Origin: an uncultured bacterium
Lineage (GTDB): Bacteria; Krumholzibacteriota; Krumholzibacteriia; Krumholzibacteriales; Krumholzibacteriaceae
Assembly: GCA_963813815.1 (NCBI GenBank)
Contig: CAWFAD010000007.1
Span: forward strand, 224,001-288,000
DNA: 64,000 bases
Direction of reading: 5' to 3'
Under the pieces are notes generated by a model that saw only the letters and a program-made list of their open reading frames with translations, had not been told where the DNA came from and searched no databases. Made by a program: the position numbers and the translations under genes. Below are positions 1-64,000 of the stretch, one piece after another. The first letter of the stretch is position 1. Each line of letters opens with the position of its first letter.

Positions 1-629
1 CAGCCGGCGACCGATCCCGGGCGGCGCGCGATCATTCCGGCGAGGATCTCGACGAGCCCCGCCTTCTTTCCCCGCGGAAACAGGTCTAGGGAGTCCGGGG
101 AGAGGATCGCCATGCCTGTGTATCCGAGGCGCCCGCCGCCCTCGCGCGCGGGCCCGCCGATCGAGATCACCTCGCCGGCCTCCGTGACGGCGACGTTCGC
201 GGGAGGCCCGGACGGGGCGAGAATGAGCGTGACGAGTGCTCGCCGCTCCTCGTGAAACGCGAGCGCCGGCGCGAAATCGATGTCCGCCACGGTGTCCCCG
301 TTGTGGAGCAGCACGCAGTCCGCGCCCGCGACGGCGGGCGCCATGCCGCCGATGCCTCCTCCCGTGCCGAGGATCGTCTCCTCGCGATGGAACGAGACGG
401 GGAGGTCTCGGCCCGAGGAGAACCGCTCTATCTCTCCGGCTAGGTGGTGCAGATTCGCGTGGATCGATCGCGCGCCGGCGCGCTGCAGCTTCCCGGCGAC
501 GATTTCGAGGAGCGGAATCCCGAGCACGGGGATGAGCGGTTTCGGAACGGTCCGGGTGAGGGGGAGCATCCTCTCCCCGTACCCCGCCGCGAGAATGATC
601 CCCGCGATCGTGCGCCGGTTCTCATTCAT
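1..629 (-). CDS. NDP-sugar nucleotidyltransferase, MurU/RmlA-like (3' end runs off the window)
   Basis: Manual translation from ATG 629: MNENRRTIAGIILAAGYGERMLPLTRTVPKPLIPVLG...ILGTGGG...LLHNGD. Contains the LAAGxGxR-x-PLT-xxxPKPL signature. The start overlaps the namZ-like stop (ATGAATGA). Not in the ORF track. Confidence 0.85.
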   Translation of the reverse strand, partial: MNENRRTIAGIILAAGYGERMLPLTRTVPKPLIPVLGIPLLEIVAGKLQRAGARSIHANLHHLAGEIERFSSGRDLPVSFHREETILGTGGGIGGMAPAVAGADCVLLHNGDTVADIDFAPALAFHEERRALVTLILAPSGPPANVAVTEAGEVISIGGPAREGGGRLGYTGMAILSPDSLDLFPRGKKAGLVEILAGMIARRPGSVAG

Positions 630-1797
630 AGAGTAGGCACGCCTCGCGCTCGCCGCTGAAGCGCGTTTCGTCGCGCTCCCAGGAGGCGAAAAGGCCGTTG
701 AGATCTTCGTCCCGGTCGACCGCCTCGCGAAGCGCGGAGCTTCCCGATATGATGTCGATGGGCGGGAGGTTTCGTTCGTACTCGTACGGAGGCTTTTTCC
801 AGGCGAACTCCCGGGGGCCGACGCGCCGCGCCGCGGCGATCGCGGCGGCGCCGCAGCGGACCGGCGTGAAGAGTCGCGGGTCGACGACGTGGATCTGGAC
901 TCCGCCGCACGCCTTGCCCGCGTACTTGTCCCACGTCGGGACGAAGCGGAGCGGCCGGTACGAGACTCCCGGGATCGCGAAGGCCTCGAGCTCCCTCGCG
1001 TACGCCTCGGGCTCGATCCAGGGAGCGCCGATGATCTCGAACGGCCGCGTCGTGCCGCGGCCCTCCGATACGTTCGTCCCCTCGAGCATCACCATGCCCG
1101 GATACGCGAGCGCCGTGTCGGGGGTCGGCATGTTCGGGGAGGGGAGCACCCAGGGGAGGCCCGTATCGGCGAAAAGCATGCCGCGCCGCCAACCGCGCAT
1201 GCCCACGACCCGCAAATCGCATGGGGAATCTTCGCGCGCGTTCATCCAGGCGAGCGCCTCGCCGAAGGTGAGGCCGTGCCGCATCGGGATGGGCGCGAGC
1301 CCGACGAAGGACCGGTATGCCATGTCGAGAATCGGGCCCTCGACCGCCGCTCCGCCGATGGGATTCGGCCGGTCGAGCACGATGAGGCGGAGGCCTTCGC
1401 GCGCGCACGAGCGGAGCATGAGGAGGGCCGTCCAGAGGTAGGTGTAGGGGCGCGCGCCGACGTCAGGGAGGTCGATCACGACCGTGTCGAGGCCCGCGAG
1501 CATTCCGGCGGACGGCTCCCGCCGTTCGCCGTAGAGCGAGTGCACGGGAATGCCGAGGCGCGGATGGGGAAACCCCTCCCATTCGATCATGTTCGCCTGC
1601 GTGTCGCCGAAGAGCCCGTGTTGCGGGCCGAAGATGCGCTCGATCCGTACGCCGCGGTCGAGGAGGGCGTCGACCGTGGGCCGGAGGGAGGCGGTCACGG
1701 ATGCGGGGTTGACGAGAAGACCGGCGTGCTTACCCGCGAGAAATCCGCTCGATTCGCGAACGCCGATGTCGCAGCCGGTTTCGACCACGGTCACCAT
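622..1797 (-). CDS. namZ: DUF1343/NamZ exo-beta-N-acetylmuramidase family protein
   Basis: Motifs FGPQHG, VHSLYG, DLPDVGARPYTY, LDRPNP, PMRHGLT, PSPNMP, GTNVSEGRGTTRPFE. Start taken at the internal Met (MVTVVETG). Confidence 0.88.
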   Translation of the reverse strand: MVTVVETGCDIGVRESSGFLAGKHAGLLVNPASVTASLRPTVDALLDRGVRIERIFGPQHGLFGDTQANMIEWEGFPHPRLGIPVHSLYGERREPSAGMLAGLDTVVIDLPDVGARPYTYLWTALLMLRSCAREGLRLIVLDRPNPIGGAAVEGPILDMAYRSFVGLAPIPMRHGLTFGEALAWMNAREDSPCDLRVVGMRGWRRGMLFADTGLPWVLPSPNMPTPDTALAYPGMVMLEGTNVSEGRGTTRPFEIIGAPWIEPEAYARELEAFAIPGVSYRPLRFVPTWDKYAGKACGGVQIHVVDPRLFTPVRCGAAAIAAARRVGPREFAWKKPPYEYERNLPPIDIISGSSALREAVDRDEDLNGLFASWERDETRFSGEREACLLYE

Positions 1798-1845
1798 GAT
1801 GGGCCGGGGCGGGATCCGGGCGCCCGCCCCGGCCTGACAGCGCAC

Positions 1846-3489
1846 TCAGAGGTTCCAGTCGTAAATCCTCAGGGTATCGGTGTAGCCACCGCTGTCGTTC
1901 GAGATGCGGAGAACCGGACCGACACCCGGCGCGAAATACAGTATTTGATGTGTCCCGCCCTCGTCAACCGGATTCCCGTTCTCGTACATGATCCAGTCGG
2001 CGTAGAGATGGTGCACGTAGCATCCGCGGAAGGTGCCGTAGAGCTCGCTCGACAAGAGGTCGACCTTGTTGGCCTCTATCTCGATCCGGCCGGAGAGCGT
2101 CATCGTCATATCCGGGGAGATCGTCGCGGCGGTCGAGAAGGTCCACGTGTCTCCGAGGTAGTTCTCGAGCGGGAGCCTGATGTAGAGGAGCGGGTCGTCC
2201 CAGATCATCGAGAACTGGTACACGCCGCTCTGGTACTCGTCCCGGCCGAGATGGAATATGTCGGACGCGCTTTTCCGCAGACGAACGACTTCCTGCGTCA
2301 CGGCCGATTCATCGCGGAACACTTCGTTGAACTCGCCGGTCGAGACCGAGTAGTCCTCGATGGCGCGCGTTCGGACGTTATGGCTCGGATCGATGAAGTT
2401 CCACAGGTAGCCGTTGTCGATGGGGTAGAGGGTCTGTGTCCCGGCGGTGGTGAACTCGTACTCCGTCGGGCTCGGATCGATGATGTTGCCTGCCGCGTCC
2501 GTCACGTTCCGGAACAGTACCCAGTACGTGCAGCCGGAAAGCAGCTGCGACGTCGCCGGCACGGTGACGACAGAGTAATCCGTGCTCCACGTCGGTTCCT
2601 CGCCCACCAGCTGGTTGAAGCGGGCGTCCATGTCGCTGTTGGCGATATCGAATGAATACGGATCCATCGGCTCGCTGAAGGTGAGGACCACCTGGGAGAG
2701 CCCCACCGATACCCCCGTCTGCCCATTCGCCGGGCTGGCGCTCGCGAGATAGGGGCGGGCATCGTCGCTCATCGTCGTGAAAACGAACTCGTACGGGACG
2801 GCGAGGTTGTTGCCGGCGAGATCCCGCATCGTCGTGCCGATCGTCACGGAAACGATCTGGTCGGCGGGAAACGCCGTATGGTGGATCTCCATCGTCACCG
2901 CATCCCATTCGACCCACCAATCCTCGGGTTCCGGCGCCATCGTGATCGCGGCCTGCATGTCGACGGTCTGATCCATCGGCTCGCTCCAGACGACCTCGAT
3001 CGTCTGGGTGCCGGGGACCGCCACCGCTTCGTCCGCCGGCGACGTCGATACGACCGTCGGCGGCGTGTTGTCGTCGATTGCGGTCGTCGTGAAACCGATG
3101 ACGTAGTCGGATCCGAGCAGGTTGCCGTTCTCGTCCTCCGCCTCGGCGCCGACCGTTATCGTGTAGCCCGTCGAGAGCCCGAGGAGCTCGGTGGGCGTGA
3201 TGACGAGCGTGTCGCCGTTCCAGCTCGTGTTGTAGTACACCGGGCCGGGCGAGAAGGCGATGGCGGTGTCGACGGACTCCTCGTTCATCGACTCGCTGAA
3301 CGCGATCCAGTACGGTCCGCTGCGGGTGACGTTGACGGCGCCGCTATCCGGGAAGGAAGCGAGCACCGTCGGAGGAGTTACGTCGGGCTCGGCGTCGGAC
3401 GTGCTGTCGTCGCTCGAGCACGCTGCAAGGAAAAGCGCCGCCAGCGTTGCAAGGATTGCAGCCAGCGTGCGCGTCGCGGAGTGATTCAT
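1846..3489 (-). CDS. Lipoprotein with three bacterial Ig-like (Big_5) domains and a C-terminal domain of unknown function
   Basis: Lipobox LAAC; three repeats of type D-x-TPPTV-x-S-x-P...FSE-x-M...D-x-xGN...FTT; RBS AAGGAGG upstream. Confidence 0.8.
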   Translation of the reverse strand: MNHSATRTLAAILATLAALFLAACSSDDSTSDAEPDVTPPTVLASFPDSGAVNVTRSGPYWIAFSESMNEESVDTAIAFSPGPVYYNTSWNGDTLVITPTELLGLSTGYTITVGAEAEDENGNLLGSDYVIGFTTTAIDDNTPPTVVSTSPADEAVAVPGTQTIEVVWSEPMDQTVDMQAAITMAPEPEDWWVEWDAVTMEIHHTAFPADQIVSVTIGTTMRDLAGNNLAVPYEFVFTTMSDDARPYLASASPANGQTGVSVGLSQVVLTFSEPMDPYSFDIANSDMDARFNQLVGEEPTWSTDYSVVTVPATSQLLSGCTYWVLFRNVTDAAGNIIDPSPTEYEFTTAGTQTLYPIDNGYLWNFIDPSHNVRTRAIEDYSVSTGEFNEVFRDESAVTQEVVRLRKSASDIFHLGRDEYQSGVYQFSMIWDDPLLYIRLPLENYLGDTWTFSTAATISPDMTMTLSGRIEIEANKVDLLSSELYGTFRGCYVHHLYADWIMYENGNPVDEGGTHQILYFAPGVGPVLRISNDSGGYTDTLRIYDWNL

Positions 3490-3700
3490 TTCGAACCTCC
3501 TTGTTTGTCTATCTATTGTTTTATGAGCGAGTTGCAGCTCTTGCAGCCAAATCTTTCGCCCCGGGCCGCGCCGGCCGGGCCGCGCGCCCCATCGGCTGTT
3601 GCAAGTTTCCTGCCTTCGCTATACTATCCTCCTGCATCTTCGCTCGCTTCACCGCTCGCGGGCGAACCCGGTTCGAACTCTCTTCAACGGAGGCTGGATC

Positions 3701-5299
3701 ATGCCGGCAAAGGGTTTCTGGGGACGTTCCTTGCTCCTCGCGCTCGCCGTCTTCGCCGGGTTCGCGCCCGGCTGCGCGCGGCACGACCGCCACGGACGCG
3801 GCGGCACCCTCGTCATCGGAGAGATCAACGACTACGAATCCCTCAATCCCATGGGCACGACCGACGCGCACGCCCGGGATGTCTACAACCTCATGTTCCT
3901 CAGCCTCCTCGATGAGCGTTCCGATCTCCTGACCTTCGGCCCGCGCCTCGCCGAGTCGTGGGAGTTCTCCGGGGACCGCCGCCGGCTCACGTTTCATCTG
4001 CGGCGCGACGTCGTCTGGACGGACGGCGTGCCCCTGACCTCCGCGGACGTCGCGGCGACGTTCCGCGCGCAGAAGGACACCGCGACCGCCTGGGCGAGCC
4101 TCCATCTCAAGGATCACATCGACAGCGTCACGGCGGTCGACGAATGGACCGTCGTCTATCATTTCAACGCGGTTTACCCCTACCAACTCATGGACGCGAA
4201 CGACGGCGTCATCATGCCGAAGCATATTCTCGAGACTCTCCGTCCGGAGGAGATCGGCGCGCTCGGCATCGAACGGCTGCCCTCGAACGGCCCCTTCAAG
4301 CTCGAGAGCTGGGTCAGGGGGCAGGCGCTGACGCTCGTCGCGAACGAGCGCTACTACGAGGACGGAAAGCCGTACCTCGAAAGGGTCGTTTTCAAGATAA
4401 TTCCCGATCCCGTGACGCTCGTGACTCAGCTCAAGGGCGGAGAGATCGACTGCATGGAGATGGCGCCGCCCGGCGAGATGAACGATCTCCAGAAGAATCA
4501 CCCGGAGCTCGTCGTGTACGATTTTCCCACGCGCGCCTACAACTACGTCGCCTGGAACGGCGTCCGACCCCCTTTCGACGACTTCCGCGTCCGGCGCGCG
4601 CTCACGATGGCGATCGACCGCCGCCTCATCAACGAGAATATCTACTACGGCTTCGCGGATGAGTGCACGAGCCCCTTTCCTCCGATCATCTGGGCGTACA
4701 ACCCGGAGATCGAGCCGCTCCCCTTCGACACCGCCGCGGCTCTCTCGTCGCTCGAGGCGGCGGGTTTTCGCGATCGCGACGGCGACGGCTGGCTCGACCG
4801 GGACGGAAGGCGTTTCGAGTTCGATCTCATAACGAATCACGGCAACCAGATGCGCGCGGACATGCAGGTCATGATTCAGGAGATGCTCCGGAGAGTGGGG
4901 ATCAAGGCGAATCCCGTCGCTCTCGAATGGACGGCTTTTCTCGAGCGGATCAAGCAGGGGGATTTCGACGCCCAGATCAACTCGTGGCGGGTCGGAACGA
5001 AGGCCGACCTCGCCCCGATCTGGAGCTGCGAGTCCCGCCGGGGTTACAACCGCGTCGGCTACTGCAATGCCGCCGTCGACAGCCTCAACGCCGCCGCGAC
5101 GGAGCTGCTCGATTTCGACAAGGCGAAGCCGCTCTTTTTCCGCGCCCAGCAGCTCATTTACGACGACCAGCCGTACACGTTTCTCAACGTCGTCCGCGCG
5201 CGGAACGTCGTTCACCGGCGGATCACGGTCGTGAATCCGGACGCGATCAGCATGTATCACTACCTGCAGGACTGGCGGGCAGAGGACGGGAAGGAGTGA
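3701..5299 (+). CDS. ABC transporter peptide/nickel-binding lipoprotein (SBP family 5)
   Basis: RBS GGAGG at 3689-3693; lipobox-like APGC; motifs LAESWE, TFHLRRDVVWTDG.PLTSADV, GPFK, VRRALTMAIDR. Confidence 0.92.
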   Translation: MPAKGFWGRSLLLALAVFAGFAPGCARHDRHGRGGTLVIGEINDYESLNPMGTTDAHARDVYNLMFLSLLDERSDLLTFGPRLAESWEFSGDRRRLTFHLRRDVVWTDGVPLTSADVAATFRAQKDTATAWASLHLKDHIDSVTAVDEWTVVYHFNAVYPYQLMDANDGVIMPKHILETLRPEEIGALGIERLPSNGPFKLESWVRGQALTLVANERYYEDGKPYLERVVFKIIPDPVTLVTQLKGGEIDCMEMAPPGEMNDLQKNHPELVVYDFPTRAYNYVAWNGVRPPFDDFRVRRALTMAIDRRLINENIYYGFADECTSPFPPIIWAYNPEIEPLPFDTAAALSSLEAAGFRDRDGDGWLDRDGRRFEFDLITNHGNQMRADMQVMIQEMLRRVGIKANPVALEWTAFLERIKQGDFDAQINSWRVGTKADLAPIWSCESRRGYNRVGYCNAAVDSLNAAATELLDFDKAKPLFFRAQQLIYDDQPYTFLNVVRARNVVHRRITVVNPDAISMYHYLQDWRAEDGKE

Positions 5300-5346
5300 A
5301 CGGCGCGCCGGCGCGCGGCTCGAACCGCGGCCGGCCGGCGGAACAG

Positions 5347-5775
5347 ATGATACACCGGATAGGACTCGCGGCGCTCGTCGCCGGGCTCGCCGCCCAGTTG
5401 CTCAAGCCCTTCGTGGACGCGCTCCGCACGAAACGCTTCAATCCGCTGCGCGTGCTGGACACCGGCGGCATGCCGAGCTCGCATTCGGCGGTCGTCACGG
5501 CGCTCACGGTCGGCGTCGCCGTCTATCAGGGAGTCGCCTCGCCGCTTTTCGCCGTTTCGCTCGTCATGGGCCTCTACTTCGTCTTCGAGGCGACGGGGCT
5601 CCGGCAGGAGGTCGGCAATCAGGCGCGGGTCCTGAACGAGATCGTGGAGCGGCTCACGGTGAGCCACACGCACCACGTCGCTCCCGAAGAGCTGCGCGAG
5701 CTCATCGGACACACCTGGATCGAGGTCATCGCGGGGGTTGCCGTCGGCGTTCTCGTCGTGCTCGTCATGTACTGA
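5347..5775 (+). CDS. DUF212 divergent PAP2 family membrane protein
   Basis: AQLLK, TGGMPSSHSA, GLRQEVGNQA, LRELIGHT.IEV motifs. Alternative GTG start at 5296 overlaps the upstream stop. Confidence 0.88.
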   Translation: MIHRIGLAALVAGLAAQLLKPFVDALRTKRFNPLRVLDTGGMPSSHSAVVTALTVGVAVYQGVASPLFAVSLVMGLYFVFEATGLRQEVGNQARVLNEIVERLTVSHTHHVAPEELRELIGHTWIEVIAGVAVGVLVVLVMY

Positions 5776-5826
5776 GGTCTCGGGCGCCGGAGGCGGCGCG
5801 ACCGCGCCGGGCCGCCGAAAAAATGC

Positions 5827-5856
5827 TTGACAGCCCGCCGCCGAGGTGGCCAGAAT
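5827..5856 (+). promoter_or_regulatory. Putative sigma70 promoter of the parA-CBM48 operon
   Basis: TTGACA 5827-5832, 18-nt spacer, CAGAAT 5851-5856. Confidence 0.5.
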
Positions 5857-5900
5857 CACGCCGATGAATGTGCTTGCCCGCAGTTCTGTTCGTGAGGCCC

Positions 5901-5937
5901 GGCCAGATCATCGGGGATGATGTGGCCTTTTTTGTTT
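5901..5937 (+). terminator. Intrinsic terminator-like hairpin in the parA leader
   Basis: GGCCA-G-ATCATC / GATGAT-G-TGGCC stem followed by TTTTTTGTTT. Confidence 0.6.
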
Positions 5938-5980
5938 CCGGGGGCGCCGCGCTCAGGCGCCCGGGGAGGTTCCGGCCGAC

Positions 5981-7054
5981 ATGAGAGTCATCGCTATCAT
6001 AAACCAGAAGGGGGGATGCGGTAAAACAACCGTCGCCGTCAACCTCGCGGCCGCATTCCGGGAGCTCGGGCGGAAGGTGCTCCTCGTCGATCTCGATCCG
6101 CAGGCGCACGCTTCGCTCGCCCTGAACGTCACGGCCGACGAAGTGGAGACGACGACCTACGACCTTCTCACCGATCCCCGCGTCAAGATCGCGGACGTGG
6201 CGGCGAAAGTCGACGGGGGTCTCTTCATCGTCCCCTCCTCGCCGGTTCTGAGCGCCTTCGAGCAGGAGCTCGCGGGCAAGCCGGGGCGCGAGAGCCGGCT
6301 GCTGGCGAAGCTCTCCCGCAATCCCGGCGACTACGATTACATCGTCATCGATTCTCCGCCGAGCATAGGGCTTTTGACCTTCAACGCCCTCATGGCCTCC
6401 GGCGAGGTCGTGATCCCGGTCGATCCGAGCTACTTTTCCGTTCAAGGGCTCGAAAAGCTGAGCGAGACGCTCGCGCTCCTCGAGCGCGAGACGAAGCACT
6501 CGATGACCGTGCACGTCCTCATGAGCAACGTCGAGCGCCGGACGGCCTTCAGCCGCGAGATCCTCGCCGAGGTCGAGCGCGAGTACGGATCGGTCATGCT
6601 GAGGACCATCGTCAGCCACTCCGTGCGGTACAAGGAGGCGGCCTATCGCGGCATGCCAATCTTCGGCATGAAGCACGTCGATCAGCTCCGCGAGGAGTTT
6701 CTCGCGCTCGCCGGAGAGCTCGAGTCCCGGGGCGCGACGCTCGCGGTGAAGAACCTCGACGAGTGGATGGTGCGCCTCCACGGACCCCGCCGCGTCGCCG
6801 AGGGCATCCTCTTCGTGCTGAACGCTCCGAACGCCCGCAACGTCTATCTCACCGGCGAGTTCACCAACTGGTCGAGCGAGGGGATCCGGATGGAGAAGGA
6901 CGAGCGCGCCGGGCTCTGGAAGGCCGTGTTGCACCTCGAGCCCGGAGAGTACGAGTACCGCTTTATCCTCGACGGCGTCTGGATCAAGGATCCCGACAAC
7001 ACCGATTCGGTCCTGAACGAGTTCGGCCAGGAAAACTCGCTCCTCATCGTGTAG
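5981..7054 (+). CDS. ParA/Soj-family ATPase fused to a C-terminal CBM48/AMPK-beta-type glycogen-binding domain
   Basis: Deviant Walker A KGGCGKTT, A' LLVDLDPQ, Walker B YIVIDSPP. C-terminal ~90 aa (about 6782-7051): VYLTGEFTNW...W...LEPGEYEYRFILDGVWIKDPDN...NEFGQENS. Confidence 0.9.
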   Translation: MRVIAIINQKGGCGKTTVAVNLAAAFRELGRKVLLVDLDPQAHASLALNVTADEVETTTYDLLTDPRVKIADVAAKVDGGLFIVPSSPVLSAFEQELAGKPGRESRLLAKLSRNPGDYDYIVIDSPPSIGLLTFNALMASGEVVIPVDPSYFSVQGLEKLSETLALLERETKHSMTVHVLMSNVERRTAFSREILAEVEREYGSVMLRTIVSHSVRYKEAAYRGMPIFGMKHVDQLREEFLALAGELESRGATLAVKNLDEWMVRLHGPRRVAEGILFVLNAPNARNVYLTGEFTNWSSEGIRMEKDERAGLWKAVLHLEPGEYEYRFILDGVWIKDPDNTDSVLNEFGQENSLLIV

Positions 7055-7058
7055 TCCT

Positions 7059-7853
7059 ATGGCAACGCGACGCCAACCCCGCACGCTGCAGCAGGTCTCC
7101 CATCTCTTCCTGTCGTCGGGAGCGGACGCGGCGGAGCGCGGGCGGGCCCGGGCGGAGGGGATCGTGTGGATCGTGGCCGCCGGCAGGTCGGCGAACCGGG
7201 CGCATCTCGCCGCGGGTGCCGCGGCGGCTCTCGCCCGGCAGAACACGGCCGTATCGGTGTGCGAGCTCTCCGGCAATCTCCCCAACGTCGGATACTATTT
7301 CGGTCTCGAGCCGGCCGACTATCTCGCCACCGCCATCGATCGAAAGGCGCTCGTGACCGGGACGTGGAACGGCTCCGTGCGCTTCGCCTCCTCTCCGACG
7401 GGGGCGTCGCTCGCCTCCTACGGCGGGGTCGAGCCGCAGCGGGAACGGCCGCACGTCGTCGTCGCGGCGGCGACGGCCGCCGGGGGATCGGTTTCGCGCC
7501 TCTCGGAGGTCCTCGAGTCCTTCCTCGGGGCGTTCTCCTTGCGGGCGCGCGAGGGCCCCGCGAGGCCCGATGCGATCCTCGTCGCCTCGGGGGAGGAAGC
7601 GGGGATGCGCGAGCGGGAGATGGCGGAAGTCCTTCGGGCAAGGCAGCCCGAAGCCCTGCTCCTGTTTCTGGGGCGCGCCGCCGCTCCCCGCCCCCTCTGG
7701 GCGGACGAGCGTTTCGTCCTTCCGGATGATCTCGCTCGGACGTCCCATCGCCGCTCGCCTCCCGAGTCGCCATGGTTCGGCGAGCTCGCCGCGTTCCTCG
7801 TGCAACGGCTCGGCTCGCGCCGAAGGAGGAGCGCCGGTGCGGTCAACGAATAG
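7059..7853 (+). CDS. Degenerate MinD/FlhG/ParA-like protein (probable pseudo-ATPase)
   Basis: Starts 4 nt after the parA stop. IVWIVAAGRSANRAHLAAGAAAALARQNTAVSVCELSGNLPNVGYYFG follows the beta1/P-loop/helix/beta2/'DLGLPN' pattern of MinD/FlhG but lacks GKT. Confidence 0.6.
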   Translation: MATRRQPRTLQQVSHLFLSSGADAAERGRARAEGIVWIVAAGRSANRAHLAAGAAAALARQNTAVSVCELSGNLPNVGYYFGLEPADYLATAIDRKALVTGTWNGSVRFASSPTGASLASYGGVEPQRERPHVVVAAATAAGGSVSRLSEVLESFLGAFSLRAREGPARPDAILVASGEEAGMREREMAEVLRARQPEALLLFLGRAAAPRPLWADERFVLPDDLARTSHRRSPPESPWFGELAAFLVQRLGSRRRRSAGAVNE

Positions 7854-8211
7854 CTCTTCCGCGGGAGCGGCGGCGATCCTCGTCCTCGGTAGGCGGATCG
7901 CGGCGCCGGAGCCTCGCCGCCTGTTCGCGGCGTTCTGCCGCGAGGTGTCGCGGTTTTCGGATTCGATGCGGACGGAGGTTGCGCCGTTCGACATCACGTT
8001 CCGGGACGCCGCGGATTTTTCGATCACCGTCTCGCCGCTTCGCGATCTCTTCATCGTCTCCCTCGGCGAGGACCGCTCTTCGGACATCAGGGTATCCTCT
8101 CGCGAGAGCTTCTGCTTCGCGCTCGACAGCGCGCTGCGGCGGCGTCTCGCCGCCACGGCCGGGGGCGAGAGCGCCCGCGGCCTGCCGATCGACCCGGCCC
8201 GCTCGGAGTGA
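7837..8211 (+). CDS. Small hypothetical protein (124 aa), weakly DUF5655/YjbR-like
   Basis: Strong RBS AAGGAGGA at 7823-7830, GTG at 7837 in the 7570..8211 frame, overlapping the upstream stop. Confidence 0.6.
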   Translation: MRSTNSSSAGAAAILVLGRRIAAPEPRRLFAAFCREVSRFSDSMRTEVAPFDITFRDAADFSITVSPLRDLFIVSLGEDRSSDIRVSSRESFCFALDSALRRRLAATAGGESARGLPIDPARSE

Positions 8212-8313
8212 GCCCCGGAATTTTGCGCCTCGAGCCGTCCCGCGCACAAAATCGCTTTCGCTCGCATTGCGGAGTTATTATGTTATGGAAGGGGCAAGGA
8301 GCATGGAGGTGGG

Positions 8314-10134
8314 ATGATGAGGATGAAGGTGCTGCTCGCTGGATCGCTGGTCGCGGCGCTCACGTCGACGTCCTGCTTCTTCCAAAACGACCCCCTCGTT
8401 CCCAACCAGCCGCCGGTCATACTATCGTACGCGCCCGATATCACTTTCTTCAATCTCACGGTGCCGGATTCGTGCAGCTTCTGGCTCGCCGCGTCCGATC
8501 CGGACGGGGACGAAGTTCGCTTCCGCTGGCTCATGGGCGACTCGCTCCTCGGTTCGAGCGAAGCCGTCACCTTTCATGCAGTGAATTCGGGCGAATACGC
8601 CATCAGGGCCGAGGTGCGCGATGGCACGAGGTGCACGACCCACGACTGGTTCGTCACGGTCGCCAGGCTGAACGACGATCCGCCCCGCATCGAATGGTAC
8701 TACCCGGAGCAGGCGCAGATCGCCTGCGCCGTCGGCGACACCCTCGCCTTTCATCTCTCGGCTTGGGACGATTACCCCTCCTCGCTTCGGTACATCTACC
8801 GTCTGGACGGCACCGTGCTGCAGACCGGGCCTCCCGATCTCTTTAAGCGTTTCATGGAGAGCGGCGCGTTCGTTCTCGAAGGCATCGCGTGGGACGGCGC
8901 GCAGGGGGATACGATCGCATGGAACGTGGAAGTCACGGGGTATCCCGATACCCTCCTTCCCGGCGCGATCATCGATCTCTCCGGAGCTCCGGGGGATGTC
9001 GACGGATCGATTTTGCTCGAGTGGACCGCCCCGGGGGACGACGGATACGTGGGGCGCGCGGCTTCCTATATCGTGCGGACCTCGATCTACCCGATCGTGA
9101 CCGAAGAGGATTGGCGGGAGGCCGAGGGGAAGCTCGGCGAGCCGGTTCCGTCGGTGGCGGGCGCGAGCGAGCACATGACCATCAAGAACCTCGTCTCAGC
9201 GAGCGACGTGTTCGTGACCATGCGGGCCGTCGACGACTTTCTGAACCTGTCGCCCCGCGGCAACTGCGTCAAGGTGACCGTTCGCGGCATCGACGTCGCC
9301 GGCCGCGTGGTGGAGGCGAAAACGGGAGCCGGTCTTCCGGGAGTCATCGTATCGGCGAGCACGATGAGCGATACGAGCGGCGCGGACGGTTCATATATTC
9401 TCTCGAACGTTCCCTCCTACACGTCTTGGATCTCGGCGCGCGACGAGCTCGTGGGCGGGCAGCCGGGCGCTTACTATGATATCGTGCGTCCCATGCCGGC
9501 CGTCGAGCAGCTCGTGCATCTCGATTTTCAGATGATCGGGGTGTTCGGACTCGTCAGCACGGTGGAGCCGGATCTCTACTATCTGGGACGCTTTCTCCTC
9601 TTCTACAAGGGGATCACGAAAACCGCGGGAGACTATGGATTGCCGACGGTGTACCGGGGATGGAATCACTGGCCCATCGCCGTGTACAGCCCGGCGTTCG
9701 TCTGGGAGGGGCTCGATCTCAAGGCCGCGGCATCCGGGGCGATGGATGACTGGGAATCCTCCGCGGAGGCCGATGTATTCACCGAGGTCGCTTCCCCTGA
9801 GGAGGCGGACCTCGTGATCATGTACGATACGATATTGGATTATCAGCATAACGTCTCCATTCAGGAGTGCAACGCCGACGGAACGCCGAGCCTCAAGGTG
9901 CTTCGCATCTATACGCAGCACGACGACGTGCCGATCCTCGCCTACTCGCAGCTCGTGTTCGCGCACGAGCTCGGACACGTCATAGGGTTCGATCATAGCC
10001 GAAATGCCGGGCACTTGATGGTCGGTCTCACCATGCCCCAGTCGCATGTTCCGACCGCCGACGAAATCAACGCAGTCCGGTGCCTCTACCGTTTCCCCAA
10101 TATTTTCGACTATAGCTATGTAATCGAAGAATGA
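8314..10134 (+). CDS. Multidomain lipoprotein metalloprotease (Ig/FN3-like, carboxypeptidase-regulatory-like, matrixin M10)
   Basis: Lipobox STSC; WTAPGDDG FN3-like segment; zinc motif HELGHVIGFDHS with Met-turn (LM). Confidence 0.8.
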   Translation: MMRMKVLLAGSLVAALTSTSCFFQNDPLVPNQPPVILSYAPDITFFNLTVPDSCSFWLAASDPDGDEVRFRWLMGDSLLGSSEAVTFHAVNSGEYAIRAEVRDGTRCTTHDWFVTVARLNDDPPRIEWYYPEQAQIACAVGDTLAFHLSAWDDYPSSLRYIYRLDGTVLQTGPPDLFKRFMESGAFVLEGIAWDGAQGDTIAWNVEVTGYPDTLLPGAIIDLSGAPGDVDGSILLEWTAPGDDGYVGRAASYIVRTSIYPIVTEEDWREAEGKLGEPVPSVAGASEHMTIKNLVSASDVFVTMRAVDDFLNLSPRGNCVKVTVRGIDVAGRVVEAKTGAGLPGVIVSASTMSDTSGADGSYILSNVPSYTSWISARDELVGGQPGAYYDIVRPMPAVEQLVHLDFQMIGVFGLVSTVEPDLYYLGRFLLFYKGITKTAGDYGLPTVYRGWNHWPIAVYSPAFVWEGLDLKAAASGAMDDWESSAEADVFTEVASPEEADLVIMYDTILDYQHNVSIQECNADGTPSLKVLRIYTQHDDVPILAYSQLVFAHELGHVIGFDHSRNAGHLMVGLTMPQSHVPTADEINAVRCLYRFPNIFDYSYVIEE

Positions 10135-10301
10135 GCCATTGTGGCGCTCGCGCTCGAATTGTAATGCCAATATGGCGTAGATAGCTTCTGTCTGCCCCGG
10201 CACTCTTGCTCGGCGCTCGCCCATCCAAATGTCATATTATTAATAATATCAATATGTTAGGTGAATATTTTGAGACCTCGGCGCTATGGCATACTCGCTG
10301 C
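10135..10301 (+). promoter_or_regulatory. Sigma54 promoter of clpB with IHF site and two palindromic upstream activator sites
   Basis: TGGCATACTCGCTGC 10287-10301 (GG-N10-GC); TATCAATATGTTA 10247-10259 matches WATCAANNNNTTR; GCCA-N3-TGGC at 10135-10145 and 10166-10176. Confidence 0.72.
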
Positions 10302-10344
10302 GAAGCAGCTATGGTAGGAAAACGCTGAAAAAGGAGCATATGGC

Positions 10345-12999
<2,655 letters not shown>

Positions 13000-13079
13000 G
13001 GGCTTCGTCCCGCCTCGTCGATTTCACGGGCCGCGAGCTTCGAATCGCGGCCCGCGGCGGCATCATGCCGCGTTTGCAA

Positions 13080-13109
13080 TTGACAGAGGCCCATCGGATA
13101 TGGTACTAT
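13080..13109 (+). promoter_or_regulatory. Sigma70 promoter with extended -10
   Basis: TTGACA 13080-13085; TG at 13101-13102 and TACTAT 13104-13109. Confidence 0.7.
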
Positions 13110-13114
13110 CTAAC

Positions 13115-13240
13115 TAACATCAGGAGGAAACTCATCGAGAGCATTTGCTATAGAAATGCGATTTGGAGTTTTTGAAAGGTTGCTTTTCTATAGCGAATGT
13201 TCTCCGAATATCCGGGCGGAGGACTCCGCCCGATTTTTTT
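13115..13240 (+). ncRNA. Candidate structured sRNA or attenuating 5' leader (~125 nt)
   Basis: Lies between a near-consensus promoter and a terminator (stem 13213-13232, then A and T7). Contains a ~28-bp hairpin at 13137-13204 with several G-U pairs. Confidence 0.45.
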
Positions 13241-13335
13241 CGTAGGAGCGCATCGCTCGTACGCGCGGCGACCGGCTGCGGGCGGGCCGCGCGATTCGCG
13301 GCGTGAAACGCACCCATCACGAGGAGGAATTCTAC

Positions 13336-16300
13336 ATGCGACGGCTCATTCCCGTTATCCTCGCACTTTCGTTCTTCGTAGCGCCGGCGGCGACGGCCGT
13401 TTCGGCCTCGACGCTCTCGTACACCTTCGCGCTCGATCCATCCGGAGTTTCCCTGATCGACGACTCGCCGGACGGGGTGAAGGTCGCGATCGAGGGGTAT
13501 GAGCCGCTCGAATATTTCGGTTATCCGTCGCTTCCGTATCGCATCGTGCGCGTCCTGCTCCCGCAGGGCGAGTCGGTAAGCGCCTTCGACCTCGAAGTGC
13601 GGGATGAAATCGACGTCGCTCCGGGCGGGCCGCTCGCCGTGTACCGGGGCAGGGTGCGCGATGACGGCGCGACGGCCGGTCTCGCCGCCTCCGACCGGGA
13701 TCTGCGGACCGAGGAGGGGCTCTATCCGAAGTGGCGCGTCCGCCATCTCGGAACGAGCCGGTACCGCGGGTACGCGGTCGCGTCCTTCGCCCTCTATCCG
13801 GTTCGATGCGATCTCGAGAGCGGGGGGCTCCTCGTCGCCCGCGAGGTTCGTCTCACCGTGGAGACGGCGGGCGCCGCCATCGCGGAGGAAGGCGCGGATC
13901 GCAGGAGATTCGTCGAGGGCTTCCGCGAGGAGTCGCGTCGCGAAGTGGAGAGGATGGTCGTGAATCCGGAAGCGGCGGCAGGATACCTCTTCGACGAGAT
14001 CGGCGTCGATCCGGAAAGCCCCGCCTTTCTGCCGAGCTACGAGCCGAGCATGGAGGGGAGCGAGGTCGCGTACCTGATCGTGACGAACGAGGAGATGGCG
14101 CCGGCGTTCCAGCGGCTCGCCGACTGGAAGACGCGCAAGGGCATTCCCGCGGTGGTGCGGACGGTGGAATGGATCGGCGCGAACGCGCGGACGGGCGCCG
14201 ATCTCGCCGAGTCGGTGCGGAACTACATCCGGGACGCCTACGAGAAATGGGGCGTGGAATGGGTGCTGCTCGGCGGGGACACGGACGTCATCCCCGTGCG
14301 ATTCGCTTTCATGACCTTCTACACGGGAGAGCTCATTCCGACCGACATGTACTACGCGTGCCTCGACGGGACGTGGAACGCCGACGCCGACTCCCTCTGG
14401 GGAGAGGCGTATCAAAGCGTCGACGAGCCGGGCGACGCGTGCGATCTCTACGCGGAGGTGTACCTCGGCCGCATGCCCGCCTCGAGCGCGGCCGAGGCGT
14501 CGGTGCTCGTCAACAAGACGTTGAACTACGAAACCCCCGCCGCCGTCGATTACCAGCGGAAGACCCTGCTTCTCGGCGAGGTGATATTCTTCGACGAGAC
14601 GACCGGCGAAGTCCTCACCGACGGCGCGGAGATCGTCGAGAGCGTTTATACCTTGCATCTCGCCGGCAGATCGGACGTGACGACGTCCCGGCTCTACGAG
14701 AACTATCCGGCCTTCCCCGGCTCCGTTCCGCTCACGAAAGAGGTGGCCGTCGATTCGCTCGATGCCGGCACGAACCACGTCCTCCACGCCGGCCACGGCT
14801 ACAAGTACAACATGTCGGTCGGGGACGCGAGCATTCTGAACTACGACGCCAGCACGCTCGCGAACGGCACGAAACTCTTCTCGATGTACCTGCTGAACTG
14901 CACGAACCTCGCCTTCGACACGGATTGTCTCGCCGAGTATTTTCTGCTCAATGCGAACGGCGGGGCGTATGCCGTGACGGGAGCGACGCGTTCCGCGTTT
15001 CCGAGCGCTTCCCGTCCCTACCTCGACAACTATTACCATCTCCTCTACGGCGAGAACGTCGTGCAGCTTGGCAAGGTGTTCACGCAGTCGCGCGAGCCCT
15101 TTACCGCGAGCGCCGAGGGCGAGACGGCCGACCGGTGGACGCACTTCATCTACAACTACCTCGGTGACCCCGAGAGCTGTATGTTTCAGGGGGCGGCGCG
15201 GACCTTCGCCGTGACGAAGCCGACGTCGGCCGTGTACGGCGCGAACGACATCAACATCTCCGTGAGAAGCGGGGGGTTCCTGGTCGATTCGGCGTACGTC
15301 TGCGTGTACAAGCCGGGCGACGACTACCGGTTCGGCGCCGCCGACAACGGCATGATCGCCTTCAACGATTTTCTCGTCAAATCGAGCGGCTATATCTACT
15401 TCACGGTCACCGGCCTCAACCATTGCCGCTACCGGGACTCCATCATGGTCGCGGCCCAGACGCCGGCGTATCTGCGCTTCAACCGGGCACGGGTCGAGGA
15501 TGTCGTCGTCGGCAACGGCGATGACGCGCTCGATGCCGGCGAAACGGCCGATCTCGAGATCGAGCTCATGAACACGGGATTCACGGGGGCGACGAAGCTG
15601 TACGCGAAGATACGCTCTCGCGATCCCCTGGCGTCGGTTCTGGACAGCACGGCCGTCTACCCCGATATCGGGCCCTACCAGAAGGCCTTCGGCACGGATC
15701 CCTTCCGGATCGCCGTCGGATCGTCGTCGGCGGACGGTCACGCGCTCGAGTTCTCGCTCGAGGTGCGCGACTCGACGGGCGGGCTCTGGTCGGAGCGATT
15801 CGCGATCGAGGCGCACGGTCCCTCGCTCGAGCTTTTCGTCAACACGGTGAGCGACACGCTCCCCTACGGCGATAACGACGGCGTCATCGAGGCGAACGAG
15901 AGCTATCTCGTTCGGATCGGCGTCAAGAACTTCGGCACGGGCGAGGCCTACGGTCTCGCCGGCACGCTCGCCTCGAGCGATCCCGACGTGACGATCGTGG
16001 ATGGGACCGCCTCATACGATCCCGTCCAGCCGTTCGGCACGCGGCTCGGCCAGGGATTCGTGATCAGAGAGAAGACCGTCGCGGAATCGAACTACCTCAC
16101 CTTCACCCTGACGGACGCCTACGGCCGGGCGTACAGCCGGAGGATCGAGCTCCGCAGGCCAGGCGCCCCCTCCACGCTCGTGTTGAACTCGGGCTACGGC
16201 CCCTACGAGATGCACGCGACCTGGCGGGCGCCGGACGGCCTCGATAGCTATCGCTATCGCGTGTACCGGGCCGACGCCTCGGGCGGGCCGTACTCGGCGG

Positions 16301-18294
16301 TGAGCGCCGATCTCGTGCTCTACACGCTCTTCCGGGATCTGGGGCTCGCCTCCAGCACGCGCTACTACTACGTGGTGACGGCGGTCGACTCGTGCGGCAA
16401 CGAAGGTCCCCCGAGCGCCGAGCGATGGGCGACGACCAATCCGCCGCAGCTCGCCGGCTGGCCGAACAAGGTGGACAAGGAAACGGCTTCCTCGGTCAAG
16501 ATAGGCGACATCAACGGCGACACGCACCCCGACGTCGTCGTCGGCTCGAACTACGTCTACGCGTGGCGCAGCGACGGCGTGGAGGTTCGCGACGGAGACG
16601 GCCAGCCGATCACGTGGGGCATCTTCAACACCCTCGGGAGCAACTTCACGGCCACGGTAGCGCTCGCGAACCTCGACGGCGCGCAGGGCCTCGAAATCAT
16701 CGGCGCCTCGTGGGACACGAAGCAGATCTACATTTTCAAGAAGGACGGGAGCGTGCTCGCCGGCTGGCCGAAGACGACGTCGTATCTGTGCTGGGCGAGC
16801 CCCGTCGTGGGGGATTTCGACGGCAACGGGGATCTCGAAATCTTCGCCTACGACGTCGGCGGGATCGTGTACGCGTGGCATCACGACGGAACCGAGGTCC
16901 GCGACGGCGACGGCAATCCGGCGACGAACGGCCCGTTCTTCGTCACGAAAAACCCGGGGACGTGGCACATTCCCACGCCGGCCTTCGCCGATATCGACGC
17001 GGACGGAGTCGGCGAGCTCGTGATCTGCTCGCCCTACGACAGCGTATACTGCTTGAACTACAACGGCAGCCGCGTGCCCGGCTGGCCGGTGAAGCTCGTG
17101 GACCAGAACGTCACGTCGAGCCCGGCCGTGGGCGACGTCGACGGCGACGGCCGCCTCGAGATCATGGTGACGGGCTCCGCGGGATGGGTCGACGGGCTGA
17201 ACCACGACGGCACCCTGATGACGGGCTGGCACAAGTGGGTCTATCTCAACACGAACACCATAGCCCCGTCCACCGCGCTCGCAGACCTCAACGACGACGG
17301 TCGGCTCGAGGTCATCGTCGCGGCGCTCGATTCCAAAGTCTACATCTGGAGCTACAACGGAGCGATCTACCCCGGATGGCCGCAGCCGTACGCGACGTCG
17401 GGCGCATCCGAGTCATCGCCGGTCGTCATCGACATAGACGGCGACGGAAGCCTCGACATCATTGCCGGTTCGGAAGAGGGGCGTCTCAGCGCCTGGAACC
17501 AGGCCGGCCAGTACATCGCGGGGTTCCCGATCCAGATCGGGAGCTTTCTGCGCGGGACCCCCGTGGCGGCCGATCTCGATTTCGACGGCGATATCGATCT
17601 CGCCACCTCCTGCTGGGACCAGAACGTCTACATCTGGGACGTGCCGGGAGCATGGTCGCCGGAGGCTCTCGCGTGGAACGGGTTCCGCTCCAACATCTAC
17701 AACAGCGGGCTGAAGGATTTTGCCGCCGCGACGGCGGTCGGCCAGATCGCGTGCGTCTACCGGTTCGCCGACGGGATGATCGAGCTCAATTGGTCGGTGC
17801 CGGCGGACGGCGTTTCGTGGAATCTGCTCCGCGAGGGAGGGGACGAGCCGTTCGAGATCATCGCCGAGGGGCTTCGTTCGGAGGCGGCAATGATCAGCTT
17901 CGTCGACGCCGCCGCCGAGCCGGGGATCGTCTACCGGTACCGGCTCGAGGCCGTTGACGACCTCGCCCTCTCCGCGACGACCGACGAGATCATGATTCCC
18001 GTCTCGCGCGCGCATCTCTACCAGAATCATCCGAACCCGTTCAACCCCTCGACGACGATGTCGTTCACGGTGCCCGGCGGGGTCGATTCCCGCAGCGCGG
18101 TGCACCTCGCCGTCTACGACGTGGCCGGGGCCCTCGTGAAGACGCTCGTGAGCGGCGCCCTCCCGGGCGGCCGGCACGAGGCGCGATGGGATGGATGCAA
18201 CGAGCGCGGACGAGAGGTTTCGAGCGGCATCTATTTCGCGAAGCTGCAGGCGGTGGGGGAGAGGTCCGTTCGCAAGCTCGTCCTGCTCCGCTGA
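13336..18294 (+). CDS. Secreted C25 (gingipain-family) cysteine peptidase with propeptide, Ig/FN3, FG-GAP repeats and FlgD/T9SS-type C-terminal domain
   Basis: RBS GAGGAGG; signal peptide; YLIVT, WKTRKG, VLLGGD, TDMYY, YLGRMP, catalytic HAGHG and LNCT, YNYLGDP; multiple GDxDGDG repeats; QNHPNPFNPST...WDG...SGIYF...RKLVLLR. Confidence 0.9.
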   Translation: MRRLIPVILALSFFVAPAATAVSASTLSYTFALDPSGVSLIDDSPDGVKVAIEGYEPLEYFGYPSLPYRIVRVLLPQGESVSAFDLEVRDEIDVAPGGPLAVYRGRVRDDGATAGLAASDRDLRTEEGLYPKWRVRHLGTSRYRGYAVASFALYPVRCDLESGGLLVAREVRLTVETAGAAIAEEGADRRRFVEGFREESRREVERMVVNPEAAAGYLFDEIGVDPESPAFLPSYEPSMEGSEVAYLIVTNEEMAPAFQRLADWKTRKGIPAVVRTVEWIGANARTGADLAESVRNYIRDAYEKWGVEWVLLGGDTDVIPVRFAFMTFYTGELIPTDMYYACLDGTWNADADSLWGEAYQSVDEPGDACDLYAEVYLGRMPASSAAEASVLVNKTLNYETPAAVDYQRKTLLLGEVIFFDETTGEVLTDGAEIVESVYTLHLAGRSDVTTSRLYENYPAFPGSVPLTKEVAVDSLDAGTNHVLHAGHGYKYNMSVGDASILNYDASTLANGTKLFSMYLLNCTNLAFDTDCLAEYFLLNANGGAYAVTGATRSAFPSASRPYLDNYYHLLYGENVVQLGKVFTQSREPFTASAEGETADRWTHFIYNYLGDPESCMFQGAARTFAVTKPTSAVYGANDINISVRSGGFLVDSAYVCVYKPGDDYRFGAADNGMIAFNDFLVKSSGYIYFTVTGLNHCRYRDSIMVAAQTPAYLRFNRARVEDVVVGNGDDALDAGETADLEIELMNTGFTGATKLYAKIRSRDPLASVLDSTAVYPDIGPYQKAFGTDPFRIAVGSSSADGHALEFSLEVRDSTGGLWSERFAIEAHGPSLELFVNTVSDTLPYGDNDGVIEANESYLVRIGVKNFGTGEAYGLAGTLASSDPDVTIVDGTASYDPVQPFGTRLGQGFVIREKTVAESNYLTFTLTDAYGRAYSRRIELRRPGAPSTLVLNSGYGPYEMHATWRAPDGLDSYRYRVYRADASGGPYSAVSADLVLYTLFRDLGLASSTRYYYVVTAVDSCGNEGPPSAERWATTNPPQLAGWPNKVDKETASSVKIGDINGDTHPDVVVGSNYVYAWRSDGVEVRDGDGQPITWGIFNTLGSNFTATVALANLDGAQGLEIIGASWDTKQIYIFKKDGSVLAGWPKTTSYLCWASPVVGDFDGNGDLEIFAYDVGGIVYAWHHDGTEVRDGDGNPATNGPFFVTKNPGTWHIPTPAFADIDADGVGELVICSPYDSVYCLNYNGSRVPGWPVKLVDQNVTSSPAVGDVDGDGRLEIMVTGSAGWVDGLNHDGTLMTGWHKWVYLNTNTIAPSTALADLNDDGRLEVIVAALDSKVYIWSYNGAIYPGWPQPYATSGASESSPVVIDIDGDGSLDIIAGSEEGRLSAWNQAGQYIAGFPIQIGSFLRGTPVAADLDFDGDIDLATSCWDQNVYIWDVPGAWSPEALAWNGFRSNIYNSGLKDFAAATAVGQIACVYRFADGMIELNWSVPADGVSWNLLREGGDEPFEIIAEGLRSEAAMISFVDAAAEPGIVYRYRLEAVDDLALSATTDEIMIPVSRAHLYQNHPNPFNPSTTMSFTVPGGVDSRSAVHLAVYDVAGALVKTLVSGALPGGRHEARWDGCNERGREVSSGIYFAKLQAVGERSVRKLVLLR

Positions 18295-18333
18295 CGCGAG
18301 CGGCGGGCCGGGATCGAGCGAGACCGGCGAAGG

Positions 18334-18756
18334 CTATTTCGCGCGCCGCGCGTTTCGAACGCGCGCGGCGCGCTTTTTGTTTCGCGCCCCTCGCGTGTGG
18401 CGCTCGAGCTCCTCGTACGACCGGAAGTGCAGATCGAAGTCGTACTCCTGGTCGAACTCGCAATCTCCCGCGTCGTGCTCGCGGCAGATGCGGGGGCGCG
18501 TCGGATAGATGAGACAGCCGCGCGGGGGATCGTAGAAGCGGCACGGCGTTTTCACCAGAACGTGCCAGCTCCGGCCCTTGGTGTAGATCTCCACGTTTCG
18601 ATGCGCGATGATCCAGAGCAAATCGTCGAAATCGGACGGAGTTTCCGGTTTGTCGATCTCCGTCGAGAAATACATGCAGCATTTGGCCGGAACGCACCTC
18701 GGACAGGCCGGTTTGCTCTCCGCCGGACCGCGAGCGGCCTTTTTGCTTTGCTTCAT
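18334..18756 (-). CDS. YkgJ-family (CxxCxxCC) cysteine-cluster protein
   Basis: CPRCVPAKCC...CRFYD...GCLIYPTRPRICR. Confidence 0.85.
   Translation of the reverse strand: MKQSKKAARGPAESKPACPRCVPAKCCMYFSTEIDKPETPSDFDDLLWIIAHRNVEIYTKGRSWHVLVKTPCRFYDPPRGCLIYPTRPRICREHDAGDCEFDQEYDFDLHFRSYEELERHTRGARNKKRAARVRNARRAK
18341..18379 (+). terminator. Probable terminator of the C25 gene, embedded in the 3' end of the convergent YkgJ gene
   Basis: GCGCGCCGCGCG / CGCGCGGCGCGC stem followed by TTTTTG. Confidence 0.5.
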
Positions 18757-18856
18757 GGTGGTCGCCGAGCTCCCTTCCCCCGCAGACATCGATACCGTCC
18801 AAGCCCATGGCAGGCGCCGGCTAACACGGCCGGACAGACCGGCGGGGTGAAGGGCA

Positions 18857-18890
18857 TTGACACCCCCCGGCGCATATTGTATGGTATGGT
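18857..18890 (+). promoter_or_regulatory. Sigma70 promoter of the acd-etfBA-fadF operon
   Basis: TTGACA 18857-18862, 17-nt spacer, TATGGT 18880-18885. Confidence 0.55.
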
Positions 18891-18985
18891 TTTATCGCAA
18901 GTTTTCGGAGAAAGCGCAATTAAGAATTGCCCGTCGGGCGTTTTCGCCGGTTCGGCCGCCGCACGGGGAGCCGCGAGGAGCGCAG

Positions 18986-20149
18986 ATGCAATACCCGCTG
19001 AACGAGCAGGAACGGATGATTCAGGCGACCGCGCGGGATTTCGCGCGGAATGAGCTCGCCCCCGTCGCCCTCGAGGCGAACGAGAAGGGATTCTTCCCCG
19101 CGGAGATCTACCGGAAGCTCGCCGACCTCGGATTCCTCGGCGTCACGATGCCCGAGGAGTACGGCGGGGTCAATCTCGACACCATGAGCCTCATGCTCGT
19201 GCTCGAGGAGATCGCGGCCGTCTGCGCGTCGACCGCCGTGACGCTCTCGGTGCACAACTCGCTCACCAACTGGTGCATCCTGAAGTACGGAACCGAGGAG
19301 GCGAGGGCGCGATACCTTCCCCGCCTCGCCGCGGGCGAGATCCTCGGCGCGTACGCGATCACCGAGTCGGAGGCGGGGAGCGACGTCGCCGCCATGCGCA
19401 TGACGGCCGTCAAGAAGGGGAACGAATACATACTGAACGGCGCCAAGATTTTCATCTCGACGGGGGACCGCGCGGGCGCCGTCATCGTTTTCGCGCGCAC
19501 GGATCCGCGGGAGCGCACGAAGGGGATCAGCGCGTTCGTCGTCGACCCTTCGTCCCGCGGCTTCTCGATCGGCAAGGTCGAGAAGAAGCTCGGCCTGCGC
19601 GCGTCGAGCACGGTCGAGCTCGTTTTCGAGGATTGCCCGGTCCCGGCCGGAAACCTTCTCGGCGGCGAGGGGCAGGGAATGAAGATCGCGCTGGCCGGCC
19701 TCGATGGCGGCCGGATCGGCATCGCCGCGCAGTCGGTCGGCATCGCCCAGGCGGCGCTCGACGAGGGGATCCGGTACGCCCGGGAGCGAAGGCAGTTCGG
19801 CTCGCGCATCGTCGATTTCCAGTCGACCCGCTGGAATATCGCCGATCGGGCGACGGACATAGAGGCGGCGCGGCTTCTCGTCTACCGCGCGGCGAAGCTG
19901 CGCGACGCCGGCGAGCCGTACACGAAGGAAGCCGCCATGGCCAAGCTCTTCGCGAGCCGCGCGGCCAACAGGGTCGCCTACGACGCCCTCCAGATGCACG
20001 GGGGCGTGGGATACACTCAGGAGTTCATCATCGAGCGGCTCTTCCGGGACGCTCGCGTGACCGAGCTCTACGAGGGAACGAGCGAAATTCAGCGGCTCGT
20101 CATCTCGCGGGCGGTCATCGAGGAGTTCGAGCGGACGATTCCGGAATGA
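18986..20149 (+). CDS. Acyl-CoA dehydrogenase (short-chain/butyryl-CoA type)
   Basis: RBS GAGGAG; AITESEAGSD, LNGAKIFIS, KLGLRASST, GRIGIAAQ, ERRQFG, QMHGGVGY, YEGTSEIQR. Confidence 0.95.
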   Translation: MQYPLNEQERMIQATARDFARNELAPVALEANEKGFFPAEIYRKLADLGFLGVTMPEEYGGVNLDTMSLMLVLEEIAAVCASTAVTLSVHNSLTNWCILKYGTEEARARYLPRLAAGEILGAYAITESEAGSDVAAMRMTAVKKGNEYILNGAKIFISTGDRAGAVIVFARTDPRERTKGISAFVVDPSSRGFSIGKVEKKLGLRASSTVELVFEDCPVPAGNLLGGEGQGMKIALAGLDGGRIGIAAQSVGIAQAALDEGIRYARERRQFGSRIVDFQSTRWNIADRATDIEAARLLVYRAAKLRDAGEPYTKEAAMAKLFASRAANRVAYDALQMHGGVGYTQEFIIERLFRDARVTELYEGTSEIQRLVISRAVIEEFERTIPE

Positions 20150-20176
20150 TGCGGCGGACGCCGAAAGGAGGGGCAG

Positions 20177-20965
20177 TTGAAGATCATCGCGCTCATGAAG
20201 AGGGTGCCCGATACGGAGGCGAGGATCCTCATCAACCAAGAGGGAACCGGCATCAAGGATGAGGGGATCAAGTACGTCATCAGCACCTACGACGAGTACG
20301 GCATCGAGCAGGCGCTGCGGGTCAAGGAAAAGACCGGCGGCGCGGGCACGGTGACGGCCGTCTGCGCCGGACCGGAGGAAGCGACGGAGCTCATCCGTAC
20401 GGCGCTCGCGATGGGCGCCGACGACGCGGTGCACATCTGCGATCCGGCGCTCGCCGGCGGCGACCCGTTTCTCACGGCCGCCGCGCTCGCCGCGGCCCTC
20501 AAGGGCGGCGGCTACGACATCATATTCTGCGGCAAGCAAGCGATCGACGACGACATGGGACAGGTCCACTCCATTCTCGCCGAGATGCTCGATATACCGC
20601 AGGTCAACGTCGTGGCCGGGTTCGAGCTTTCCTCCGACGGCCGCCGCGCGACGCTGCGGCGCCGCATCGAGGGAGGGGACGAGAAGATCGAAACGAGCCT
20701 TCCCGCGATCATATCGTGCGAAAAGGGGCTCAACGAGCCCCGGTACGCCTCTCTCCCCGGCATCATGAAGGCGAAGAAGAAGGAGATTCGCAAGAAAACG
20801 CTCGCCGATCTCGGCATGAGCGCCTCGGGGGACTCCCGCAGCGCCGTCGTGCGCTGGACGGCCCCCCCGAAGAGCTCGGGATGCCGGATGGTGCAGGCCG
20901 AGGAGATGCGAGCCGCGGTGCGCGAGCTCGTGAAGCTGCTCCGCGAAGAAGCGAAGGTCATCTAG
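20177..20965 (+). CDS. etfB: Electron transfer flavoprotein beta subunit
   Basis: KRVPD, YDEYGIEQAL, ALAMGAD, GKQAIDDD, NEPRYASLPGIMKAKKK; TTG start with RBS AGGAGG. Confidence 0.95.
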   Translation: MKIIALMKRVPDTEARILINQEGTGIKDEGIKYVISTYDEYGIEQALRVKEKTGGAGTVTAVCAGPEEATELIRTALAMGADDAVHICDPALAGGDPFLTAAALAAALKGGGYDIIFCGKQAIDDDMGQVHSILAEMLDIPQVNVVAGFELSSDGRRATLRRRIEGGDEKIETSLPAIISCEKGLNEPRYASLPGIMKAKKKEIRKKTLADLGMSASGDSRSAVVRWTAPPKSSGCRMVQAEEMRAAVRELVKLLREEAKVI

Positions 20966-20990
20966 CAGGGCGATACGGAGGAGAAGATCG

Positions 20991-21974
20991 ATGGCGAACG
21001 ACATCCTGATATTCGGCGAGGTCCGCGGCGGTGCCCTCAAGAAGGTCACGAAGGAGCTCATCACCGCGGCGCGCCGCATTTCGAAGGAGAGCGGGGGAGC
21101 GGTGGACGCCGTGCTCATCGGCAAGGGGGCCCGGGCGGCGGCGGAGGGGATCGCGGGATACGGTCTGCGGGAGATCACGGTTTGCGAAAACGAGACGCTC
21201 GCGAGCTACTCCACGGAAGGGTACGCGGCGGCGCTCGCCGATCTCGTGAAGCGCGCGAAACCCTCGTACGTGCTGCTCGGCGCGACGGCGATGGGCCGCG
21301 ATCTCGCCGCGCGGACGGCCGCGAAGGTGGACGGCGTCATGTTCAGCGACTGCGTCGACCTCCGCATGGAAGACGGCGCGTGCGTCGCCCGCCGACCCGT
21401 GTACGCGGGCAGGGTCTACGTCGACCTCGTGCGCCGCGGCGAGCGGACGACCTTCATCACGATCCGCCCGAACAACGTTCCCCCGGCCGATCCGTCCGGA
21501 GCTCTCACGCCGATCGTGGCGAGCGAGGCCCGCGTCGCCCGCGAGGCCATCCGCGCGATCGTCTCCGAGTTCATCGCGCTCGAGGGAGGGCGTCCCGATC
21601 TGACGGAGGCGGACGTGATCGTTTCGGGCGGCCGCGCGCTGAAGGAAAAGGCGAACTTCAAGATTCTCGAGGATCTCGCCGACGTGCTCGGCGCGGCGGT
21701 CGGCGCGTCCCGCGCCGCGGTCGACTCGGGATTCGCCTCCGCGGCCATCCAGGTCGGTCAGACCGGCAAGATCGTCAATCCGAAGCTCTACATCGCGTGC
21801 GGCATCTCGGGCGCGATCCAGCACCTCGCCGGCATGCGGACCTCGAAGGTGATCGTCGCGATCAACAAGGATCCGAACGCCCCGATCTTCGAGCGGGCGA
21901 CGTACGGAATCGTGGGCGACCTCTTCGAGGTCGTACCGATGCTCACCGAGGAAATTCGGAAGGCTCTTGCCTAG
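20991..21974 (+). CDS. etfA: Electron transfer flavoprotein alpha subunit
   Basis: [50 protein letters not shown]. Confidence 0.96.
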
Positions 21975-21986
21975 GGGGAGGAGCGG

Positions 21987-23969
21987 ATGACGGCGGGCGG
22001 AATCGTTCTGCTGGCGCTGTTCGTGGCGGCGTTCACGGCCTTCGGTTTCATCGCGCGGTTTCTCTACCGCGTTCTCGAGACGGGAAGGCCCGAGAACCGC
22101 TTCAACCGGTGGCGCGACCGCGTCTGGGCGGTCGTTCTGTACGTCGGCGCGCAGCTGCGCGTGCTCGCGCAGCCGGCGGGCCTCGGACACTTCGCCATTT
22201 TCTGGGGCTTCGTCTTCATCTCGATCGGCACCCTCGATCACATGCTCGCGCAGATGTTCCCCGGCTTTACGCTCGACCGGCTCGTCGGCAGAACGGCCGG
22301 CTCGGCGCTCCTCTTTCTCCAGGACGTCTTCGGGCTCCTCGTGCTCGCGGCGCTCGCCGTCGCGGCGGTGCGCCGCTTCGTCCTGAAGCCGGAACGGCTC
22401 AAGATCGACGACCCGAAGATCCCGATGCAGGCGGGGCTCATCATCGCGCTCATCTCGGCGCTCATCCTGCTCATGTACGGCGTGCGCGGCTCGGAGATCC
22501 TCATGGGTTCGGAGCGCGTCACCGCCGCGAACGCCCCCGTCTCGACCGCCGTCGCGGCGGCCATGGGGGGATGGGGAATGAACCTTCCCATCGCCTACGG
22601 CGTTCTCTCGTGGCTTCACAATCTCATCATCTTTTTCTTTCTCCTCTACCTTCCGTTCTCGAAGCACATCCACATCCTCGGGGCGATCCCGAACGTCTTC
22701 TTCAGGAACCTGGGACCCTCGGGGACGCTCGGGCGCATGAACTTCGAGGACGAATCGGCCGAAAAGTTCGGCGTTTCCGAGCTGCCCGACTACACGTGGA
22801 AGCAGCTCCTCGATCTCTACGCCTGCACGGAGTGCGGACGCTGCCAGGTCGCCTGCCCCGCGTACCGCACCGGAAAGCCGCTCTCCCCGTACCGCGTCGT
22901 CCATCGGCTGCGCTCGCAGCTCATGAGGGATAAGGGCCCGCTGCTCTCGTCCGGTGACGCCGCGCTCCGGAAGGCTCCGATCATCCCCGGCACCGTCGCC
23001 GAGGACGAGATATGGTCGTGCACGACGTGCGGCGCGTGCATGCAGGAGTGTCCGCCGTTCATCGAGCACGTGCAGAAGCTCGTCGATCTCAGGCGGTTTC
23101 TCGTCATGACGGAGAGCCGCTTCCCCGCGGAGATGCAGCCCGTCTTCAGGAACATGGAGACCAACTACAACCCGTGGGCGATCGGCTACTCGTCGCGGGC
23201 CGAGTGGGCCGAGGGTCTCGACGTGCCGCTCGCCTCGGCGAAGGGGAGCTTCGACGTGCTCCTCTGGGTCGGCTGCGCGGGGTCGTACGACGCGCGGGGG
23301 CAGAAGGTCTCGCGCGCCCTCGCGGCGCTGCTCGCCAGAGCGGGGGTCGATTTCGCGATCCTCGGCGCGGAGGAAAAGTGCTGCGGCGAGACCGCCCGGC
23401 GCATGGGGAACGAATATCTCGCCGAGACGCTCATCCAGGCGAACATCGAGACGCTGAAGAAGTACCGGTTCAAGACGATCGTCACGGCGTGCCCGCACGG
23501 GTACAACTCACTTCGCGCCGAGTACCCGCAGTTCGGGCTCTCGGTTCCGGTGAAGCACCACTCAGAGCTGCTGCTCGAGCTCGTCGCCGCCGGAAAGCTC
23601 TCGCCCCGGCGCGACGGGCGGCGCCGAGGGGCGTTCCACGACTCGTGCTACCTGGGGCGGTACAACGGGCTGACTCGCGAGCCGAGGCGCGTGCTTTCGA
23701 AGGCGGCGGAGATCGTGGAGTTCGCCCGCCGCGGCAAGCGCAGCTTCTGCTGCGGCGCGGGAGGCGGCAGGATGTGGATGGAGGAGCATCTCGGCACCCG
23801 GATCAACGAGGAGCGCACGAGAGAGCTTCTCGGCCTCGGCGTCGACCGCGTGTTCACCGCGTGCCCCTTCTGCCTGACCATGTTCGAGGACGGGTTGAAG
23901 AGTCTCGGCCGGGAGGATATCAAGGCATACGACATCGCCGAGGCGCTCCTCGAAGCCTGCGGCGATTGA
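21987..23969 (+). CDS. Membrane Fe-S oxidoreductase, FadF/EMO (DUF224, HdrE-HdrD-like) type
   Basis: N-terminal TM helices with His residues (H...FWGF, SKHIH), two 4Fe-4S motifs (CTECGRCQVACP, CTTCGACMQECP), two CCG domains (CCGE, CCGAGGG). Confidence 0.9.
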   Translation: MTAGGIVLLALFVAAFTAFGFIARFLYRVLETGRPENRFNRWRDRVWAVVLYVGAQLRVLAQPAGLGHFAIFWGFVFISIGTLDHMLAQMFPGFTLDRLVGRTAGSALLFLQDVFGLLVLAALAVAAVRRFVLKPERLKIDDPKIPMQAGLIIALISALILLMYGVRGSEILMGSERVTAANAPVSTAVAAAMGGWGMNLPIAYGVLSWLHNLIIFFFLLYLPFSKHIHILGAIPNVFFRNLGPSGTLGRMNFEDESAEKFGVSELPDYTWKQLLDLYACTECGRCQVACPAYRTGKPLSPYRVVHRLRSQLMRDKGPLLSSGDAALRKAPIIPGTVAEDEIWSCTTCGACMQECPPFIEHVQKLVDLRRFLVMTESRFPAEMQPVFRNMETNYNPWAIGYSSRAEWAEGLDVPLASAKGSFDVLLWVGCAGSYDARGQKVSRALAALLARAGVDFAILGAEEKCCGETARRMGNEYLAETLIQANIETLKKYRFKTIVTACPHGYNSLRAEYPQFGLSVPVKHHSELLLELVAAGKLSPRRDGRRRGAFHDSCYLGRYNGLTREPRRVLSKAAEIVEFARRGKRSFCCGAGGGRMWMEEHLGTRINEERTRELLGLGVDRVFTACPFCLTMFEDGLKSLGREDIKAYDIAEALLEACGD

Positions 23970-24005
23970 ACGGGCCGCGCGGGAAATCCCGATCGCCCGG
24001 GAAAA

Positions 24006-24041
24006 CGAAAGAGCCGCGTCCACTCGAACGCGGCTCTTTCG
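24006..24041. terminator. Bidirectional terminator hairpin between convergent genes
   Basis: CGAAAGAGCCGCGT / ACGCGGCTCTTTCG, 14-bp inverted repeat. Confidence 0.75.
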
Positions 24042-24063
24042 CCGTCTCTGTCAAAAGGCCCTA

Positions 24064-24252
24064 TCATTCCCTCCAGGTGATCGCCTCGACCGGGCAGTTT
24101 TCGATGGCGTCCTGCACGGTATCTTCGCTCCAGTCCGTCGTGTCCCTCACCGTTGCCACGTCCCCCGCCATTTCGAACGCTTCGGGAGCGGTTTCGGTGC
24201 ACAGCTCGCAGCCGGTGCAGAGATCGGGATCGATATACGGCGTTTTTTGCAT
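24064..24252 (-). CDS. Single-cluster [4Fe-4S] ferredoxin
   Basis: CTGCELC...CPVEAI, 62 aa, acidic; RBS AAGGAG. Confidence 0.93.
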   Translation of the reverse strand: MQKTPYIDPDLCTGCELCTETAPEAFEMAGDVATVRDTTDWSEDTVQDAIENCPVEAITWRE

Positions 24253-24339
24253 TGTTACACTCCTTTTCGCTGAGAACCTTCCCCTAATTAACAGCCGAAC
24301 CCGCCGGTGTCAAGATTTTTTTCTCCCGAGCGGCGCGCG

Positions 24340-25605
24340 TCAGAAGCGCCACGTGAGATCGACGGATACGAGGGTGATGGAGAAGTCGTCTTCACGCCTG
24401 GAATGGGTCTCCGGCTCGTGATTGAGAAAGAGGTTAATGGAGAAATTCCTTGCGAACGTTACACTTCCCATGACCGACATGCGGTTTACGACGAAATCGG
24501 AGTAGAGTAAATTCTCCGGCTCCGTATAGTCTCGGTAGCCGGGCTCGTAAGAGGCGGTGACCCAGTAGCGCTCGCCCCCGAAGGCGTCGACGCCGAGAAT
24601 GACGGATACCTCCCGGTAGCGCTCTTCGGCGAAATCGCGGCAGAGCATCTGGCCGTACCGCGGTTCCATGAAAAGGGTCGCGGCCCCGCCGGCAGGAAGA
24701 CTCACGCGAAGCCCCCCTCGAAGGAACTGGCTGTTGAAATAAGCGTTATCGGGGCGGTCGTACAGCAGCAGGTCGGTCTCCGCCCTGATCGAAACGATGC
24801 GCCCGCCGGCCTCCCCCAAGGCGGCCTCGAAGTTCGACAAGATGCTCCAGCGATCGCTCCGCGCGTCCCCGCGGTAATCGCGCCTGTCAGCGAAGAGCCC
24901 AGCGTGCACGGACAGGTTCCCCGCGGCCCCGTGCGTCTCGAGCTCAGCGACGATCCTGTCGAAGCCGAGGGCGGTCGTGTCGGGCGCCTCGCGCCTGCCG
25001 AAGCTGCCCGAGAGGAGGATCATGTTGGCGTAATCCGAGCCCGCTTCGATCTCGAGCCCCGCGTCGCGGTAGGTATAGTCGTAGTCGAACAGGGTTCGCT
25101 CCTCGAAATCGACGAGCTCGAACCGCGCCCGCGCTCCCGCGCGGAAGCCGTCCGAGAAGCGCCTGCGCACCTTGACGAAGGCGTTTCCCTGCAGATAGTC
25201 GTTCGCCGCCGCGTAGTTGCTCCCCTCGCGAAAATGTTTGTACCGGAAGTTTCCCCGCAGGTCGACCCGCCACGAGCCGCCGGGATTCGCCGTGGCGTCG
25301 AGATCGACCGCTTCGTCGATCGTCTGGTTTCCGTATCGCAGGAGATTCGCGACGCCGAGCCTCGAGGCGCCCTTCGTGAGCGTCAGGGCGTCGGCGAGCC
25401 CCGCGTAGAAATCGTGCACCGTTTCCGCCGTGTCGTCGTCGAGGATCGTGAACCGGTCGATGAAGGAGTCGTATCCGAGGGAGAGGCGGTTCGAGAATTC
25501 GGCACGGAGCGGCTCGGCCGCGAGACCCGAGGCCCAGCCGGCGACGAACACGGACGCCGCGGCGATTGCTCGCGCCGCGCGTATGGCCCCGCTCCGTTTC
25601 TTCAC
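24340..25605 (-). CDS. Putative outer-membrane beta-barrel protein of unknown function
   Basis: Signal peptide; alternating amphipathic strands rich in Y/F/R/D; C-terminal ...VDLTWRF (terminal Phe). Confidence 0.7.
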   Translation of the reverse strand: MKKRSGAIRAARAIAAASVFVAGWASGLAAEPLRAEFSNRLSLGYDSFIDRFTILDDDTAETVHDFYAGLADALTLTKGASRLGVANLLRYGNQTIDEAVDLDATANPGGSWRVDLRGNFRYKHFREGSNYAAANDYLQGNAFVKVRRRFSDGFRAGARARFELVDFEERTLFDYDYTYRDAGLEIEAGSDYANMILLSGSFGRREAPDTTALGFDRIVAELETHGAAGNLSVHAGLFADRRDYRGDARSDRWSILSNFEAALGEAGGRIVSIRAETDLLLYDRPDNAYFNSQFLRGGLRVSLPAGGAATLFMEPRYGQMLCRDFAEERYREVSVILGVDAFGGERYWVTASYEPGYRDYTEPENLLYSDFVVNRMSVMGSVTFARNFSINLFLNHEPETHSRREDDFSITLVSVDLTWRF

Positions 25606-25943
25606 CTGTTTCGCCTCAGGAGCGTCGATGCTTCGTCGAGCAGACGAATCGCGACGAGCGTTTTTCCGTACAGGTACATTTCCTCCGCGGCAGCGACGAG
25701 GGAGCGCGCCTCGAGGGCGTCGGTGTCGAGCTGCGGATCCGCGCTCGCGCGCGCGGCGAGCGTCGCGGCGAGCGTCGCGTATTTTTCAGCGAAGAGATCG
25801 TCGATGGCGGCCGCCCCGAGCGAGTCGGCGGCGAGGCTGTCGGGAGCGGGGGGGGGCGGAGGGGCAGCGGGTCTCCCGGACGCGCACGACATGAGCATGA
25901 GCGCCGCGAGGCTCGCCGTGGCGAGAGCGATCAACGCGCGCAT
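25602..25943 (-). CDS. Small lipoprotein with Pro-rich linker and one helical-bundle unit
   Basis: MRALIALATASLAALMLMSC lipobox, PAAPPPPPAP linker; overlaps both neighbours. Confidence 0.75.
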   Translation of the reverse strand: MRALIALATASLAALMLMSCASGRPAAPPPPPAPDSLAADSLGAAAIDDLFAEKYATLAATLAARASADPQLDTDALEARSLVAAAEEMYLYGKTLVAIRLLDEASTLLRRNR

Positions 25944-27235
25944 AGATCGCCGATCCTCTGGTACATGTTCCGGGCGATCGCGATCTCCGCCGCGGCCGAC
26001 TCGAATCGGGCCGCGCCGGCGTGTTCCCGCGCCCGGGCGAGATGCGCATCGGCTCGCGCGGCGAGTTCTCTCGCGCCGGGTGCGGGGCAAGTATCAACGA
26101 GATTTTGCGTTTGTCCGCGCAGGGCTTCGGCGTCCGCGATCCGGGTCATGATCCGCTCGCGTGTGAGCGCGCCGTGTTCCTCGCGGACGGTCTTTCGCAG
26201 CGTTTCCATCGCGCGGTCGATGAGGGCGATGCCTTCATCGCCGCGGCCGGCGCCGATCGATTCTCCGGCGCGGTCGAGCATCTCTCCCACGCGCTCCATC
26301 GTTTCGGCCATGAGCGGATCGGGCGTTTCCCCTTCCGCGGCGGCCATCTGGCGGGAGCGATCGAGCAGCCGGTATCCCTCTTCGAGCCGGGCGGACGGGT
26401 TTCCCGCCGCTGCCGGCGGAACGCTGCGGACGATGCCGCGGAGCATCTGCTCGCACGTCTCGCAGGCCTGGCGCGCTTCGTCGTAGCGGCCGGCGGCGAG
26501 GAGTTCCTGCGCTTGCGCGAGCTTGCGTTCGGCCACGCGAAGCTCGGCGCGGATCTTTTCGTCGCCGCTCTCGTTCACCCGCTGGCGCGAGCGCTCAACG
26601 AGGCGCTCCATGAGCATGACGCGGCGCTCGACCGACTCCTTGAGCCTGCGGGTGTTCCGCACGTGATCTTCGGCCGTGATCGCGACCTGCCGGGCGTTCG
26701 TCGCGAGCCGGAAGGCGAGCTGGTAGCGATTCTGCTGGGCGTTCATGCGCGATTTGTCGAGCAGGCCGTTTCCCTCGTCGACGAGCTTGAGGGCGTGCTC
26801 GTCGCGCACGCCGCCCTCGATCATCTCGTCCCGAACGGTGATGAGACGCTCTCTGGCCTCTTCCGCCACCCGCTGGAGGCTCTCCTCGCTGCGCAGATCG
26901 CTTCGGGCGAGCGACATCGCGTGCCAGGCCTCCTTGCGCGCCTGAAGCGTCAGCCTCAGGGCGACGTGGTAGCTCGCGCCCCGATAATCGTTCCATGCGC
27001 GCGCCTGCAGCTCCGTGGCGAATCGAAGCGCCACGCGCGCCTTCTCGCTTCTCGATTCATCGATGAGCTGGCCGGCTCTCAAGATAATCTCGTCTGTTCG
27101 CTCGAGCGCCTCCTGAACCGCGAGGGCGTCCACGGTTCCCTGGGCGGGAACGGAAACCGGGCGGAGGGGCAAAAGCGCGAGGGCGAGGAAGAGCGCCGCG
27201 CCGATCGCTTTTATTTTCGTGTTATTACCGTTCAT
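25931..27235 (-). CDS. Exported all-helical repeat protein (five ~75-aa units)
   Basis: Signal peptide; repeated pattern ...A...A......Y..A......AR; RBS AAGGAG. Confidence 0.75.
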   Translation of the reverse strand: MNGNNTKIKAIGAALFLALALLPLRPVSVPAQGTVDALAVQEALERTDEIILRAGQLIDESRSEKARVALRFATELQARAWNDYRGASYHVALRLTLQARKEAWHAMSLARSDLRSEESLQRVAEEARERLITVRDEMIEGGVRDEHALKLVDEGNGLLDKSRMNAQQNRYQLAFRLATNARQVAITAEDHVRNTRRLKESVERRVMLMERLVERSRQRVNESGDEKIRAELRVAERKLAQAQELLAAGRYDEARQACETCEQMLRGIVRSVPPAAAGNPSARLEEGYRLLDRSRQMAAAEGETPDPLMAETMERVGEMLDRAGESIGAGRGDEGIALIDRAMETLRKTVREEHGALTRERIMTRIADAEALRGQTQNLVDTCPAPGARELAARADAHLARAREHAGAARFESAAAEIAIARNMYQRIGDLCAR

Positions 27236-27281
27236 GGCAATTCAGCTCCTTTGCGCCTATATGTTGCCGCATTGGGGCGAG

Positions 27282-27409
27282 GCAACTCATATGCCACGAA
27301 GAGAAAATATCGTATCTCATTGTATATAAAAGTGTTATAGCCTCAGCTCCCCTGAGGGCGCCCCCTCTTTTGTACCGAACGGTGCACCGAAAATGACCCT
27401 CTGGGTACA
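27282..27409 (-). promoter_or_regulatory. Sigma54 promoter with IHF-like site and two NtrC-type enhancer sites
   Basis: Minus-strand TGGCATATGAGTTGC 27296-27282; TATAAAAGTGTTA 27325-27337 (one mismatch to the IHF consensus); TGTACC-N4-GGTGCA 27371-27386 and TGACCC-N4-GGTACA 27394-27409. Confidence 0.8.
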
Positions 27410-27411
27410 AC

Positions 27412-28806
27412 TCACTCCCCGATCCCATCCGCTTCTCCTGCCTCGCAAAGCCCGAATTTTTCGAGTCTTCCGTAGAGGGCGCGCCTCGTGATGCCGAGCA
27501 TCGAGGCGGCGCGGCTCTTGTTTCCGTCGGCCGCCTGCAGCGCCAGCTCGACGAGGCGTTTCTCGATCTCCGGCAGCTCCATCTCACCGAGAAGGGATCG
27601 CAGACGCTCCTCGGCGGAGCCCCTGCCGGACGCGGCCCCTTCGATCATGATGTGCTGGGCGGCCACGGCGCCGCCGCCGGCGAGTATGGTCGCCCGTTCG
27701 AGGACGTTCCGCAGCTCCCGGACGTTGCCGGGCCACGGGTAGCCCTTGAGCTTCGCCGCGGTGTCGGCGGAGAGCTCGGGACCGCCGCCGGACCCGCCGC
27801 GTCCCGCGCCCTTCCATTCGCGCAGAAAATGCTCCGCGAGGACGACGATGTCCTCCTTGCGGTCGCGGAGCGGCGGTATCCGTATCGGAAACACGTTGAG
27901 CCGGTAGAAGAGGTCCTCGCGGAAGCGGCCCTCGCGGACGAGATTCTCGAGCTCGCGATTCGTGGCCGCGATGATCCGCACGTCCACGGTGACGGCCTTC
28001 GCGCTGCCGAGCGGGAGGAACTGTTTGAGCTCGATGGCGCGAAGGAGCTTGGCTTGGATGGGGAGCGGTATTTCGCCGATTTCGTCCATGAAGAGCGTGC
28101 CGCCCTCGGCGAGCTTGAACTGCCCGGGTCTGCGGGAATCGGCACCGGTGAACGCGCCCTTCTCGTGTCCGAAGAGCTCGGCCTCGAGGAGCGTTTCGGG
28201 AACCGCCGCCGCGTTGAGTATGATGAAGGGCCCCTTGGCCCGGGAGCTCTTCGCGTGAATCTCGGCGGCGACGAGCTCCTTGCCCGTGCCGCTCTCGCCG
28301 AGAATGAGGATGGGCGTATCGGCGCGCGCCACGAGACCGATGAGATCGCGCACGGAGCGTATCGCCGCCGAATCGCCGACGATCCGCTCGGCGTCCGGGC
28401 GCGGCGAAAGCTTGCTGCGGAGCGCCGCGTTCTCCGAGACGAGATCCCGCCGTTCGATGATGCGGCGCAGCAGCAGGATCACCTCGTCGAGGTGGAAGGG
28501 CTTGATGAGATATTCATACGCGCCCTGGCGCATCGCCTCGACGGCGGTCTCGGCGCTCGCGTACGCGGTCATGATGACGACGTCCGTTTCGGGCGCCGCT
28601 TTTTTGGTGCGGCGCAGGAGCTCGAGACCGTCCATGCCGGAGAGCCGCAGGTCGCAGAGAACGACGTCGATCTCCCCCCGCTCGATCGTGGGGAGCGCTT
28701 CCTCGGCGCTCCCCGCCGCGGTCGCTTCCATTCCCTCGGCCGAGATCCGTTCGGCCAGAAGCTCGGTGATTTTTCGTTCGTCGTCGATGATCAATATTCG
28801 GGTCAT
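27412..28806 (-). CDS. Sigma54-dependent response regulator (NtrC/AtoC/ZraR family)
   Basis: Receiver domain (IIDDE, LCDLRL, KP), GESGTGKE, ELFGHEKGAFTGA, FREDLFYRLNV, WPGNVREL, Fis HTH GNKSRAASMLGI. Confidence 0.96.
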   Translation of the reverse strand: MTRILIIDDERKITELLAERISAEGMEATAAGSAEEALPTIERGEIDVVLCDLRLSGMDGLELLRRTKKAAPETDVVIMTAYASAETAVEAMRQGAYEYLIKPFHLDEVILLLRRIIERRDLVSENAALRSKLSPRPDAERIVGDSAAIRSVRDLIGLVARADTPILILGESGTGKELVAAEIHAKSSRAKGPFIILNAAAVPETLLEAELFGHEKGAFTGADSRRPGQFKLAEGGTLFMDEIGEIPLPIQAKLLRAIELKQFLPLGSAKAVTVDVRIIAATNRELENLVREGRFREDLFYRLNVFPIRIPPLRDRKEDIVVLAEHFLREWKGAGRGGSGGGPELSADTAAKLKGYPWPGNVRELRNVLERATILAGGGAVAAQHIMIEGAASGRGSAEERLRSLLGEMELPEIEKRLVELALQAADGNKSRAASMLGITRRALYGRLEKFGLCEAGEADGIGE

Positions 28807-28808
28807 GC

Positions 28809-30173
28809 TCACGCTCCGTCGCTGCCGCCGCCGGCGGCTCCGCTCGTCCGGTCCGGCGCGGGCAATGAGACGCTCACCGTCGTTCCCGCGCCCGGCTCGC
28901 TCTCGATCTCGATCTCTCCTCCGTGCGCCTCGATGATCTTTCTCGTGATGGCGAGCCCGAGCCCGCTTCCCTGGGATTTCGTCGTGAAGAACGGCTCGAA
29001 GATCCGGTCGATATCCCTCGGCGCGATTCCCGCGCCGGTGTCCCTGAAGCTCACGACGTAGCGCCCGTCCCCGTTCGCGAGGGAGACCGCGATCGTGCCG
29101 CCGGCCGGGAGCGCCTGCCGGGCGTTGATGAAGATGTTGAGAAACGCTTGCTGGAGGCGCCTCTCCTCGCCGATGAAGGGCGCCTCGGCGCGATCGAAGG
29201 ATGTTTCGATCCGGACGTAGGGCTCGGCGGCCGACTCGCGCAGGTTCCGCACGCACCGGTTGAGCGTCTCGACGAGATCCATCGGAGAGCGGCGCGACGG
29301 CTCGTCCTTCGCGAAAAGAAGGTAGTCGGTCAGAATGCCGTTCAGACGGTCGACCTCGTCCATGAAATAGCTCCTGATGTCGCTCCCGCTCTCGGGATGT
29401 TTTGCGGCCAGCTTTTCAGCGGCGCTTCTGATGATGAAGAGCGGGTTTCGTATCTCGTGCGCTATGCCCGCGGCCATGCGTCCCATGATGGCGAGCGTCT
29501 CCGCCCGCATGAGCGACTCGCGCGCCCTGACGAGGGAGGAAGTCGCGCGCAGCGCGAAGACCGTGAAGAGAACGATTCCGGCGACCGATATCCCCGTCAC
29601 GGCGATGAGAATGAGTCGCAGCCGGGCGAGCGCGTCGAGAAAATCCGCGTCCGCTTCGACCCCCACGAGCGCCACGACTTCCTCTCCGCCGGCCGGAAGG
29701 GGCGCGTATCCCGCCTTGAGGTAGGTGCCCCTCACCGTGTAGAGGTCGGTGGCCGCGGCTTCACCCTTCGAGGCGCGCCAGAGCGCCGGGTAGTCCGCGT
29801 GCCAGTGGGGATACTCGATCCCTTCGGGGTAGAGCGCGGGCTCGAGGCTCATGAGCGTGACGAAATCCTCGCCGAGAACGACGACGTTGAAGAGGTCGTG
29901 CTCGGCCCTGATCAGTTCGAACTCGGCGCGCATCAGCGACGACGCGAGGGAGTCGGTGAACGTCTCCCGCGTCGGCGGCGAGGGGGAATCGGAAACGCGG
30001 GCCGCGGCGAGCTCGGCGATCGCCGTGAGCCGCCTCCCGAACTCGCCGTCGAGGCTGCGCCGGGTCTCGGTGTAGTAGTACCAGCCGGCGAGCACGAGCG
30101 CCGCCGCGAGCACGACGACGGCGAGCGCCATCCACCCACTCCGCAAAAACGCAATTGATCGTGTCCGGTTCAT
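28809..30173 (-). CDS. Sensor histidine kinase (NtrB/ZraS-like)
   Basis: Two TM helices around a periplasmic domain; H-box AHEIRNPL; NA, DTGAG, FEPFFTTK, GSGLGL. Confidence 0.95.
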   Translation of the reverse strand: MNRTRSIAFLRSGWMALAVVVLAAALVLAGWYYYTETRRSLDGEFGRRLTAIAELAAARVSDSPSPPTRETFTDSLASSLMRAEFELIRAEHDLFNVVVLGEDFVTLMSLEPALYPEGIEYPHWHADYPALWRASKGEAAATDLYTVRGTYLKAGYAPLPAGGEEVVALVGVEADADFLDALARLRLILIAVTGISVAGIVLFTVFALRATSSLVRARESLMRAETLAIMGRMAAGIAHEIRNPLFIIRSAAEKLAAKHPESGSDIRSYFMDEVDRLNGILTDYLLFAKDEPSRRSPMDLVETLNRCVRNLRESAAEPYVRIETSFDRAEAPFIGEERRLQQAFLNIFINARQALPAGGTIAVSLANGDGRYVVSFRDTGAGIAPRDIDRIFEPFFTTKSQGSGLGLAITRKIIEAHGGEIEIESEPGAGTTVSVSLPAPDRTSGAAGGGSDGA

Positions 30174-30348
30174 CGGTTATATGCCTCGTTGCGATGCGCC
30201 CCACAGGATACGACCGGAGGATGGCGCGCGCAACAGATTTGCGCTTGTGCGCGCCCGGGGGAGGGGCGTACAGTTCTTTCGGGAGATTCGGTTCGCCGCC
30301 GATTCCCGCCGCCGGCCGGCGGCGAACGGCGGGGGAAAGGGTTGCGAC

Positions 30349-31322
30349 ATGATTCGAGAACATCTGATGAGGCGGCTCGGCGCCGCGGTCCTGCTCGCCT
30401 CCGCGCTCGCCGCGGCGTCCTGCGGCGGCGGGACCGGGGAAAAACGGGGCGCCGCCGGGCCCGACGAGCTCACCGTGCTTTTTTCGAGCGACCTTCTCGG
30501 CAAGATACGCTCCTGCGGATGCGCCGTCGAGGATATGGGAGGAGTCGGGCGGCGCGCGACGTACACGGAGCGGGTCCGCGCCTCGGTCCCGAATCTCATC
30601 GCGGTGGACGCGGGCGACGTCATGACTCCCGATCTCTCGTTTTCCCAGGTCGAGGCGGAGCTCGCGTTCGACGCGCTGAACGTGTGCCGGCTCGACGCCG
30701 TCACGCCGGGAGAGGCGGATTTCGTGTTCGGCCTTCCCTTCCTCAAGATGCTGGCGGGCCGTCTCACGATGCCCGTGATCGCGGCCAACGTCGTCGACGC
30801 GGCGACCGGGGAGCGGATCTTCGGCGACGCCTACACGGTGCGCACGCTCGCCGGAGGGCTCCGCGTCGGCATCATCGGCGTGATCGACGAGGGGATCAGG
30901 CTTCCGACCTACGTCGACGTGTCGAAGCTCGCCGTGCTCCCCGCGGAGGAGACGCTCCGCAAGCTCGCGCCGGAGCTCGAGGACAAGGCCGATTTTCTCA
31001 TTCTTCTGAGCCATATGGGTCTCGAGCGTTCGATCGCTCTCGCCAGGCGGATGGACATCTTCGATCTCATCGTCGTCGGCCACGGAAAGCCCGCTCTCAA
31101 GCAGCTCGAGAAGGAAGGAAAAACGATCATGCTCGCGACGGGGGGAGAGGGCCAGTACATCGGAAGGATCGATCTGCTCTCTCGGCCTCGGGCGAGATCG
31201 TCAACGGATCGCTGCGCGTCATTCCTCTCGAGGATGCGATCGAGGTGCACGAAGCGGTGAAAGATCTCTTCGCGCGGTACGGTCTCGAGCTCACCGAGAA
31301 GGAGCGGGACCCGAGGCACTGA
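30349..31322 (+). pseudogene. UshA-like (5'-nucleotidase N-terminal fold) CxC lipoprotein with an apparent 1-nt frameshift near 31176
   Basis: LAAASC lipobox; SSDLLGKIRSCGC...GGVGRRAT, VDAGD, AANV, LLSHMG, VVGH, YIGRIDL in one frame; natural C-terminus ALSASGEIVNGSLRVIPLED...KDLFARY in the next frame. May be a sequencing error. Confidence 0.7.
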
Positions 31323-31386
31323 CGCGGAGCGGAGCCGCGCGGGCCGATTCGATTAACCTGCTGCAATTTATGCAATTAAATTATCG

Positions 31387-31415
31387 TTGACAAGGCGCCG
31401 CGGGAGTATTAATTT
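31387..31415 (+). promoter_or_regulatory. Sigma70 promoter preceded by a tandem TGCAATT(T/A)A repeat
   Basis: TTGACA 31387-31392, 17-nt spacer, TAATTT 31410-31415; repeat units at 31362-31370 and 31371-31379. Confidence 0.55.
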
Positions 31416-31491
31416 ACTGCGTGCGTTCGTTCGAGACGCGAGGCAACCCGCGCAACGTAGAAGCATCCACCTGTCACAAAGGAGCCCGTGT

Positions 31492-32268
31492 ATGTCGAAG
31501 CTTTTTAAATTCCTCGCAGTCGCGGTCCTTCTTTCGGGCGTTCTCGCCGGCTGCGGCGGCAAGCTCGATGACACCTACGTAGCGACCACTCTCAACGAGG
31601 CCGCGCGCGGCGAAATCGTGAGCCCGAACTTCAAATACAGCTTCGACACCCCGAGCATCATCGGCGCGGCCAAAAACGTCGCGCTCGTCCGCGAAGGAAA
31701 CATCATCGAGTTCTTCGTCGGCGACGGCCTCGCCGACAAGACGGGCCAGCTCGAGGGCAAGAAGTTCGTGGTGTACGCGCGCAAATATTTCACGCCGTAC
31801 ATCCATTTCATGGTCGATTTTATCATCTCCGGAGCCGACACGATCCAGGTCGGCGAAGTCGGCGTGCAGCTTCCGAACACGCGTCCGGCGGCCCAGTTCA
31901 CTCCTCCCGACGAGTACGAAGCGATCGACACCGCCAAGCTCACCTCCTCGCTCGGCGACCTGCGCGACATCGCGGACAAGAAGTTCAAGGTCGACGGCGC
32001 GGGCGTTTCGTGGAATCAGGTCGGCGACAGTTGGGCCTACTCGATCGGCCTCAAGAGCGTCAATTTCTTCGTCGACGAGACGAACGACGCGATGCTCGCC
32101 GTGCTCTCCGCGATCGCGAAGGAAGGAAAAACCTTCTCCGGCGGCGTGCATTACATCTCGACCCCGACCGATCTGCCGCGCGAGTATCGCGAGCGGTACC
32201 GTTCGGGCGGCAACGTGAAGATCGGCTACATCCTCTACGGCGGCAACGCGCTCCTCATCTCGATGTAG
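31492..32268 (+). CDS. Hypothetical lipoprotein with two similar halves
   Basis: RBS AAGGAG; lipobox LAGC; own promoter and terminator. Confidence 0.85.
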   Translation: MSKLFKFLAVAVLLSGVLAGCGGKLDDTYVATTLNEAARGEIVSPNFKYSFDTPSIIGAAKNVALVREGNIIEFFVGDGLADKTGQLEGKKFVVYARKYFTPYIHFMVDFIISGADTIQVGEVGVQLPNTRPAAQFTPPDEYEAIDTAKLTSSLGDLRDIADKKFKVDGAGVSWNQVGDSWAYSIGLKSVNFFVDETNDAMLAVLSAIAKEGKTFSGGVHYISTPTDLPREYRERYRSGGNVKIGYILYGGNALLISM

Positions 32269-32294
32269 GATAGCGAACCGCCGAGTTCGGTCGC

Positions 32295-32330
32295 AAAAGT
32301 GCGGCACGCTAGTCGTGCCGCACTTTTTTG
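32295..32330 (+). terminator. Intrinsic terminator
   Basis: AAAAGTGCGGCACG / CGTGCCGCACTTTT followed by further T. Confidence 0.85.
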
Positions 32331-32461
32331 TTGCGGGCCGCGAGCGCTCCTCCTTCGTCCCCCCCGGGGAGGGGTGAATGGGCTTGACCGCGCGGCGCCC
32401 GTGCGATAGCGTGTATGGGGTTATCGTGCATTCAGCCCGGCTTTTACCGGCGGAGGTTTCG

Positions 32462-33421
32462 ATGGGCAAGGTGGCGGAGCGGGTGGAGCGGGTCATGGTC
32501 GTCGCTCGCAAGGACTGGCGGGAATCCGTCAACGGCAGGTTTCTCCTCTTTCAGTTCACCGATCGCGACGGGCCCCTCAAGGGGGTGCTCTGGCAGGCGA
32601 ACGATGAGATCGACCGGGATATCAACGTCAACGACGTCGTGCGGATCAAGGGGGAGCTCAAGCCCTATCAGGGCGCCTTCGAGCTCCACGTCGCGAACAT
32701 CGTGAAGCTCGGCGAGAACGAGTATGACCCCGCACAGTTCATTCCCGCCTCCGTCGAGCGGACGGACCAGGTGCACGAGCAGATCGTCGGTATGATCGCC
32801 ACGATGGAAAACGGGCACCTGCGGGCGCTCCTGAGCGGCATCTTCACGGACGGGGATTTCGCCGCGAGGTTTCTCCGCTCGCCGGCGGCTCGGGTCTGGC
32901 ACCACTCCTACCTCGGGGGCCTCGCGCAGCACGTCCGCGACATGGCTCTCATCGCGCAGCGGGTCGCCGACGTCTACCCGGAGGTCGACCGCGACCTCCT
33001 GCTCGCGGGGGTGCTCGTGCACGATCTGGGCAAGGTGGAGGAGCTCGAAATCACGAACCGGATCGATTACAGCGACGCCGGAAGGCTCCTCGGCCACATC
33101 ATGCTCGGCACCGAGTTCATCGAAGGGCGCATTCGCGCCGCCGAGGGTTTTCCGCCCGAGCTCGCGATGAAGCTCAAGCACATGATTCTGAGCCATCACG
33201 GCCAGCTCGACCACGGCTCTCCGATCGTTCCGATGACCATCGAGGCGATTCTCCTTCATTACATCGACAACCTCGACGCGCAGGCGAGAGGGGCGCTCCA
33301 GGTGCTCGACAAGGACACGGGGCGTTTCGGGCGCTGGACCGAGTACGTGAAGCTGCTCGATCGTTTCCTCTATCGCGGCGACCGGTCGCGCGAGGACGCG
33401 GAGGGGAGAGATCTCTCGTGA
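32462..33421 (+). CDS. YhaM/Cbf1-like OB-fold plus HD-domain 3'-5' exonuclease
   Basis: OB fold (D..G.LKGVLW...), PAARVWHHSYLGGL..H, VHDLGK, GHI, HMILSHHG, P.TIEA.LLHYIDNLDA. Confidence 0.88.
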   Translation: MGKVAERVERVMVVARKDWRESVNGRFLLFQFTDRDGPLKGVLWQANDEIDRDINVNDVVRIKGELKPYQGAFELHVANIVKLGENEYDPAQFIPASVERTDQVHEQIVGMIATMENGHLRALLSGIFTDGDFAARFLRSPAARVWHHSYLGGLAQHVRDMALIAQRVADVYPEVDRDLLLAGVLVHDLGKVEELEITNRIDYSDAGRLLGHIMLGTEFIEGRIRAAEGFPPELAMKLKHMILSHHGQLDHGSPIVPMTIEAILLHYIDNLDAQARGALQVLDKDTGRFGRWTEYVKLLDRFLYRGDRSREDAEGRDLS

Positions 33422-34584
33422 ATCGGTTTCCGGCGTGGGTGGAGATCAACCTCGACGCCGCGAGGCGCAACATCGAGCGCATCCGGGCCATGCTGCCGCC
33501 GGGAGTGGGGATTCTCTTCGTCGTCAAAGCGGACGCGTACGGTCACGGCGCCGTGCGGATCTCCCGCCTCGCCGAGGAATGCGGCGTGGCCATTCTCGGC
33601 GTGGCGACGCTCGACGAGGGGCGCGAGCTCCGCAGGGCGGGCATCGGTCTGCCGATTCTCGTGCTGAGCCCCGTTCTTCCTCAGGAGCTCGATCGGGCGA
33701 TCGAGAACGATCTCGCGGTGACCGCCTCGTCCCTCGGGTTCGCCGAGGCCGCCGGGGAGGCCGCGCTTCGCCGGGGCGTCCGCTGCGCGATACACGTCGA
33801 GATCGACACGGGCATGGGGCGCGCCGGGGTGGCCCGCGAGTCCGCGGTCGAAACGATCGCCCGCATGTCCGTCCTGCCCGGCGTCAGCCTCGAGGGCATC
33901 TTCACGCATTTCCCCGTCTCCGACATCGACGACGCCTTCACGCGGGACCAGATCGCGGCATTCACGGACATCGTCGACGCGCTCGCTCGCGACGGCGTCG
34001 TGTTCCGCCACGTGCACAGCGCGAACAGCGCCGCGATCATGAACTTCCCCTCGTCTCATTTCAATCTCGTCCGGCCGGGGCTGCTCGTCTACGGGCACGC
34101 CCCTTCCCCATCGCTGCGGGACCGGGTCGACGTCGAGCCGGTCATGAGCTTCAAGGCGCGCCTCGTGCTCGTGCGCGAGATGCCCGCGGGAGCGAGCGTC
34201 AGCTACGGGAGGACGTTCGTCTCGCAGCAGCCGTTTCTCATGGGAGTCGTGCCGGTCGGCTACGGACACGGGCTGAGCCACCGGCTCTCGAACAACGGGC
34301 ACGTTCTGTTCCGCGGGTGCCGCGTGCCGATCGTCGGCCGCGTGACGATGGACATGACGATGCTCGACCTCTCCGCCTTTCCCGACGCGCGCGTCGGGGA
34401 AGAGATCGTCATCTTCGGGCGACAGGGAGCGGGGGAGATCACCGTGGATGACGTCGCGCGCTGGGACGAGACGCTGAACTACGAGGTGCTCTGCCGCATC
34501 AGCAAGCGCGTCGCGCGCATCTATCTGCGGAAGGGCCGCATCGAGAGCATGAAGACCCTGCTGGGCGTCAGACACGCCCCCTAG
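33418..34584 (+). CDS. alr: Alanine racemase
   Basis: VVKADAYGHG, DTGMGRAG, GIFTHF, ANSAA, VRPG, VSYG, VGRVTMD, NYEVLC. Confidence 0.96.
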   Translation: MNRFPAWVEINLDAARRNIERIRAMLPPGVGILFVVKADAYGHGAVRISRLAEECGVAILGVATLDEGRELRRAGIGLPILVLSPVLPQELDRAIENDLAVTASSLGFAEAAGEAALRRGVRCAIHVEIDTGMGRAGVARESAVETIARMSVLPGVSLEGIFTHFPVSDIDDAFTRDQIAAFTDIVDALARDGVVFRHVHSANSAAIMNFPSSHFNLVRPGLLVYGHAPSPSLRDRVDVEPVMSFKARLVLVREMPAGASVSYGRTFVSQQPFLMGVVPVGYGHGLSHRLSNNGHVLFRGCRVPIVGRVTMDMTMLDLSAFPDARVGEEIVIFGRQGAGEITVDDVARWDETLNYEVLCRISKRVARIYLRKGRIESMKTLLGVRHAP

Positions 34585-34645
34585 AGCCCCGGGCTTCCGG
34601 TTTCGGCGCTTCCGGCGAGCGGACGGTACCCGTCAAAAGCGTTTC

Positions 34646-35815
34646 ATGAAGAAACAGGCGATAACGATCGTGATCGACGGCGTCGGCGTCGGCGAGCTTC
34701 CCGACGCGGAGCGCTACGGCGATCGCGGCGCGAACTCCATCGCGAACACGGCGCGCGCCGTCGGGGGGCTTCGCCTCCCGGCGCTCGCCGCGATGGGGCT
34801 CGGCGGCGTCACGGCCATACGGGGCGTCGAGCCCGCGGCGAACCCGAGCGCCTCGTTCGGGCGGATGGCGGAGATCTCGCCGGGGAAGGATTCGACGACG
34901 GGGCACTGGGAGCTCATGGGGCGCCCGCTCGAGGAGCCGTTTCCCCTGTTTCCGCGGGGTTTTCCCCCGGAGATCATCGCCGCGTTCGAGGAGCTCGCCG
35001 GGCGATCCATCCTCGGCAACAAGGCCGCTTCGGGAACCGCCATCATCGAGGATCTCGGGGAGGAGCACCTGCGCACGGGCCGTTTGATCGTGTACACCTC
35101 CGCCGACAGCGTCTTTCAGGTGGCGGCCCACGAGGACGTGATACCGCCCCGCGAGCTCTACCGCATGTGCCGGGCGGCGCGCGAGATGCTCGTTCCGCCT
35201 CATCACGTGGCGCGCGTGATCGCGCGCCCCTTCACGGGACGCCCCGGCGCTTTCGTCCGCACGAAGGGCCGGCGCGATTTCTCGCTTCCCCCGCCCGGAC
35301 CGACGCTGCTCGATGAGCTCTCGGAGCGGGGGCTTTCGGTCGTGACCGTCGGAAAGATCCACGACCTCTTCGCCGGGCGGGGCGTCGCGCGCGTCGTCGA
35401 GGCGAGTGGAAACGAGGAGGCCATGCGGGGGACCGATCGCGTGATCCGCGAGGGCGCGGACTTTTCGTTTCTGTTCGCGAATTTCATCGATTTCGACATG
35501 AATTGGGGGCACCGCCGCGACCCCGCCGGATACGCCGGTGGGCTCGAGCGCTTCGACTCGTGGCTCGCCGGCTTCGCGGCGAATCTCCCGCGGGGCGCGC
35601 TTCTCGCGGTGACGAGCGATCACGGCTGCGATCCGACGATGCCCGGCTCGGACCATACGCGCGAGTACGCGCCGATTCTGGCGACTATCACGGGCTCCGG
35701 CCGGGGCTCTCCGCTTGGCACGAGGGGCTCCTTCTGCGACCTCGCAGCCACGATCGCCGAATGGCTCGGCGTGCCGCCGACGGCGGGAGAGAGCTTTCTT
35801 GCGGCTCTCGGTTGA
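34646..35815 (+). CDS. deoB: Phosphopentomutase
   Basis: IDGVGVGELPDA, GKDSTTGHWE, YTSADSVFQVAAHE, RVIARPF, GHRRD, SDHGCDP, DHTREY. Confidence 0.96.
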   Translation: MKKQAITIVIDGVGVGELPDAERYGDRGANSIANTARAVGGLRLPALAAMGLGGVTAIRGVEPAANPSASFGRMAEISPGKDSTTGHWELMGRPLEEPFPLFPRGFPPEIIAAFEELAGRSILGNKAASGTAIIEDLGEEHLRTGRLIVYTSADSVFQVAAHEDVIPPRELYRMCRAAREMLVPPHHVARVIARPFTGRPGAFVRTKGRRDFSLPPPGPTLLDELSERGLSVVTVGKIHDLFAGRGVARVVEASGNEEAMRGTDRVIREGADFSFLFANFIDFDMNWGHRRDPAGYAGGLERFDSWLAGFAANLPRGALLAVTSDHGCDPTMPGSDHTREYAPILATITGSGRGSPLGTRGSFCDLAATIAEWLGVPPTAGESFLAALG

Positions 35816-35847
35816 GCCGAGGCCCGAATTCACGAAGGGAGACGGCG

Positions 35848-36516
35848 GTGGAGCACATACGGCTCGGCGGGCTCATCGATCACACGCTGCTGCGGCCAGA
35901 GGCCGCGGCGGAGGATGTCCGGCGCCTCTGCCGCGAGGCGGCGGAGCACGGCTTCTTCTCGGCGGTCGTCAACACGCATTGGGTTCCGCTCGCGGCCCGC
36001 GAGCTCGCCGGCACGCCGGTCGTCGTCTGCTCGATCGCCGGATTCCCGCTCGGCGCGGTCGATTCGGGGACCAAAGCGTTCGAGGCGGGCCGCGCCGTGC
36101 GCGCCGGGGCGCGGGAGATCGACATGGTGATGAACGTCGGCGCATTCAAGTCCGGCGAATTCGATTTCGTGCGCGAGGACATCGCGGGCGTCGTTCGCGC
36201 GTGCGGATCCGAAGCGCTCGTCAAGGTCATCATCGAGGCGGCTCTCCTCACGGACGACGAAAAAATGATCGCCTGCGGCCTCGTTCGCGGAGGGGGAGCG
36301 GGCTTCGTCAAGACCTCCACCGGATTCGGCCCGCCGGGAGCGAGCGTCCGCGACGTCGAGATCCTGCGCCGCGCGGTCGGCCCGGATTTCGGCGTCAAGG
36401 CGTCGGCCGGCATTCGGACGGCCGCCTTCGCCCTCGAGCTCGTGCGCGCGGGAGCGACGAGGATCGGCACGAGCGCGAGCGTCCAGATCATGAAGGAGTG
36501 GAACGAGCTCGCGTGA
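35848..36516 (+). CDS. deoC: Deoxyribose-phosphate aldolase
   Basis: IDHTLL, GFPLG, EIDMV, KVIIE, FVKTSTGF, GVKAS.GIR, RIGTS; GTG start. Confidence 0.96.
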   Translation: MEHIRLGGLIDHTLLRPEAAAEDVRRLCREAAEHGFFSAVVNTHWVPLAARELAGTPVVVCSIAGFPLGAVDSGTKAFEAGRAVRAGAREIDMVMNVGAFKSGEFDFVREDIAGVVRACGSEALVKVIIEAALLTDDEKMIACGLVRGGGAGFVKTSTGFGPPGASVRDVEILRRAVGPDFGVKASAGIRTAAFALELVRAGATRIGTSASVQIMKEWNELA

Positions 36517-36627
36517 ACGCCATCGACGTCATACGGAAGAAGCGCGACGGCGGCCGCCGTCAGGCTCGAGCGCGCCGCGGCCTTCTCCGACCGGCCCGTG
36601 TCGCCGCCCTCTCTCGTTCTCGATTGA
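36513..36627 (+). pseudogene. pdp: Remnant of pyrimidine-nucleoside/thymidine phosphorylase (N- and C-termini joined out of frame)
   Basis: GTG overlapping the deoC stop gives MNAIDVIRKKRDGG (family N-terminal KKRDG motif). The +1 frame from 36550 gives AAAVRLERAAAFSDRPVSPPSLVLD*, resembling the family C-terminus. Confidence 0.75.
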
Positions 36628-36664
36628 GTTTGGAACGCCGTCGCGCGGACCAACGGAGGCGCCC

Positions 36665-38785
36665 TCAGCGCGGTACGACCTTCTCCCGAGACGCCTCTCG
36701 ATCGAGCTCGCGGAAATCCTTTTCCTTGTCGAGCAGATCGTACTGGCTCACGCGATGGATGTCGCACTGGCGCGCGGGCTCGCTCTCGGCGACGAAGATC
36801 TCTCGGTGCACCTTCGGGCAGTAGGGCGTGCCGAGGAGGCCCGATTCCTCGCAGATGAGCTCCTCGACGATGTTGTCCGGCATGCGGAACGCGGGGCCGC
36901 GGTTCGTCGGGTAGGCCGCCTTCATCGTCTCGACCCAGATGGGCAGGGCGGCGCGGGCGCCGGTCATGCCGTTGCCCATCGTTTTTCGTTCGTCGAACCC
37001 CGTCCATACGCCGATGACGATCTCGGGCGTGTAGCCGATGAACCAGGCGTCGGTGTACTCGTCCGTCGTTCCCGTTTTGCCGGCCACCGGTATGTCGAGG
37101 CCGTAGGCCCTCGCGGCCGCGCCGGTTCCGTCCACTTCGTCGACCACGCTCGTGAGCATATCGGTGATGATGTACGAGATGTCGGCGCCGAGCACCTCCT
37201 CGTGGTACTCGCGGTACTCCTCGAGCGCGTTGCCGTTTCGGTCCTCGATGCGGAGTATCGCTATGGGCTCGGCCCGCATCCCTTCCGCGGCGAGGCAGCC
37301 GAAGGCGTTCGTGAGCTCGAGGAGATTGATCTCGTTCGTGCCGAGAGCGAGCGAGAGCACGTTCTGGAGCCTGCTCTTGATCCCCATTCTCTTCGCGACG
37401 TTGATCACCGTCGGCGGGCCGATCGCCTGGATGAGCTTGATCGAGGGAATGTTGAGCGAGCGGGCGAGCGCTTCGCGGAGCGACACGGCGCCGTGAAACT
37501 TGCGGTCGTAGTTGCGCGGCTTCCAGACGTCGCCGTTCGGGAGCTCCACGACGAAGGGCGTGTCGATCAGGATGTCCGAGGGGCTGTAGCCGCTCTCGAG
37601 CGCCGCGATGTAGAGGAACGGCTTAAAGGCCGAGCCGGGCTGCCGCGGCGCCTGCAGGGCGCGGTTGTACTGAGTCTCGCGGAAGTTGCGTCCGCCGATG
37701 AGCGCGAGTATGTGGCCGGAGCGCGGATCGATCGCGACGAGAGCCCCCTGGAGGTACTCGGCCCGCACCTTCTCGCCGCCAGCCGTGGCCCGCTCGTACT
37801 GCGCTCGCGTCTGGGAGAAGCGCTTCTCGCTCTCGAGCTGCAACATCTGCGCTTCGAGGCTGCGTTCGGCCGCGCGCTGGAGGCCGGCGTCGAGAGTCGT
37901 GTAGACGGTGTACCCCTCCCGATAGATCGATCGCGAGCCGTATTTCGCCTCGAGTATCTGGCGGATGTGCTCGCAGAAGTAGCCGGCGAAATCTTGATTC
38001 TCGGCGACCTTCTTCACGATGTCGAGCGAGCCGGCCCGGAGCGAATCGCGCTCCGTCTTCGTGATGACGCCGAACTCCTCCATCTCGCCGAGCACGACCT
38101 GCATGCGGTGCATCGAGCGCTCCCGGTTCGTGAAGGGGTTGTACCCGCCGGGATTTTTCGGCAATCCGGCGAGCAGGGCGATCTGGTTCAGCCCGACCTC
38201 CTGCACCGGCTTTCCGAAGTATTTTCTCGATGCGGCTTCGATGCCGTACGTGCCCTCGCCGAAGTAGATCTGGTTGAGGTACATCTCGAGGATCTCGTCC
38301 TTCGAGTAGGTGCGCTCGATCTTGAAGGAGAGCAGCACCTCCTTGATCTTTCGCGCGAAGGTTTGCTCCTTCGTGAGGAAGAGATCGCGCGAGAGCTGTT
38401 GGGTGATCGTGCTCGTCCCGCGCGCGCCGCGCAGATTGAAGAGATTTCTCGCGGCGACGAAGATGAGCCGCCTGAGATCGATGCCGCTGTGCTCGTAGAA
38501 GTGCCGGTCCTCGACGGCGAGGAACGAGCGGCGCACGCTCGTGGGAATCTTGTCGAGCGGCACGAAGACGCGATTCTCCTCGTAGAACTCCTTCACCACG
38601 GAGGAGTCGCGCGCGAGGATGCGCGTCTTGAGCGCGGGCTCGATCATCTCGAGCCGTTCCATCGAAGGCAAGTCTCGCGAAAAGTATACGGCGGCGCCCG
38701 CCGCGATGCCGAGCAGACACGCGAAGGAAAGCCCCAGGCTCCAGAGAAGGATGCGCTCCGCGCGCGTCAGCGGTCTGAAGGTCAT
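36665..38785 (-). CDS. Class A penicillin-binding protein (PBP1A family)
   Basis: TM anchor; transglycosylase EDRHFYEH.G, TSTITQQ, RKIKE, KDEILEMYLN; transpeptidase SAFK, SLN, KTG. Confidence 0.95.
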   Translation of the reverse strand: MTFRPLTRAERILLWSLGLSFACLLGIAAGAAVYFSRDLPSMERLEMIEPALKTRILARDSSVVKEFYEENRVFVPLDKIPTSVRRSFLAVEDRHFYEHSGIDLRRLIFVAARNLFNLRGARGTSTITQQLSRDLFLTKEQTFARKIKEVLLSFKIERTYSKDEILEMYLNQIYFGEGTYGIEAASRKYFGKPVQEVGLNQIALLAGLPKNPGGYNPFTNRERSMHRMQVVLGEMEEFGVITKTERDSLRAGSLDIVKKVAENQDFAGYFCEHIRQILEAKYGSRSIYREGYTVYTTLDAGLQRAAERSLEAQMLQLESEKRFSQTRAQYERATAGGEKVRAEYLQGALVAIDPRSGHILALIGGRNFRETQYNRALQAPRQPGSAFKPFLYIAALESGYSPSDILIDTPFVVELPNGDVWKPRNYDRKFHGAVSLREALARSLNIPSIKLIQAIGPPTVINVAKRMGIKSRLQNVLSLALGTNEINLLELTNAFGCLAAEGMRAEPIAILRIEDRNGNALEEYREYHEEVLGADISYIITDMLTSVVDEVDGTGAAARAYGLDIPVAGKTGTTDEYTDAWFIGYTPEIVIGVWTGFDERKTMGNGMTGARAALPIWVETMKAAYPTNRGPAFRMPDNIVEELICEESGLLGTPYCPKVHREIFVAESEPARQCDIHRVSQYDLLDKEKDFRELDREASREKVVPR

Positions 38786-38945
38786 TTCGTTTCGTCTCCG
38801 TTCGCAGCGCGGCGCCGCGCCATGCGAGCGCCGGCTGCGGTGAAATGTAACGGTAGGGACGCCGCTTTTCCACCTTTTTCAGCCGACCGCCGGCGCCGCG
38901 CTCCGGAAGAAAGCCAAGAATAAGAGGGAATTCGAGAAAAAGGAG

Positions 38946-39123
38946 TTGACAAACCTTCCAGCGAAGCTTATATAGACTGCACGCCTAACGCAAAGCGCGA
39001 TAGTGTTTTGCAGGCCTCCAAAAAACTTTTGGAAATCTCGAGATAGGGATTGACAAAAGGGGCCAAAGGGAATATATTGGCCTTTTGGAGAAATTCCATA
39101 CAGGGAATTCCGTTCTTTGAAAA
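38946..39123 (+). promoter_or_regulatory. Tandem rRNA promoters and boxA antiterminator
   Basis: TTGACA 38946 with a TA-rich -10 region; TTGACA 39050, 17-nt spacer, TATATT 39073-39078; boxA-like GTTCTTTGAAAA 39112-39123 (second copy GTTCTTTGACAA at 41101-41112). Confidence 0.8.
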
Positions 39124-39238
39124 TGAAATAGCGTGCGATGCCCTTGCCAGTTTGGTTCGGGCCCAAAGATCCGTAATGGATCGTTGGGAAGTACGTCAAT
39201 TCGAGCGTAGCGCAAGCTACGGCTCTTCGGTTTTTTTT

Positions 39239-40798
<1,560 letters not shown>

Positions 40799-40894
40799 TA
40801 AGGAGAAGACTCTGTCGAGCCGGTAACGGCGCGATGGGGTACTTCGGTCGACCGAATCTACTGCAATGCTCGCACGCTATTTCTAAATATTCGG

Positions 40895-40971
40895 GGGCCT
40901 ATAGCTCAGTTGGTCAGAGCGCGCGCCTGATAAGCGCGAGGTCAGTGGTTCAACTCCACTTAGGCCCACCA
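40895..40971 (+). tRNA. tRNA-Ile (GAT)
   Basis: Cloverleaf with acceptor GGGCCTA/TAGGCCC, anticodon loop CTGATAA, GGTTCAA, encoded CCA. Confidence 0.97.
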
Positions 40972-40999
40972 TTGAGTGGTTGAGAAATACGACTCAATT

Positions 41000-41072
41000 G
41001 GGGATGTAGCTCAGCTGGGAGAGCACCTGCTTTGCAAGCAGGGGGTCGCCGGTTCGAATCCGGTCATCTCCA
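41000..41072 (+). tRNA. tRNA-Ala (TGC), CCA not encoded
   Basis: Acceptor GGGGATG/CATCTCC with G3-U70, anticodon loop TTTGCAA, GGTTCGAATCC. Confidence 0.97.
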
Positions 41073-41151
41073 CGAATAAGAGATCTGGACCTTCCAGTTC
41101 GTTCTTTGACAACAAAAGCAGGGTAATGCGAACAGGCATCTTCGCGTTTCT

Positions 41152-44189
<3,038 letters not shown>

Positions 44190-44249
44190 GTTCTTCTCGT
44201 TCATGCGTGAAAATGCCTACTAGTATTGCCCTGCTTTTGTTGATAGATT

Positions 44250-44365
<116 letters not shown>

Positions 44366-44369
44366 TTTT

Positions 44370-44398
44370 AAAAGGGCCGCTCGAAGAGCGGCCCTTTT
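44370..44398. terminator. Bidirectional terminator between the rRNA operon and fbp
   Basis: AAAAGGGCCGCTC-GAA-GAGCGGCCCTTTT. Confidence 0.88.
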
Positions 44399-44445
44399 CT
44401 ATTTCGCGCCTCGAGCGGGCATCGCGCGCCGGCGGAAAACCTTCC

Positions 44446-45441
44446 TCACGCCTTTCCCTGAAGCCGCTTCCGGATGCTTTCGACGAGAGCGGGCGAGCCG
44501 ACGTAGAGAGCGGTTCGCTGATGAAGGGACTCGGGCGCTATGTCGAGTATGTCGTTTCCGCTCTCGTCGACCGCGATCCCGCCGGCCTCTCGAGCGATGA
44601 AGGCCGCGACGTTCGCTTCGTAGAGGAGGCGGAGCTTTCCCTTCGGCCGGTTTTTCTCGGGGTTCGGATGGTTGACGATCGCCGGATACATGAACATGCC
44701 GCCGTTCGAAAGCAGGCGGTGAAAATCCGCGGCGAGCGCCCCCATGTAACGGAAGGCGTAACGCTGCTCGTGCTCGTCGATCCATTCCCGAACGCCCGGC
44801 GAAAAGGTTTTTCGGTTCGCCGCGTTGAAAGAAAGCTCCCAGCCCTTCGGGTCCGCCGGCATGACGAGGGGCGCCGAGTTGCCCGGTATCACGTACGTCA
44901 TCGTTTCGTCGAGGTGGAAGCGGAAGACTCCGGCGTCGGCGAGCGCGAGCGTGAAAACGCCGCTCGGGATGAGGAATATCCCCGCGGCGCGGAGCTCCGA
45001 GCCTTTCCTGAGTCGGCCGTCCTCGGGCCCTTCGAGGTTCCGCTTGGCGATCGCGAACATGAAGCCGACGGGGAGATTGTGCTTGATGTTGCTCGATCCG
45101 TCGAGCGGATCGTAGTAGATGAAGTAGCGCCCCCCGCTCTCGTTGAGGGGGACGGGCTCCGCTTCCTCCTCGGTCACCGCGTAGATCACCTGGTTCGAGC
45201 AGCGCAGGTAGTGAAGGACGATCGCGTTCGCGACATCGTCCATCTCCATCACGCTCTCGTCCTGGCAGTTGACGAGCCCCGCCTCTCCCATGAGGTTCTT
45301 GAGCGAGCCGGTCTGATAGAAGTACTGGATGTACTTGGCGGCGGTTTGAACGGCCTCGAGGAGCACGAGAAAATTGTAGCTCCGCCCGTGGCGCTCCTGG
45401 TGGTGGAGCATGAAGTCCATGAAACTCTGCTCGAGCTTCAT
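44446..45441 (-). CDS. fbp: Fructose-1,6-bisphosphatase class 1
   Basis: TEE, YDPLDGSSN, FRYMGALAADFHRLL..GGMFMYP, GKLRLLYEAN, LHQRT. Confidence 0.92.
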   Translation of the reverse strand: MKLEQSFMDFMLHHQERHGRSYNFLVLLEAVQTAAKYIQYFYQTGSLKNLMGEAGLVNCQDESVMEMDDVANAIVLHYLRCSNQVIYAVTEEEAEPVPLNESGGRYFIYYDPLDGSSNIKHNLPVGFMFAIAKRNLEGPEDGRLRKGSELRAAGIFLIPSGVFTLALADAGVFRFHLDETMTYVIPGNSAPLVMPADPKGWELSFNAANRKTFSPGVREWIDEHEQRYAFRYMGALAADFHRLLSNGGMFMYPAIVNHPNPEKNRPKGKLRLLYEANVAAFIAREAGGIAVDESGNDILDIAPESLHQRTALYVGSPALVESIRKRLQGKA

Positions 45442-45454
45442 CGCGCTTATCCCG

Positions 45455-45850
45455 CTAGTCCTTCTTCCGGGACCGTTCGGCCTTCATCTTCTCGATCGCC
45501 TGCACGGCCTCCTCGCGGCTCGCGTATATGGAGTAGGGCATCTTCGCCTTCATCGCGGTCGTGCGGAGAGCCATGCGCGCCATGCTGTCCTCGCCCCAGC
45601 GGGCGAGCCCGAGCAGGAGCTTGTCCGTTTCCTTTCGCGCGACCTCGCCGTAGTACTCGGCGACGTCGGCGTGAATGGCGAGCTTGTCGATGTGGGCGAT
45701 CATCCAGAATTTCTCGGTGATGCCTTTCATGTACCGGCCGTATTCCGCGAAGAATGCGTCCACGTCCTCCTTCGTCTTGATATCCCACTGGTCCTCGACG
45801 AAGAGGATGCCGGATGAGCGATCGAAATTAAAGGTGATCTTGTTGTCCAT
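45455..45850 (-). CDS. Small hypothetical protein, SpoIIAA/STAS-SEC14-like
   Basis: 131-aa alpha/beta pattern ending IYASREEAVQAI, typical of SpoIIAA-like folds; 13 nt upstream of fbp. Confidence 0.65.
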   Translation of the reverse strand: MDNKITFNFDRSSGILFVEDQWDIKTKEDVDAFFAEYGRYMKGITEKFWMIAHIDKLAIHADVAEYYGEVARKETDKLLLGLARWGEDSMARMALRTTAMKAKMPYSIYASREEAVQAIEKMKAERSRKKD

Positions 45851-45980
45851 TTCAAACCCCTATGTTCTCGAGAGCCCCATGCGAGCGACGACGATCCACG
45901 CGCCTCGGGGACGAGCATATGCGAACGGCCGCCAAAATCAAGAGAATTTGAATCTCCGCCCGGGCGGCGGAGCGGGCATG

Positions 45981-46015
45981 AAAAACGGGCCGCTCCGGCG
46001 GAGCGGCCCGTTTCC
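45981..46015 (-). terminator. Intrinsic terminator of the ompA-like gene
   Basis: AAACGGGCCGCTCCG / CGGAGCGGCCCGTTT stem with an A-run on the left (U tract on the minus strand). Confidence 0.75.
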
Positions 46016-46040
46016 GTACGAAGGGCTCCCGGGGGAGCCG

Positions 46041-47051
46041 CTACTTTATGATCGTGAACTCGACGCGGCGGTTCTGGGCCCTTCCCTCGGCGGTCGCGTT
46101 GTCCGCCACGGGCGTCGTTTCGCCGTAACCTTTCGCGAAGTACAGCTCGGACTTGCACTGCGGGAAGTTCTTGAGAATGTACTCGCGCACGGTCGCGGCG
46201 CGGGCCTCGGAGAGCTTCAGGTTCGATGCGTCGGAGCCCTGCGAGTCGGTATGCCCCGCGATTTCGATCTTCATGTCGACGCACTGGGCGAGCACCGCGC
46301 CGATGGCGTCGAGCTCCTGCTTCGACTCGGGCTTGAGATCCGCCTTGCCCGTCTCGAAGAGGATCTTGAGGGAGGTGATCTTTCCGGTGTCGATGAAGGC
46401 CTTCACGTCGGCGGAACATCCGGTCTCGTCGACCTTCGCGCCCGCCGGGGTGTTCGGGCAGCGGTCGATGCCGTCGTAGACGCCGTCGCCGTCGCCGTCC
46501 TTCGGGCAGCCCTTGTCGTCGACCTTCGCGCCGGCCGGGGTGTCCGGGCAGCGGTCGATGCCGTCGTAGACGCCGTCCCTGTCCGCGTCGGCCGGGCAGC
46601 CGTCCGCGTCGACCGAGGCGCCTTCCGGAGTTCCGGGGCACTTGTCGAGCCCGTCGACCACTCCGTCTCCGTCGGAGTCGAGGTCGCAGCCCTTCGCGTC
46701 GACCTTGGCCCCCGCGGCGGATTTCGGACACTTGTCGAGGCCGTCCGGCACCCCGTCTTTGTCGCCGTCGAGCGGGCAGCCGTTCCGGTCGACGATCGCG
46801 CCGGCCGGAGTGCCCGGGCACAGATCCTTGCCGTCCGAAACGCCGTCGCCGTCGCTGTCCATGTCGGCGCAGGCGCAGTTCGAATTCCACGGCCACGGAG
46901 TGAGGATGACGCAGAGCGCCTTGCTGTCGGGCTTATCCATGAGCTGCGCGCGGCGGGCCTCCGCCTTTTCCTTCCAGCCGGCCGAAGCCGGAGCGAAGGA
47001 AACCGAGAGGACGATGGCCGCGAGAACGAGAACGGACACGAAGACTCTCAT
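46041..47051 (-). CDS. OmpA-family peptidoglycan-binding protein with five thrombospondin type 3 repeats
   Basis: Signal peptide; five DxDxDGVxDGxDxCPxTPxGxxVDxxGC units; IAGHTDSQG...NLKLSEARA...GYGE...NRRVE. Confidence 0.93.
   Translation of the reverse strand: MRVFVSVLVLAAIVLSVSFAPASAGWKEKAEARRAQLMDKPDSKALCVILTPWPWNSNCACADMDSDGDGVSDGKDLCPGTPAGAIVDRNGCPLDGDKDGVPDGLDKCPKSAAGAKVDAKGCDLDSDGDGVVDGLDKCPGTPEGASVDADGCPADADRDGVYDGIDRCPDTPAGAKVDDKGCPKDGDGDGVYDGIDRCPNTPAGAKVDETGCSADVKAFIDTGKITSLKILFETGKADLKPESKQELDAIGAVLAQCVDMKIEIAGHTDSQGSDASNLKLSEARAATVREYILKNFPQCKSELYFAKGYGETTPVADNATAEGRAQNRRVEFTIIK
46410..46860 (-). repeat. Intragenic 90-bp tandem repeats encoding the TSP3 units
   Basis: GTCGACCTTCGCGCC...GGGCAGCGGTCGATGCCGTCGTAGACGCCGTC recurs with a 90-nt period. 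Confidence 0.8.
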
Positions 47052-47259
47052 AACCCCTCCTTTGTTCCTGGTTGAGATCTTTCCCCATTCCTTGCGCTGA
47101 GCGTGATGTGTTTGGCTCAGCTGTTTATACCAAAACCCCCCACATTTCTGCAAGGCGTTTTTGTTCTGAGGCGGTTCGGGACGCGAGCCCGGCTTTGTTC
47201 GAGGCGCCCGTCGCCGCGGATGTGGTAGAATGGAAACTGTCAAACGGAGGTGCCGGGCC

Positions 47260-48060
47260 ATGACAGGACTGAAACGCCTTGTTCCGCTCTTTTCTTTCGC
47301 GGCGCTCGCCGCATTCCTGCTCTACTCGTCCGGCGCCGAGGCCGGCGGGGCTCGGGGCGCGATCAGGCTCACGGTCGAGGAAGGCAAGGAGTGGAATCAC
47401 TCCTTCCGCATCATGCTCGTCGGGAAGACGACGAACCGTCCGCAGATGGCCTTATGGCTCGAGGATGCGTCCGGCGCGTACGTGGCGACGATCTACGTCA
47501 CGCGCCGCACGGCGTTGCAGGACTGGCGGGCCGCTTTCGGCGAGAAGCGGGATCGCATCGAGCGCCCCTCGTCGCTTCCCGTGTGGGCGAGAAAGCACGC
47601 CGAGGGAGGCGTCGAGCCGAAATCGCTCTGCGGCGCGTGCCACGGCCTCCACAAGCAGCGGAACAAAGCTTCCGACGATCCCCTGCTGCACGCGATGACC
47701 GGAGCGACGCCGAAGAAGGGCTTCTCGCGGGAGTGGACGCTTCCGCCCGGGATCGAGCCGGGCCGCTACGTCGTTCGCGCCGAGATCAACCACTCGAAGG
47801 ATTTCAACGCCTCCTATTCCGAGGGCGCGAAGGAGGGGGATGCCGGTTGGAGCGGAGGGTCGATGGGATCGGGGCAGCCCTCGCTCGTCTACGGAGGAAC
47901 GATCGTCATCGGCGGCGAACGCTCCTCGGCGGCGCTAGAGAGGATCGGACACGGCGAGCCTTCCGGCGCCGCGGGAGGCGTGACGGGGAACCTCGGCGGG
48001 CTCACGACGGCCCTCGATATCGTCGAATCCATACGGGTCGAGTTCGTGCCGGGCGGATGA
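47260..48060 (+). CDS. Exported DUF2271-like protein with an inserted CxxCH heme motif
   Basis: Signal peptide; PQMALWLED..G.YVATIYVT, SLPVW, AMTGATP, AEINHS.DFN, GQPSLVY; LCGACHG with CGACH at 47629-47643. Confidence 0.72.
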   Translation: MTGLKRLVPLFSFAALAAFLLYSSGAEAGGARGAIRLTVEEGKEWNHSFRIMLVGKTTNRPQMALWLEDASGAYVATIYVTRRTALQDWRAAFGEKRDRIERPSSLPVWARKHAEGGVEPKSLCGACHGLHKQRNKASDDPLLHAMTGATPKKGFSREWTLPPGIEPGRYVVRAEINHSKDFNASYSEGAKEGDAGWSGGSMGSGQPSLVYGGTIVIGGERSSAALERIGHGEPSGAAGGVTGNLGGLTTALDIVESIRVEFVPGG

Positions 48061-48075
48061 TCGTCCGCCGCGCCG

Positions 48076-50436
48076 TCATTCGGCCTCGAGAATAAAGAGC
48101 CTCCCCGAGAGGAAATCGGATATCCAGAGCCTGCCGTCCGACGCGACCTTCCCCTTCGTGATCCGGAACAGGGCGTCTCCGAACTGCCCCGGAACGAAGA
48201 ACGAGACGTTCCTCGAATCGAATCGCGTGTCCCCGTAAGGGTATTCCGATCGGTGGAGCAGCGTGAACTCCCCGGTGCGCGGATCGAGCTGCGCTATGCG
48301 CAGGGCTCCGCCGTCGTGCGACGTCACGACGAGACGGTCGTTCCACGCGAACAGGTTGTCCGGGCGGCCCGGCCAGGGGAGCCGCCGCTCCTTCGCCCCG
48401 GCGCGCACCTCCTGCACGCTGTTCGATGCGTGGTTGGCCACCCACACCGAGGGGCCGAGGCGGCAGAGCGCGAGCGGCTCCTCTCCCGTACGGATCTCTT
48501 CGGCGGCGAAGGTGTTTTTGTCGATCACGGAGACGCTTCGCGAGTCGAAATTGGCGACGTATATATGTCCGTCGTCGAAGACGAGATCGGCCGCCGTGCG
48601 GCCGATCGTCATGCGATGAACGACCGATTTCGCGGCGGGATCGACGATCTGGAGGACGCTCGCGTCCGCGTCCTTTTCGGGAAGGCGGACGAGGTAGAGA
48701 CGGCCGGTCGCGGCGTCGTACTCGAGGATGCGCTGCGTTATCTCCCGGTCGACCGTGTCGGGGAGGGCGATCCGCTGCCCGATCTCGAAGAGGCGGATCT
48801 CGTCGGGAATCGTTCCCACGAACTGCGGCTCGGCGCCCCAGTTGTTCTGCGTGAAATAGAGGGCTCCGGCGGCGTCGAGCGCCATGCGGTGGGCCTGTCG
48901 CGGAATGCGCCGGTCGTAGAATCCGAGATCCTTTTCGTCGATGCGGAGGATGCCGTTTCGCGCGCCCCAGATGTAGACGACGGGCCAGTACGACTGGTGC
49001 GGTCCGTACGAGAGGTACACGTTCCCTTCGCGGTTGCGAACGGTCTCGACGGGGTATTCGACCGGCAGACGGCGCCGCTCGACCCGTCCGTCGGGGCGGA
49101 CCTCTGCGAACTCGTCCTCGTTGTTGAAGACGAGGAAGCTTCCGCGCGCGGGCATTTCGACGAGATCGATCGGGGCCCACGCGGTGTAGATCTTTTCCGC
49201 TTTTCCCGTCGCCGGATCGAGCGCCGTGACCGCGGCGCCGAAGGTGCCGTTGACGGCGGTCGCGCCCTTCGGGTAGTAGAGTTTGCCGTCGTTCGGATTG
49301 AACGCCATCGCGAACTGGTGCGGAATGATGCCGAGATTCTCGATGCGCCGGAGGAGCTTTCTCGCGGCGAGATCGACGACGTCCACCTCGCCGTGCGCCC
49401 AGCTTCCGACGTAGAGCATGCCGCCTCTCTCGTCGACCGCGCTCGCGTCGTTTCCGTAGGCGGGGATCGGGATCTCGCTCACCGCGCCTCCGGCCCCGAA
49501 GTCGACGACGTGCACGGATGGATGGTTGTCGTAGGGGATGTAGACCTCCTGCCGCGCGGGGTTATAGCGGATGCCGACGCCCTCGGTGAATCCGGGGAGC
49601 GCCGCGACGACCGATTCCCCCGTCGTCACGTCGATCTTCGCCGCCTCGATCACCCGGCGGTCGACCGTCTCCACGACGAGGTAGAGATCGTGGCCCGCCT
49701 CGTCGTATCCGGCGAGGTGCCACCTCCCGCCGCTCGTGAGCTTCGTCCCGTGCGAGCTCGAAAGTTTCGCGCTGCGGCCGTCGAAGAGGAAGAGGGTCGA
49801 GGTGTTTCCGTCCACAGCGACGATCGCTCCGAGCTCCGGCGCGGCGACCGCCTTGCGGATCGGGGGCGGGGGAGTGGCGTTGAGATTGCCGAGATCCTCG
49901 CGCGTTTCGAGCCACGGCACGAGCGCGAGCTTGCCCGTTCGCGCCGAGTAGAAACCGATCTCCTTGCTTTCGCGTCCGGTCATGAAGGCGTTCCCCGTCT
50001 CCTCGTCGATCGCGATCGACTCGAACTGCGCGAGCGTCGGCATCGTCGTTGAGGACCGGTCGTCCGGACGGACGATCGAGACGCACCGCGCTCCGATGAG
50101 GTAGATATCCCCCGTTTTCCGGCGGATGGCGAGGGCCTCCGCCTTGAGATGCTGGAGCGAACGCCCCCCGAGGGGTATGTTGTCGACGCGGCGCCCGCCG
50201 CAGTCGATGATCGAGACCGACGAGCTCAGGGTATTCGCCGCCACGAGACGGTTGCGGACGGCGTCCATGGCGAGAAGATGGGGTCCCGCGCCGTTCGCGG
50301 CGAATCCCGCGAGCGCGGCGAAATCGACCGTGGTGACGGCGACGTTCGCTTTTCCCTTCGCCCCGGCGGCCGCCGGGCCGCCCGTCGCCGCGAGGACGAG
50401 CGCGGCCGCGAGCGCCAGTGTGACGGTTCCTTTCAT
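48076..50436 (-). CDS. Secreted YncE/YVTN-type beta-propeller protein
   Basis: Signal peptide; repeated LYV(G/A)x..S.SVSVID blades (e.g. IYVANFDSRSVSVID). Confidence 0.8.
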   Translation of the reverse strand: MKGTVTLALAAALVLAATGGPAAAGAKGKANVAVTTVDFAALAGFAANGAGPHLLAMDAVRNRLVAANTLSSSVSIIDCGGRRVDNIPLGGRSLQHLKAEALAIRRKTGDIYLIGARCVSIVRPDDRSSTTMPTLAQFESIAIDEETGNAFMTGRESKEIGFYSARTGKLALVPWLETREDLGNLNATPPPPIRKAVAAPELGAIVAVDGNTSTLFLFDGRSAKLSSSHGTKLTSGGRWHLAGYDEAGHDLYLVVETVDRRVIEAAKIDVTTGESVVAALPGFTEGVGIRYNPARQEVYIPYDNHPSVHVVDFGAGGAVSEIPIPAYGNDASAVDERGGMLYVGSWAHGEVDVVDLAARKLLRRIENLGIIPHQFAMAFNPNDGKLYYPKGATAVNGTFGAAVTALDPATGKAEKIYTAWAPIDLVEMPARGSFLVFNNEDEFAEVRPDGRVERRRLPVEYPVETVRNREGNVYLSYGPHQSYWPVVYIWGARNGILRIDEKDLGFYDRRIPRQAHRMALDAAGALYFTQNNWGAEPQFVGTIPDEIRLFEIGQRIALPDTVDREITQRILEYDAATGRLYLVRLPEKDADASVLQIVDPAAKSVVHRMTIGRTAADLVFDDGHIYVANFDSRSVSVIDKNTFAAEEIRTGEEPLALCRLGPSVWVANHASNSVQEVRAGAKERRLPWPGRPDNLFAWNDRLVVTSHDGGALRIAQLDPRTGEFTLLHRSEYPYGDTRFDSRNVSFFVPGQFGDALFRITKGKVASDGRLWISDFLSGRLFILEAE

Positions 50437-50615
50437 CGCGGGTGCTCCTTTCGAGACGCCGGTGATCGTGCTGGCATTTCGGGCGCAGTCAGTATACAAT
50501 CTATCTATAAGGCGGGATAGCCCATTCGCGGCGCCGCCCGAGACGCATCGAGAAGCGAAGGTCCGGCGTTCGCCCTCGCGCCCCGCGCGGCGCAGCCGGA
50601 GCGCAAAGGAGCATC

Positions 50616-52268
50616 ATGAGGACACAGCGCGTCATTCCGGGGCTGCTCGCCATGTTCGCGTTCGCGGCTCTCGCCCGTCCGGTATCGCCGCTCGGGGACG
50701 AGATTTCGATCGCGATCGCGCCGTGTCCCGACGTTCCGGCCGCGCCGGCGGAGGTCGATTCCACCCGGCACGTCATTCACGTGAGCATCGACGGTCTTCG
50801 CTGGGACGCCGTGCAGCGGCTCGGCGCCGCCGCGCCCCATTTCCGCCGCCTGCGCATCGAGGGCTCCTTCACGGAGAACGCGCGGACCGACTACGATTAT
50901 ACCGTCACCCTTCCGAACCACGCCTGCGAGCTCGTGTCCCGTCCCGTTCTCGGACCGGAGGGACACGGCGTCTCCTTCAACACGGACGATCCGAGGACGA
51001 TCGAGGAGGTGCACGGCTCCTATGTGGCCGGCGCCTTCGACGTCGCGCACGATAACGGCCTTCGCACGGCGTGCTGGGCGGGAAAAACGAAATTCGCCAT
51101 CTTCGACCGAAGCTGGAACGATACGACCGGGGCGTACGATTCGACGGGAGAGGACGACGGGCGCGACAAGATCGACGTCTACGGATACAACGCCGATGGC
51201 GGAGCGCTCTTCGGGGCTTTTCTCGCGGACATGGCGTCGCGGCGTCCCCACTACTCGTTCATTCATTTCGCGGGCCCGGACGCCGCGGGGCATGCGTACG
51301 GATGGGAGAGCAAGGAGTACTTCGACGCTCTCATCGAGATCGACGGATACCTCGGTGTCATGCTCGATCTCGTCGAATCGGATCCGGCTCTCGCGGGTCG
51401 CGTCTGGATCGCCGTGGCCGCGGATCACGGCGGCGCCGGCACCGATCACAGCCTCGCGAGCGAGAGCGCGAACTACACGGTTCCGCTCTACCTCTGGGGG
51501 CCCGGCATCGGCGCCGGCGCCGATCTCTACGCCCTGAACCCGTCGACCCGTCTCGATCCGGGCTCGGGGAGACCCGATTACGCGGCGCTTCCGCAGCCGA
51601 TCCGGAACGGAGAGGCGGCGAATATCTGTCTCGATATCCTCGGTTGCCCTTCGGTTCCGGGATCGCTGCTCGACGCGGCGCAAGACCTCACCCTCGCGCC
51701 CCCCGGGGGGCTCCCGTGCGTGTCGATCTCGGCGCCGGCGGCCGGCTCGACCTTCGCCTACCCCTCGGAGGTGACGATCGAGGCGTCGGCGAGCGGGGGG
51801 CTCGGAGGCGTGGCCTACGTCGAGTTCTTCGTGAACGGCGAGCTCGCCGGGGCGGACGCGTCGGCGCCGTACGCGCAGGAGTGGAACGGCGCGCCGATCG
51901 GGGTCCACGGCATCACGGCGAGGGCCGTGTGCTCGACCGGCGCGGCGGCGGCCGCGACCGTCGAGGTCGAGATCTCGTCTACAGCCGACGTTTCCCCGGG
52001 ACATTCCTCGCTCGCGCCGCCGCGCGTGCATCCGAACCCCGCCGGCCGTTTATCGACCATCTCTTTCGATCTTCTCTCGCCGTGCGCGGTCGAGATCAGG
52101 CTCTACGACGTCCTCGGCCGCCGGATCGATACGGTGTATCGCGGCTATCTCGCCGGGGGCTCCCATGCGCTTCCCCTCGACGCGGGCGCCCATCCTCCGG
52201 GGCTCTACTTCTACCAGGTCGCGGCCGGAAACGAATCGCGCGGCGGCAAGGTCATGATCGTGCGGTAG
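50616..52268 (+). CDS. Alkaline phosphatase/nucleotide pyrophosphatase-family enzyme with Ig-like domain and T9SS-type C-terminal domain
   Basis: SIDGLR, TVTLPNH (Thr nucleophile), PDAAGH..GW, ADHGG; VEFFVNG...APY...W Ig domain; HPNP...LYDVLGR...GLYFY...KVMIVR. Confidence 0.85.
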   Translation: MRTQRVIPGLLAMFAFAALARPVSPLGDEISIAIAPCPDVPAAPAEVDSTRHVIHVSIDGLRWDAVQRLGAAAPHFRRLRIEGSFTENARTDYDYTVTLPNHACELVSRPVLGPEGHGVSFNTDDPRTIEEVHGSYVAGAFDVAHDNGLRTACWAGKTKFAIFDRSWNDTTGAYDSTGEDDGRDKIDVYGYNADGGALFGAFLADMASRRPHYSFIHFAGPDAAGHAYGWESKEYFDALIEIDGYLGVMLDLVESDPALAGRVWIAVAADHGGAGTDHSLASESANYTVPLYLWGPGIGAGADLYALNPSTRLDPGSGRPDYAALPQPIRNGEAANICLDILGCPSVPGSLLDAAQDLTLAPPGGLPCVSISAPAAGSTFAYPSEVTIEASASGGLGGVAYVEFFVNGELAGADASAPYAQEWNGAPIGVHGITARAVCSTGAAAAATVEVEISSTADVSPGHSSLAPPRVHPNPAGRLSTISFDLLSPCAVEIRLYDVLGRRIDTVYRGYLAGGSHALPLDAGAHPPGLYFYQVAAGNESRGGKVMIVR

Positions 52269-52306
52269 GCCCGCTTCGGACGAGGCGCTCGTCTCCGGGA
52301 AGAGGC

Positions 52307-52972
52307 ATGAACGAACACTTCTCGCCCGTCACGATCGGTATCATCGTTCTCACGTCGCTCGTCTCGATCGCGGGATTCCGCTCCGCGGCGATCCTCGACA
52401 GGTTCGTCTTCGATCCGCGGCGCATTCTCCGCGGCGGCGAGCATGTCCGCCTCCTGTCGAGCGGCCTTCTGCACGCGGACGTGGGGCATCTCGTCGTCAA
52501 CATGTTCAGCCTCTACTCGTTCGGGGGGCCGCTCGAGTCGGAGTACGGGGCGGCCGCGCTCGCCGCGATCTACTTCTCGGCGATACTGGGGGGAAACCTC
52601 CTCTCGCTGTGGCTTCATCGCGGGGAGAGCTATCTCGCGCTTGGGGCCTCCGGGGGCGTCTGCGGCGTCGTCTACGCCGCGATCTTTCTCTTCCCCGGAG
52701 GGAGCGTGATGGTGCTGCCGATCCCCGTTCCCATCCCGTCGTATCTCTACGCCGTCCTTTTCATCTTCATCTCCTTTTTCGGGATGCGCCGGCGATGGGG
52801 AAACGTCGGGCACGACGCGCACCTCGGCGGAGCCGTCATCGGGCTCGCGGTGGCGACGGCGCTTTATCCGGAGATCGTGAGGACGAATCCCGTGCTCTGG
52901 TCGATCGTCATGGCGGTCTCGGCGATCCTCTTCGTGTACCTGTACCGGCGGCAGCGCGCCGCGGGAGGCTAG
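52307..52972 (+). CDS. Rhomboid intramembrane serine protease
   Basis: HAD..HL..NM, GASG, AHLGG. Confidence 0.93.
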   Translation: MNEHFSPVTIGIIVLTSLVSIAGFRSAAILDRFVFDPRRILRGGEHVRLLSSGLLHADVGHLVVNMFSLYSFGGPLESEYGAAALAAIYFSAILGGNLLSLWLHRGESYLALGASGGVCGVVYAAIFLFPGGSVMVLPIPVPIPSYLYAVLFIFISFFGMRRRWGNVGHDAHLGGAVIGLAVATALYPEIVRTNPVLWSIVMAVSAILFVYLYRRQRAAGG

Positions 52973-52976
52973 CGGG

Positions 52977-54344
52977 ATGACGCTTCGTTCGATCAATCCG
53001 GCGACGGGCGAGACGATCGGCGAATACGCCGAGCTCACGTCCCGCGAGGCCGCCTCGACGGTCGACGCGGCCGCCGAGGCGTTCGCCCGGTGGAGGGAGA
53101 CCGCGTTCGAGGAGAGATCGCGCCTCATGAGGCGCGCCGCGGCGGCGCTCCGCGATCGCGCCGGAGAGCACGCGCGGCTCATGGCGCTCGAGATGGGCAA
53201 GCCGGTGAGGCAGGGAAGGGCCGAGGTCGAAAAATGCGCCCTCGCGTGCGAGTACTACGCCGACGGCGCCGCGAGGTTCCTCGCCCCCGAGACGGTGCCG
53301 ACCGACGCGCGAAAAAGCTACGTTGCCTTTGCTCCGCTCGGCGTCATTCTCGCCGTCATGCCGTGGAACTTTCCTTTCTGGCAGGTCTTCCGCTTCGCCG
53401 CGCCGGCCCTCATGGCGGGGAACGCCTGCGTTCTCAAGCACGCCTCGAACGTCTGCGGCTCGGCGATCGCGATCGGAGAGGTCTTCGCATCCGCGGGATT
53501 TCCCGAAGGCGTTTTCCGCGTGGCGCTCGTCGGGAGCGGGGGCGTCGATGGGCTCGTGGCGCACCCCGCCGTGCGCGCCGTCACGCTCACGGGGAGTGCC
53601 CCTGCCGGCGGCGCCGTCGCAGCCCGCGCGGGCTCGCTTCTCAAGAAAACGGTTCTCGAACTCGGGGGAAGCGATCCGTACGTCATTCTCGAGGACGCCG
53701 ATCTCGCCTCCGCGGCCGAAATCTGCGCGGCGAGCAGGCTCACGAACTCGGGCCAGAGCTGCATCGCGGCAAAGAGGTTCATCGTGCCCGCGCGGATAGC
53801 GGAGGAATTCACCCGTCTCTTTCTCGAGAGGATGCTCTCGCGCGTCACGGGGGATCCGCTCGACGAGTCGACGGACGTGGGACCGCTCGCGAGGAGCGAC
53901 CTGCGCGACGATCTGCACCGACAGGTCGAGGAAAGCGTCGCCGCGGGGGCCCGTCTTCTCGCCGGCGGCGCGGTGCCGCCGGGTCCCGGCGCGTACTATC
54001 CCGTCACCGTTCTCTCCGGCGTCGCCAAGGGCATGCCCGCCTGCGACGAGGAGCTCTTCGGGCCCGTGGCGGCGATCATCCCCGTGCGCGGCGAGGAGGA
54101 AGCGATCGCGGCCGCGAACGACACGAGCTTCGGCCTCGGCGCGGCGATCTTCTCGGGAGATCCGGACCGCGCCGAACTCATCGCCGCCGAGCGTCTGGAA
54201 GCGGGCTCGTGCTTCGTCAACGCCCTCGTGAAGTCCGATCCGCGGCTTCCGTTCGGAGGGATAAAGGAGAGCGGGTACGGGCGGGAGCTCTCGGCCTTCG
54301 GCATCCGGGAGTTCGTCAACGTGAAGACGGTGTACGTCGGATAG
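52977..54344 (+). CDS. NAD(P)-dependent succinate-semialdehyde dehydrogenase family aldehyde dehydrogenase
   Basis: SINPATGE, MPWNFPFWQVFRF, LKHAS, LELGGSDP, GQSCIAAKR, EELFGP, PFGGIKESGYGREL. Confidence 0.93.
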   Translation: MTLRSINPATGETIGEYAELTSREAASTVDAAAEAFARWRETAFEERSRLMRRAAAALRDRAGEHARLMALEMGKPVRQGRAEVEKCALACEYYADGAARFLAPETVPTDARKSYVAFAPLGVILAVMPWNFPFWQVFRFAAPALMAGNACVLKHASNVCGSAIAIGEVFASAGFPEGVFRVALVGSGGVDGLVAHPAVRAVTLTGSAPAGGAVAARAGSLLKKTVLELGGSDPYVILEDADLASAAEICAASRLTNSGQSCIAAKRFIVPARIAEEFTRLFLERMLSRVTGDPLDESTDVGPLARSDLRDDLHRQVEESVAAGARLLAGGAVPPGPGAYYPVTVLSGVAKGMPACDEELFGPVAAIIPVRGEEEAIAAANDTSFGLGAAIFSGDPDRAELIAAERLEAGSCFVNALVKSDPRLPFGGIKESGYGRELSAFGIREFVNVKTVYVG

Positions 54345-54388
54345 CGTTTCCTCGATGGCGGCCGTTTCGTCGGGGCGCGGAGCGTCCC

Positions 54389-55732
54389 CTACTCGGCCGT
54401 CCCCTCGATGTTTCCATTCCAGAGGTACTTCTTCGTCTCCGCGGCGACGACGCCGGAGAGGACGATGAGGGAAATGAGATTGGGAATCGCCATGAGGGCG
54501 TTCGTGATGTCGGCGAACGACCAGACGAGGCGGATCGTCGCGAGCGATCCGAACATGACGCACACGACCCAGAGCCACCGGTAGAACCGCACGTACCGTA
54601 TGCCGAAGAGGTACTCCGTGGCCTTTTCGCCGTAGTACGACCATCCGAGGATCGTCGAGAAAACGAAGGTGAGAAGACCGAAGGTCAGCACGAGGGGCCC
54701 GAGCACCGGTATCTGGGAGAAGGCCGCCTTCGAGAGGGCGGCGCCGTGCGCGCCGTCGACCCATCTCCCCGAGTTCACCAGCACGAGCCCCGTCATGGCG
54801 CACACGACGACGGTGTCCCAGAACGTTCCGGTGGAGGAGACGAGCGCCTGGCGCACGGGATTTTTCGTCTGCGCCGCCGCCGCGACGATCGGCGCGCTCC
54901 CGAGACCCGATTCGTTCGAAAAGAGCCCGCGGGCGATGCCGTAACGGATCGTTTCCCTCACGCCCGCGCCGAGGAATCCCCCGACGGCCGCTTGCCCGGA
55001 GAAGGCGCCGTCGAAGATGAGACGAAGCGTCTCCGGCATCTCGCGGGCGTTCATGGCGAGGATCGCGGCGCAGCCGCCGACGTAGATGATCGCCATGAGC
55101 GGCACGAGCCGCTCGCACCAGGCGGCGATCGACTTGATGCCTCCGAGGATGACGATCGCGGTGAGCGTCATGATCGCGAGCCCCGTGACCCACTGCGGCA
55201 CGTTGAAGGTCTCCTTCGCCATCGTCGCGATCGCGTTCGCCTGAACCATGTTGCCGATGACGATGGCGGTGATGCACATGAGAAAGGCGAAGACGACCCC
55301 GAGCCAGCGCTGCTTCATGCCGCGCTCGAGCACGTACATCGGTCCCCCCGCCATGAACCCTTCTTTGTTGACGACGCGGTATTTGATCGAGAGCACCGCC
55401 TCGGCGTACTTCGTGGCGATGCCGAAGACCCCCGTGATCCAGATCCAGAACACGGCCCCCGGGCCTCCCGCCGCGATCGCCGTGCCGACGCCGACGATGT
55501 TGCCCGTGCCGATGGTCGAGGCGAGCGCCGTCGTCAGGGCTCCGAACTGGCTGATATCTCCGGTGCCCTCGCGCGAGCGGTGGAAGGAGAGCTTGATCGC
55601 CGTGCCGATGTAACGCTGGATGCACCGGAGCCTGATGGTGAGAAAGACGTGCGTTCCGAGGAGCAGGACGATCATGGGGGGGCCCCAGATCGCGTTGCCC
55701 CACGCCTCGAAGACCTTTTCGACCGTTTCCAT
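54389..55732 (-). CDS. Sodium:alanine/glycine symporter (AgcS/AlsT family)
   Basis: IGTGNI.GV, GGPGAVFW.W, GGPMY, RGLFSNESGLGS, MAIPNL. Confidence 0.95.
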   Translation of the reverse strand: METVEKVFEAWGNAIWGPPMIVLLLGTHVFLTIRLRCIQRYIGTAIKLSFHRSREGTGDISQFGALTTALASTIGTGNIVGVGTAIAAGGPGAVFWIWITGVFGIATKYAEAVLSIKYRVVNKEGFMAGGPMYVLERGMKQRWLGVVFAFLMCITAIVIGNMVQANAIATMAKETFNVPQWVTGLAIMTLTAIVILGGIKSIAAWCERLVPLMAIIYVGGCAAILAMNAREMPETLRLIFDGAFSGQAAVGGFLGAGVRETIRYGIARGLFSNESGLGSAPIVAAAAQTKNPVRQALVSSTGTFWDTVVVCAMTGLVLVNSGRWVDGAHGAALSKAAFSQIPVLGPLVLTFGLLTFVFSTILGWSYYGEKATEYLFGIRYVRFYRWLWVVCVMFGSLATIRLVWSFADITNALMAIPNLISLIVLSGVVAAETKKYLWNGNIEGTAE

Positions 55733-55905
55733 CGTTCCCTTCCGCCGCAAATAGGGGCATTCTAGCACAGGAGCGCGTCGTGTCAATCGTTTGCGCACCG
55801 GCGCGGGCGCGCGGCGAAACGGGCGGATTTTTCTTGCCCGTCGGCCTCGATCGTGGTTTATATAGGGGCCAGAAGATCCGGCGGAAGCCGGGGGAAGGCA
55901 TGCGG

Positions 55906-57156
55906 ATGGCGAACGCGTACGACGTTCTCAAGGAACGGGGGCTCATCGAGCAGGTCAGCGACGAGGCGAAGGTCCGCGCGATGCTCGAGCGGCCGACGAC
56001 CTGCTACGTCGGGTTCGATCCGACCGCCTCGAGCTTCCACGCGGGCAGCCTCGTGCCGATCATGGCGCTCGCGAATCTGCAGCGCTGCGGCCACCGCGTC
56101 GTCGCCGTCGTCGGCGGCGGAACGGCCATGATCGGCGATCCGAGCGACAAGTCCGAGATGCGGCGGATCATGCCCGTGGAGGAGATCGACGCGAACGCGG
56201 ATGGTCTCCGGGCGCAGCTCGCCCATTTCATCGATTTTTCCGGGGGCAGGGCGCTCATGGTCAACAACGCCGAGTGGCTGCGCCCGCTCAACTATCTGGA
56301 GTTCCTGCGCGACGTCGGCCGCCATTTCAGCGTGAACCGCATGCTCGCAGCCGAATCGTACCGCATGCGGCTCGAGACGGGGCTCAATTTCATCGAGTTC
56401 AACTACATGCTGCTCCAGGCGTACGACTATCTCGTGCTCTACCGGCGATTCGGGTGCACGCTCCAGATGGGCGGCAACGACCAGTGGGGCAACATTCTCG
56501 CGGGGGCGGATCTCATCCGGCGCGTCGACGGCGGCGAGGCGGAGGCGCTCACCTTCCCGCTCCTCGTGACGGCGACCGGCGCCAAGATGGGAAAGACGGA
56601 GAAAGGCGCGCTCTGGCTCGACGCCTCGCGCACGTCCCCCTATGAGTACTATCAGTACTGGATCAACGCGGACGATCGCGACGTCGGCCGGTTTCTCTCG
56701 TTCTTCACGTTTCTGCCCTCTGACGAGGTGCGACGGCTCGCCGCTCTCGGCGGGGAACGGCTCCGCGAGGCGAAGGAGACGCTCGCCTTCGAGACGACGA
56801 AGCTCCTCCACGGCGAGGCCGAGGCCGAGAGGGCGCGGGACGCCGCGCGATCCCTCTTCGGCGGCGCGCGGGCGAGTTCTTCGCGAAGCGCGCGAACGGA
56901 AGGTGCCGCCCCGACGGTCGAGATCCCGCGAAGCCGCTTCGCGGAAGGGATACCGGCCTTTGTTCTGTTCGCCGAGGCGGGGCTCGCGAAGACGCGCGGC
57001 GAGGCGCGGCGTCTCATCGCGCAGGGAGGCGCCTACATCGAAGACCGGCGGGTCGACGCGGTGGATACCCCCGTCGGCCTCGACGAAGCGAAGGACGACG
57101 CCCTGCTCCTGCGCGCCGGCAAGAAGAAGTATGTACTCGTGAAGCTCATCGATTGA
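55906..57156 (+). CDS. tyrS: Tyrosine-tRNA ligase
   Basis: YVGFDPTA..HAGS, GGTAMIGDPS, YMLLQAYD, GGNDQWGNI, KMGKT, C-terminal S4 domain. Confidence 0.96.
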   Translation: MANAYDVLKERGLIEQVSDEAKVRAMLERPTTCYVGFDPTASSFHAGSLVPIMALANLQRCGHRVVAVVGGGTAMIGDPSDKSEMRRIMPVEEIDANADGLRAQLAHFIDFSGGRALMVNNAEWLRPLNYLEFLRDVGRHFSVNRMLAAESYRMRLETGLNFIEFNYMLLQAYDYLVLYRRFGCTLQMGGNDQWGNILAGADLIRRVDGGEAEALTFPLLVTATGAKMGKTEKGALWLDASRTSPYEYYQYWINADDRDVGRFLSFFTFLPSDEVRRLAALGGERLREAKETLAFETTKLLHGEAEAERARDAARSLFGGARASSSRSARTEGAAPTVEIPRSRFAEGIPAFVLFAEAGLAKTRGEARRLIAQGGAYIEDRRVDAVDTPVGLDEAKDDALLLRAGKKKYVLVKLID

Positions 57157-57190
57157 GGGGCCCGTCCCGGCGCTCCGCGCGCGGACCGGC

Positions 57191-58357
57191 CTATCCCCCG
57201 AGAATCTCCATATAAAGCGAGGCGAGATCGTCCGCGTATCTCCGCGCGTCGAAGAGCCGCTCGGCCCGCAGCCTTCCCGCCTCGCCGAACCGCTCGCGGA
57301 GCGCCGAGTCGGCGCCGAGGGACAGGAGCGCGGAGGCGAGGCTCTCGCTCCGGCCGTGCTCGAAGACGAATCCGTTCACGCCGTGCTCGACGATCTCCGG
57401 ATTGCCGCCGACGTCGGAGACGACCGCGGGGATTCCGAGAGCGAGCGCCTCGAGCGCCGTGTTGGAGAGAGGCTCGGGCTCGATCGACGAGTTCACGACG
57501 ACGTCGCATCGCGACATGATCTCCGCGGCGTCCTTTCGGAATCCGGGCAGGGAGATCCGGTCCCCGAAGACCGGGTCGGACGCGACCATGCGCCGGACCA
57601 GCTCCTCCTCGGGGCCCGCGCCCGCCATGACGAAACGAAAGCGGGGATCGGCGGCGAGCACGGCTCGGGCGGCCTCCACGAACGTGAGGCATCCCTTCCA
57701 TCGCTCGAAGCGCGCGAACCATCCGACGAGCGTTCCCTCGGATATCGCCCGCGGGCGCGGGCGGTACGCGTCGAGGTCGATCCCGTCGTGGATCGTACGG
57801 ACCTTGTCCGGGGGGAGCCCCTCGGAGAGGCAGCGTGAGCGCACCGCGTCCGAGACGCAGACGAACCGCTCGACGCGGCGCGCGAGGAACCGGTGAAGGG
57901 GCGTGAGCCGGAAGAAGCCGCGCTGGTGGCTCACCGCGGGAACGCCGCACCGGCGCGCCGCGACGAGCGCGCCGATGTTGAACGGCACGGCGTTGTTCGC
58001 GTGAACGAGCGAGAACCCGCGGTTTCTGATCCATCGCGAGAGGAGAGAGGCGTCCGCCCGCTGCTCCGTCGCGTAGATCTTCGCGCTTCTCAGGAGCCGG
58101 TAGGGGGCCGTGAGCTTGATCCGAGGGATGCGGGCCGGAAGCGGCGGCGGGGGAGAGGGAGACCCTGACGCGCCGATCGCCGCCCAGGTCGCCGTTTCGA
58201 CGCCGAGCGCCGCGAACGCGTCCCGCGCCGGGACGTCGTAGCGGAACAGCACGAACGGTTCGATCCGCGAGCGGTCGAGCCGCTTCAGGGCGTGCAGCAG
58301 CGTGTGCGTCGAGCCTCCGACGACCGGCCCTTCCTCCACGTACAGAATTCTGTGCAA
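57191..58357 (-). CDS. Glycosyltransferase family 4
   Basis: GGS, VHAN, CVSDAV, IHDGID, KG, EPLSNTALEA (Ex7E), SDVGGNPE. Confidence 0.9.
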   Translation of the reverse strand: MHRILYVEEGPVVGGSTHTLLHALKRLDRSRIEPFVLFRYDVPARDAFAALGVETATWAAIGASGSPSPPPPLPARIPRIKLTAPYRLLRSAKIYATEQRADASLLSRWIRNRGFSLVHANNAVPFNIGALVAARRCGVPAVSHQRGFFRLTPLHRFLARRVERFVCVSDAVRSRCLSEGLPPDKVRTIHDGIDLDAYRPRPRAISEGTLVGWFARFERWKGCLTFVEAARAVLAADPRFRFVMAGAGPEEELVRRMVASDPVFGDRISLPGFRKDAAEIMSRCDVVVNSSIEPEPLSNTALEALALGIPAVVSDVGGNPEIVEHGVNGFVFEHGRSESLASALLSLGADSALRERFGEAGRLRAERLFDARRYADDLASLYMEILGG

Positions 58358-58544
58358 CTCGATATTCTCCCCCCGCGGGTTCTTCTACCTGCTCTGCCGT
58401 TCCGATGCGCCGCCGTGGAGTATAGACGAACGGCGCGGACGGGTCAACCGGCGGCTCGGCGAGGCGATTTTCCTTGTCTTGGGAGCGCGCCGCCGATACA
58501 CTCGGCCGCGTCGCGTTCCCGGCAGCGCCGGGGAGGAGTGGTGT

Positions 58545-59723
58545 ATGTTCTTTCGTTTTCTCGGTGCGCTCGTCGGGCGGCGCCGGTTCATCGGCTGGGT
58601 CACGCTCGTTTTCTTCCTGGCGGGGCTCGCCTACGCGCTCGTGCGCGGCAACGTGTACGAATCGAGCGCGCTCCTTTTCCCTCCCGTGGAAGAGGGGGGG
58701 CAGGGAATTCTCACGGCGTGGATGGCGAAGCTCAACCTCCCCTCGATCATGATGCCCACGAGCGCGGGGGCGACCTCCGCCGCGATTCTCGGAGACATAC
58801 TCGAGAGCAGACGCCTCTGCGGCATGGTCATCGACACCCTCGCGCTGCGGGAGCACTACCGGACGGATAATTTCGACGACGCTCTCCGCAGGCTTCGCGC
58901 GAACACGAAAACGGCCGTCACCGAGACGGGGCTCATTCGCCTCTCCGTCCGCGACCGCGATCCGGAGTACGCCCGAAGGATCGGCGAAACATACATCGCC
59001 GCGCTCGACTCGCTCAATCGTTCCCTTCAGCACGCGCGCGCGGACGAGACGAGGCGATTCGTAGCGAAACAGATGGAGCTCTACGACGAGCGCCTCCGGG
59101 CCATCCGCGCGGGTATCACGGAGTTTCAGGAAAAAAACAACATCGTCGATTTCGACGAGCAGGTGCGCGGCGCGATGGACGTGGCGACCGATCTCAAGGT
59201 CCGCTCGATCCTCGCCGGGATCGAGCGGGATCTCATGAGCGAGTTCACGCAGCGCGACGCGACGGAGCTGCGCCGCAAAACCTCCGAGCACGACAATCTC
59301 GTCCGGCAGCTCGGAGCGATCATGAACGGCGACAGCGCGGGGGTCGTCTTCGTGCCGCTTCGCCGTCTTCCCGCCCTCTCCCAGCGGTACGCCGAGCTGC
59401 GGCGCGATCTCGAGGTCAACGAGCGAGTATACTCCTACCTGCTCGAGCGGTACGAGGAGGCGGGCCTCGAAAAGGCCCGGTCGACCCCGGTCGTGCAGGT
59501 CGTCGACGCGCCGGCGCTGCCGGAAAAGCCCTCGGGCATACCGCTCGCTCTTCTCGTCGCGATCGCGACGGTCGTGGGACTCGTGTGGAGCGCGGCTCTG
59601 GCGGTCTGGTGGGAATGGGTCGTGCGTCATGCGAAATCCTCCGGCGAGGAACGCGCTTTCGCCGATCTGCGGGCGACCGCCGATAGGGACGTCGCCCGAA
59701 TTCGCCGCGCCCTTCGACTCTGA
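58545..59723 (+). CDS. Wzz/GumC-type polysaccharide co-polymerase (chain-length determinant)
   Basis: N-terminal TM with YESSALLFP, periplasmic coiled coil, VQVVDAPALPEKPS followed by a second TM. Confidence 0.85.
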   Translation: MFFRFLGALVGRRRFIGWVTLVFFLAGLAYALVRGNVYESSALLFPPVEEGGQGILTAWMAKLNLPSIMMPTSAGATSAAILGDILESRRLCGMVIDTLALREHYRTDNFDDALRRLRANTKTAVTETGLIRLSVRDRDPEYARRIGETYIAALDSLNRSLQHARADETRRFVAKQMELYDERLRAIRAGITEFQEKNNIVDFDEQVRGAMDVATDLKVRSILAGIERDLMSEFTQRDATELRRKTSEHDNLVRQLGAIMNGDSAGVVFVPLRRLPALSQRYAELRRDLEVNERVYSYLLERYEEAGLEKARSTPVVQVVDAPALPEKPSGIPLALLVAIATVVGLVWSAALAVWWEWVVRHAKSSGEERAFADLRATADRDVARIRRALRL

Positions 59724-59834
59724 GTTTTCCCCCCGCGTTCGATTTCCCGTCTCTCTTGCCCTTATGGAACACCGCTTGCTTGAACCTCGGCGGGAAGGAA
59801 TGCCCGGCGAGGGGGAGCCGCGGCGAAACTGTTT

Positions 59835-61250
59835 GTGATCCATCGAGTTGCGCGATTTCTCTGCGTCCCGGCGGCTCTGGCGCTCTCGGCGGCCGCCTGC
59901 TTTCTGGACGGATGCTCGGCGGTGCCGATCGACCCGTCCGCCGCGGAGCCGTTCATCATGTATCGGCTGACGCTCGCCGACCGCCGGCTCAAGGTCCTTC
60001 ACGTCGAGGCCTCCGTATACGGCCTCGGGAAAAAACGGCTCGTCCTGCGCGCTCCCGAGGACGAATCGGGGCCGTCTCTCGAGCCGATCAATCTCTCCGC
60101 GAGCGACGCGAGAGGAGCCGCGCTAAAAATCCGCGAGAGAGAGGCGGTCTGGAGCATCGAGGGCGCGGGGAGCGATCTCACCTTCGCGTACGACGTCGTG
60201 CTCACGATCGAGGATCCCTATTCGGACGACGTCCGGTCGATGCTGACTCTCGTGGCGGACGACCGCTGCCGGATTCTCGGACGCGACGTGTTTCTCGTGC
60301 CGGACGCCCCCTTCGCGAGCGGGGTTCTCGTCGACGCCGACCTGTTCGCCGGTCAGGGCCTTTCCTCATCCGCTCCGGCGGTCCGCGGGAGGATAATCGT
60401 CCCCGGGATCGAGGATCTTCCGCGAACGATGGTCGCTTCCGGCGCCTTCAGGCGCCTCGAGCGCCCGATGGGGGGGACGATTCTCTCGCTCGCCATAGCG
60501 GACACGTGGTCGTTCGGGGACGAGGAGTTCTTCGACGTTCTCTGCCGGCTCGTCGCCGAGGAGCTCGCGCTCCTCGGACCGCCGCCGGAGCCGCGATATC
60601 TGTTCGTATGCGATAAGAATCCCATTCAGGGAGGCGCCCGCTTCGACCACTACGGAGTCCATTACGGCGGAAGCATGCTTCTCCTACTCGATTCGCGAAT
60701 CGATCGCAGCGCGCTCCTCGACGCGCCCATGGCGGTCATCGCCCACGAGTTCCTCCACAACTGGAACGGCGAGTCTCTCGCCGGAGCGGACGAGTCGTTC
60801 CTCTGGTTCACGGAGGGAGCCACCGTGTACTGCTCCTACCACATCCTCGAACGGGCCGGCGTGCTTTCGCCGAAGCAGCTCGACGCCCACCGCGCTTCGG
60901 TGTGCTCCCGGTACCGGTCGAATCCGTACCGCGAGCGTGTCGCCATCGGAGAGGCCGGTAACGGCGACCTGGGGGACAAGGACATGGTGAACCTGCTCTA
61001 CGACGGCGGGTATCTCGCCGCGGAGGCGCTCGACGAGCGCATCCGGGTCGAAACGAACGGAGAGAGCGGGATCATCGACGTGATCAGGTACCTCCACGAG
61101 AGGTCGGGACGGTCGAACCTCGCCGGCGAGAGAGCGCTCCTCGCCGCCGTGACCGATCTCGGTGGCGCCGATCTCTCGCGCTTTCTCGAGGATCTCATCC
61201 ATACCCCTTCCCCGCTCGCCCTCGCCAACCGGCTCTCGACCCTTGAATAA
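59835..61250 (+). CDS. M61/M1-like zinc aminopeptidase-family exported protein
   Basis: AHEFLHNWNG...LWFTEGATVY; YDGG.L. Confidence 0.78.
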   Translation: MIHRVARFLCVPAALALSAAACFLDGCSAVPIDPSAAEPFIMYRLTLADRRLKVLHVEASVYGLGKKRLVLRAPEDESGPSLEPINLSASDARGAALKIREREAVWSIEGAGSDLTFAYDVVLTIEDPYSDDVRSMLTLVADDRCRILGRDVFLVPDAPFASGVLVDADLFAGQGLSSSAPAVRGRIIVPGIEDLPRTMVASGAFRRLERPMGGTILSLAIADTWSFGDEEFFDVLCRLVAEELALLGPPPEPRYLFVCDKNPIQGGARFDHYGVHYGGSMLLLLDSRIDRSALLDAPMAVIAHEFLHNWNGESLAGADESFLWFTEGATVYCSYHILERAGVLSPKQLDAHRASVCSRYRSNPYRERVAIGEAGNGDLGDKDMVNLLYDGGYLAAEALDERIRVETNGESGIIDVIRYLHERSGRSNLAGERALLAAVTDLGGADLSRFLEDLIHTPSPLALANRLSTLE

Positions 61251-61323
61251 GCCGCCGGGCGGTGGTACAGTCGCTCCGCCACGAACGGAGAATTTCGACG
61301 CGCCTGCAGGGAAAGGATTCGCG

Positions 61324-63333
61324 ATGCATGCACGCCGCCGTATGAATACGATCGCCGCCGCCGGACGCCTGCTTCTCGCCGGCCTCGCCGTCTCCCTCTC
61401 TTTTTCCGGACCGCGATCGGAGCCGCGCGAGGCGCCGCCCTGGAACCAAGCGGGCAGGCGCGTGGCCCTCGCCACGCTCGAGCGGGGGAGCGCGAGGCCG
61501 CTTCCGGGCAGGTACTCGTGGCTGTGCTCCTCGATGGATGTCCGCGCCCTCGCCATCGACGGCGACACGCTGTGGATCGGCACCGAGGGAGGGCTCTTCG
61601 CGATGAGCCTCGCTCTCGACGTCGTCGAGCCCGTCGCCGGCCCCGCATCCGCTTCCATCAGGGCCCTCGCGACCGGGCAGGGCGCGCTCTGGGTGGGTGG
61701 GGATCATTCCGTGAGCTCGCGAAGCGAAGGGCGCTGGCGGCACTACGCGCCGGATACGAACCCCCTGTTCCGGCAGGTCCGCTGTTTCGGCGCCGGCGAG
61801 GGACGGATTTGGATAGGGTCGTTCGGCGCGGGCATGGGGTATGTCGCTGGCGACGCCGCGACGTTCGTTTCGAGCGCCGAGGCCGGAGTCGACCGGCGCG
61901 TGCTCGCGATCGCCGAGCAATCGCCGGAGACGATCTATTTCGGCACCGCGAGCGGGCTCATGATCGCCGATACGAGCGGATGGAAATCGCTGCGATACGG
62001 GAGCAGGCTCCCCCTCGGTCCCGTGGAGAGCCTCGCTTTCGACGAGGAGGGCGATCTCTTTTGCTCGATTCCCGGAGAGGGCGTGGCGATCTACAGCTTC
62101 GGCCGCGTTCGCGCCTTCGGCCCGGGAACGGGGACGCCGGGGGCGAACGTGCGCGCCTTTTCTCTCGATCCCTCGACGCGGCGCATGTGGGCCGCGGGCG
62201 CCGATGGCGTGTTCGTCTACGACGGCACCGAGTGGGCGGAGCAGGAGCTTCGCGGTCTCGAAGGGCACAAGCGCCGTTTCCTCTCTATGAGACACGACGC
62301 GGAGGGAACGTGCTACCTCGGCACCGACACCGGCACCGTCGTCGTCGTCTCGCGGGGCGCCGCACGGGAGATCCGCGTTCCGCAGGCGTTTTCCGAGCGG
62401 CGGACGGCGCGCCTTCGATCGGCGGGCGGAGCGGTCTGGTGCATCGCCGGCGCGGGCGTTTTCGTGAACCGCGGTTCGTTCGCCCCGGCGGCGAGGCCGC
62501 CGGAGCTCTATGCGGAGGAGATGACCGACCTCCTGCCGCTCGATGCCGGCGATCTCTGGCTCGCCACCCGTTTCGGCATCCTGCGGGCGTCGGGCAAAAC
62601 GTGGGAAATCTTCGATCGCAGGAACGGTCTCGCGACCGAGCATTTCGTCCGGGCGGCGAGGGATCCGGGTGGAACGCTCTGGTTCGCGTCGGCGGACAAG
62701 GGAGTCGTTTCGTACCGCTCGGGCGCCTGGACCGCGTATACGCGCGAGAACGGTCTGCCGGCGAACGAGATTTCCGATCTCATCGTGGACGGTTTCGGAA
62801 CGCCGTGGATAGCGACGCGGAGCGGAGAAGTGGCCAGGTTCTCGGATGGAACGTGGGAGCGCGTGCCGCTCCGTATGCCCGCCGGCGCTTCCGCCGCTCC
62901 CGCGGCGGGCGCCGACTCGCTCGGGTACGATCCCGCGATTCGCTTCCTCCCCGACGTGGGCCGCGGCGCCGGGAACGCGCCGGCGCAAGGCGGGGACCGC
63001 CTCGGGCTCGATCGCGCCGGCTCCTGCCTCGTCGCGACGGGCGCCGGAGTGTTTCGCCTCGGCGCGGACGGCTTCGTGCTCACGGAGTTTCCCGGACCTC
63101 TCCGCGGCCTGCGCCCCACCGCGGTGCTCGGATCGTCGCGCGGGGAGCTCTGGGTCGGCACGGCGGGGGACGGAATCCTCGTCCATCGCGGGACGGAGTG
63201 GATCCGCCTCACGGCGGCGAACGGGCTATCGGACGACTACGTTCGATCGCTCTGCGAGGACTCGGGAGGCGTTCTCTGGATCGGCACGCAGGCGGGGGGG
63301 ATGACCCGTTACGCTCCCGCCGGCGGCAGATAA
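61324..63333 (+). CDS. Exported two-component-regulator propeller (Reg_prop) repeat protein
   Basis: Repeated LWIGT.GG and NGL..DYVRSLCEDSGG.LWIGT blades; no kinase module; start uncertain (61324 or 61342). Confidence 0.8.
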   Translation: MHARRRMNTIAAAGRLLLAGLAVSLSFSGPRSEPREAPPWNQAGRRVALATLERGSARPLPGRYSWLCSSMDVRALAIDGDTLWIGTEGGLFAMSLALDVVEPVAGPASASIRALATGQGALWVGGDHSVSSRSEGRWRHYAPDTNPLFRQVRCFGAGEGRIWIGSFGAGMGYVAGDAATFVSSAEAGVDRRVLAIAEQSPETIYFGTASGLMIADTSGWKSLRYGSRLPLGPVESLAFDEEGDLFCSIPGEGVAIYSFGRVRAFGPGTGTPGANVRAFSLDPSTRRMWAAGADGVFVYDGTEWAEQELRGLEGHKRRFLSMRHDAEGTCYLGTDTGTVVVVSRGAAREIRVPQAFSERRTARLRSAGGAVWCIAGAGVFVNRGSFAPAARPPELYAEEMTDLLPLDAGDLWLATRFGILRASGKTWEIFDRRNGLATEHFVRAARDPGGTLWFASADKGVVSYRSGAWTAYTRENGLPANEISDLIVDGFGTPWIATRSGEVARFSDGTWERVPLRMPAGASAAPAAGADSLGYDPAIRFLPDVGRGAGNAPAQGGDRLGLDRAGSCLVATGAGVFRLGADGFVLTEFPGPLRGLRPTAVLGSSRGELWVGTAGDGILVHRGTEWIRLTAANGLSDDYVRSLCEDSGGVLWIGTQAGGMTRYAPAGGR

Positions 63334-63369
63334 CGCCCCGATCGGCCCCGCATGAGGCGGGTTTCGCCC

Positions 63370-63398
63370 TTGACGAGGGTCAACCGCCTCATTATACT
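63370..63398 (+). promoter_or_regulatory. Sigma70 promoter upstream of the GT2 leader
   Basis: TTGACG 63370-63375, 17-nt spacer, TATACT 63393-63398. Confidence 0.75.
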
Positions 63399-63579
63399 GT
63401 AGGTAGAAGGAGTCCTATCGAACGATCGCTACCGGTTTCTCGTGAGTCGATGGAATCCCCGGAAGGGGGAGAGGTACCATGAGAAAGCGGTCGGCGGTTT
63501 TTTTTGCCCCCTCGGAAAAATTGCTTGCGCGGATTCCGGGCTGTGATAAGAATAGGTGCCTCTGCCCGGAGGAATCTGT

Positions 63580-64000
63580 ATGAACGAAGCGGCTGGGATT
63601 GTATTCTACGCAGTCCTCGGTCTCGCGGTCTACGCGTACGCGGGGTATCCGGCCCTCCTCTATCTCCTCGGCCTTTTCCGCGGGAGAAAGCCGGTCCGCG
63701 ACGACGCCTTCACGCCGCGAGTCGTTCTCCTCGTATCCGTTCACAACGAAGAGCGGGTCATCCGCGAGAAGATCGAGAACAGTCTCTCTCTCGATTATCC
63801 TTCCGAACGCCTCCGCATCGTCGTCGCGAGCGACGGCTCCGTGGATGCGACGAACGACATCGTCCGCGAGTACGAATCGCGCGGCGTCATCCTCAAGGAG
63901 TTCGATCGACGGGAGGGGAAGAGCGCGACCCTCAACAAAACGGTGCTCGGCCTCGAGGGGGACGTGCTCGTCTTTTCCGACGCCAACGCGTTCTATCGGG
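63580..64000 (+). CDS. Glycosyltransferase family 2, CESA-like (3' end runs off the window)
   Basis: Manual translation MNEAAGIVFY...YAYAGYP...VSVHNEERVIREKIEN.LSLDYP...ASDGSVD.T...GKS...VFSDAN; RBS GGAGGA. Confidence 0.9.
   Translation, partial: MNEAAGIVFYAVLGLAVYAYAGYPALLYLLGLFRGRKPVRDDAFTPRVVLLVSVHNEERVIREKIENSLSLDYPSERLRIVVASDGSVDATNDIVREYESRGVILKEFDRREGKSATLNKTVLGLEGDVLVFSDANAFYR

Follow-up and report, generated by a model that had tools for sequence, protein, structure and literature searches.

The window analysed here (64,000 nt) carries on its forward strand a three-gene unit, the first gene of which joins a Soj/ParA-type ATPase to an AMPK-beta-type CBM48. The anatomy of the unit, its conservation, its vertical inheritance, its deletion as a block and its statistical tie to glycogen genes were computed in this analysis. 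Our preferred reading, to which we give a little less than an even chance, is that the unit has a housekeeping role and tethers or positions cytoplasmic alpha-glucan (glycogen) at the nucleoid under an ATP switch. A more far-reaching version is rather doubtful, namely that this is the first ATP-driven positioner of a storage polysaccharide, with a ParA that grips glycogen and, controlled by a pseudo-ATPase activator, moves or distributes it across the nucleoid, that this uncultured phylum had it ancestrally and at least six further phyla also have it, and that the published immune reading is mistaken.

Gene 1: ATPase and CBM48

Gene 1 (5981..7054, 357 aa) consists of the ATPase (approximately residues 1-250), a short linker and the CBM48 (approximately residues 270-357), which is placed at 6785..7051 by alignment to AMPK-beta1. 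The motifs listed for it in the first-pass annotation (KGGCGKTT, DLDPQ, IDSPP, GEFTNW, YRFILDGVW and GQENS) are all present in the translation. Both parts of the proposed fusion score above the Pfam cut-offs, with AAA_31 at residues 1-176 (E 2e-49), AMPK1_CBM at residues 284-355 (E 8e-13) and CBM_48 (E 2e-8). The fusion is not due to chance, as all except two of the best 120 relatives listed align over the whole protein and a full-length fusion is found in 109 of the 151 genomes of the phylum.

The deviant Walker A, the DxD motif and the Walker B are intact, with K10, G11, G12, K15, D37, D39, Q41 and D124 invariant in 143/143 sequences. VERRT and SVRY, proposed earlier as the basic DNA-binding residues of Soj, are both present, but within VERRT only R187 is kept (78/81) and R186 is variable. 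Over the larger set, and judged from sequence only, R or K is found at position 187 in 140/143 and at position 216 in 137/143; R216 aligns with R238 of Myxococcus xanthus ParA (PMC12462528).

In the CBM, W297 and W334 are found in 143/143 sequences and R or K at position 327 in 140. Residues W297, R327, W334, F348, G349, Q350 and N352 align with AMPK-beta1 W100, K126, W133, L146, G147, T148 and N150, respectively, and L146, T148 and N150 are presumably sugar contacts. W100, K126, W133 and G147 of AMPK-beta matter for glycogen binding, according to the available text of PMC6274970. The tail thus has both the family score and the sugar-contact residues of a CBM48. It is the sole recognisable ligand module of the unit, and gene 1 is the only one of the five AMPK1_CBM proteins of the genome that lacks a signal-peptide-like N-terminus (by eye).

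Genes 2 and 3

Gene 2 (7059..7853) begins 4 nt after gene 1, and gene 3 (7837..8211, 124 aa), which has a GTG start, overlaps it by 17 nt, making up the tight operon described earlier. Both sequences evolve fast, and neither of the window's two genes belongs to a Pfam or NCBIfam family. The gene 2 profile, A2, matches FleN (5j1j) with E 1.7e-7, the predicted structure (pLDDT 89) matches MinD/FlhG/FleN with TM ~0.5, and ESM Atlas returned unnamed or ParA-like clusters. The KGGxGK motif is found in 0/56 members, and gene 2 is a P-loop-less protein of MinD/FleN fold, a degenerate pseudo-ATPase with Walker A absent.

The best conserved stretch of gene 2 is its N-terminal peptide, R-x-L-x-x-V-S-H-L-F-L-S (7059..7115), in which R8 sits where the ParB arginine lies. 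R or K is found exactly at that place in 31/53 peptides and no more than three residues away in 40/53, and LGRGL stands at the peptide place in seven partners from other phyla and likewise in the genome's own ParB. The peptide is a candidate ParB-type ATPase activator. A partner peptide directly downstream of the fusion was seen in only 20/62 loci of other phyla, and when the gene 1 ATPase (residues 1-260, as a dimer with ATP and Mg) was modelled together with gene 2, the predicted complex scored 0.01 against a mark of 0.32.

The predicted structure (pLDDT 88.6) points to a YdhG/frataxin/YjbR-like alpha/beta fold for gene 3. The best structural match is the YdhG-like 9t2w (Z 8.2, rmsd 4.2, 101 residues aligned), and CyaY follows at Z 7.0. 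The gene 3 profile matches approximately residues 202-314 of the third genes at loci L148-L150, and gene 3 is a homologue of the C-terminal domain found in the longer (335-350 aa) third genes of other lineages. None of 52 family members had a Pfam or NCBIfam match with E <0.03, and ESM Atlas gave no usable match. No restriction endonuclease (REase) fold rose above the other matches of gene 3, PvuRts1I (Z 5.6) and AbaSI (Z 5.3) being within background. For the N-terminal part of the longer third genes, Pfam gave no match, and the REase label comes from a preprint (see below) and inspection by eye.

Distribution and inheritance

The unit is carried by 112 of the 151 phylum genomes, nearly always as a single copy. 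Synteny of the three genes had been proposed as a check, and among the 81 phylum loci with room, gene 2 lies alongside gene 1 in 72 and gene 3 in 57; in G029, gene 1 has no gene 2 match. In a tree of the 81 phylum copies and 10 outer rows, made with a quick tree method, 10 label changes were needed, the lowest number possible, versus 58 when shuffled. The unit is vertically inherited, and its copies track host families. It keeps its position among housekeeping genes, and the three genes are deleted as a block. DUF212 was considered as a further member and rejected because it is retained when the three genes are deleted and is not next to the fusion in other phyla. No conserved regulator or target gene was found among the neighbouring genes compared.

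The earlier statement that parB is absent nearby holds for the scanned flanking genes. A separate, canonical parA-parB pair is present in the genome on contig C16, and the only two matches to the parS consensus (up to two mismatches allowed) are next to it.

Association with glycogen genes

The host genome contains glgA, three glgC-like genes and a GH57 branching enzyme. Among the phylum genomes, which include kin and are thus not independent observations, 103 have both the unit and glycogen genes, 21 have neither, 18 have glycogen genes only and nine have the unit only. The unit is lost more often in genomes without glycogen genes (absent from 21/30), though this co-loss may partly reflect genome reduction, as several of the double-negative genomes are small. 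Within family f4, the unit is found in 6/6 glgAC-positive and 0/4 negative genomes, and the single genome of genus g26 with a GT4/GH57/GlgP cluster is also the single one with the unit.

Most loci, including the one in the window, have no glycogen gene adjoining the unit. In G029, gene 1 is immediately upstream of CBM48-GT4-GT4-GH57 branching enzyme-GlgP-GH57-MalQ-GlgX, a GT4 fragment adjoins the second unit copy of G079, and GH57, a branching enzyme or GlgB lies within 6 kb in 8/62 loci of other phyla.

The first-pass annotation had proposed glycogen as cargo, and the host glgA and glgC, the co-occurrence and the sugar-contact residues agree with this. It had also named frequent lack of glycogen synthesis among carriers as grounds for giving the idea up, and this is seen in part, in 9/112 carriers. 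These nine genomes (83-96 % complete, eight genera) gave no match for glgA, glgC, GH57 branching enzyme, GlgP, GlgB, GT3 or GH13, and in the five of them probed further GlgE, GH77 and GH57 were also not found. Their CBMs are intact (pN ~0.10, pS saturated) and under purifying selection; among glycogen-negative lineages, only one G079 copy showed a CBM under relaxed selection. At equal ParA identity, CBM identity is 0.71 in glycogen-negative versus 0.68 in glycogen-positive carriers. Exported CBM48 proteins are likewise retained in the glycogen-negative carriers, three genera of which (G035, G060 and G139) form a clade. In the f7/f9 part of the tree, carriers and non-carriers of the glycogen cluster are interleaved, and this, with the GT4 fragment in G079, suggests that glycogen losses may be recent and that the unit may lag behind. 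An unrecognised GT4 route may also exist in these carriers, which could lead to a so far undescribed way of making alpha-glucan or to a new ligand.

Relationship to known systems

The first-pass annotation knew of no characterized system of this kind. This holds for experimental work, as no experimental characterisation of a ParA-CBM unit was found in the literature searched, but the architecture has already been described computationally. The ParA-CBM system of Li, Burroughs and Aravind (2026; bioRxiv 10.64898/2026.10.19.760177) is predicted to be immune, and in its second variant, ConB5, a ParA with a C-terminal AMPK1_CBM precedes two more genes, of which the first is ParA-like, inactive and fast-evolving. 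The window's gene 3 is linked by profile to ConB5-type third genes, but is cut down to the YdhG/frataxin-like C-terminal domain and lacks the inactive REase domain. The available text of the preprint says nothing of a peptide like that of ParB, of joint loss with glycogen genes or of a leader terminator.

Among solved structures, gene 1 matches chromosomal ParABS proteins best (E 2e-40), a group that includes M. xanthus ParA (8RAY) and Thermus thermophilus and Helicobacter pylori Soj. Gene 1 shares with ParABS the deviant Walker A with a preceding Asn, DxDxQ, the DNA-contact arginines and part of the pocket for the ParB arginine (Y60, D61 and E96 for Y81, E82 and E117). However, His43 replaces Asn64 (142/143), the D110 equivalent is not conserved, the locus is without parB or parS, gene 1 has the CBM48 tail, and in place of a CTPase clamp it has a pseudo-ATPase as partner. 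McdAB, ParC and PomXYZ (PMC10241942, PMC13052382) resemble the unit in being additional to the canonical ParA, in having a partner with a charged N-terminal peptide, here a candidate activator, and in the nucleoid as likely matrix. In those systems a separate adaptor binds the cargo, whereas here the cargo-binding module is on the ATPase and the cargo would be a polysaccharide. Their habit of lying beside the cargo genes is absent in the window, and is seen in G029, at the G079 second copy (as a fragment) and in the 8/62 loci of other phyla. The word glycogen does not occur in the main text of either overview, and neither lists a ParA/MinD system with a polysaccharide cargo.

PhaM, PhaF, PhaH and AlgP also couple a storage polymer to non-specific DNA through a single protein, but have no ATPase and act on PHB or polyphosphate; ATP use in the placement of storage granules is listed as an open question in the available text of PMC13052382. 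The nearest solved relatives of the CBM tail are AMPK-beta glycogen-binding domains (E 7e-9). The W100, K126, W133 and G147 equivalents are retained, though K126 is mostly Arg, the domain is joined to a bacterial SIMIBI ATPase and glycogen binding is predicted.

Proposed role and alternatives

Binding, hydrolysis and movement by the three proteins are predicted. Conserved motifs suggest that ATP would drive dimerization of gene 1 and non-specific DNA binding via R187, R216 and K218. As each dimer has two CBM48 tails, which from their conserved residues could grip glycogen particles, it would tie glycogen to the nucleoid, much as PhaM does for PHB granules but with a switch added. The gene 2 peptide would then stimulate hydrolysis in the manner of the ParB peptide and the tether would be let go, so that glycogen bodies would be spread along, or passed between, sister nucleoids and not heaped at one pole. 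More speculatively, gene 3 may be a localiser or regulator of gene 2. Directed movement would require an extra asymmetry, since in known systems it is the activator, not the ATPase, that is carried on the cargo. The placement of bacterial glycogen is regarded as passive. In Escherichia coli, glycogen gathers at the old pole, and glycogen bodies push the nucleoid aside and skew division (available text of PMC12706056), which would give the cell a need for positioning. The 18 glycogen-positive genomes without the unit count against the glycogen link, as do the nine glycogen-negative carriers.

These nine carriers, with their CBMs under purifying selection and no less similar than those of glycogen-positive genomes, and with their retained exported CBM48 proteins, would suit a different CBM ligand (short malto-oligosaccharides, another cytoplasmic glucoside polymer or a partner surface), positioned or sensed, with the tie to glycogen genes indirect. 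We consider this unlikely, as the unit is missing from most glycogen-negative genomes, glycogen loss in the f7/f9 part and in G079 may be recent, and a GT4 route may have gone unrecognised. The same carriers weigh against a sensor of glycogen state, in which glycogen would be a sink or platform sequestering the ATPase, and the FleN-like pseudo-ATPase and gene 3 would carry the output to transcription or the cell cycle. Eukaryotic AMPK reads glycogen, and a cargo-binding domain on the ATPase suits sequestration. The nearest profile match of gene 2 is to an anti-activator, FleN, tight regulation and low expression are suggested by the leader terminator, CBM48 is found in anti-sigma-like proteins adjoining ECF sigma factors in the same phylum, and inhibition of AMPK acts via its CBM (available text of PMC6274970). 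Positioning systems typically have such DNA-contact residues and such a ParB-like peptide, though, and no conserved regulator or target adjoins the unit, and we judge a sensor improbable.

An anti-phage or anti-selfish-element system, as in the preprint, in which the CBM would sense an infection-linked carbohydrate or polysaccharide depletion and ParA multimers would block the invader, appears very unlikely here. In its favour are the preprint's own listing of these genes together (ParA-AMPK1_CBM, an inactive second ParA and an inactive REase), the homology of gene 3 to the C-terminus of preprint-type third genes and the fast evolution of genes 2 and 3, and sensing of glycogen depletion would likewise tie the unit to glycogen genes. 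The preprint's grounds, in its available text, are sporadic spread and a fast-diverging CBM. Identity of the CBM is indeed below that of ParA in other phyla (0.42 versus 0.50), but within this phylum, where the unit is near-core, nearly always single-copy and vertical among housekeeping neighbours, it is 0.54 versus 0.50, and these grounds do not hold. The GC content of gene 1 (0.64) is in line with the genome (0.655), PADLOC returned nothing for genes 2 and 3 and, for gene 1, only weak generic P-loop matches, and the unit lacks the REase-like domain and has no effector. The inheritance pattern fits better with a housekeeping link between glycogen and chromosome than with immunity, and one experiment could separate the two; the three proteins are small, soluble and tractable in E. 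coli.

Promoter and leader

The unit has its own promoter. A sigma-70-type sequence (TTGACA, 18 nt, CAGAAT) is at 5827..5856, the search having found two sites versus 0.1 expected in shuffles, and TTGAC is present in the 300 nt preceding gene 1 at 82/82 loci. Between promoter and gene 1, an intrinsic-terminator-like hairpin with a T-run lies at 5901..5933. No Rfam riboswitch match came close to the gathering score, and a CsrB-type RNA was rejected (GGA 129 observed versus 109 expected; csrA in 1/5 genomes and absent from G000), as was a conserved leader peptide, reading frames being unlike between relatives (by eye). For a conserved antiterminator, the mean z across 41 leaders was ~0; the best fold of the window pairs the 5' end with the left hairpin arm, but this pairing is infrequent (z -0.5). 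The hairpin is found in 40/46 loci of families f1, f2, f3, f7 and f9 and 1/36 in the remaining families, versus 20/278 control genes of the same genome. In 19 hand-picked copies, two-sided changes are seen in 10/11 stem pairs. The hairpin may be an attenuator or the end of a small RNA.

Composition of the unit

The three genes lie on the forward strand of the window at 5981–7054 (gene 1, 357 aa), 7059–7853 (gene 2, 264 aa) and 7837–8211 (gene 3, 124 aa). These positions, the 4-nt gap and the 17-nt overlap are as recorded in the first-pass annotation, as is the fusion of ParA to an AMPK-beta-type CBM48: gene 1 scores above the Pfam thresholds of the AAA_31, AMPK1_CBM and CBM_48 families. The closest solved structure to its N-terminal part is M. 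xanthus ParA (8RAY, E 2e-40), the closest solved relatives of its tail are AMPK beta-subunit glycogen-binding domains, and the nearest named relatives, among the matches listed, are labelled Candidatus Krumholzibacteriota, the basis for the phylum name used here. A second parA, paired with parB, is found elsewhere in the window's own genome (91 % complete) together with the only two parS-like sites, and gene 1 is therefore an extra ParA. A third ParA-type ATPase (L042:7101–14165, contig C12) shares its operon with genes for a large anti-sigma/SpoIIE/STAS fusion, for a TPR protein and for two proteins resembling STAS.

Residues were counted in 143 gene 1 copies, 81 from the phylum and 62 from other phyla. 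Two duplicates, two truncated copies, three copies without the CBM part, and same-phylum loci found in the other-phyla listing were excluded. The Walker A, DxDxQ and Walker B residues, reported earlier as intact in the window, are invariant. R or K is found at position 187 in 140 copies and at 216 in 137; R216 aligns with R238 of M. xanthus ParA, and changing R238 to Glu abolishes non-specific DNA binding (PMC12462528). Of the residues forming the ParB-arginine pocket, the equivalents of Y81 and E82 are well conserved, that of E117 partly and that of D110 not. In all but one of the 143 copies, His43 (window 6107–6109) stands in place of Asn64 in ParA motif 2, a signature of the family. Within the CBM, W297 and W334 never vary, and 140 copies have R or K at 327. 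The AMPK counterparts of these three positions are W100, W133 and K126, respectively, and mutating them weakens glycogen binding or eliminates it (PMC6274970).

No Pfam family was found for gene 2. In a profile comparison it matches FleN (E 1.7e-7), and its predicted model (pLDDT 89) resembles MinD, FlhG and FleN. As the KGGxGK motif is absent from all 56 members, it is a pseudo-ATPase. Its most conserved stretch is an N-terminal peptide (consensus L/I-R-D-I-S-H-L-F-L-S), and a peptide of this type is found directly downstream of gene 1, on the same strand, in 20 of the 62 other-phyla loci, preceded in seven of them by LGRGL, as in the ParB of the window's own genome. R or K occupies the place of the ParB arginine in 31/53 phylum members, and the peptide appears, by sequence comparison only, to be ParB-like. 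For gene 3, a confident model predicts a domain of the YdhG/frataxin/YjbR-like fold (top match with Z 8.2 and rmsd 4.2, 101 aligned), which is a common arrangement and no guide to function. The gene 3 profile also matches the C-terminal 100 residues of 335–350-aa third genes (E 1e-8 to 3e-5) at three loci of one other lineage.

Distribution and inheritance

A full or nearly full fusion was found in 109 of the 151 phylum genomes, and three more have a copy that carries a frameshift or runs off the end of a contig. The proposed linkage to the downstream genes is retained in relatives: of 81 loci with room, 72 have a recognised gene 2 and 57 a recognised gene 3, and at eight of the nine loci where gene 2 was not found, an adjoining ORF begins with a helix that looks alike by eye. 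A quick protein tree sorts gene 1 copies by host family with 10 changes for 11 groups, the minimum, versus 58 when shuffled. Genomes without the unit lack it as a whole. Of the 10 loci of genus g26 that were retrieved, nine have DUF212 followed directly by the lipoprotein gene that is the usual 3' neighbour of gene 3 (homology by eye; one g26 locus is broken by a contig end), and four loci of family f4 are similar. Genomes lacking gene 1 gave no strong hit to the gene 2 profile, and in one genome, G125, remains of both gene 2 and gene 3 persist. The unit is a real, ancient three-gene set. The upstream DUF212 (divergent PAP2) gene (window ~5340–5775) is syntenic across the phylum but was rejected as a member, being kept where the three genes are deleted.

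Outside the phylum, among the 80 of 592 stretches listed, the fusion occurs in records labelled Omnitrophota, Planctomycetota, Desulfobacterota and other deltaproteobacteria, Eisenbacteria, Spirochaetaceae and Margulisiibacteriota. Planctomycete-labelled loci (L157, L181, L189 and others) have an 80–150-aa acidic linker between ParA and CBM, often without an adjacent partner gene.

Association with glycogen genes

The window's own genome contains glgA, three glgC-like genes (L064–L066, contigs C8 and C5, two in tandem), a GH57 branching enzyme and phosphorylase; no GH13 was found in it. In the phylum, glgA is present in 111/151 genomes and glgC in 114/151. Other routes were sought in each of the 34 genomes that have neither gene, and four contain a CBM48-GT4-GH57-GlgP cluster, scored as a glycogen pathway on gene content. 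The co-occurrence expected by the annotation was largely but not uniformly seen: 103 genomes have unit and glycogen pathway and 21 neither (five of these with a phosphorylase or GH13 match), whereas nine have only the unit and 18 only glycogen. The odds ratio is 13, with an overstated p-value because kin are not independent. In g26 the unit is in the single glycogen-positive genome versus 0/11 negative ones, and in f4 in 6/6 versus 0/4. In G029, gene 1 is immediately 5' of a whole glycogen cluster. This cluster (L111:6066–17990; CBM48-GT4-GT4-GH57 branching enzyme-GlgP-GH57-MalQ-GlgX), of a type found in families without glgA and glgC, is likely an ADP-glucose-independent glycogen route. Eight of the 62 other-phyla loci are near GH57, branching enzyme or GlgB genes, six sharing one related arrangement, and all five other-phyla genomes tested have a GT5-family match (two strong, three weak).

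In the nine carriers without a pathway, from eight genera, glgA, glgC, GH57 branching enzyme, GlgP, GlgB, GT3 and GH13 were not found, a wording chosen because the genomes are 83–96 % complete; the exception is a GT4 fragment in G079. GlgE, GH77 and GH57 were also not found in five. It is unlikely that binning loss explains all nine. Their CBM key residues are all intact, save in one G079 copy, with pN ~0.10 and pS 0.64–0.91. Either the unit outlives recent glycogen losses, or there is an unknown glucan route, or the ligand is not glycogen.

Possible functions

We tentatively read the unit as an ATP-switched glycogen–nucleoid tether or positioner, at slightly under an even chance, and infer its every mechanistic step. 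No proposal of such a role was found in the literature, and the available parts of PMC10241942 and PMC13052382 do not contain the word glycogen. Polar glycogen bodies of E. coli displace the nucleoid (PMC12706056); the GlgC on carboxysomes in PMC13506006 is a different link from that of the unit. A glycogen sensor is an unlikely alternative. A CBM ligand other than glycogen, which could account for the nine carriers with intact CBMs, is likewise unlikely.

The architecture is not new. ParA with AMPK1_CBM is listed in the one paper found on it, the preprint of Li, Burroughs and Aravind (bioRxiv 10.64898/2026.10.19.760177), and the unit is a variant of that system, the same as their ConB5 with a shortened third gene. 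The annotation's statement that no such system had been characterized holds for experiment, as far as the literature searched goes, but not for the architecture. Their immune reading draws support from other phyla, where the CBM is less conserved than ParA (identity 0.42 versus 0.50), but its grounds fail in this phylum, because the CBM is as conserved as ParA (0.54 versus 0.50), the unit is near-core, vertically inherited and constant in its place amid housekeeping genes, and nothing specific was returned for it by PADLOC. Our evidence contradicts immunity, which we regard as quite improbable here, and opens to direct test the question whether glycogen placement costs the cell ATP.

Promoter and leader hairpin

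A sigma-70-type promoter (5827–5856, forward strand) precedes gene 1, and TTGAC is present upstream of gene 1 in 82/82 loci. Between it and the start codon is a hairpin with a T-run (5901–5933, forward strand), found in 40/46 loci of five related families versus 1/36 in the remaining families; 20/278 control genes have a comparable hairpin. Ten of 11 stem pairs show two-sided changes (19 copies, selected for showing the hairpin). Searches of the leader found no Rfam family or CsrB-like signature that explains the hairpin, and no conserved antiterminator. As relocated copies (G029, G079) retain the hairpin and room for a second promoter before gene 1 is often absent, expression probably requires read-through. 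The leader (5827–5980) spacer is ~66 nt in the window's genus versus 130–195 nt in related families, and its sequence is not conserved; at L025 and L035, spacer and hairpin are lost together.

Other CBM48 and glycogen loci

The window's own genome encodes five AMPK1_CBM proteins, of which only gene 1 lacks a signal-peptide-like start (by eye). The four exported ones (L041:11421–14185, L043:7548–10253) are two small lipoproteins, a 646-aa protein and a 902-aa MGH1-like hydrolase. Similar sets remain in genomes without a glycogen pathway. Two loci of such genomes (L298:1858–5710, L299:2784–6693) contain an ECF sigma factor gene followed by genes for a CBM48-bearing, anti-sigma-like membrane protein and for another protein with CBM48, a candidate pathway for sensing external alpha-glucan.

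Contig C16 of the window's own genome (L113:6920–12361) carries an operon of DUF4912, GH57 branching enzyme and GH57/DUF3536. The N-terminus of the DUF4912 protein looks by eye similar to a Rho-N-type nucleic-acid-binding helix pair, and the operon is possibly a second nucleic acid–glycogen link. At L158, a DUF4912/GH57 cluster adjoins the fusion.
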